Part shown: positions 1 through 7,415 of the stretch, piece after piece | How the letters are laid out: each line of letters begins with the position of its first letter | Numbering within the stretch: position 1 is the stretch's first letter | From: a virus | Taxonomy: Duplodnaviria; Heunggongvirae; Uroviricota; Caudoviricetes | DNA length: 7,415 bases | Direction: 5' to 3' (one strand) | IMG/VR virus record: IMGVR_UViG_2617270973_000012 | Location: 1-7,415 of that record | The notes under the pieces: model-generated | What the model was told of the DNA's origin: nothing | The model's input: the letters and a program-made list of their open reading frames with translations, nothing else | Databases searched by the model: none | Program-made: the position numbers and the translations under genes

Positions 1-708
1 ATGTGGGTCAATAAGTATATTGACGATTGCACTGATGAGGATTTAAACGATCGTGACTTTATTGCATCAGTTGTTGACCGGGCTATTTTTCATTTCGCGA
101 TTAATAGTATATGTAATCTTGGGGATAATAAAGATGCAATGCCCATTGAACAATGTACTTTTGATGTAGAAACTAAGAATGACCTTCCCTCCACGGTTCA
201 GCTATTTTATGAGGAATCTAAGGATAATGAACCTTTAGCGAATATACATTTTCAAGCAATAGGTTCTGGTTTTTTAACGTTTGTTAATGCCTGCCAGGAA
301 CATGATGACAACAGCTTAAAATTATTTGCTTCGCTGTTAATTTCACTTTCATATTCTAGTGCCTACGCAGATTTATCAGAAACAGTGTATATTAATGAAA
401 ATAATGAGAGCTACCTGAAAGCTCAGTTTGAAAAATTATCTCAACGTGATATGAAGAAGTACCTGGGAGAGATGAAGCGTCTGGCTGATGGGGGAGAAAT
501 GAATTTTGATGGCTATCTGGATAAGATGTCACATCTGGTGAATGAAGGAACGCTCGATCCTGATATTTTAAGCAAAATGCGAGATGCTGCACCACAATTA
601 ATTAGCTTCGCGAAGTCGTTTGACCCAACCTCAAAGGAAGAGATTAAAATACTTACAGACACTTCTAAATTAATTTATGATTTGTTCGGGGTTAAATCGG
701 AGAAATAA
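1..708 (+). CDS. Hypothetical protein, 235 aa, AT-rich; possibly the 3' part of a longer gene cut by the window edge
   Basis: Open frame from ATG at position 1 to TAA at 706-708, followed by a hairpin plus T-run terminator. No motif I recognise. Composition is clearly AT-rich compared with the prophage core. Because the ORF begins exactly at the window edge, the true start may lie upstream. Confidence 0.55.
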   Translation: MWVNKYIDDCTDEDLNDRDFIASVVDRAIFHFAINSICNLGDNKDAMPIEQCTFDVETKNDLPSTVQLFYEESKDNEPLANIHFQAIGSGFLTFVNACQEHDDNSLKLFASLLISLSYSSAYADLSETVYINENNESYLKAQFEKLSQRDMKKYLGEMKRLADGGEMNFDGYLDKMSHLVNEGTLDPDILSKMRDAAPQLISFAKSFDPTSKEEIKILTDTSKLIYDLFGVKSEK

Positions 709-749
709 TATGTGAAGTTCTTCGATAGTATGGAAGGCATTATATAAAA

Positions 750-778
750 GGACCCAATATTTATTGGGTTCTTTTTTC
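750..778 (+). terminator. Rho-independent terminator after the 1-708 ORF
   Basis: GGACCCAATA / TATTGGGTTC imperfect inverted repeat (one mismatch or G-U pair) followed directly by TTTTTT (772-777), about 40 nt after the stop codon. Confidence 0.7.
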
Positions 779-1294
779 TCTATCAATGCTATTAGCAGGG
801 AGATATATCACCAGAGTTTAATGTGTGATTTTTTATTTATCGTCGAACCTGGATTGTTTATCATTGGCCTTAACAAAGTTAACGGCTAATAAGATTATTT
901 CCATCACTTCGTGAGAGCTTCATGCCTTGAGAGGATCTCAATTTTCTTTTGCAATGAGACAGGCGCTTCCTGTTGTTATGGTATAGTACCCCGCTATTGA
1001 GCCTCCTGAACAGTGATGCTGAATAACATAACCCCATGATATATCGATAAAATAATCTCTACATTTGAAAATGCACGGTAATTCTGAAATGCAAAAAATC
1101 AACCAAACCAGCGCAATGCCTGAAAAAACTGACGTTCACTGGAGTGGTCGGTTTAGCGTTGCACCAATGCTCGATAGGATGTATCGTTTTTGAAAAACAA
1201 TTGGTTATGTGTTTTGTGGGAGCCTATTGGGAACCTATCAAAAGATTTTTTGTCATAGCAGTGTGAGATGCAAAACACTGTGATGGTCGCTTTG

Positions 1295-1322
1295 TTGACA
1301 TCGCAACTTCTGCAGGTATAAT
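1295..1322 (+). promoter_or_regulatory. Near-consensus sigma70 promoter for the DUF4065/membrane-protein operon
   Basis: TTGACA at 1295-1300, a 16-nt spacer, then TATAAT at 1317-1322; both hexamers match consensus exactly. Predicted transcription start near 1329-1330, giving a roughly 150-nt leader before the ATG at 1480. Confidence 0.7.
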
Positions 1323-1479
1323 TCGCCACCAATTTGTAACCTGTGTATATGTACAGTTCTTTGCTGGTTATAAACACAGTGAATTGCTCTTGCAATCTTC
1401 CAAAATTTTTTTGTTCGTGCTAGGTTGAGATAACAGTGATGATACTGTTTGCACATTCAGTGTAATGAGGAGGGTGGTT

Positions 1480-1953
1480 ATGTACAGCCCGGTACAAATA
1501 GCCAATAAATTCATAACGTTGGGAAACCAACATCATAATCCTCTGACCCACATGCAACTGCAGAAGCTTACTTATATTGCACATGGTTACTATTTAGCAT
1601 TAACAGGTAAGCCTTTGCTCAATGAATGTGTCTCCGCGTGGAAGTACGGTCCAGTTATTCCTGGAATGTACGATGCTTTCAAAGATTATGGGAATAAACC
1701 TGTTACGAATGTAGCAGTAGCTCCTTTTGGTGGCATTGTTACTATGGATCCACAAGCAGAGAGCATTATAGGGGCTGTTTATAAATTTTACGGCTCGAAA
1801 AATGGAATTGAGTTATCAACTCTAACTCATATGCCTGGTACGCCTTGGTCACAAGCTTATAATGGTATTGGCTCGTCAATCATCTCAAATGATGCGATCA
1901 AGGCTTATTATCATGATTTATTGAATAACCGACAGCAATGTCAGGGCCTCTGA
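1480..1953 (+). CDS. Panacea-domain (DUF4065 / COG3600 GepA / SocA-like) protein, putative PanA-type antitoxin, 157 aa
   Basis: The segment LQKLTYIAHGYYLALTGKPLLNECVSAWKYGPVIPGMYDAF resembles the conserved core of DUF4065/Panacea proteins as I recall it. AGGAGG at 1468-1473 lies 6 nt upstream of ATG 1480. The ORF-track start at 1465 is an in-frame ATG sitting inside this ribosome-binding site, so I moved the start to 1480. Stop is TGA at 1951-1953. Confidence 0.6.
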   Translation: MYSPVQIANKFITLGNQHHNPLTHMQLQKLTYIAHGYYLALTGKPLLNECVSAWKYGPVIPGMYDAFKDYGNKPVTNVAVAPFGGIVTMDPQAESIIGAVYKFYGSKNGIELSTLTHMPGTPWSQAYNGIGSSIISNDAIKAYYHDLLNNRQQCQGL

Positions 1954-1975
1954 AAAAGTAATATTCAGGGATGAC

Positions 1976-2524
1976 ATGTCTCACAATTCAGATATCTATA
2001 AACTTATCGGAGCGGCCGCAGGTGTTGAAAATGGTCGCTCTGAAGCATCCTTAAACTCTACTGACAGTCAAGAACAGATTTTTAAATCTGCATTTGAGCC
2101 GTCTAATCATGAGAGCGACGATGATTCTTCTTCAGAAAATAAAGCTATTCTGGAGGCAGAAGAGTTTGGTTCTAATACTGGTGCATTGCATGAGTTTATG
2201 CAGCAGAACAGAATGGACAGTCTTCAAGCTCAGCTTGATATGCTCAAATCACAAGTACGGGATAAGATAGCTGACGCAACTGGTAAAGAAATAGACAATG
2301 AGCTTCGGACAAAAATGGCCTCATTCACGGTTTGGTTTATGTCGTGTTGGTGCTTATTCGTTGTCGCAATGTTTACATCGTTTCTTATTGCACATGAAGG
2401 AAAGCCTCCAGTTGAAGCGATCGTTGCATTACTAGGTACAAGTACAATTAGTATTGTTGGTTTGGTTGGTTTCGTTGTTAGTGGATTGTTCAAATCAAGA
2501 AAAGATAGTGATAAAGAAAAATAA
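1976..2524 (+). CDS. Membrane protein, 182 aa: acidic N-terminal region, coiled-coil-like middle, two C-terminal TM helices; candidate toxin/effector partner of the upstream gene
   Basis: Starts 22 nt after the upstream stop, with a weak GGGA ribosome-binding site. The N-terminus is rich in D/E/S (ESDDDSSSENKAILEAEEF). Two hydrophobic stretches, FTVWFMSCWCLFVVAMFTSFLIA and AIVALLGTSTISIVGLVGFVVSGLF, are followed by a basic tail KSRKDSDKEK. No family recognised. Confidence 0.6.
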   Translation: MSHNSDIYKLIGAAAGVENGRSEASLNSTDSQEQIFKSAFEPSNHESDDDSSSENKAILEAEEFGSNTGALHEFMQQNRMDSLQAQLDMLKSQVRDKIADATGKEIDNELRTKMASFTVWFMSCWCLFVVAMFTSFLIAHEGKPPVEAIVALLGTSTISIVGLVGFVVSGLFKSRKDSDKEK

Positions 2525-2544
2525 CCCGTACATATACGGGTTAT
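2521..2544. terminator. Bidirectional rho-independent terminator between convergent transcription units
   Basis: Perfect 10-bp inverted repeat ATAACCCGTA (2521-2530) / TACGGGTTAT (2535-2544) with loop CATA. An A-run lies upstream (a U-tract for minus-strand transcripts) and a T-rich stretch downstream. It overlaps the TAA stop of the plus-strand gene and sits 14 nt from the stop of the minus-strand PrtN-like gene. Confidence 0.75.
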
Positions 2545-2557
2545 CCATAGTTTTAGT

Positions 2558-2830
2558 TTAGTTATATTTTTGTTTTTCCGTTCTGACTTTTTCCCACTCA
2601 GCTCGCCCTTCTTCCCGTCTTTTGTCAATATATTCCGCAAGATCCTGAATGTTGATGCAGCGTTTTGCTTTTTGTGATGTACCGATGCGATATGTAGGTA
2701 CAGGCAACTTACAAGCGTTTGCTTTTGCTTCTGCTGTGGCTGGACTCATACCAAAGTATTTTTGACTAACTGCTGAGAGTTCAATGTTTGGGGTATTGAA
2801 TTCAGCCATCAGTAAAAACAAGGTGTTCAT
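2558..2830 (-). CDS. PrtN-family / excisionase-like small DNA-binding protein, 90 aa
   Basis: Small basic protein at the distal end of the leftward operon. Sequence MNTLFLLMAEFNTPNIELSAVSQKYFGMSPATAEAKANACKLPVPTYRIG resembles the pyocin-activator PrtN family, often annotated as phage excisionase. I moved the start from the ORF-track GTG at 2857 to ATG at 2828-2830, which has GGAG 6 nt upstream. Confidence 0.55.
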   Translation of the reverse strand: MNTLFLLMAEFNTPNIELSAVSQKYFGMSPATAEAKANACKLPVPTYRIGTSQKAKRCINIQDLAEYIDKRREEGRAEWEKVRTEKQKYN

Positions 2831-2866
2831 AATTTTCTCCATCAAAACCGGCTGCACCCGGGAAAA

Positions 2867-3439
2867 TCATAATTCTGTGCTGGTGGCAGGAATTAGTTTC
2901 TGCCAGATAGCGGAAACATATTTTGCCTGATGACGGGCATCAGCCAGGGCGTTGTGCCGTTCTCCATCGAAAGGCATGTCCATTTTTGGGTCGAATCCGA
3001 TGGAACGCCCAAGCGTAACGATCGTGCGTACATCGTGGTCATTCCAGTACGCCCACGGGCAGATTTGTCCTGCTCGCTCGTAAGCTCCACGTAAAATTAC
3101 GTTGTCGAAGGTGGCCCCGTTACCCCAGACTTTTAAATATTTTGTATTGTCTGCATGCTGATTAATGAAATGGCTCAGTTCAGAGAGTGCATCGCTGATC
3201 GACAAAGTATCATCAATACAGATTGCAGCTCGTGCTTCAGAGCTCTGTTTCAACCACCACAGGATGGTATCGCCGTCAGGTGTAGCTCCTTGCCCCATAG
3301 CACTTTCCAGGCTAACAACCGTATAGAATTCTTGTCCGATGTCTCCGGTTTCTGGAGTGAAGAACACCGCGCCAATGGAAACGATCGGTGCATCCTTATT
3401 TTTCCCCATCGTCTCAAGGTCGATCATTAAGTTATTCAT
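2867..3439 (-). CDS. DnaQ-like DEDDh 3'-5' exonuclease, phage-type, 190 aa
   Basis: Exo I motif IDLETMG, Exo II WGNGATFDNVIL and Exo III HNALADA (H-x4-D) are all present. GGAGG ribosome-binding site. The start ATG overlaps the stop of the upstream gene (TAATG). Confidence 0.7.
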   Translation of the reverse strand: MNNLMIDLETMGKNKDAPIVSIGAVFFTPETGDIGQEFYTVVSLESAMGQGATPDGDTILWWLKQSSEARAAICIDDTLSISDALSELSHFINQHADNTKYLKVWGNGATFDNVILRGAYERAGQICPWAYWNDHDVRTIVTLGRSIGFDPKMDMPFDGERHNALADARHQAKYVSAIWQKLIPATSTEL

Positions 3440-4263
3440 TACTTCACCTCCTGCGGCGGTTCCGGTAGCGGCATCCAGTGGGTTACTTTCAATGCCGGTT
3501 CTTCCCCATCGTCAGTAACTGCCCACCATTTGTTTCTCGAACAATCGTAATATCCTTCGAAGGTATCGCACTCAGTCCAGCCGTAAGACTTACCCCAACA
3601 CCAAACATATTGTTTATCGTTCGGCATTCGCTCACTACAGCTTATCCAACTATCCGGAGTTACCGGATAGTTGCGCATTGCGACCTTTAATGCCTCATAG
3701 AAGCAACCTTTCAGATTGTTGAACTGACGCCCATTAAGAGGACCGTGTTCAGTAAGCATGTTGCGTAATTTCCATGCCGCGTCGTTTACTTCGTTGGATG
3801 ACAGGGGAGGCAACTTGTAAGTTTGGCTTACAGGTTCGGCACCATGAAGCATGGCGCCGCTCCGCTCTATGCCATCCAGCGCGATTCGCAGTGCCTGAAT
3901 TGTGGTAGAGCTATCGTTTGGGGCTATTCCATATCGCTCGAATACAGCTAAATGGTTGCGCATAATCTCAGGCGTAAGCTCTTTGTAAGCATAAGCAAGA
4001 GGCTCTGATGCATTATCCGGCACAACCGACGCAGGCGCGGCAGCATAAACAGGAATAACGTCCGCTTGCTCTTTATTGCTTTCATCCGTTAAAGCCCAGA
4101 ATAATTTCCCGGCCGGATGTTTGAAAATATAAGCAACTGGATCTGCTTCCAGCGATGCCAGTGCAATTTCATAAGCACGGCGCTCAATATTGTCTCGAAC
4201 GTCCAAGCTGCCTATGCGCTCTTTGATTTCTTTAATCAGTTCTTTGTCGGTAAAATTGGTCAT
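3439..4263 (-). CDS. Phage protein with C-terminal DUF551-like domain, 274 aa
   Basis: The C-terminus is Trp/Cys-rich and ends VTHWMPLPEPP, typical of DUF551 phage proteins as I recall them. AAGGAG ribosome-binding site 6 nt upstream of ATG 4261-4263. N-terminal half not recognised. Confidence 0.5.
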   Translation of the reverse strand: MTNFTDKELIKEIKERIGSLDVRDNIERRAYEIALASLEADPVAYIFKHPAGKLFWALTDESNKEQADVIPVYAAAPASVVPDNASEPLAYAYKELTPEIMRNHLAVFERYGIAPNDSSTTIQALRIALDGIERSGAMLHGAEPVSQTYKLPPLSSNEVNDAAWKLRNMLTEHGPLNGRQFNNLKGCFYEALKVAMRNYPVTPDSWISCSERMPNDKQYVWCWGKSYGWTECDTFEGYYDCSRNKWWAVTDDGEEPALKVTHWMPLPEPPQEVK

Positions 4264-4273
4264 GTGTTACTCC

Positions 4274-4537
4274 TTAACCCGCAGTGCTTTCAACTGACGA
4301 GGGGAACAAAATCTTTTCATCAAATCCGGCATTCATATCATGGACAGCAACACACCAATCCATTGACGAACGATTATCAAGAGCCTCCATGATTTCATCC
4401 ATGCGGCGTAGGTCATACAGGTAAATATTTTTATCGCCAATGGTGTAAAAACCAATTTTTTTCGGTGATGGACAGCGATCAATAACGTCCTGTAATTCGT
4501 TCAACCATGCCTGTTCTTTTTTTGTCAAAGTTGCCAT
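4274..4537 (-). CDS. Hypothetical phage early protein, 87 aa
   Basis: ATG at 4535-4537 is preceded by AAGGA. The ORF-track extension to 4627 would overlap the upstream gene and has no ribosome-binding site. Stop TAA at 4274-4276. Confidence 0.5.
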   Translation of the reverse strand: MATLTKKEQAWLNELQDVIDRCPSPKKIGFYTIGDKNIYLYDLRRMDEIMEALDNRSSMDWCVAVHDMNAGFDEKILFPSSVESTAG

Positions 4538-4538
4538 A

Positions 4539-4757
4539 TCAGTTTTCCTTATACGGATTAATTTTATTGTGCAGTGTGTTGAACGACGCCCATACCACGT
4601 CGTTATACAATTCAATAACTGGCTCAATTATTTTCCCGATTGCCCAGACAAAAATTAGCGGGGATATCGGTATCATCAACACGATAAACAGAATGAGAAA
4701 CAGGAATTCTGTCGTTCTACTCTTTCGCGGATATTCTTTTCTGAATAATGTCGGCAC
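4539..4757 (-). CDS. Small single-TM membrane protein, 72 aa, GTG start
   Basis: AAGGAG lies 7 nt upstream of GTG 4755-4757. Hydrophobic helix FLFLILFIVLMIPISPLIFVWAIG. Stop-start spacing with neighbouring genes is 1-2 nt. Confidence 0.45.
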   Translation of the reverse strand: MPTLFRKEYPRKSRTTEFLFLILFIVLMIPISPLIFVWAIGKIIEPVIELYNDVVWASFNTLHNKINPYKEN

Positions 4758-4758
4758 A

Positions 4759-5091
4759 TCACTCTCCTTTGATGCGAATGCCAGCGACGCGTAGTGCGTG
4801 TTCTAAGTCAATCAGGCAAAGCCAACTGCCATTTTCTTTAGGTATCATGACATGTCGCTTATCAGCATTTATTGGGTGCCCATATCGAAGGTCGTAGCGA
4901 GTCGGTAATTGAACTTCCCTCGCTTCCAGTTCTGTAATGCGTTTGTTTTTAGCTTCTAGTTCATCCAGCAGCGCCAGCACAACCTGCGGTGTGACTTTCA
5001 TACGAAATGCCAGCAATTTTTGTGGTGTGGCTACTATTTTTATTGCTTCTGCCGCCTCACGCAGTGCCTGATAGTTAATTTTGGTTGTCAT
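4759..5091 (-). CDS. Hypothetical phage early protein, 110 aa, coiled-coil segment
   Basis: ATG 5089-5091 overlaps the upstream stop (ATGA). GAGGTGG ribosome-binding site. Heptad-like segment LLDELEAKNKRITELEAREVQL. Family not securely recognised. Confidence 0.5.
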   Translation of the reverse strand: MTTKINYQALREAAEAIKIVATPQKLLAFRMKVTPQVVLALLDELEAKNKRITELEAREVQLPTRYDLRYGHPINADKRHVMIPKENGSWLCLIDLEHALRVAGIRIKGE

Positions 5092-5966
5092 GCCACCACC
5101 TCTTCGAATTTCAACTCCAATTGATCACCCCAGATTTCACATGACTCTGAACACGAGCCGGTATCGAATCGCCTGGCTTGCACCATCGCCTGATACAAAT
5201 TTCTGTAGTCGCTGTCGGCATACATTCTGGCAATCCCGTCAAGACTCAGATGACCACGGTACATAACGTCTTTATCTGTCTTTCGGTGACCATCCCGGAC
5301 GTGTTTACCTGTAACCAGCTCATTAAAAACTCTCATCAGACCAGGTTCGTCTTTACATGCAAGCCCCAGCTTTTGCGTGGACTTTTTGATGCAGAAAACA
5401 CAGTTCCCGAGGTGCTCCGGGATTTGCAAATCAAAAGGTTGTTTATGCCACCACCGGATAACATCCGACTTATCAAAATCAGATAGCTCGGCAAGATACC
5501 GGACGCCTGATTTCGGTTTCAGCCTACGAGGTTCGTCTGCACGAATACCCAGCCATGTGATGTAATTCCCTCGTCCGAAATGGTCATCGCAGTATTTTGT
5601 GAAGGGGGTGAGTTTTAATCTGTCAGTGCAGAACGCGCCGCCGATGTATGGCGTGCCATATTTTTTTACCATGTCCATAAACGGTTTAAGCACCGGCATT
5701 CGCGTCTGAATATCCTTTGGTTCCCATTCCGTATAACCATTTGGCTGCCCAAGCTCTGGATTTATATCGACCTGCAACACAGTTAGCGGTATGCCCCAGA
5801 ACTTCACAACCTCCCGAATAAAGCGGTATGTCAGCGGATGTTCGCAACCGGTATCCATAAAGATGTAGCAGACGTTATTACCAGCCTTTCTTTGTTCTTC
5901 CATCAGGTGAACAAGATATGCAGATGTTCTCCCGCCAGAAAAACTAACTACATGAGTTATGCACAT
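5088..5966 (-). CDS. PAPS-reductase-family (PF01507-like) PP-loop protein, 292 aa
   Basis: PP-loop-like SFSGGRTS near the N-terminus. The segment IFMDTGCEHPLTYRFIREV parallels the CysH-family motif (TDTG...ETYRFI). Common in lambdoid prophage early regions. Confidence 0.7.
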   Translation of the reverse strand: MCITHVVSFSGGRTSAYLVHLMEEQRKAGNNVCYIFMDTGCEHPLTYRFIREVVKFWGIPLTVLQVDINPELGQPNGYTEWEPKDIQTRMPVLKPFMDMVKKYGTPYIGGAFCTDRLKLTPFTKYCDDHFGRGNYITWLGIRADEPRRLKPKSGVRYLAELSDFDKSDVIRWWHKQPFDLQIPEHLGNCVFCIKKSTQKLGLACKDEPGLMRVFNELVTGKHVRDGHRKTDKDVMYRGHLSLDGIARMYADSDYRNLYQAMVQARRFDTGSCSESCEIWGDQLELKFEEVVA

Positions 5967-6493
5967 TTGCGTAATTCCGATAACTCGTTGAAGCGTGCCA
6001 TAAACATCCCGTAGGCATGGCCCGGTGCCAGTGGAATCACGTTGAACATCTCTGTTGCCGGGATGCCTTCTAGTACAGGCCAGAAAGAGCCATCATCAAG
6101 CCCGAGATCGCGGCGTTCGGTTGCCAGCATGATGAGATCGGCATATTTCACGGGTGTACTCATAACCGGGGGTAACCCGTATTTCTCACGGATTACGGCG
6201 TCTATTTTTTCTTCCATCCGTTTATAGTCAGGAAGAAGGCGTTTCAGTGGAGCGGGAATATCCTGGCAATACGCTTCTGTTGCATCATGCATTAACGCTT
6301 CAAAAGCAAATTCCTGCGGCACCAGCTGGCTGCAAAGCACCGCATGCTGGGCGACACTGTAGAAGTGTGAAAGATGTCCTGCAAAGCGACAGATATTTGA
6401 AAGGGAAACCGCGATATCGTTAATAACGATGTCGTCTTTATTTATCTTGTCATAATAAAAATGCTTCCCGGAAAAAGTTTTAATAAATGACAT
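5957..6493 (-). CDS. yfdR: HD-domain phosphohydrolase (YfbR/YfdR-like 5'-deoxynucleotidase family), 178 aa
   Basis: His...His-Asp signature (SVAQHAV ... LMHDATEAY). Length and position next to a DUF2303 gene match CPS-53 yfdR as I recall it. I moved the start from the ORF-track GTG at 6520 to ATG 6491-6493, which has GGAG 6 nt upstream. Confidence 0.6.
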   Translation of the reverse strand: MSFIKTFSGKHFYYDKINKDDIVINDIAVSLSNICRFAGHLSHFYSVAQHAVLCSQLVPQEFAFEALMHDATEAYCQDIPAPLKRLLPDYKRMEEKIDAVIREKYGLPPVMSTPVKYADLIMLATERRDLGLDDGSFWPVLEGIPATEMFNVIPLAPGHAYGMFMARFNELSELRKCA

Positions 6494-6586
6494 TTTGTTC
6501 TCCACGTATATGCGCTGCACCGCGCTGAATTCTGGTAAAAGGAAGCCCTCACCATCCGGCGATTATTGAGTAAATTATGTTTCCAT

Positions 6587-6608
6587 AAATGCCCCCGCAG
6601 GGGCATTT
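6587..6608. other. Perfect 9-bp-stem hairpin in the intergenic region between the DUF2303 and HD genes
   Basis: AAATGCCCC (6587-6595), loop CGCA, GGGGCATTT (6600-6608). No clean U-tract on either strand, so a terminator role is uncertain. Confidence 0.4.
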
Positions 6609-6620
6609 GCAGTAATGAAA

Positions 6621-7415
6621 TCAGGCGGTGAAAGTACCAATAAAGGTTTCTACTTTGCTGTCTTTAAATTTCTCAACAAGCAGATCACGAAATTCGTTAG
6701 CCATTTCTTCCTGCACCGCTTCCAGCTGAATAATGCGCAGAACCAGTACAGGACGATCGCCAGTGATAATGCTGAGGCGTAATTTAAACGGACGTTCTTT
6801 CAGGCCTTCAAACGGAACGCATTTAAATTCAAATGCCACTGGCATAATGTCTTTGGTCTTCGCTTCGACAGACTCCATCAGAGAGCGTTTGCCGCTGAAG
6901 TCATTGTCTTCAAAATCAGCGGTCTGGTTCGCTTCAATTGTGATTTTACGGACCGCCGCAGCCGCTTTGGTTGCCTGAATGGCGTCACCATTAGCATCAA
7001 AGCCCACAAGGTAGTCGGCCCAGTCTTCAATCCATTCTGCCAGTGACTTCTGGGAGTTACGCTCGCCATTAACAGACAACAGAGCAGAAAACGGTGCTGT
7101 CTTTTTCAGTTTGAGGGTGGCGGTGTTATCTGCGTGACCTGGTTCATCAATAGTCCCCAGGTTAAGCACACTGACGGCTCGCATATTATCGGCATCGATA
7201 AAGCAGCGGGTGCCTTCATCTGCAAGATCTTTAGAATAACGGGTAAAGTCATCGATGCTGGCAGTGGAAAGCGCACCACGGAAACGGAAGCGATTTAAAT
7301 TAAATTTTTCCAGATCATGAATGCGGAAATTCTCAGGCAATGCCACAGCATCGGCACCAATCTTACTAATAATTTCATTAACACCCTGAGCAGAAATAAG
7401 GGCATGGATTTGATT
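6621..7415 (-). CDS. yfdQ: DUF2303-family protein (YfdQ-like), 5' end beyond the window
   Basis: I translated the minus-strand frame beyond the ORF-track GTG at 7346 and it stays open to the window edge (…[30 protein letters not shown]…). The resulting length of at least 264 aa is consistent with the roughly 274-aa YfdQ family. Stop at 6621. Confidence 0.55.

Follow-up and report, generated by a model that had tools for sequence, protein, structure and literature searches.

Which part of an AT-rich prophage end is cargo, which is phage backbone and which belongs to the host is the question raised by the first 2.5 kb of the window, the 7,415-nt stretch of caudoviricete virus DNA analysed here (IMGVR_UViG_2617270973_000012, positions 1 to 7,415). 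The preliminary description had read 1-2550 as a single accessory island abutting the prophage core, with the attachment site and the integrase gene outside the window, to its left. The region is instead very probably a composite, made up of a host flank (1-1174), an attachment junction and arm in dusA, and an exchangeable PanAT cassette (1237-2567) that lies before a prtN/xis-like operon (Table 1).

Table 1. Features of the left end of the window and the evidence from which each was assigned.
Feature	Position	Strand	Basis
yjbM (DUF2713), host chromosomal gene outside the prophage	1..708	+	Pfam DUF2713 4e-166, full length
Terminator-like hairpin behind yjbM (host)	746..775	+	13-bp stem and T run; -15.2 kcal/mol
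Displaced 5' end of host dusA, 40-aa remnant	1071..1193	+	Same as K-12 dusA start to 1174
att crossover core ATGCTCGA, int-distal junction of the prophage	1167..1174		Three-way alignment
Conserved phage att arm with tandem GGGARCCT repeats, candidate arm-type integrase sites	1175..1236		
Exchangeable cargo cassette: candidate promoter, panA, panT, hairpin	1237..2567	+	blastn against other-cargo prophages
Sigma-70 consensus promoter match, TTGACA-16 nt-TATAAT, 12/12	1295..1322	+	Pattern match
panA, predicted Panacea-domain antitoxin, 157 aa	1480..1953	+	Pfam SocA_Panacea 6e-18
panT, predicted membrane toxin, 182 aa	1976..2524	+	phrog_13343 2e-113; identical to WP_000019187.1
Hairpin between panT and the prtN-like gene, part of the cassette	2521..2544		Perfect 10-bp inverted repeat, 4-nt loop
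PrtN-family gene, excisionase-like, phage backbone and not cargo	2558..2830	-	Pfam PyocinActivator 4e-23

Positions 1-1174 are native Escherichia coli chromosome, comprising yjbM with its terminator, codons 1-35 of dusA and the spacer between the two genes. This segment is matched in 4,383 of 5,426 complete E. coli genomes, and in genomes with an intact dusA the match to the window ends exactly at 1174; in K-12-type genomes without the prophage, the order at the empty site is zur, yjbM, dusA, pspG. Beyond its 35 native codons the reading frame of the dusA remnant enters phage DNA and stops at 1191-1193, and RefSeq annotates the equivalent remnant as a partial tRNA-dihydrouridine synthase pseudogene. 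The view that all of 1-2550 is one horizontally acquired AT-rich island inserted at the end of the prophage, to the right of an att site and int outside the window, draws on a uniformly low GC content, on the plus-strand orientation of every long open reading frame in the interval, and on the match of yjbM to a phage protein family, phrog_29005. It is nonetheless almost certainly incorrect, because thousands of prophage-free genomes have 1-1174 beside an intact dusA, the att crossover falls at 1167-1174, yjbM is preceded by zur, yjbJ, dinF and lexA rather than by int, and int sits at the far end of related prophages. The place of the 1-708 reading frame in prophage-free genomes likewise rules it out as phage cargo, and its phrog_29005 match is best explained by prophage predictions running over into the host flank.

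A temperate phage that integrates in dusA has its int-distal junction at 1167-1236, which places an att site inside the window. When the window junction was aligned with both the far junction and the empty site of K-12, the switch point fell within ATGCTCGA, and three deposited phage genomes begin at window positions 1167, 1173 and 1174. An imperfect direct repeat is common to both junctions, with 21 of 24 positions identical over 1151-1174 when the far junction is taken from a relative. The 62-bp arm on the phage side adjoins the dusA remnant in 742 of the 5,426 genomes, irrespective of the cargo behind it. Within the arm GGGARCCT occurs twice (1218-1225 and 1229-1236) against 0.21 expected occurrences, and two further copies lie in the int-proximal arm; these repeats may serve as arm-type integrase sites. 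A repeat search over 1100-2600 returned only short two-copy matches apart from the hairpin at 2521-2544. ARAGORN found no tRNA or tmRNA, and Rfam, run over the whole window at a permissive E-value, gave just two sub-threshold chance matches, results that exclude a tRNA-type att site and a known small RNA.

In the proposed mechanism, a dusA-specific tyrosine integrase of the temperate phage would recombine within the crossover core, insertion would displace the native dusA 5' end to the int-distal junction, and the junction of the excised phage circle would read ...CCTATGCTCGA joined to TAGGATG.... Elements with dusA-specific integrases insert in the 5' end of dusA and leave an orphaned native 5' fragment, and they carry a replacement 5' end, semi-conserved, imperfect direct repeats of ~21 bp at both junctions and, frequently, prtN (Farrugia 2015, PMC4482086). 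The window, with its remnant at 1071-1174, fits these elements with nothing essential different, and contains the int-distal junction alone.

Because the exact early-left operon of the window has no full match in complete E. coli genomes (best coverage 86%), the far end of the source prophage, which lies beyond the window, and with it the position of int, was read from close relatives. In related complete prophages int is found ~39 kb off at the opposite end, adjoining a rebuilt dusA, and the phage would thus bring both a replacement dusA 5' end and int to the far junction; a replacement 5' end and a tyrosine integrase are seen in the close relatives L003 (Pfam Phage_integrase) and PhiR47_1. 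The order in NZ_CP128581.1 runs from the dusA remnant through panA, panT and prtN to tail genes and ends with dinI, int and the rebuilt dusA, while the PhiR47_1 record has panAT at its start and int at its end; the integrases of these two prophages are 98.9% identical. The earlier placing of the cargo between int/attP and the xis-like gene is true of the circular phage map, as in PhiR47_1; upstream of the window, no integrase gene is expected. Since attP separates int from the xis-like gene, integration leaves the two at opposite prophage ends, which is also the layout of KplE1 (CPS-53) with its intS and torI excisionase genes. KplE1 also shares yfdP/Q/R-type genes with the window, but its integration site and excisionase family differ.

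The low GC content that had suggested an island is real, at 38.4% over 1-2550 against 46.1% over 2551-7415 (two-proportion z = -6.4), but its boundary is not at 2550. Sliding-window GC is 0.33-0.41 to ~2850 and 0.47-0.51 beyond that, and the best single change point by maximum likelihood is 2847, the prtN/exo boundary, so that the minus-strand prtN-like gene is counted in the AT-rich block. By gene, GC is 0.364 for yjbM, 0.405 for panA and 0.393 for panT, which bears out an estimate by eye of 36-40% for the left coding sequence, and 0.403 for the prtN-like gene; the phage operon, estimated at about 50%, computes to 46-48%. Third-position GC (GC3) is 0.31-0.35 on the left side and 0.46-0.50 in exo, DUF551, the PAPS reductase gene, yfdR and yfdQ. 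An AT-rich patch is also present inside the phage operon, at ~4200-4950 (orf117, GC 0.40). At a GC of 0.392, the cassette is not distinct in composition from the adjoining conserved prtN gene, and the insertion is not marked by low GC, since host flank, cassette and prtN are equally AT-rich. One common cause of this shared composition in place of coincidence, for example silencing-prone AT-rich DNA gained together, would suit a change point that takes in all three parts; it is very improbable, however, given that the three have independent distributions (~4,300, 79 and many hundreds of genomes) and that alternative cassettes and prtN move independently of yjbM.

The limits of the cargo are given by alignment with related prophages, a comparison that the preliminary description had proposed; between flanks that are conserved throughout, these prophages differ in their cargo. 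In blastn comparisons with other-cargo prophages, homology stops at 1235/1236 and restarts at 2568/2569, and gene content differs between flanks kept to 1236 and from 2568, as in a cargo hotspot. Judged by these alignments, 1237-2567 is a true exchangeable cargo cassette, moron-like and adjoining the xis-like gene at the prophage end, and it is the only exchangeable part of the interval once taken for an island. At least four cassette alleles occupy the slot, with genome counts of 79 (the window cassette, at one copy per genome), 357, 207 and 46, or ~690 E. coli genomes to be set against the 742 that carry the att arm and the 5,426 complete genomes searched; the slot, with its four or more alternative cassettes, is found in ~13% of complete E. 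coli genomes. Three of the four alleles are mutually unrelated Panacea pairs, and allele B (357 genomes) is a non-Panacea pair. The two Panacea pairs other than that of the window are alleles C (190 aa + 128 aa) and D (193 aa + 153 aa), in each of which the shorter protein is an uncharacterised partner; the supplement of Kurata 2022 lists neither of their Panacea proteins. PADLOC-DB 2.0 gave no significant match to the cargo of alleles B-D, and NCBIfam nothing useful. Every alternative cassette has a hairpin of its own at the equivalent relative position.

By comparison, the prtN-like gene adjoins every cassette allele and is kept at 92-93% identity. Its longest open reading frame reaches 2857, it matches phrog_1300 'excisionase' at 6e-40, and prtN homologues occur in 60 of 94 dusA-specific islands (PMC4482086). 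Among sequenced phages, PhiR47_1 (PV340566.1) carries a cassette 100% identical to 1237-2567, with its genes annotated as PanA and PanT, and the Stx2 phages 1720a-02 and phiSTEC1575-Stx2k carry one ~96% identical. All three share the prtN, exo, yfdR and yfdQ backbone with the window, and their records begin at the same att position. They nevertheless cover only ~50% of the window, whose early-left operon is a different mosaic that additionally contains orf117, a PAPS-reductase gene and an ead-like gene. For PhiR47, a literature search turned up only a defence study in which it served as a test phage, and nothing on PanAT function.

The cassette is predicted to encode a PanA-PanT type II toxin-antitoxin pair, one that has already been characterised. 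PanA, preceded by a GAGGAGG ribosome-binding site at 1468-1474, contains a Panacea domain (DUF4065, PF13274; 66.2 bits against a cutoff of 25.7, E = 6e-18) and is identical both to WP_000287252.1 and to the PanA annotated in PhiR47_1. It scores 97 bits against an equivalog cutoff of 190 in NF047745 (SocA antitoxin, type VI TA), and was rejected as a SocA equivalog with which it has only the domain in common. PanT is identical to the annotated PanT of PhiR47_1, and NCBIfam offered nothing useful for it. Its two C-terminal hydrophobic helices (Kyte-Doolittle peaks centred at 123-131 and 154-163) follow an acidic region, residues 1-112, with 22 D/E against 10 K/R, and both hydropathy and N-terminal charge agree with the membrane-targeting PanT cluster T3.

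WP_000287252.1 is the E. coli PanA that was validated against a pore-forming membrane toxin; in the pair from E. coli STEC O31, PanT depolarises and permeabilises the membrane, and the toxicity of the pair is neutralised by PanA (Kurata 2022, Table 1 and text, PMC8832971). The window has the identical PanA, the same order of antitoxin then toxin and the same 22-nt gap as the published pair, and the STEC O31 PanT, of toxin cluster T3, has, like the window PanT, a charged N-terminal region and transmembrane helices at its C-terminus (PMC8832971). The two toxins differ in accession, WP_000019187.1 in the window against WP_000019185.1 in the experiments, and are probably allelic, judging by accession, neighbours and cluster. 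Anatomy, boundaries, sequence identities and cassette polymorphism come from the present analysis; toxicity, neutralisation, depolarisation and permeabilisation come from the published allelic pair. By analogy, PanT would enter the inner membrane via its two C-terminal helices, form pores and depolarise the cell, and PanA, a stand-alone Panacea domain, would neutralise it, presumably through direct binding; the published pull-downs were made without the E. coli pair (PMC8832971). The same publication marks the locus 'NotPhage' in its table, whereas here and in all genomes inspected it is the edge of a dusA prophage.

The promoter and terminator of the cassette are candidate elements recognised as pattern matches. 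The plus-strand genes do converge on the minus-strand excisionase-like gene at the hairpin 2521-2544, for which RNA folding gives -12.7 kcal/mol on the plus strand and -14.3 on the minus strand. Its description as a bidirectional terminator holds for the perfect hairpin and for the T run on the minus strand, which is good (TTTTTCTTT), but less so for the plus strand, where the T run is poor (CCATAGTTTT). Over 775-2521, terminator-like sites were looked for on the plus strand and none was found. In a lysogen the cassette may be expressed from its own promoter, perhaps aided by read-through transcription that starts at the orphaned dusA promoter, and the hairpin would set it apart from the converging prtN/xis-like early operon.

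The cassette could benefit the prophage through abortive-infection defence, through stabilisation or through both, a role that we infer because PADLOC-DB 2.0 defence models have no significant match to PanA or PanT and neither of the Panacea papers searched reports a phage-defence experiment on this pair. That the main role is anti-phage defence, with PanA sensing an infecting phage and freeing PanT so that the lysogen dies before the invader replicates, is a tentative but reasonable possibility. It is consistent with a hyper-variable slot adjoining attP, in which three of the four or more alleles are Panacea pairs, and with a consensus promoter of the cassette's own that would suit expression in the lysogen; hyper-variable cargo slots are the typical pattern of phage defence hotspots. 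Panacea has also been proposed as a sensor domain, and toxin-antitoxin systems have been linked to defence (Ernits 2023), points that have to be weighed against the silence of both PADLOC and the Panacea papers. Rather unlikely is a main role in addiction, whereby loss of the prophage would remove a PanA that would be labile and leave residual PanT to kill the cell. Such behaviour is classical for type II pairs on mobile elements, and the cassette, found once per genome, suits it by lying at the outermost edge of the element, yet many related prophages lack a Panacea pair altogether, namely those with allele B. More speculative still, and to be regarded as doubtful, is the proposal that the attP-prtN/xis slot of dusA coliphages is a dedicated, hairpin-bounded exchange site for lysogen-expressed immunity modules, with the three Panacea pairs and the non-Panacea pair as competitors, in which the PanAT of the window would act in abortive-infection defence and have its expression tied to integration by read-through from the orphaned dusA promoter.

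The findings on this region are already known, and current understanding is left unchanged. A plausible but wrong boundary has been corrected, in that low GC alone had fused the host flank and the att junction with the cargo and one gene of the backbone, and the published E. coli PanAT pair is now placed at the edge of inducible dusA prophages, Stx2 phages included. The chief use of the result lies in annotation and as a pointer to the two Panacea partner proteins.

The left part of the window consists of known components, namely the host gene yjbM, a dusA remnant, a dusA-type attachment junction and a PanAT toxin-antitoxin pair (Panacea-domain antitoxin PanA, membrane toxin PanT) in a polymorphic cargo slot. 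In a megablast search of 1-2900, matches were found in 4,383 of 5,426 complete E. coli genomes, and in those with an intact dusA the match covers 1-1174 and ends at 1174. Because the matches end there, and because a K-12-type strain possesses the order zur, yjbM, dusA and pspG with no phage genes, sequence comparison identifies 1-1174 as native chromosome, not island. The host yjbM also matches phage family phrog_29005 (6e-165), which probably arose from prophage predictions overshooting into the host flank at the dusA site. In strain 20Ec-P-124 (L011:3283-3562), yjbM is absent, no dusA remnant is annotated and the sequence left of the junction resembles the phage-type dusA 5' copy; this flank points to either a deletion or an element in tandem.

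Features of the left region and alleles of its cargo slot (a genome is counted if its match spans 80% or more of the cassette)
Feature	Window position	Strand	Remarks
yjbM	1-708		full-length DUF2713 protein, E. coli gene
Displaced dusA start	1071-1193		opens with DusA codons 1-35
Crossover	1167-1174		within ATGCTCGA
Int-distal arm	1175-1236		conserved phage att DNA
Tandem GGGARCCT repeats	1218-1236		in int-distal arm
Promoter	1295-1322	+	sequence pattern, consensus match 12/12
panA	1480-1953	+	preceded by GAGGAGG; Panacea domain
panT	1976-2524	+	product WP_000019187.1
Hairpin	2521-2544		perfect 10-bp inverted repeat, 4-nt loop
prtN-like gene	2558-2830	-	PrtN family, excisionase-like
Allele A	1237-2567		panA + panT; 79 genomes
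Allele B			177-aa (phrog_4350) + 57-aa proteins, no Pfam family; commonest, 357 genomes
Allele C			190-aa Panacea + 128-aa (phrog_19071) + 57-aa proteins; 207 genomes
Allele D			193-aa Panacea + 153-aa (no family) proteins; 46 genomes

The junction was delimited by aligning the window with the empty site of K-12 and with the opposite end of a related prophage, that of NZ_CP128581.1. The window tracks host sequence as far as ...CCAATGCTCGA and diverges after it, while at the far junction a diverged, phage-borne dusA 5' copy runs up to ...CCTATGCTCGA, with host sequence beyond; these switch points place the crossover inside ATGCTCGA. Three phage genomes in the databases support this independently, since their records start at window 1167, 1173 and 1174. 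An imperfect repeat (21/24 positions identical) is common to both junctions. Such behaviour is that described for dusA-specific integrase elements, with a native 5' remnant, an element-supplied replacement 5' end and semi-conserved direct repeats, and 60 of 94 of these elements carry a prtN homologue (PMC4482086). Phage DNA opens with the 62-bp int-distal arm, which adjoins the dusA remnant in 742 genomes. Its tandem GGGARCCT repeats recur twice in the int-proximal arm of the related prophage, as two GGGAACCT copies (L003 ~14595-14614, reverse strand); both sets are candidate arm-type sites for integrase binding.

The NZ_CP128581.1 prophage starts with the dusA remnant, panA, panT, prtN and exo, followed by regulatory, lysis, head and tail genes, an invertase, dinI, a tyrosine integrase and the restored dusA. 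In the PhiR47_1 record, panA and panT are the first genes and the integrase, 98.9% identical to that of NZ_CP128581.1, is the last. Since int and panA/panT occupy opposite record ends, attP separates int from the cargo/xis-like side in the circular phage, and integration puts the two at opposite prophage ends. The preliminary description had placed the cargo between the xis-like gene and an integrase and attachment site presumed to lie outside the window. That order fits the circular map, but not the window, where the attachment site lies inside; nor is an integrase expected to the left, as related prophages have it at the far end beside the restored dusA.

The comparison with related prophages that the preliminary description proposed revealed other cargo between conserved flanks. 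In pairwise blastn, homology stops at 1235/1236 and restarts at 2568/2569, a few codons into the 3' end of the prtN-like gene, and the whole 1175-1479 stretch occurs in only 79 genomes, versus 742 for 1175-1236. Cargo insertion at the prophage end is thus retained as a moron-type slot at 1237-2567, and not as an island spanning 1-2550. Four alleles were found in this slot, which holds at least three cassettes besides that of the window (L010:3562-4617, L011:3563-5021 and L013:3563-4734). The Panacea proteins of alleles A, C and D share only short alignments (26-111 residues, ~31-33% identity) and their partners are unrelated to one another; the 128-aa and 153-aa partners are candidate toxins. 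Each allele possesses its own hairpin at an equal relative position (equivalents in L010, L011 and L013), and the convergent terminator seems to be a constant of the slot itself, not the property of a single cassette. Every such hairpin is of the AACCC...GGGTT type and sits directly ahead of the prtN-like gene's 3' end. The window's hairpin had been read as a bidirectional terminator; its repeat is perfect, but a good T run is present on the minus strand only.

The AT-richness of the left block is real and well above chance, as computed profiles confirm. Sliding GC is 0.33-0.41 over 1 to ~2850 and 0.47-0.51 directly beyond, overall GC is 38.4% (1-2550) versus 46.1% in the remainder of the window (z = -6.4), and third-codon-position GC is 0.31-0.35 in the left genes versus 0.46-0.50 in most minus-strand genes. 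The proposed limit at 2550 shifts, however, to a best single change point of 2847, which therefore brings the prtN-like gene (40.3% GC) into the AT-rich block, and the minus-strand operon, put at about 50% GC, computes at 46-48%. A second AT-rich patch (~40% GC) at ~4200-4950 within this early operon, comprising a 117-aa ORF (phrog_1714, no Pfam match) and a 130-bp gap, is probably another mosaic insert. Judged by its sequence matches, the early-operon part, 2551-7415, is highly mosaic; its early-left gene combination has no exact counterpart in complete E. coli genomes (best coverage 86%).

Kurata et al. 2022 (PMC8832971) validated an E. coli STEC O31 pair whose antitoxin, WP_000287252.1, is identical to the window's PanA. 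Its partner toxin is toxic and neutralised, shuts down transcription, translation and replication together, and depolarises the membrane with SYTOX Green entry, indicating large pores; direct PanA-PanT binding was found by pull-down for five other pairs, the STEC O31 pair not among them (PMC8832971). Gene order, antitoxin then toxin, and the 22-nt spacer equal those of the window (PMC8832971 supplement); the toxin tested was WP_000019185.1, of which the window's PanT is an allele. This PanT is acidic in its N-terminal part and contains two hydrophobic helices. Both proteins are identical to those annotated PanA and PanT in PhiR47_1, where the cassette DNA is 100% identical, and a recent study of defence employs PhiR47.1 as a live phage.

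In lysogens, the consensus promoter would drive the panAT operon. Read-through from the orphaned dusA promoter may also enter the cassette, as suggested by a scan of plus strand 775-2521 that found no terminator-like site. Some 150 nt (1329-1479) separate the promoter from panA, with short inverted repeats (e.g. 1270-1282 with 1375-1387), and PanA has no DNA-binding domain. PADLOC models gave no match for the cassette proteins, and the two Panacea papers contain no report of the pair acting in defence. The pair may serve abortive-infection defence and/or prophage stabilisation.

The validated E. coli pair is flagged 'NotPhage' (PMC8832971, supplementary file 2); all inspected genomes have it at the edge of a dusA prophage, and so do three phage records, two of which are of Stx2 phages. 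As a whole the finding is ordinary and already described; what is mildly new, and descriptive only, is the four-allele slot and the placement of a 'NotPhage' E. coli PanAT at a prophage edge.

Follow-up and report, generated by a model that had tools for sequence, protein, structure and literature searches.

A consensus promoter and three candidate LexA boxes precede panA-panT in a moron at a dusA prophage junction

The DNA analysed here, a stretch of 7,415 nucleotides that we call the window, contains between positions 781 and 1479 a region that had been described as unusually long and non-coding. We found that this region is a prophage junction of an ordinary, well-understood kind plus a moron. 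The moron carries the toxin-antitoxin operon panA-panT, and its control region combines a perfect sigma-70 promoter with three candidate LexA (SOS) boxes. Judging from this arrangement, panA-panT at the dusA junction is probably repressed by LexA and inducible by DNA damage. The SOS signature of the control region is clear and conserved, and apparently it has not been described before.

Results

The prophage junction in dusA

Region 781-1479 consists of four segments lying end to end, namely a chromosomal spacer, a stub of dusA, a phage attP arm and the control region of the cargo. The features up to the start of the cargo are the following.

1-708, + strand: yjbM (DUF2713), a chromosomal gene (Pfam PF10897, E 4e-166) present in about 4300 E. 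coli genomes
746-775, + strand: intrinsic terminator of yjbM, a 13-bp stem followed by a T run
776-1070, + strand: chromosomal yjbM-dusA spacer, 99.7-100% identical in alignments with genomes whose site is empty, among them an MG1655 derivative
1071-1174, + strand: orphaned 5' fragment of dusA, 35 codons; identity to intact dusA stops at 1174
1167-1174, no strand assigned: att core ATGCTCGA, 8 bp, the crossover region at the integrase-distal junction, from a three-way alignment
1175-1236, no strand assigned: phage attP arm with two direct GGGARCC repeats; the same 62 bp stand beside dusA stubs elsewhere
1237-1294, + strand: start of the cargo (moron) 5' of the promoter, including the CAC-N-GTG copy at 1273-1283

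Matches were obtained in 4,307 of the 5,426 complete E. coli genomes, most of them over positions 1-1174 of the window alone, where yjbM and an intact dusA are found; the whole of 1-2600 is present in 73 of the 5,426 genomes. Compared with an MG1655 derivative, identity is complete through position 1174, within codon 35 of dusA, and then ends. The reading frame of the dusA stub continues into the phage DNA and stops at 1191-1193, and the equivalent stub in other genomes is labelled 'tRNA-dihydrouridine synthase, incomplete' by PGAP. The absence of a convincing ORF that had been stated for the region is correct as far as long ORFs are concerned, but a 35-codon dusA pseudogene fragment is present at 1071-1175. 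The native dusA promoter must, we infer, sit within the spacer at 776-1070.

The other end of such an element could be followed in related prophages. In strain VG888, which has the same left end, the opposite end of a prophage of about 39 kb carries a tyrosine integrase adjoining a complete dusA, and the first ~100 bp of this integrase-side dusA have diverged and are of phage origin. A replacement dusA 5' end together with a tyrosine integrase is also found at the far end of PhiR47_1, a part that lies beyond the window. The bases ATGCTCGA (1167-1174) are the only ones common to the junction in the window, the empty attB of MG1655 and the integrase-proximal junction of VG888. The features that identify a dusA-element junction were all observed: an orphan 5' stub, a short core at both junctions and in attB, and a distal integrase with a replacement dusA 5' end. 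Integration specific for dusA with a short conserved core is known (Farrugia et al. 2015, PMC4482086; PMC6328086), and for phage 1720a-02 a 21-bp junction motif with a 7-base core has been reported (PMC6328086). This phage carries the same panAT region with 96% identity. We call the junction in the window attR, because the integrase-proximal junction is called attL by the authors of the dusA-element papers.

The preliminary description had offered two readings of the sequence upstream of the promoter. A relic of the insertion junction is indeed there, with the dusA 5' stub, the att core and the phage attP arm. For the second proposal, a small RNA in 781-1290, we found no evidence: this stretch is regarded as ordinary conserved chromosome, shared by about 4300 E. 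coli genomes, and an Rfam scan of 600-2700 at E <= 1 returned nothing within 781-1479, weak matches falling on the yjbM terminator and inside panA.

A sensitive search with 1175-1480 gave 742 matching E. coli genomes, 79 of them over the full length. The remaining genomes match the first 61-62 bases alone, always next to a dusA stub. These other dusA prophages are identical through GGGAACC (1229-1235) and then carry different cargo, their divergence from 1237-1294 beginning exactly after this heptamer. Homology to 1237-1479 was not found elsewhere in E. coli; this segment occurs solely together with panAT. The arm contains two direct repeats, GGGAGCC (1218-1224) and GGGAACC (1229-1235), and three further GGGARCC copies, one of them inverted, are present in the integrase-side arm. 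In the 43-kb phage PhiR47_1 the motif GGGARCC occurs eight times, and five of these copies are no more than about 240 bp away from attP. We read the GGGARCC repeats as candidate arm-type sites of the integrase.

The panA-panT moron

Downstream of the control region the moron comprises the following features.

1467-1473, + strand: Shine-Dalgarno sequence GAGGAGG of panA, 6 nt before the ATG at 1480, kept in all relatives
1480-1953, + strand: panA, Panacea-domain antitoxin of 157 aa (PF13274, E 5.9e-18, above the gathering score)
1976-2524, + strand: panT, putative membrane toxin of 182 aa with a charged N-terminus and a hydrophobic C-terminus
2519-2546, no strand assigned: bidirectional terminator closing the moron, predicted on both strands

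PanA is identical to WP_000287252.1, the validated PanA antitoxin of E. coli STEC O31 (Kurata et al. 2022, PMC8832971). The STEC O31 pair is a genuine toxin-antitoxin system whose toxin, published under accession WP_000019185.1, depolarises the membrane through large pores (PMC8832971). The PanT encoded in the window differs from WP_021563277.1 by one residue. With the Panacea domain PF13274 in the antitoxin and panT adjacent, co-directional and in the gene order of PanAT systems, the operon has the composition of a PanAT module. In PhiR47_1, whose DNA is 100% identical here, the two genes are annotated as PanA and PanT; panA and panT also occur in an Stx2k phage.

The promoter and its predicted transcription start

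Two features define the predicted start of the panA-panT transcription unit.

1295-1322, + strand: sigma-70 promoter TTGACA-16-TATAAT of panA-panT, 12/12 match
1323-1331, + strand: G+C-rich discriminator TCGCCACC and predicted start, 8/9 bases matching rrnB P1

The perfect promoter that had been noticed earlier was recovered, with TTGACA at 1295-1300, a 16-nt spacer and TATAAT at 1317-1322, and it is the sole 12/12 match within 600-2700. Its -35 hexamer begins 185 nt 5' of the panA ATG (1480). Transcription is predicted to start at A 1331, or else at 1329-1330, which agrees with the long leader of the preliminary description (predicted length ~149-150 nt). Three diverged relatives of the module (L058, L070 and L071, see below) keep both hexamers and a spacing of 16 or 17 nt although the spacer sequences are unrelated, and the promoter therefore stands above chance.

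The discriminator TCGCCACC has a G+C content of 75% within a region of 38%, and a G+C-rich discriminator is also kept in the relatives. With its 16-bp spacer the promoter is of the rrn P1 type in these two respects: TATAAT is followed by TCGCCACC-A here and by GCGCCACC-A in rrnB P1 (PMC7822876). The two promoters differ in the -35 hexamer, which is TTGTCA in rrnB P1 and consensus here, and in the A+T-rich UP element, which is lacking upstream of the promoter in the window. Since the discriminator resembles that of rrnB P1 and is kept in the relatives, control of the panAT promoter by ppGpp/DksA is possible.

Candidate LexA boxes in the leader

To score LexA boxes we derived a heterology-index (HI) matrix from 18 E. 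coli boxes in the literature (PMC3009722 Table 4); all HI values given here refer to this matrix of 18 sites and differ in scale from the published ones. Three candidate boxes were found, all in the predicted leader.

1339-1358, no strand assigned: SOS box 1, core CTGTGTATATGTACAG (1341-1356), exact CTGT-N8-ACAG, HI 8.0, about +9 to +28 of the predicted start
1362-1381, no strand assigned: SOS box 2, core CTGGTTATAAACACAG (1364-1379), CTGT-N8-CCAG on the other strand, HI 7.9, about +32 to +51
1443-1462, no strand assigned: SOS box 3, core CTGTTTGCACATTCAG (1445-1460), HI 9.03, ending 4 nt 5' of the Shine-Dalgarno sequence

With at most one mismatch allowed, CTGT-N8-ACAG occurs three times in the 7415-bp window, and all three matches fall within 1341-1460. 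Boxes 2 and 3 each deviate at one position, in ways known from proven boxes (CCAG, TCAG), and the spacers are A+T-rich. The values of 7.9, 8.0 and 9.0 are the three best of the window, the next best being 13.1. They lie in the range of proven sites: the known boxes scored 0.6 to 12.6 in a leave-one-out calculation, and two proven boxes outside the matrix, lexA box 2 and the uvrA/ssb box, scored 7.76 and 8.53. The quality of the three boxes is medium; they are not among the strongest.

Scores of this size are rare in the background. In 223 kb of real sequence, HI <= 9.1 was reached by the known uvrA/ssb box, by the panAT boxes, by a pair of boxes preceding a prophage dinI-like gene and by one further, strong site (HI 2.09) inside the cI ORF of PhiR47_1. 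Random sequence of the region's composition (5 Mb) contained 30 matches at HI <= 9.05, which corresponds to 0.0009 per 150 nt.

Relative to the predicted start, boxes 1 and 2 together occupy about +9 to +51 and box 3 about +113 to +132. At 113 nt past the predicted start, box 3 may serve LexA as a roadblock only, or it may be a decaying relic. A second, proximal promoter that would go with box 3 was looked for by eye and with a promoter scan, and there was no acceptable -10/-35 pair in 1395-1465.

We considered which protein could act at these sites. The phage repressor was rejected as the regulator: the control region is at least 98% identical in two prophages whose repressors share 24% identity. 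Another alternative is that the boxes serve mainly a non-cleavable phage protein that looks like the DNA-binding domain of LexA and would keep panAT silent in lytic growth, instead of or besides host LexA. VG888 and PhiR47_1 do encode a 108-aa protein with 51% identity to LexA residues 1-68 and a similar recognition helix but without the cleavage domain. The gene of this protein lies outside the window, however, and the panAT module with its boxes is also found in unrelated contexts (L058, L071, L054) in which the look-alike gene was not seen. The constant factor across the panAT contexts is host LexA, and we consider it unlikely that the look-alike is the main ligand. Host LexA is the repressor that we favour.

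As a separate observation, the 108-aa LexA-domain protein of the related prophages might occupy the SOS boxes in lytic growth.

Repeated motifs and autoregulation

The preliminary description had drawn attention to an 11-bp motif with a CAC-N-GTG dyad that brackets the promoter, and to a second motif, ATGTACAG, as possible operator sites for autoregulation. The positions are correct. The two-copy family consists of AAACACTGTGA at 1273-1283 and AAACACAGTGA at 1372-1382, and ATGTACAG is present at 1349-1356 and at the start codon of panA (1480-1487). As a meaningful feature the CAC-N-GTG repeat could not be upheld. Region 781-1479 contains seven 11-mer pairs with at most one mismatch, whereas Markov surrogates average 4.4 (sd 3.0) and 21% of them reach seven, and CACNGTG occurs twice in the window where 1.25 occurrences are expected. 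L058, L070 and L071 lack the upstream copy (1273-1283). This copy was also tried as a LexA half-operator and rejected, the best HI in 1255-1294 being 24.

The motifs within the leader are parts of the boxes: ATGTACAG at 1349-1356 is the right half of SOS box 1, and the downstream copy AAACACAGTGA is the right half of SOS box 2. The idea that candidate operator sites flank or occupy the leader thus stands, but these sites are the three CTGT-N8-ACAG LexA boxes and not the CAC-N-GTG dyads. An upstream ORF of 24 codons beginning with ATGTACAG at 1349 was discarded as well; it has no Shine-Dalgarno sequence and its ATG is missing in L070.

As in classical type II toxin-antitoxin systems, the CAC-N-GTG repeats could be operators through which PanA or a PanA-PanT complex regulates its own synthesis. 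The copies bracket the promoter, each has a 3+3 dyad, and both are invariant among close variants. Against this, the frequency of the pair is that expected by chance, the upstream copy has been lost in L058, L070 and L071 though the promoter was kept, and the downstream copy is explained as half of SOS box 2. No conserved palindromes across the promoter, such as an autoregulated system would be expected to have as operators, were found, the CAC-N-GTG pair being at chance level. The 157-aa PanA has no DNA-binding domain of the HTH, RHH, AbrB or Phd type, a domain search returning the Panacea domain only, and according to Ernits et al. 2023 (PMC10440598) Panacea probably does not regulate its own transcription. 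That PanA controls its promoter through these repeats is highly unlikely in our view, and we retain LexA as the more probable regulator.

The leader RNA

The SOS-induced toxin gene tisB has a long regulatory leader, and the ~150-nt leader of panAT could likewise be a cis-regulatory RNA (an attenuator, a thermosensor or a target of an sRNA or RNase) that affects translation or stability, possibly in addition to any operator. One conserved element was identified.

1432-1449, + strand: inverted repeat AACAGTG-ATGA-TACTGTT, the 3' arm of which overlaps box 3

A leader length of ~130-157 nt is kept in four lineages, and block 1415-1449, which contains this small hairpin, is conserved. When the RNA was folded, however, the energy was ordinary (z -1.15; 26 of 200 shuffles fold as well). 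The consensus fold of four sequences reached -6 kcal/mol with one small hairpin and almost no covariation; the repeat at 1432-1449 is its only 7-pair helix, with mostly invariant pairs, and no Rfam match falls in the region. In L071 the 5' arm of the hairpin is changed and the LexA box there is strong, so that the conservation may stem from the box. A regulatory structure in the leader, as had been proposed, therefore appears quite unlikely.

Conservation in PanA relatives

Diverged relatives of PanA (61-76% identity) were found by a protein search and then traced to their contigs. A contig scan with PanA had yielded relatives of at most 44% identity only, which are too distant for footprinting. 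Close variants (95-100% identical) have unchanged box cores, -35 and -10 hexamers; similarity of this degree gives little power. In the diverged relatives SOS boxes stand 14-122 nt 5' of panA in L054, L058, L061-63, L070, L071/72 and L077, with differing spacers. The arrangements are as follows.

L058: TTGACx-16-TATAAT with G+C-rich discriminator; boxes with HI 4.9 (4.86, at -113) and 10.5 right after the -10 hexamer
L070: TTGACx-16-TATAAT with G+C-rich discriminator; boxes with HI 8.3 and 12.4 right after the -10 hexamer, at -122 and -99 from the ATG as in the window
L071: same promoter type with a 17-nt spacer; box with HI 2.7 at the position of box 3 of the window
L054, L077, L061-63: without a strong distal promoter; single box 14-19 nt before the ATG, HI 3.1-7.3
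L059/60: a close relative with no own box; the module stands just behind a dinI gene carrying two boxes

The counterparts of box 2 are weaker and lie at the same distance (HI 12.4 in L070, 10.5 in L058). The position homologous to box 3 is occupied by strong boxes, which score 2.7 in L071, 3.1-5.5 in L061-63, 5.3 in L077 and 7.3 in L054; box 3 has been lost in L058 and L070. Relatives from Serratia and Providencia (59-60% identity) have no box and follow directly after the antiterminator Q gene, and those from Aeromonas and Vibrio have no SOS boxes of their own.

In total SOS boxes recur in seven lineages with 61-76% PanA identity, none of which is situated at dusA. Because both the genomic contexts and the spacers within the boxes differ, recent common descent alone does not account for the boxes, and the comparison argues for selection that maintains them.

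These data also bear on a sceptical explanation, namely that recombination at a cargo hot spot left behind promoter-like and LexA-like sequences that are inert, panAT being transcribed only by read-through from the dusA promoter. Cargo of various kinds does occupy this slot, which is a hot spot of recombination. No terminator is predicted on the + strand between 775 and 2521, and hence not between the dusA stub and panA, so that transcription from the stranded dusA promoter may enter panAT. Inert sequences would nevertheless hardly comprise a 12/12 promoter whose hexamers and spacing are kept in four lineages together with SOS boxes that recur in seven lineages away from dusA, each box match having a chance expectation of about 1e-3 per 150 nt. 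We regard this explanation as extremely improbable and maintain that the promoter and the boxes probably form a functional, LexA-repressed control region.

Discussion

The arrangement suggests the following model. A lambdoid prophage with a dusA-specific integrase inserted into codon 35 of dusA and left behind the presumed native dusA promoter with a 35-codon stub (781-1174), the 8-bp core and an attP arm with candidate integrase sites (1175-1236). Just inside the phage end a self-contained moron follows, consisting of promoter, operators, leader, panA, panT and terminator. The consensus promoter (1295-1322) should be strong on its own. In undamaged lysogens, host LexA dimers bound to the two tandem boxes (~+9 to +51) and to the third box at the ribosome-binding site would repress it. 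After DNA damage, active RecA would bring about self-cleavage of LexA, and panA-panT would be transcribed with a leader of ~150 nt. PanA, which is without a DNA-binding domain, would neutralise the pore-forming PanT by direct binding. Since an antitoxin of this kind would act on its toxin and not on DNA, transcriptional control may have been passed to the host SOS repressor.

A more far-reaching scenario is put forward as doubtful speculation: LexA would gate PanT by DNA damage and the rrn-P1-like discriminator by growth state, the prophages would fire the module at SOS induction, and the phage LexA mimic would re-silence it. If true, dusA prophages including Stx-converting phages would switch on a membrane-depolarising module just when SOS is induced, perhaps in order to adjust lysis or abort superinfection, and the distant relatives that follow the antiterminator Q gene would arrive at this timing in a different way. 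In the stand-alone Panacea clade the self-control usual for type II antitoxins would then have been handed to the host.

SOS control would explain how the operon can be regulated despite an antitoxin without DNA-binding domain. Conserved SOS boxes behind a consensus promoter moreover point to a cheaply testable trigger, DNA damage, for a pore-forming prophage toxin, including that of Stx2-converting phages. For annotation, a "700-bp non-coding gap" at dusA becomes a readable junction with gene stub, core, integrase arm sites and cargo slot. A literature search combining Panacea, DUF4065, GepA or SocA with LexA found no report of SOS control, and a search on PanT with ECOR13 gave nothing relevant.

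Comparison with known systems

The junction corresponds to those of elements with dusA-specific integrases (PMC4482086; 1720a-02, PMC6328086). In both cases the insertion lies ~100 bp into dusA, the integrase side receives a phage-supplied dusA 5' end, the far end keeps an orphan stub, and the core is present at both junctions. There is no difference in kind; we found no description of the GGGARCC arm repeats and of the cargo slot beside the arm.

The moron itself resembles the dinI-like morons of lambdoid and P2-like prophages, which likewise consist of a promoter, an SOS box, a gene and a terminator and lie at one end of the prophage. They differ in cargo, a toxin-antitoxin pair here and an SOS modulator there. 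Next to the integrase gene the same prophages also have a dinI-like gene with a pair of strong boxes (PMC7556043). The tandem arrangement of boxes 1 and 2 downstream of the predicted panA-panT start is like that of the lexA gene, whose boxes are 21 bp apart in L001.

The module shares with the STEC O31 PanA/PanT pair an identical PanA, the bicistronic order panA-panT and a membrane-targeting toxin. That pair was studied with inducible vectors, and the two key papers (PMC8832971, PMC10440598) say nothing about native regulation, LexA or SOS.

Several toxin genes belong to the LexA-repressed SOS regulon of E. coli, among them tisB/istR-1, symE, hokE and dinQ and, of type II, yafNO and dinJ-yafQ. 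The published list of LexA boxes includes istR2 (PMC3009722), and LexA repression of higB is mentioned for higBA of Caulobacter (PMC6120978). Like these genes, panAT has CTGT-N8-ACAG operators at a sigma-70 promoter 5' of the toxin gene, and with tisB it shares a membrane-depolarising toxin and a long mRNA leader. Unlike SOS-regulon toxins such as TisB, the 182-aa PanT is countered by a Panacea-domain protein and not by an antisense RNA. The panAT control region differs further from these toxin genes by its three boxes, two of them in tandem downstream of the predicted start and one at the ribosome-binding site, and by its location in a module that is prophage cargo.

Gene order at the attP end

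A slot for cargo genes extends from the attP arm to a PrtN-like gene and constitutes a hot spot whose content differs between the prophages.

Features of the cargo slot and its surroundings
Window 1237-2557: cargo slot, occupied by PanAT
L005 4063-5223: cargo slot of this locus, with a different Panacea protein of 193 aa and a 153-aa partner
L004 4062-5098: cargo slot in O157:H7, with two small unrelated ORFs
Window 2558-2830, minus strand: PrtN-family gene
L003 14644-15741: integrase gene at the far end of the prophage

In the circular phage the attP site separates the integrase gene from the PrtN-family gene, and panAT is situated between attP and the latter. With this gene order, leftward early transcription towards int would have to pass through panAT in the antisense direction. 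At the other side of the junction, yjbM (window 1-708, 235 aa as read) is the distal portion of a longer DUF2713 gene, also found at L001 19723-20708 in strain VG888; O157:H7 carries an unbroken copy of this longer gene (318 aa), and in K-12-like strains its annotation shows a frameshift.

SOS boxes elsewhere in the related prophages

At the prophage end opposite to panAT, two strong SOS boxes separate a dinI-like gene from the integrase gene in the same prophages (L003 15742-15789; phage PhiR47_1, L057 41642-41689). SOS boxes being found at the dinI-like end as well as at the panAT end, these prophages would carry LexA-controlled morons on both ends.

Further matches were located inside the prophages. 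The annotated cI repressor ORF of PhiR47_1 contains a very strong SOS box, TACTGTATGTAAAAACAGTA (heterology index 2.09, L057 6512-6531). In the VG888 prophage one match lies where a DNA methyltransferase gene begins (5.26, L001 35050-35069) and another is upstream of a small hypothetical gene (8.57, L001 34630-34649).

Outside the window, related prophages also have a gene for a protein of 108 aa, which shares 51% identity with the DNA-binding domain of LexA (residues 1-68) and lacks the self-cleavage domain.

Genes for the 108-aa LexA-domain protein
L001 31131-31457: VG888 prophage
L057 10964-11290: phage PhiR47_1

This protein may be a non-cleavable SOS-box binder produced in lytic growth.

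Promoter discriminator and comparison with known systems

Window 1317-1331 reads TATAAT-TCGCCACC-A, and eight of the nine bases following the -10 hexamer agree with rrnB P1, which likewise has a 16-bp spacer. A G+C-rich discriminator is also retained in the diverged panA loci L058, L070, and L071. That it is retained hints at a sensitivity to ppGpp/DksA.

In Aeromonas caviae a PanA relative (47%; L075 1350-2474) lies divergent from a umuD-umuC-like operon within a P2-like prophage, and a strong SOS box adjoins umuD.

The PanAT relatives of Serratia and Providencia (L064-L069, 59-60% identity) have no SOS box and are situated directly downstream of the antiterminator Q gene. The Stx genes of Stx phages hold the same place after Q, and this position suggests that expression could be coupled to induction by an alternative route.

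Follow-up and report, generated by a model that had tools for sequence, protein, structure and literature searches.

The two-gene unit at positions 1295 to 2544 of the window (the whole 7,415-nt stretch of DNA that was analyzed) can be assigned with high confidence to the E. coli PanAT system, both in its identity and in its mode of action as a protein-protein (type II-like) toxin-antitoxin pair. The pair, the toxicity of PanT, its neutralization, and its membrane-pore mechanism were already published in 2022 and are therefore not new. The fresh observation on this known pair is an apparent switch-on by DNA damage, as suggested by candidate LexA boxes read in the leader of the operon. The analysis thus has little weight as a discovery and offers three small refinements, i.e., the status of the pair as phage cargo, the defense slots of its relatives, and the LexA boxes.

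The panA-panT operon and its published counterpart

The operon and the features around it are listed below.

1071 to 1175, plus strand: displaced 5′ dusA remnant, marking the left (attL-side) boundary of a prophage integrated at dusA
1295 to 2544, plus strand: two-gene panA-panT operon, a compact unit with its own promoter and terminator
1295 to 1322, plus strand: sigma-70 promoter (−35 TTGACA at 1295 to 1300, 16-nt spacer, −10 TATAAT at 1317 to 1322)
1339 to 1358, no strand assigned: candidate LexA box 1, ACCTGTGTATATGTACAGTT, with a perfect CTGT-N8-ACAG core at 1341 to 1356
1362 to 1381, no strand assigned: candidate LexA box 2, TGCTGGTTATAAACACAGTG, 19.5 bits, second-best score of the window, 3 nt from box 1 (tandem)
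1443 to 1462, no strand assigned: candidate LexA box 3, TACTGTTTGCACATTCAGTG, 16.8 bits, third-best score of the window, just 5′ of the ribosome-binding site
1467 to 1474, plus strand: ribosome-binding site GAGGAGGG, read from the sequence, 5 nt before the panA ATG at 1480
1480 to 1953, plus strand: panA, stand-alone Panacea-domain antitoxin of 157 aa, whose start agrees with RefSeq
1954 to 1975: panA-panT intergenic gap, 22 nt
1976 to 2524, plus strand: panT, toxin of cluster T3, 182 aa, full-length match to phrog_13343
2521 to 2544, no strand assigned: bidirectional intrinsic-terminator hairpin with a 10- to 12-bp stem and a 4-nt loop, called on both strands
2558 to 2830, minus strand: neighboring excisionase-like gene of the PrtN/TorI family (PF11112, 82 bits; phrog_1300 excisionase, E=7.7e-40)

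The first-pass annotation, which was made from the letters alone, had described a self-contained unit with a consensus sigma70 promoter, a strong ribosome-binding site, a 22-nt gap, and a terminator, and all four elements were recovered. The promoter agrees with the consensus at 12/12 positions and is the sole perfect match between 1000 and 3000, where four other promoter-like sites reach 9/12; we infer a transcription start near 1329. It is identical in 11 of the 14 fetched E. coli or phage copies, these 11 being the copies matched by a 16-nt probe spanning the −35 element, while L003, L008, and L010 gave no match to this probe and were left out of the comparison. The Enterobacter orthologue shares the TTGAC...TATAATTCG frame. 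At the other end of the operon, the terminator hairpin overlaps the panT stop codon and is common to the convergent xis-like gene. No known RNA family was found by an Rfam scan of the whole window, and folding of the leader of about 150 nt gave z = −0.09, so that nothing points to a structured regulatory RNA. Purifying selection acts on both genes (dN/dS of 0.075 for panA and 0.167 for panT), which indicates that they are real and maintained. Diversifying selection on the toxin had been suspected from its many alleles compared to an almost invariant antitoxin, but a dN/dS of 0.17 is purifying, with selection on panT relaxed only about twofold relative to panA.

The product of the first gene had been proposed to carry a Panacea/DUF4065 domain, and the profile search suggested at the time bears this out: PF13274 matches PanA with E=5.9e-18 and 66.3 bits (cutoff, 25.7) over profile positions 1 to 112 of 113. 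PanA carries no extra N-terminal or DNA-binding domain. The second product had been presented as a novel two-TM membrane protein. Two C-terminal hydrophobic segments, centered at about residues 123 to 131 and 154 to 163, and an AlphaFold2 model with helices at 53 to 139 and 146 to 179 support the two TM helices, the model being essentially one long helix plus a hairpin, of low confidence overall (pLDDT 60.7). The novelty was lost, as PanT is 96% identical (175/182 residues) to WP_000019185.1, taken from NZ_CP129263.1, an identity through which it belongs to cluster T3. From the N terminus, PanT comprises an acidic, partly disordered region (22 D/E versus 10 K/R in residues 1 to 112), a long helix, a juxtamembrane motif, TM1, a short loop, TM2 (ALLGTSTISIVGLVGFVVSGLFK), and a basic C-terminal tail. 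In the family alignment, TM2 is nearly invariant and the juxtamembrane motif is conserved (G103, IDN at 106 to 108, and LR at 110 to 111). Pfam matches of PanT to DUF2207_C, 7tm_6, DUF2975, and SlyX fell far below their cutoffs and were treated as noise of TM or coiled-coil composition. PDB sequence searches with PanA and PanT returned nothing meaningful (best E = 0.3 and 0.04; WD-40 protein and lamin).

Kurata et al. (2022, PNAS, PMC8832971) validated in E. coli the PanAT pair of STEC O31 (WP_000287252.1 and WP_000019185.1). This is the same system as that of the window, with an antitoxin identical at 157/157 residues, the same gene order, the same 22-nt spacer, and the same dusA junction (in STEC1588); the table of that study likewise lists 22-nt spacing, A|T order, and a “noNTD” PanA for the E. 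coli pair. The toxin alleles differ by seven residues, the window carrying WP_000019187.1 (I35A, K37E, S47R, V130A, A131G, T134V, and S178G). Three of these substitutions lie in TM1 and none falls on a family-invariant column. Nine E. coli genome annotations carry other toxin alleles, and WP_000019185.1 itself was found in STEC1588. In the published experiments, E. coli PanT was toxic and was neutralized by its cognate PanA, it inhibited all three labeling channels indiscriminately, and it caused strong depolarization and SYTOX Green uptake, read by the authors as large-pore formation (PMC8832971). Because the growth and membrane-potential experiment that the first-pass annotation had proposed for toxin and antitoxin had already been published, the PanAT reading is firmer than that annotation could know. 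Its suggestion that the pairing may be undescribed did not hold, since the same study lists toxin cluster T3 from dozens of taxa, always behind a stand-alone PanA (A|T throughout), and the record of phage PhiR47_1, whose DNA is 100% identical, already annotates both genes as PanA/PanT.

Prophage setting and relatives of the pair

The operon is the first transcription unit within a dusA-integrated lambdoid prophage. At the position equivalent to the dusA remnant, RefSeq annotates in five genomes a [quoted passage not shown] The PhiR47_1 record begins at about window position 1173, and its positions 123 to 1372 correspond to 1295 to 2544 of the window, so that panA and panT are genes 1 and 2 of this phage, with the integrase at the opposite end of its genome. 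Two Stx2 phages also carry the operon, at 96.6% identity. The PanAT locus of STEC O31 is flagged “NotPhage” in the table of Kurata et al. (PMC8832971), whereas the window copy shows that the module is carried by an active temperate phage and by Stx2-converting phages and is not a non-phage chromosomal locus. The AT-rich island noted earlier is real (GC of 0.36 to 0.42 over 1 to 3000 and 0.43 to 0.49 further in), and so is the excisionase-like neighbor, which is context and lies outside the operon. Together with the published pair, the PhiR47_1 identity upholds the earlier proposal of a prophage-borne operon that combines a Panacea antitoxin with a membrane-active toxin.

The two genes are tightly linked. 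In each of the 79 E. coli genomes that gave a match, the two genes occur together and at least 80% of the operon span is present, and a survey of homologue neighborhoods, also suggested earlier, placed a PF13274 gene directly upstream of panT in 14 of 14 loci of nine PanT homologues (33 to 66% identity). The constant pairing in the 79 genomes, the proven toxicity and neutralization (PMC8832971), and the location of the operon beside attachment site and excision gene would suit an addiction or stabilization function: if PanT is stable and PanA labile, loss of the prophage would lead to killing or arrest of the cell, and the element would thereby be kept at dusA. We consider this function improbable, however: postsegregational killing needs both proteins continuously, while the three predicted LexA boxes described below argue for silence in healthy lysogens, and loss of a chromosomal prophage is rare, with excision normally ending in lysis anyway.

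Divergent PanA-PanT(T3) pairs were found in P2-like prophages, where they occupy the variable cargo slot that separates gpA from the portal gene. Their neighbors in this slot include a reverse-transcriptase gene (L018), CBASS DncV plus Cap15 (L022), and type I restriction-modification genes (L016). Rousset et al. (2022) list “DUF4065 + hypothetical” among the contents of the E. coli P2 hotspot. These slots shared with known defense genes make an anti-phage role worth probing. According to such a role, PanA would be a sensor that frees PanT, or no longer holds it in check, upon infection by a competing phage; the lysogen would then die from the PanT pores before the cycle of the invader is complete, which would shield the clonal hosts of the prophage. 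Ernits et al. (2023, PMC10440598) suggest a sensor function for the Panacea domain and tie toxin-antitoxin networks to defense, and the moron-like layout of the unit, with its own promoter and terminator, fits as well. We nonetheless hold abortive infection only as a tentative reading, with the odds somewhat against it. Association with a hotspot is suggestive only, we found no plaque or efficiency-of-plating report in the literature for the pair or its paralogues, and in the supplements of two defense-screen papers the family appears only in a hotspot-content catalogue and is absent among the tested systems. Neither protein has a meaningful match among the PADLOC-DB v2 models (none for PanT and a chance-level one for PanA, E=0.02, to a type I REase model). 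Moreover, in a lysogen that is not infected, LexA would repress the system to a low level, and a role in abortive infection therefore needs the infection to trigger the SOS response or to bypass LexA.

Candidate LexA boxes in the leader

The promoter and leader were searched for the SOS-box consensus TACTGTATATATATACAGTA with its core CTGT-N8-ACAG. The three best scores of the window all fall between the −10 element and the ribosome-binding site, the next best anywhere reaching 10.5 bits, and three such sites within 130 nt occurred in 0 of 500 resampled windows. With 20.1 bits, box 1 comes near the median of known sites (20.9); it lies at about +10 to +30 from the inferred start. The core pattern occurs once in the window, versus 0.04 expected; this is the only test that is independent of the set of E. 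coli SOS boxes on which we built the scoring matrix. Two boxes were found at the dinI-like gene of the same phage, which served as a positive control. Box 3 overlaps a small palindrome, AACAGTGATGATACTGTT (1432 to 1449). The repeats AAACAC(T/A)GTGA at 1273 to 1283 and 1372 to 1382 had been considered as integrase arm sites, and the second is better explained as half of box 2.

All E. coli copies have box 1, as does the Enterobacter orthologue, and the alignment of the window leader with that of Enterobacter, the sole one made, is otherwise poorly conserved. In the orthologues of Enterobacter, Salmonella, and K. quasipneumoniae, boxes lie no more than 141 nt from panA, at differing positions. 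No box was found near panA in the homologues from Providencia (L016) and from a metagenome (L030), and SOS control is therefore not family-wide. At P2-type loci, the boxes lie 660 to 1,030 nt upstream with other genes in between, which leaves co-regulation uncertain. Taken from sequence, LexA control of panAT is probable. The leader boxes had escaped the first-pass annotation and alter the expected expression logic. Kurata et al. expressed the genes from PBAD and Ptac, with the native promoter and its LexA boxes outside the study, and neither PanAT paper (PMC8832971 and PMC10440598) mentions LexA or SOS. The boxes at the native promoter provide a concrete hypothesis for the trigger and regulation of stand-alone PanA systems, and control by the host LexA would, if true, explain how a stand-alone PanA manages without a DNA-binding autoregulatory domain.

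A broader proposal, which we regard as plausible but put at somewhat below even chances, is that panAT belongs to the SOS regulon, with a consensus promoter clamped by tandem LexA boxes, so that pore toxin and antitoxin would be made only after DNA damage or infection-triggered SOS, as a damage- or infection-gated suicide or defense switch. [quoted passage not shown] The two systems would thus have in common a LexA-controlled membrane toxin, LexA control being predicted in the case of panAT. They differ in that the TisB antitoxin is an sRNA and that TisB, a peptide of 29 aa with a single helix, is not homologous to PanT. If true, the proposal would make panAT the protein-antitoxin counterpart of TisB/IstR-1 in prophage defense hotspots.

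The same precedent bears on a possible role of PanT in SOS-induced lysis or dormancy, in which a holin- or TisB-like PanT would assist or time lysis, with PanA acting like an antiholin, or would depolarize damaged cells and render them drug tolerant. The predicted LexA control ties PanT to the signal that induces lambdoid prophages, and dinI genes are frequent neighbors of the PanAT pair. PanT resembles holins only in its two TM helices, its charged C-terminal tail, and the formation of large pores; no holin family was matched in Pfam, and all PHROG matches are of “unknown function.” No lysis cassette lies near the panAT operon, whose direction of transcription leads away from the early-left operon, and the long acidic N-terminal domain of PanT is unlike known holins or TisB. 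We therefore regard this role as unlikely.

Proposed mechanism and related systems

PanAT is a self-contained piece of cargo, placed near the attachment site at one end of a lambdoid prophage that integrates at dusA. PanT would insert into the inner membrane by its two C-terminal TM helices and form large pores, collapsing the membrane potential and halting transcription, translation, and replication together, effects shown by experiment for the 96%-identical allele. The stand-alone Panacea protein PanA would neutralize PanT, presumably by direct binding, and the contact may lie on the cytoplasmic region of PanT just before TM1, by analogy with the PanT:PanA model of Bartonella. PanA having no DNA-binding domain, control of transcription would fall to the host instead. 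The consensus promoter is followed by two adjacent putative LexA boxes, with a third near the ribosome-binding site, and because of these boxes behind the promoter the operon should be off in an undamaged lysogen and induced by SOS, concurrently with prophage induction. The benefit could lie in defense against other phages, in deciding the fate of a cell with damaged DNA, or in aid to the phage's own lytic cycle.

The PanT(T12/D11)-PanA pair of Bartonella apis/choladocola likewise combines a stand-alone Panacea antitoxin with a toxin whose N-terminal region is charged and whose TM helices lie at the C terminus, and its PanT causes depolarization and SYTOX Green uptake, as does E. coli PanT (Kurata et al., 2022; Ernits et al., 2023, PMC10440598). 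An AlphaFold2 model and mutagenesis put the PanA contact of this toxin just before the TM segment (PMC10440598). Bartonella PanT belongs to a different toxin cluster from that of the window, and the interface can be transferred by analogy alone; the authors of PMC8832971 raise a possible homology between clusters T3 and T12.

The founding Panacea/DUF4065 antitoxin is SocA of the Caulobacter SocA-SocB system, which has the Panacea domain (PF13274) in common with PanA. SocA is a ClpXP adaptor that degrades SocB, an inhibitor of the replication clamp, and SocAB therefore differs from PanAT in both its toxin and its mode of neutralization. PanA scores 97 bits against the NCBIfam model NF047745 (SocA_antitoxin), below the equivalog cutoff of 190, and is accordingly not a SocA orthologue, the two proteins sharing only the domain.

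Identity of the operon with the published E. coli PanAT pair

The first-pass annotation had read window positions 1295 to 2544 as a self-contained toxin-antitoxin or abortive-infection operon that pairs a Panacea (DUF4065)-like protein with a small two-TM membrane protein. Its promoter, ribosome-binding site, two open reading frames (ORFs), intergenic gap, and terminator were all found as described:

1295-1322, plus strand: sigma-70 promoter, 12/12 match to the consensus
5 nt upstream of the ATG at 1480, plus strand: ribosome-binding site GAGGAGGG, read from the sequence
1480-1953, plus strand: panA, 157 aa, with a 22-nt gap to the next ORF
1976-2524, plus strand: panT, 182 aa, 22 nt downstream of panA
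2521-2544: terminator hairpin with a 10-bp stem, scoring as a terminator on both strands

The fold of the leader RNA was nothing out of the ordinary (z = -0.09), and Rfam gave no RNA family match. A profile search confirmed that the first gene encodes a Panacea/DUF4065 protein (PF13274, 66.3 bits against a cutoff of 25.7), with nearly the whole profile covered. PanA as an orthologue of SocA was rejected, since it reached 97 bits against the NCBIfam equivalog cutoff of 190; the two have only the domain in common. PanT had no family in Pfam, NCBIfam, or PADLOC, the last of which also has no model for PanA, and matched phrog_13343 over its full length.

The panAT operon of the window is already known as a system. 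The Panacea domain received its name from Kurata et al. 2022 (PNAS, PMC8832971), who also validated nine PanA-PanT pairs, including PanA_Esc.col-PanT_Esc.col of Escherichia coli STEC O31, classed as "Membrane" (toxin WP_000019185.1, antitoxin WP_000287252.1). Their supplementary table gives this pair the order A|T, a 22-nt spacer, "noNTD", cluster T3, and status "TA". WP_000287252.1 is the RefSeq accession for the window PanA sequence in a genome with 100% identical operon DNA, and strain STEC1588 has WP_000019185.1 next to it, again at this dusA junction. By direct comparison with the published pair, PanA was identical at 157/157 residues and PanT at 175/182 (96%), the window toxin differing by seven substitutions (I35A, K37E, S47R, V130A, A131G, T134V, and S178G), none of them on a family-invariant column. 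PanT_Esc.col blocked growth, from which cognate PanA rescued the cells, and it stopped the incorporation of all three labels (methionine, uridine, and thymidine) together; the membrane became strongly depolarised (DiSC3(5)) and SYTOX Green entered the cells, effects that those authors read as large-pore formation (PMC8832971). With the identical antitoxin and a toxin of 96% identity, the literature thus demonstrates toxicity, neutralisation by the cognate partner, depolarisation, and permeabilisation of the membrane. The toxin-antitoxin reading was correct and has experimental backing, and the proposed expression of the toxin alone and with its partner had essentially been published (PMC8832971). 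The suggestion that the pairing might be undescribed was wrong: the same E. coli pair was validated in 2022, and the depositors of Escherichia phage PhiR47_1 had already labelled its genes "PanA antitoxin" and "PanT toxin".

Prophage setting at dusA

The window passes from E. coli chromosome into the left end of a prophage, and the following features frame the operon:

1-708: C-terminal part of a DUF2713 protein (PF10897, E=4e-166)
1071-1175: truncated 5' piece of dusA (tRNA-dihydrouridine synthase gene), directly before phage DNA
2558-2830, minus strand: excisionase-like gene (PF11112; phrog_1300 excisionase family, E=7.7e-40)

The window holds only the 3' portion of the gene for this DUF2713 protein; in strain 1EC187 the longer gene encodes 338 aa (WP_000912595.1), and several other genomes (CFSAN018748, STEC309, SW071614, and STEC1588) have it annotated as frameshifted. 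RefSeq labels the dusA piece "incomplete, missing C-terminus" in five genomes, at the matching location each time, and in the window phage DNA extends from about 1173 onward; the truncated 5' end marks a dusA-integrating prophage. GC content is 0.36-0.42 over positions 1-3000 versus 0.43-0.49 deeper in the prophage. Window positions 1295-2544 correspond, at 100% identity, to coordinates 123-1372 of PhiR47_1, a 43-kb phage of host ECOR13 with lambda-like tail genes J, Lom, and Stf. Its integrase (41690-42787) lies at the opposite genome end from panAT, which gives the circular map order int - attP - panA - panT - xis. In this dusA-integrated temperate phage, panAT is clearly the transcription unit that comes first, with attP on one side and the excisionase-like gene on the other. 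The location of that gene next to attP is consistent with a role as excisionase or recombination directionality factor; its RefSeq name is "pyocin activator PrtN family".

The operon is also present in two Stx2-converting phages, 1720a-02 and phiSTEC1575-Stx2k (96.6% identity), and in 79 of 5,426 complete E. coli genomes, always on the chromosome and over at least 80% of its span. The E. coli STEC O31 row in supplementary dataset 1 of Kurata et al. flags the locus "NotPhage" (PMC8832971); that it is phage DNA, making up genes 1-2 of PhiR47_1, adds to the published picture. No complete E. coli genome matched the whole window (best, 86% coverage and 96.7% identity). The early-left region (2867-7415, minus strand) is mosaic, with genes for an Rv2179c-like 3'-5' exonuclease, a DUF551 protein, a PAPS-reductase-like protein (5088-5966), a YfdR-like HD 5'-deoxynucleotidase, and YfdQ. 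Between two of the early-left genes, a 72-aa ORF (4539-4757, minus strand) has a strongly hydrophobic central segment, FLFLILFIVLMIPISPLIFVWAIG.

Candidate LexA boxes upstream of panA

The window was scored with a position matrix built from E. coli SOS boxes, a rough tool. The three best scores all fell between the promoter and the panA ribosome-binding site, the next best anywhere being 10.5 bits:

1339-1358: candidate LexA box 1, 20.1 bits
1362-1381: candidate LexA box 2, 19.5 bits, 3 nt from box 1
1443-1462: candidate LexA box 3, 16.8 bits

Known SOS sites score 13.1-26.9 bits on the same matrix (median, 20.9), and the dinI-like gene of PhiR47_1, with two boxes in its promoter, provided a positive control. 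Three such sites within 130 nt occurred in 0/500 resampled windows. The core CTGT-N8-ACAG, found once in the window (1341-1356) versus 0.04 expected, is present in every E. coli copy, and this palindrome lies just downstream of the -10 element in both the window and the Enterobacter orthologue, the only pair of leaders aligned, which are otherwise poorly conserved. Enterobacter, Salmonella, and K. quasipneumoniae orthologues carry boxes of 19.9-22.7 bits at differing positions, 14-113 nt upstream of panA. At the Klebsiella and P2-type loci, strong boxes lie ahead of a dinI gene, a small same-strand ORF upstream of panA, or both. The matrix scan detected no box at the Providencia homologue and one metagenomic homologue.

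These boxes suggest that LexA represses the panAT operon, in which case DNA damage would induce panAT along with the prophage. An SOS-linked lysis or dormancy factor is one candidate role. Another is an addiction module, although gating by LexA would argue against simple addiction. Kurata et al. used PBAD and Ptac promoters and never mention LexA or SOS (PMC8832971), and the PanAT papers make no mention of LexA boxes; the predicted SOS control is a modest, testable addition to the published system. A further motif, AAACAC(T/A)GTGA / ACAGTGATG, is repeated around the promoter (1273-1283, 1372-1382, and 1433-1441), its downstream copies overlapping boxes 2 and 3. The remaining copy, which precedes the -35 element, could represent a half-site or else an arm site for integrase or Xis.

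PanT architecture, linkage to panA, and neighbouring genes

PanT has an acidic region (residues 1-112, 22 D/E versus 10 K/R), hydrophobic segments centred at about 123-131 and 154-163, and a basic tail, KSRKDSDKEK. An AlphaFold2 model built on a 27-sequence alignment, with a mean pLDDT of only 60.7 but 75-85 over the membrane hairpin, comprises a helix (3-27), a disordered stretch (28-52), a long helix running into TM1 (53-139), a short turn, and a helix containing TM2 (146-179). An alignment of homologues with identities as low as 33% shows a hypervariable N-terminal region, while G103, I106-D107-N108, L110-R111, W125-C126, and nearly the entire TM2 (ALLGTSTISIVGLVGFVVSGLFK) do not vary. The positive-inside rule predicts an N-in/C-in topology, and the small-residue-rich TM2 may drive oligomerisation into pores. 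The Bartonella PanT:PanA model and the mutants of Ernits et al. 2023 suggest, by analogy, that PanA would bind PanT at its cytoplasmic juxtamembrane region.

Purifying selection acts on both genes (dN/dS of 0.075 for panA and 0.167 for panT). Of the 15 annotated E. coli/phage copies examined, 12 encode the same PanA protein even though their DNA carries 7-9 synonymous differences; PanT occurs as several alleles across the set. W120C and C124W (window 2333-2335 and 2345-2347) always appear together among E. coli alleles, a Trp/Cys swap one helical turn apart in TM1 that accompanies V130A, A131V, and T134V and looks like a compensatory change on one helix face.

The first-pass annotation had let its reading stand or fall with the co-occurrence of the two genes, and this held. 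In a survey of nine PanT homologues (33-66% identity) from Enterobacter, Klebsiella, Salmonella, Providencia, Pantoea, and metagenomes, a PF13274 gene lay immediately upstream of the PanT homologue gene in 14/14 loci. The linkage is obligate, in agreement with the list of T3, the toxin cluster containing PanT, which spans Bacteroidetes, Proteobacteria, and Deinococcus (PMC8832971). More distant pairs are found between gpA and the portal gene of P2-like prophages, in the variable slot, where their neighbours include the following:

L018 3964-5724: 586-aa reverse-transcriptase gene
L022 4051-5962: CBASS DncV-like and Cap15 operon
L016 (Providencia) 3866-6495: type I R-M subunit genes

In Rousset et al. 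2022, "DUF4065 + hypothetical" appears in the catalogue of P2-hotspot contents; the tested-sequence files of that study lack the PanAT family signature, and we found no plaquing data for the pair in the literature. panAT may thus plausibly serve in defence, and abortive-infection defence stands beside addiction and SOS-linked lysis or dormancy as a candidate role. The association of PanAT with defence hotspots is itself a modest, testable addition. Separately, dinI genes were often seen just upstream of panA (L018, L019, L027, and L028).

Follow-up and report, generated by a model that had tools for sequence, protein, structure and literature searches.

The open reading frame at 1976..2524 (+) very probably is panT, which encodes the membrane-acting toxin of a type II toxin-antitoxin cassette made up of two genes, panA and panT. 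The gene lies in a window of 7,415 nt, i.e. the whole stretch of the Caudoviricetes record IMGVR_UViG_2617270973_000012 that was analyzed. The window pair belongs to the PanT(Esc. col.)/T3 cluster as published, and the system was already known, named and tested in 2022 (Kurata et al., 2022). Its recovery here therefore carries little weight as a discovery, and the value left lies in the questions of its trigger, its role, the contact surface of PanA and the function of an invariant helix. New here are the extent of the family, which reaches 376 clusters, the nearly invariant second membrane helix, the hypervariable yet acidic N-terminus, and the linkage to a Panacea gene in 7/7 loci.

The panT frame starts with ATG, with a Shine-Dalgarno-like AGGGA 6-7 nt upstream, and encodes a 182 aa protein (allele WP_000019187.1) 22 bp 3′ of panA. 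The exact protein is present on 453 contigs, and panT was found in 79 of 5,426 complete E. coli genomes, one copy in each and every copy chromosomal. Taken with 67 homologues from a single-sequence search and 376 clusters from a profile search, this distribution of related sequences indicates that panT is a real gene and no chance reading frame. Positions 1400-2600 are identical at the DNA level (100%) to several complete E. coli chromosomes, e.g. that of CFSAN018748, in which RefSeq annotates panA as WP_000287252.1 (Panacea domain-containing protein) and panT as WP_000019187.1 (hypothetical protein). A 100% identical stretch is also carried by Escherichia phage PhiR47_1 (PV340566.1), whose depositors labeled the two products PanA antitoxin and PanT toxin. 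The initial annotation, made from the letters of this DNA, had treated the protein as unrecognised; this does not hold, given the annotation in PV340566.1 and the published T3 cluster, though it is true that Pfam, NCBIfam and PADLOC offer no model for it. The PhiR47.1 paper (PMC13190303) makes no mention of PanA or Panacea. As PhiR47_1 has been used in laboratory plating assays with the identical cassette aboard, it provides a ready test bed.

The published reference for this pair is that of E. coli STEC O31, which is listed in Table 1 of Kurata et al., 2022 (PNAS, PMC8832971) with the toxin WP_000019185.1, the antitoxin WP_000287252.1 and the mode of action 'Membrane', and in the supplement with the order A|T, a spacing of 22 and the toxin cluster T3. 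The PanA of the window is WP_000287252.1, the exact accession validated in that study, and exactly 22 bases separate the last base of panA (1953) from the first of panT (1976). When seven other E. coli PanT loci were translated, 1-13 of the 182 residues differed from the window protein (at least 92.9% identity), and the same PanA accession was found paired with five PanT accessions besides that of the window. The annotations at 12 E. coli matches comprised WP_000019186.1, WP_000019187.1, WP_021563277.1, WP_032209643.1, WP_000089360.1, WP_053878051.1 and WP_059274466.1. WP_000019185.1 was not among the annotations inspected at these 12 matches, and the supplements of PMC8832971 give this accession without a sequence; the accessions ending in 185, 186 and 187 are adjacent in RefSeq numbering. 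From the shared PanA accession, the gene order, the 22 bp spacer and the 1-13/182 differences among E. coli loci, we infer that the window PanT is an allele of the tested WP_000019185.1, the near-identity of the two resting on these features and not on an alignment of the sequences. The STEC O31 toxin would belong to the same 182 aa protein family, and at most a handful of substitutions is expected between the two alleles, outside the second helix. This helix shows no amino acid change across the E. coli alleles compared, and the changes cluster in the N-terminal region and in the first membrane helix (W120C, C124W, V130A, A131V/G and T134V). PanA differs by 7-12 nucleotides among the E. coli loci, and the protein is unchanged in four of the six loci compared. 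The PanT substitutions recur both with and without four PanA substitutions, and PanA-PanT co-variation is thus uninformative.

The upstream gene, panA (1480..1953, +), encodes a stand-alone Panacea-domain antitoxin of 157 aa with a pI of 8.5. Its product matches Pfam SocA_Panacea (DUF4065, PF13274) with an E-value of 6.2e-18 and 66 bits against a cut-off of 25.7; its match in PADLOC-DB 2.0 is only at chance level (E 0.02). A GAGGAGG sequence at 1467-1473 favors the ATG at 1480 over the in-frame ATG at 1465, and the RefSeq start agrees. The longest panA frame, from the ATG at 1465, would give 162 aa, and one database member of 162 aa uses this longer form. The Panacea gene lies 22 bp 5′ of the toxin frame on the same strand, which is the adjacency reported for PanATs. 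The initial annotation had supposed that the product of panT might be the toxic partner of the upstream protein, and this is borne out in that the upstream gene is the very Panacea antitoxin, WP_000287252.1, that was tested with E. coli PanT.

The toxic activity has been characterized with the sibling allele. Upon induction of E. coli PanT (WP_000019185.1), translation, transcription and replication stopped together, the incorporation of methionine, uridine and thymidine being inhibited without distinction as with HokB and CCCP, and within 30 minutes the cells showed strong depolarization of the inner membrane by DiSC3(5) and raised SYTOX Green uptake; the authors concluded that E. coli PanT forms large pores (Kurata et al., 2022; PMC8832971). 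Co-expression of the cognate PanA restored growth, and ClpXP and Lon were reported to be unnecessary for neutralization by PanA (PMC8832971). Pull-down complexes were shown in the same study for five other PanAT pairs, the E. coli pair not being among them (PMC8832971). The suggestion of a membrane-depolarizing toxin thus agrees with the behavior of a sibling allele whose PanA is identical, which depolarizes the membrane and admits SYTOX Green (Kurata et al., 2022), and the dye-based induction experiments proposed at that time have in effect already been done on this allele.

We examined the layout of PanT by composition, hydropathy and structure prediction. Residues 1-80 (1976..2215, +) constitute an acidic, Ser-rich, disordered N-terminal region, in which residues 21-80 have a net charge of -9 (13 D/E and 4 K/R) and contain 11 Ser. 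Residues 81-115 (2216..2320, +), DSLQAQLDMLKSQVRDKIADATGKEIDNELRTKMA, make up an amphipathic helix whose hydrophobic residues are spaced by 3-4 (L83, L87, L90, V94, I98, A101, I106, L110 and M114) and whose C-terminal end is the conserved motif G-x-x-I-D-N-x-L-R-x-x-M-A. The first membrane helix spans residues 116-140 (2321..2395, +), with a Kyte-Doolittle 19-residue mean of up to 2.15, and the second spans residues 148-172 (2417..2491, +), with a peak of 2.22 and the nearly invariant core ALLGTSTISIVGLVGFVVSGLF. The loop between the two hydrophobic stretches, EGKPPVE, is short and net negative, and the tail, KSRKDSDKEK, is of mixed charge with a net charge of +2. An AlphaFold2 model built on a 32-sequence alignment was of moderate confidence (mean pLDDT 62, pTM 0.28); residues 19-53 had pLDDT <50, and a single unbroken helix ran from residue 68 to 139, i.e. 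into the first membrane helix, followed by a break at 140-145 and a second helix at 146-178. The layout from sequence and model agrees with the description of E. coli PanT by Kurata et al., 2022. The acidic Ser-rich disordered N-terminus and the two hydrophobic helices joined by a short loop, as initially described, are all recovered by composition, Kyte-Doolittle peaks and AlphaFold2. For the coiled coil that had been proposed, what the data support is an amphipathic helix (3-4 spacing and model helix 68-139), an oligomeric coiled coil going beyond them; the tail is basic in net charge and not purely so.

Positively charged flanks of membrane helices stay cytoplasmic according to the positive-inside rule. 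In PanT, R111 and K113 precede the first helix, and K173, R175 and K176 follow the second. With positive flanks on both helices and a short loop of negative net charge, PanT is predicted to insert as a helical hairpin with both termini in the cytoplasm and the loop EGKPPVE in the periplasm.

We asked how far the family extends. The single-sequence search with PanT returned the 67 homologues mostly from Enterobacterales, with relatives in Klebsiella, Enterobacter, Salmonella, Serratia, Pantoea, Providencia and Dickeya. An exhaustive profile search gave the 376 PanT-family clusters (50% identity) at E ≤0.001, 42 of which were found at E ≤1e-10, and many of these relatives are shorter (110-160 aa), matching only the core of helix plus hairpin. 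A scan of the genomes of species representatives with the closer alignment located three PanT loci, one each in Erwinia, Pectobacterium and Buttiauxella. Conservation is uneven along the protein. In 31 homologues with overall identities of 31-94%, residues 148-173 have a mean identity of 91% and a minimum of 81%, the motif at residues 103-115 a mean of 68%, the first membrane helix 41%, and residues 21-80 only 24%. In the alignment of 32 homologues, G103, I106, D107, N108, L110, R111 and A115 are invariant, as are T118, F121, M122, W125, C126, F128 and V129 in the first helix. The signature of the second helix in the family is GLVGF..(S/K)GLF, and G162, L163, V164, G170 and F172 are retained even in relatives only 18-36% identical. 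The net charge before G103 is negative in all 32 close homologues and in 27 of 30 distant ones. As this charge persists at a sequence identity of 24%, the comparison points to selection on the acidity of the N-terminus and not on its sequence. This conservation map provides targets for mutagenesis, namely the invariant second helix, the pre-membrane motif and the acidic hypervariable N-terminus.

The genomic neighborhood was looked up for seven PanT homologues, from ~49% down to ~19-30% identity, and in all seven a SocA_Panacea gene lies directly upstream on the same strand. The pairing is thus kept across divergent homologues, which is the reciprocity that Kurata et al. looked for. Three of the seven pairs reside in P2-like prophages, in the variable region bounded by gpA, the replication gene, and the portal gene. 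One occupies a lambdoid site of Providencia, with the Q antiterminator on one side and the holin on the other, and has an N6 methylase and a specificity subunit as neighbors, one is next to an IS1595 transposase, and one is on a phage-like contig. The remaining pair, a distant one, appears to lie outside any phage, on a chromosome, where it is flanked by a sigma-70 family gene and a DnaJ-like gene. In this chromosomal pair, PanT is of 141 aa and its start overlaps the panA stop (1708-2648 in locus L024 and 747-1687 in locus L025).

The conserved parts of PanT suggest how the toxin may be held and how it may act. The Gly/Ser/Thr-rich second helix probably serves as the interface for oligomerization or for the pore. 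PanA would most likely bind PanT at the pre-membrane helix (G-x-x-IDN-x-LR-x-x-MA), possibly together with the acidic N-terminus, and the mildly basic PanA (pI 8.5) would keep PanT inactive at this candidate contact site. In Bartonella PanT_D11, the predicted contacts of Panacea are with the unstructured N-terminus and the pre-membrane helix, and the PanA mutants Y56A and H120E support this prediction (Ernits et al., 2023; PMC10440598). PanT_D11, i.e. PanT(Bar. api.) from Bartonella choladocola in cluster T12, resembles the window PanT in having a stand-alone Panacea partner, and for the window pair it is by analogy with PanT_D11 that the acidic N-terminus may be viewed as the contact surface of PanA, as had been suggested from the sequence. 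Our search of the literature returned, for the T3 family, no published experiment on the conserved helix or on the surface that PanA contacts.

The T3 and T12 clusters were called 'potentially homologous' by Kurata et al., 2022 (PMC8832971). We compared a T12 member, D11S_2262 of Aggregatibacter phage S1249, with the T3-derived profile, and hhalign gave a probability of 2% for this one single sequence; BLASTP of D11S_2262 against the window PanT gave E 0.23. With one T12 sequence tested, no homology was detected and the likeness of the two clusters is one of layout and action, which is at odds with the published remark. The T12-type PanA-PanT genes of phage S1249 (36265-37036) overlap by 14 nt, and the toxin is of 114 aa.

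Other toxins share the mode of action of PanT. The type I toxin HokB, which served as the comparison control in PMC8832971, likewise causes loss of membrane potential and a general shutdown upon expression. RmrT_D5 of the RosmerTA system in Gordonia phage Kita (PMC10440598) is phage-borne, has a C-terminal membrane region and brings about rapid depolarization and permeabilization, as does PanT, but its partner is from a different antitoxin family. Class II phage holins have two membrane helices and a charged C-terminus and make large holes in the inner membrane like PanT, which differs from them in having a long acidic N-terminal region, in matching no holin family and in lying in no lysis cassette. 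Hok-type toxins have ~50 residues, contain a single membrane helix and are under antisense RNA control. In contrast, PanT has 182 residues, two helices, a long cytoplasmic region and a protein antitoxin. PanT acts like HokB-type and RmrT-type toxins and like holins, and belongs to none of them.

Database searches assigned PanT to no characterized family. In Pfam and NCBIfam, there was no match above the curated cut-offs, so that homology to a housekeeping membrane protein family, which the initial annotation had named as evidence against its reading, was not seen at these cut-offs. The sub-threshold candidates DUF2207_C (16.1 bits against 33), 7tm_6 (13.3 against 25.8) and exosortase Y (13.2 against 160) were rejected as noise from hydrophobic segments. 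None of the PanT homologues has a precomputed Pfam domain, and the defence-system models of PADLOC-DB 2.0 include none for PanT. In PHROGs, PanT matched only families of unknown function, its product corresponding to phrog_13343 (E 1.8e-113). Foldseek of the PanT model (pLDDT 62) against the PDB gave a single match at E 7.3, a profile search of PDB sequences with the PanT family gave nothing below E 0.16, and the Pfam holin families gave no match at E up to 0.1.

A lambdoid prophage is integrated in dusA, and panAT are its leftmost genes, as shown by a 105 bp 5′ fragment of dusA at 1071..1175 (+), which marks the left junction (attL) and is annotated in RefSeq as an incomplete tRNA-dihydrouridine synthase, and by the start of the phage record PV340566.1, position 1 of which maps to position 1173 of the window. 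No integrase gene was found at this left prophage end within the window. A candidate panAT promoter is located at 1295..1322 (+), ~155 nt 5′ of panA, and consists of TTGACA, 16 nt and TATAAT, matching the sigma-70 consensus at 12/12 positions. This putative promoter recurs, with the same relative placement, in each of the eight loci long enough to cover it, including alleles of ~95% identity. An Rfam scan of the whole window, including the ~150 nt leader before panA, gave no match. Downstream, panT converges on a PrtN-family, excisionase-like gene (2558..2830, -; RefSeq start), whose product matches PyocinActivator PF11112 (E 3.9e-23) and the excisionase family phrog_1300 (E 6e-40). Between the two genes is a terminator-like hairpin at 2519..2546, which overlaps the panT stop codon and on either strand has a stem of 10-12 pairs with a T-rich tail after it.

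In the lysogen, panAT would be transcribed from the consensus promoter at 1295-1322, and PanT would be freed once PanA is inactivated or depleted. The most likely role of panAT is abortive infection or exclusion of competitor phages, a reading to which we assign nearly even chances of being correct. We favor this defence role because of the accessory-gene locations of the homologous cassettes, the promoter, which does not depend on early or late phage transcription, and the hypothesis that Panacea is a sensor. A sensor role for Panacea is favored by Ernits et al., 2023 (PMC10440598). In our search of the literature, a phage-defence test of a panAT cassette was not found. The gpA-portal region of P2-like phages and the Q-holin accessory site of lambdoid phages are hotspots of anti-phage systems, as Rousset et al. 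reportedly described in 2022. A broader proposal is that a much larger family of two-helix pore formers, all strictly linked to PanA, has the T3-type PanT as its founding member and acts as a prophage abortive-infection system, in which Panacea senses the incoming phage and releases PanT and the fast-evolving acidic region serves as the docking or trigger-specificity element. We put this forward tentatively, and as a whole it is somewhat less probable than the defence role itself.

The main rival to the defence role is prophage addiction, according to which panAT is mainly a post-segregational killing module that stabilizes the dusA prophage and has no anti-phage role: upon loss of the prophage, the short-lived antitoxin would be lost and leftover PanT would kill the cell. 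The position of the pair directly inside attL and adjoining the excisionase-like gene speaks for this explanation, as does the established toxin-antitoxin behavior (PMC8832971), and roles akin to addiction are considered by Kurata et al. for those PanATs that lie close to transposons and prophages (PMC8832971). The sensor role of Panacea favored by Ernits et al., 2023 speaks against it. So does the finding of homologous cassettes in accessory-gene sites of prophages, which are reportedly enriched in defence genes. That ClpXP and Lon are unnecessary for neutralization by PanA might be held against addiction too, but it says little on the lability of the antitoxin either way. As none of these counterpoints is decisive, we regard addiction as the main role as somewhat unlikely and as an explanation to be taken seriously.

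Two further explanations concern PanT as a membrane protein of the phage. A prophage gene that lies beside an att site and is active in the lysogen often codes for an exclusion protein. Given this location and a large cytoplasmic region, PanT could be a superinfection-exclusion protein that blocks the entry of phage DNA, with its toxicity being an artefact of overexpression and PanA a chaperone or insertion regulator. The rapid shutdown of three syntheses, the depolarization and dye uptake within 30 minutes and the rescue by cognate PanA make this very unlikely, and the pairing of the toxin with Panacea in 7/7 loci fits a toxin-antitoxin pair. PanT could also be a phage lysis protein, i.e. a holin or lysis-timing factor, with PanA as an antiholin-like regulator. 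Its two membrane helices, charged C-terminal tail and pore formation do resemble class II holins, but the gene is at the attL end beside the excisionase-like and early-region genes, away from endolysin and spanin genes, the Pfam holin families give no match, and a homologous locus has a separate Phage_holin_2_1 and lysozyme 3′ of the cassette. The consensus promoter of the pair also suggests expression in the lysogen. These observations render a lysis role the least credible of the explanations considered, so that the holin-like character initially ascribed to PanT is apt as an analogy of action and not as a statement of kind, the gene lying outside any lysis cassette.

The flanks of the cassette differ in composition and gene content. 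The G+C content rises from 36-41% over positions 1-2750, where a DUF2713 gene, the junction and panAT are located, to 46-49% over the early region of the prophage at 2750-7415, a step that would fit the acquisition of panAT as a separate accessory cassette. The DUF2713 family gene at 1-708 (+) is a host gene (E 4e-166) that begins 5′ of the window; in RefSeq it is frameshifted in CFSAN018748 and intact in WP8-S18-ESBL-07. The prophage early region encodes an Rv2179c-like 3′-5′ exonuclease (2867-3439, -; E 2e-75), a PAPS-reductase/PP-loop-like protein of 292 aa (5088-5966, -) and an HD-domain YfbR-like putative 5′-deoxynucleotidase (5957-6520, -). The latter two genes overlap by 10 nt, and their products may act together on nucleotides.

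Follow-up and report, generated by a model that had tools for sequence, protein, structure and literature searches.

Do three neighbouring prophage genes, encoding a PP-loop protein of the PAPS reductase family, an HD hydrolase and a DUF2303 protein, form one functional system, or has recombination merely brought them together? The question is raised by a stretch of viral DNA of 7,415 nucleotides (positions 1 to 7,415 of IMG/VR record IMGVR_UViG_2617270973_000012), called the window in what follows. It belongs to an E. coli prophage of the CPS-53/SfV-like type, integrated at dusA, whose early-left operon holds the three genes on the minus strand. The original prediction was that the genes are consecutive, that they lie in an early phage operon, and that their pairing points to nucleotide-pool manipulation, DNA modification or counter-defence.

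The first two of these claims are borne out. The three minus-strand open reading frames are found at the positions given below with the expected domains, and the early placement is backed by synteny with near-identical prophages, in which a gene for a cI/LexA-like repressor lies upstream on the same strand and the genes run towards xis. In RefSeq, 272 complete E. coli genomes carry annotations for all three, which are strongly conserved genes and not chance open reading frames. In the direction of transcription, the features of the operon are the following.

6621..>7415, minus strand: yfdQ (DUF2303 / YfdQ family), with its first 10 codons beyond the end of the window; PF10065, E 3e-91
6591..6604, minus strand: GC-rich hairpin GCCCC-TGCG-GGGGC, then ATTTAT, 15 nt past the yfdQ stop; read from the sequence
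5957..6493, minus strand: yfdR, HD-domain protein annotated as a 5'-deoxynucleotidase, with its ATG at 6493; phrog_318, E 3e-111
5088..5966, minus strand: PP-loop protein of the NinC family, 292 aa, labelled "PAPS reductase family"; phrog_424, E 2e-93
4759..5091, minus strand: ead/Ea22-like protein, the next operon gene after the NinC-like gene; PF13935, E 7e-12
3439..4263, minus strand: chimera of a YfdT-like N-terminus and a DUF551 C-terminus, 274 aa; DUF551, E 3e-17, residues 205-271
2867..3439, minus strand: 3'-5' exonuclease of the Rv2179c-like type, a later gene of this operon; PF16473, E 2e-75, and phrog_255 exonuclease
2558..2857, minus strand: PrtN-family / excisionase-like protein, the final gene of the leftward operon; PF11112, E 4e-23, and phrog_1300 excisionase, E 6e-40

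The open reading frame finder takes yfdR to an upstream GTG at 6520; the ATG is the one at 6493. Reading the gene borders from the sequence, we find a spacer of 127 nt between yfdQ and yfdR, a 10-nt overlap between the stop of yfdR and the start of the NinC-like gene, and an ATGA overlap between the stop of the latter and the start of the ead/Ea22-like gene. The hairpin in the spacer is possibly a weak terminator, or an RNA-processing site within the operon; its T-tract is too short, and a consensus terminator scan did not flag it.

Distribution and borders of the three genes

If the three genes acted in a single pathway, be it nucleotide-pool manipulation, DNA modification or counter-defence, there would be something in their arrangement to recommend the idea. 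They are contiguous and co-oriented, and the 10-nt overlap of yfdR with the NinC-like gene suggests translational coupling. Among 5426 complete E. coli genomes, yfdQR is present in 3086 and the NinC-like gene in 551, and all three are contiguous in the 272 genomes already mentioned. A divergent DUF2303 gene is also found near a NinC-like gene in Stx-type phages.

The conservation of the linkage was evaluated by comparative genomics, and the NinC-like gene turns out to be distributed independently of yfdQ and yfdR. The NinC-like gene occurs in none of 70 species-level YfdQ loci of Enterobacterales. Conversely, among 80 viral NinC-like loci that span 38-99% identity, about 65 lack both yfdR and yfdQ within 6 kb, and yfdR lies directly upstream in 11 only, all of them with at least 94% identity. 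The idea that the pairing is meaningful is not supported by these counts, and they largely refute the single pathway.

The slot that follows yfdR leads to the same view. Across 80 viral YfdQ loci of the E. coli type, it is occupied by YfdS 58 times, by the NinC-like gene 9 times and by something else 12 times; in K-12, as in most E. coli prophages, its occupant is the unrelated yfdS. We considered whether YfdS could be a truncated NinC, and rejected it: the two have no similarity. Homology to CPS-53 covers positions 5959-7415 of the window only, homology to lambda ninC covers 5134-5953, and homology to a plasmid copy covers 5056-5955. The breakpoints around the NinC-like gene, at 5959 and at about 5056-5085, thus fall exactly at the gene borders.

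The NinC-like gene is also found in quite different settings: between ninB and ninD in lambda, in the order ninB-Dam-NinC-ninD in Salmonella phage Oslo, in fusions to Dam, on plasmid pe1-39_A and, in the complete E. coli genomes, at 74 places on plasmids. Given, in addition, the low nucleotide affinities reported for YfdR, we consider a common pathway for the three genes very improbable.

The region is, very probably, a mosaic joint of independent modules in an early-left operon. Since yfdQ and yfdR are known prophage genes and the third gene is a separately mobile relative of NinC, the three would be neighbours through mosaic shuffling and not as members of a dedicated three-gene system. The NinC-like gene would be a self-contained cassette, recombining in and out at gene boundaries. 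The genes and their adjacency were already known, and what the window holds is ordinary lambdoid mosaicism of annotated genes.

In the Stx-type phages, the second DUF2303 gene (52% identity) is located upstream of a NinC-like gene, at a distance of two genes. It is a case of some recurring positional co-location, and it counts against the independence of the modules.

The yfdP-yfdQ-yfdR module

The yfdQ and yfdR products of the window are nearly those of K-12: YfdQ is identical to its counterpart at 262 of 264 positions (99%), and YfdR to b2361 at 176 of 178 residues (99%). The match of YfdQ to PF10065 (E 3e-91) covers profile positions 6-269 of 269, and its match to phrog_210 has E 5e-117. 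A structure of the family has been deposited, PDB 9o7m, "YfdQ Protein", which matches the YfdQ of the window with E 2e-44; we found no publication on it, or on a YfdQ cryo-EM structure, in the literature searched. The structure model of YfdQ has no informative structural neighbour, YfdP has no matches in PDB or Pfam, and in PADLOC neither YfdQ nor YfdR has a match, nor has the SocA/TM pair.

Pfam matches of YfdR to YfbR-like and HD_3 are all below threshold. The metal ligands of the HD motif (H...HD...D) are nevertheless present: H50, H69-D70 and D119 align with their equivalents in 2gz4, an HD protein of solved structure (E 2e-14). [quoted passage not shown] Any dNMP phosphatase activity of YfdR would be secondary.

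What has been reported for K-12 concerns replication. The HD-fold YfdR binds domain I of DnaA at Phe46, in competition with DiaA and DnaB (PMC4776307), and initiation at oriC is blocked by multicopy yfdQ and yfdR together with yfdS or yfdT (Noguchi & Katayama 2016, PMC4776307). K-12 cells deleted for yfdQRST show no phenotype in replication, and the overexpression effect may, as the authors themselves allow, be an artefact (PMC4776307). It is natural to infer, by transfer from the 99%-identical K-12 protein, that the YfdR of the window binds DnaA domain I and inhibits initiation. The statement that the function of these genes in prophages was uncharacterised is inaccurate, as YfdR binds DnaA and the overexpressed yfdQRST cluster inhibits replication initiation; the deposited structure of the YfdQ family and the membership of the third gene in the family of lambda NinC, non-essential in lambda, count against it as well.

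The conserved unit is the module yfdP-yfdQ-yfdR, to which the pair belongs. Adjacent yfdQ and yfdR are found in the window, and yfdP lies upstream, just outside it, in near-identical prophages. Of the 70 Enterobacterales loci, each taken from a different species, 68 have YfdP; 51 have YfdR next to YfdQ, and 6 more have it within 6 kb. That YfdQR is a replication-takeover module is, in our view, about as likely as not. [quoted passage not shown] It could be a dedicated DnaA-targeting module for host takeover, built round a large YfdQ oligomer. The experiments behind a takeover role of YfdQR are overexpression experiments.

The K-12 layout, in which yfdS and yfdT follow yfdR, is not found in the window, where the NinC-like gene stands instead of yfdS. 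Three genes downstream of yfdR, the chimera of 274 aa combines a segment 81% identical to YfdT (residues 1-42) with DUF551, the domain that YfdS carries. Judging by this resemblance, it is a possible functional counterpart of the yfdS or yfdT that the K-12 cluster requires.

The NinC-like protein

We now turn to the gene in the slot. Its product is identical to lambda NinC (orf290) at 228 of 290 positions, without gaps and over the full length (79%). NinC is non-essential in lambda and has been described as "poorly understood". The protein of 292 aa matches PF01507 with E 4e-9, over residues 5-72 only, and the family has the canonical ATP-pyrophosphatase PP-loop, SGGRTS. Residues S8, S10, G11, G12, R13 and S15 of this loop, and the five cysteines C113, C126, C189, C192 and C276, are invariant in sequences down to 54% identity; a sixth cysteine, C272, is kept in 39 of 40 sequences. 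Two of these six conserved cysteines are on a disordered C-terminal tail.

Phage pipelines often file this family as a sulfur-metabolism auxiliary gene, and the PHROG category is indeed "auxiliary metabolic gene". Such a label implies an assimilatory PAPS/APS reductase of the cysH type, which would boost the sulfur assimilation of the host during infection. The Pfam PAPS_reduct match agrees with it, and so do the closest solved folds, APS reductase 2goy and CysH 6vpu; a profile of the NinC family searched against PDB sequences matches only the N-terminal region of CysH. However, that Pfam match ends at residue 72, and the AF2 model (pLDDT 86) superposes on the APS/PAPS reductases with TM of 0.38-0.48 only. 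The CysH equivalog PRK02090 of NCBIfam has its cut-off at 154 bits, and the protein reaches 20.3. The loop reads SGGRTS where CysH has SSSFG, and ECGLH, the C-terminal catalytic motif of CysH, is absent, the C-terminus being GSCSESCE. Repeated fusions to DNA methyltransferases, detailed below, point to DNA rather than to sulfate. The NinC family is not a CysH, and a genuine assimilatory reductase is the least credible of the functions considered here. A weak match of the single sequence to a PDB entry named "PptA" (21fy, E 0.56) was discarded, being absent from the search with the family profile.

The connection with DNA comes from homologues. The NinC-like protein is 55% identical, over residues 3-282, to the PAPS domain of p0018 of Vibrio phage 44E38.1 (pairwise E 2e-110), and the two-gene region p0018/p0019 of that phage, when swapped, confers escape from Dnd restriction. 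Gene p0018 was swapped only together with its neighbour p0019, and the share of the PAPS domain in the escape was not isolated. Among the genes of Aca-regulated operons, too, one of this kind has been named as a candidate for anti-defence. Among the viral NinC-like loci, Dam is fused to the gene in 7 of 80 and lies directly upstream in 4 of 80, and one protein is a triple fusion of a C5-methylase, NinC and Dam. We counted only direct adjacency and fusions as evidence: the presence of a Dam-like open reading frame within 6 kb was rejected as a marker, as it is equally common in the YfdQ control loci (36/80, 31/70). The window itself contains no Dam gene. DNA modification or counter-defence is thus, in view of the p0018 homology and of the methyltransferase fusions and adjacency, the best-supported direction for the PAPS-like gene alone; for the three genes together it is not supported.

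Searching a library of defence profiles yields SspD as the best match (E 1.5e-15, profile positions 2-125 of 277 only), followed by weaker matches to BrxP (E 1e-4) and DndC (E about 1e-3). In all three known systems of phosphorothioate synthesis, a P-loop NTPase partner is required beside the PAPS-domain protein. Neither this NTPase nor other genes of the pathway are found in the window or over the 32 kb examined around the locus in a prophage 99.7% identical to it, and the literature searched contains no paper that ties lambda NinC to phosphorothioation. A published anti-Dnd protein, JSS1_004 of phage JSS1, is unrelated: it is a kinase/shutoff protein of the T7 gp0.7 type.

A tentative model can be drawn from these comparisons. 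The NinC-like enzyme would adenylate a nucleic-acid substrate, and sulfur would be transferred through an Fe-S cluster, suggested by the invariant cysteines alone, and/or through a relay of cysteine persulfides. Its target would be the phage DNA, protected in this way against phosphorothioate-based defences of the Dnd/Ssp type. As it has no partners of its own, the enzyme probably uses those of the host, borrowing an NTPase and a cysteine desulfurase. We give serious, though less than even, credit to a DNA-directed anti-restriction function; the specific sulfur chemistry is distinctly more doubtful, with the missing NTPase counting against it, as does the confinement of the similarity to SspD, DndC and CysH to the N-terminal PP-loop half.

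Two other proposals share part of this evidence. The substrate could be RNA, for example tRNA, or a small molecule, the protein being a PP-loop thiolase or adenylating enzyme with an indirect effect on defence. After the APS/PAPS reductases, the fold neighbours are the PP-loop sulfurtransferases LarE, MnmA, TtuA and NcsA, and also TilS, which act on tRNA or cofactors, and the invariant CxxC with further cysteines resembles the pattern of [4Fe-4S] thiolases. Yet the fusion and adjacency partners are DNA methyltransferases, both Dam and C5, the top defence profile is SspD, and the sole phenotype of a homologue concerns Dnd restriction, which targets DNA and which the phage escapes. We regard this proposal as rather unlikely.

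The other proposal is that of a non-catalytic decoy or inhibitor that mimics DndC or SspD, poisoning host Dnd/Ssp complexes or titrating their partners. It would account for the likeness to the PP-loop half of these two proteins, for the missing NTPase partner and for the link of a homologue with Dnd escape. The invariance of the loop residues and of the five cysteines down to 54% identity is, however, what is expected of a working active site. Moreover, three Dnd systems still restrict lambda, the phage that encodes NinC, with EOP of 0.016-0.3, the nin genotype of the stock being unstated; this speaks indirectly against an anti-Dnd role of the NinC-like enzyme as well. A decoy is, in our opinion, slightly less probable still than an enzyme acting on RNA or a small molecule.

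Overall, the best explanation, and one that we think is probably right, is that of a YfdQR replication takeover beside a swappable, probably DNA-directed anti-restriction enzyme, without any three-gene functional system. As first put forward, the locus carries little weight: hundreds of E. coli genomes already carry these genes in their annotation, and two have been studied experimentally. The useful remainder is a sharper statement of the problem of the role of NinC, with recurrent methyltransferase fusions and one functional lead, the Dnd escape of the Vibrio phage, and lambda and E. coli, with the Dnd and Ssp strains that exist, allow it to be tested directly. It is conceivable, though speculative, that the NinC family is a stand-alone, ATP-dependent DNA-modification enzyme that inserts sulfur, or a hijacker of the host Dnd/Ssp, marking phage DNA as "self", with the DnaA-targeting yfdP-yfdQ-yfdR as a separate module. 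If true, this would explain one of the few lambda genes that still lack a function, and define a new class of anti-restriction enzymes.

Comparison with known systems

Prophage CPS-53 (KpLE1) of K-12 carries yfdP-yfdQ-yfdR-yfdS-yfdT, and over positions 5959-7415 of the window its yfdQ and yfdR are 96% identical at the DNA level, with the same gene order, the same strand and the same 127-nt spacer. The two part after yfdR, where CPS-53 has yfdS and the window has the NinC-like gene. The same yfdQ/yfdR pair is found in Shigella phage SfV (orf29-31) and in many Stx phages.

Lambda NinC has the size, the PP-loop and the cysteine motifs of the protein of the window; its gene sits in the early-right nin region, in the order ninB-ninC-ninD, while the copy in the window follows yfdR in an early-left operon. 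CysH shares with the NinC-like protein the N-terminal nucleotide-binding region and provides the closest solved folds, but the C-terminal half differs. The p0018 protein of 44E38.1 keeps all the invariant motifs and is fused to a Dam methyltransferase, whereas the NinC-like protein is a stand-alone protein of 292 aa with no Dam domain.

DndC, SspD and BrxP resemble the NinC-like protein in their N-terminal PP-loop half alone. All of them share its richness in cysteines, and its size is close to that of the SspD profile, with 277 positions. The phosphorothioation systems need an adjacent NTPase (DndD, SspC or BrxC), a nickase and a cysteine desulfurase, none of which adjoins the NinC-like gene.

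The three genes and their operon

The original prediction placed three consecutive genes, coding for a DUF2303 protein, an HD protein and a PAPS-reductase-like enzyme, in a phage early operon. Open reading frames and domain and phrog matches confirm the three genes, listed here with two others from the left end of the window:

6621..>7415, minus strand: DUF2303 protein (yfdQ), PF10065, E = 3e-91; its first 10 codons lie outside the window
5957..6493, minus strand: HD protein (yfdR), phrog_318, E = 3e-111; its Pfam HD matches are all sub-threshold
5088..5966, minus strand: NinC-like protein, 292 amino acids, PAPS_reduct, E = 4e-9, residues 5-72 only; phrog_424, E = 2e-93
1465-1953, plus strand: SocA/Panacea-domain antitoxin-like protein, PF13274, E = 6e-18
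1-708: DUF2713 gene, PF10897, E = 4e-166

Unlike the Pfam match, the phrog_424 match spans the full length of the NinC-like protein. The stop of yfdR and the start of the NinC-like gene overlap by 10 nucleotides, and the stop of the latter shares an ATGA with the start of the next gene, which is ead/Ea22-like. In near-identical prophages, a repressor gene lies upstream of the three genes and transcription runs towards xis: this order identifies the early-left operon, and the predicted placement holds.

The 127-nucleotide gap between yfdQ and yfdR is the sole sizeable intergenic space in the operon. A GC-rich hairpin (GCCCC TGCG GGGGC, then ATTTAT; 6591-6604, minus strand) lies 15 nucleotides 3' of the yfdQ stop; the terminator scan did not call it. 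It may act as a weak terminator or as a site of RNA processing between the two genes. The same operon encodes an Rv2179c-like 3'-5' exo(ribo)nuclease (2867-3439, minus strand; PF16473, E = 2e-75), directly upstream of an excisionase-like gene.

The DNA comes from an E. coli prophage, of which positions 1-1193 are not part: they are host chromosome. A 42-codon reading frame at 1065-1193, reading ...RFSVAPMLD, matches a partial "tRNA-dihydrouridine synthase", a 5' fragment of dusA, annotated at the corresponding position of a related genome. This suggests a prophage integrated at dusA, with its end near position 1200. Near position 2700, GC content climbs from about 37-40% to 46-49%. The SocA/Panacea gene is followed, after 22 nucleotides, by a gene (phrog_13343) for a 182-amino-acid protein whose C-terminus is hydrophobic. 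This pair, within 1465-2524 on the plus strand, opposite to that of the early operon, resembles a toxin-antitoxin of PanA type, or defence cargo, at the prophage end; PADLOC gave no match for it.

Distribution of the three genes

Among 5426 complete E. coli genomes, yfdQR DNA is present in 3086 and the NinC-like gene in 551, with 74 of its places on plasmids; all three genes occur together in 272. We then have two views of the neighbourhood. Seen from the NinC-like gene, in 80 viral-contig loci whose proteins are 38-99% identical, yfdR is directly upstream in only 11, all of them alleles of at least 94% identity, and in about 65 no yfdR or yfdQ gene occurs inside 6 kb. Seen from YfdQ, yfdS follows yfdR in 58 of 80 E. 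coli-type viral loci and a NinC-like gene does so in 9; in 12 the slot is otherwise occupied. When the comparison is extended to 70 YfdQ loci of different species of Enterobacterales (53-100% identity), 68 carry yfdP, 51 have yfdR next to yfdQ, 6 more have it nearby, and none carries a NinC-like gene.

The ends of homology fall at gene borders: similarity to the K-12 cryptic prophage CPS-53 stops at 5959, the start codon of the NinC-like gene, that to lambda ninC covers 5134-5953, and that to a plasmid copy 5056-5955. Together with the distribution, these ends indicate that the conserved unit is yfdP-yfdQ-yfdR, and that the NinC-like gene, outside that unit, moves as a cassette with its exchange points at gene boundaries. 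The predicted linkage of the triad therefore fails, since its members are distributed independently, the very pattern that the original prediction had named as refuting it.

One caveat to independence comes from Stx-type phages (Shigella phage Ss-VASD, locus L236, 3052-5379, and loci L014 and L015), in which a divergent gene of the DUF2303 family (52% identity to YfdQ) lies two genes upstream of a NinC-like gene. The order is DUF2303, a 148-amino-acid gene in the place of yfdR, and last a NinC-like gene of 93.8% identity. DUF2303 and NinC-like genes thus stand together a second time, independently and without the HD protein, so both tend to be early-left cargo. A third, distinct context is found on E. 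coli plasmid pe1-39_A (98 kb; locus L234, 4989-7151): an ASCH-domain gene, a HAD/PNKP-type phosphatase, the NinC-like gene, then ead/Ea22-like genes.

The yfdQ-yfdR pair and DnaA

The genes had been described as uncharacterised; in fact, work on YfdR and DnaA (PMC4776307), a structure (PDB 9o7m) and lambda ninC genetics already exist. YfdR and YfdQ are each 99% identical to their CPS-53 counterparts, b2361 and b2360, and the pair also occurs in SfV, SfIV, cdtI and many Stx phages. CPS-53 has the order yfdP-yfdQ-yfdR-yfdS-yfdT, whereas in the window the slot after yfdR holds the NinC-like gene, whose product is unrelated to YfdS.

[quoted passage not shown] As cited there, Zimmerman et al. 2008 report nucleotide affinities of YfdR far below those of YfbR, so the "dNTP-pool" reading is weakly supported. 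PDB 9o7m is a deposited YfdQ-family structure with 36 chains, for which no publication appeared in the literature searched. We would see in yfdP-yfdQ-yfdR a conserved DnaA-targeting prophage module, set beside a mobile NinC-family enzyme.

The 274-amino-acid DUF551 protein at 3439-4263 (minus strand) is chimeric: its first 42 residues share 81% identity with K-12 YfdT, and it ends in DUF551, a domain present in YfdS. Since the K-12 replication phenotype required yfdS or yfdT, the chimera may retain their role in fused form.

The NinC-like enzyme and its likely target

The NinC-like protein is 79% identical to lambda NinC, ungapped. Identity with CysH was rejected: the Pfam match is confined to the N-terminal quarter, the NCBIfam equivalog for CysH gives 20 bits, where its cut-off is 154, and only some 100 N-terminal residues of the family profile align with solved PAPS reductases. 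At the aligned site, CysH has SSSFG, whereas the NinC family keeps the canonical PP-loop SGGRTS. The PP-loop residues do not vary among 40 family members with identities as low as 54%, nor do C113, C126, C189, C192 and C276, while C272 is kept in 39 of them; C272 and C276 form part of a GSCSESCE motif in the C-terminal tail, which is disordered in the AlphaFold model (overall pLDDT 86). The closest solved folds are APS/PAPS reductases (TM 0.38-0.48), then the PP-loop sulfurtransferases LarE, MnmA, TtuA and NcsA; among defence-library profiles SspD ranks first (E = 1.5e-15, over the N-terminal half only), followed by BrxP and DndC. Motifs, folds and profiles point to a putative adenylating enzyme, dependent on ATP and equipped with an Fe-S and/or cysteine-persulfide relay.

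Over residues 3-282, the protein is 55% identical to p0018 (P0097) from Vibrio phage 44E38.1. Piel et al. moved p0018, which combines a PAPS domain and Dam, with the adjacent p0019 into a sister phage, which then escaped the host Dnd; a 2026 survey, citing only Piel et al., counts the PAPS reductases of Aca-regulated operons among candidate anti-defence genes. A Dam methyltransferase is fused to the NinC-like domain in 7 of the 80 loci and directly upstream in 4; one 977-amino-acid protein (L052:4555-7485) joins a C5-cytosine DNA methylase, a NinC-like domain and a Dam methylase, and Salmonella phage Oslo has overlapping genes in the order ninB-Dam-NinC-ninD. The likeness to p0018 and the methyltransferase fusions argue for DNA as the target: the protein probably acts there, in counter-defence. 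Of the predicted role in modification or counter-defence, this much survives for the NinC-like gene alone, and not for the triad as a functional unit.

Dam within 6 kb was discarded as evidence of a link to DNA, being equally frequent in YfdQ control loci. Another relative, of 851 amino acids (L050:4498-7050), has about 500 uncharacterised residues before its NinC-like domain.

A simple "anti-Dnd" label meets three objections. Three Dnd systems still restrict lambda (EOP 0.016-0.3); the Vibrio swap moved p0018 and p0019 together, so that the PAPS domain was not isolated; and known phosphorothioate synthesis needs an adjacent P-loop NTPase, which is absent from the window and from the near-identical prophage context. 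Were the enzyme to produce or stimulate phosphorothioation, it would have to borrow partners from the host. No paper linking NinC to phosphorothioation appeared in the literature searched.

The stretch with the three genes is an ordinary mosaic juxtaposition of already annotated genes: a known DnaA-targeting prophage module and a mobile enzyme of the lambda NinC family. The interest lies in the biochemistry of NinC, counted among lambda's poorly understood genes and readily testable in that phage. There, ninC is non-essential (EOP 1.0 after complementing polarity on Q) and has ninB and ninD as its flanking neighbours in the early-right operon, whereas the copy in the window belongs to the early-left operon.
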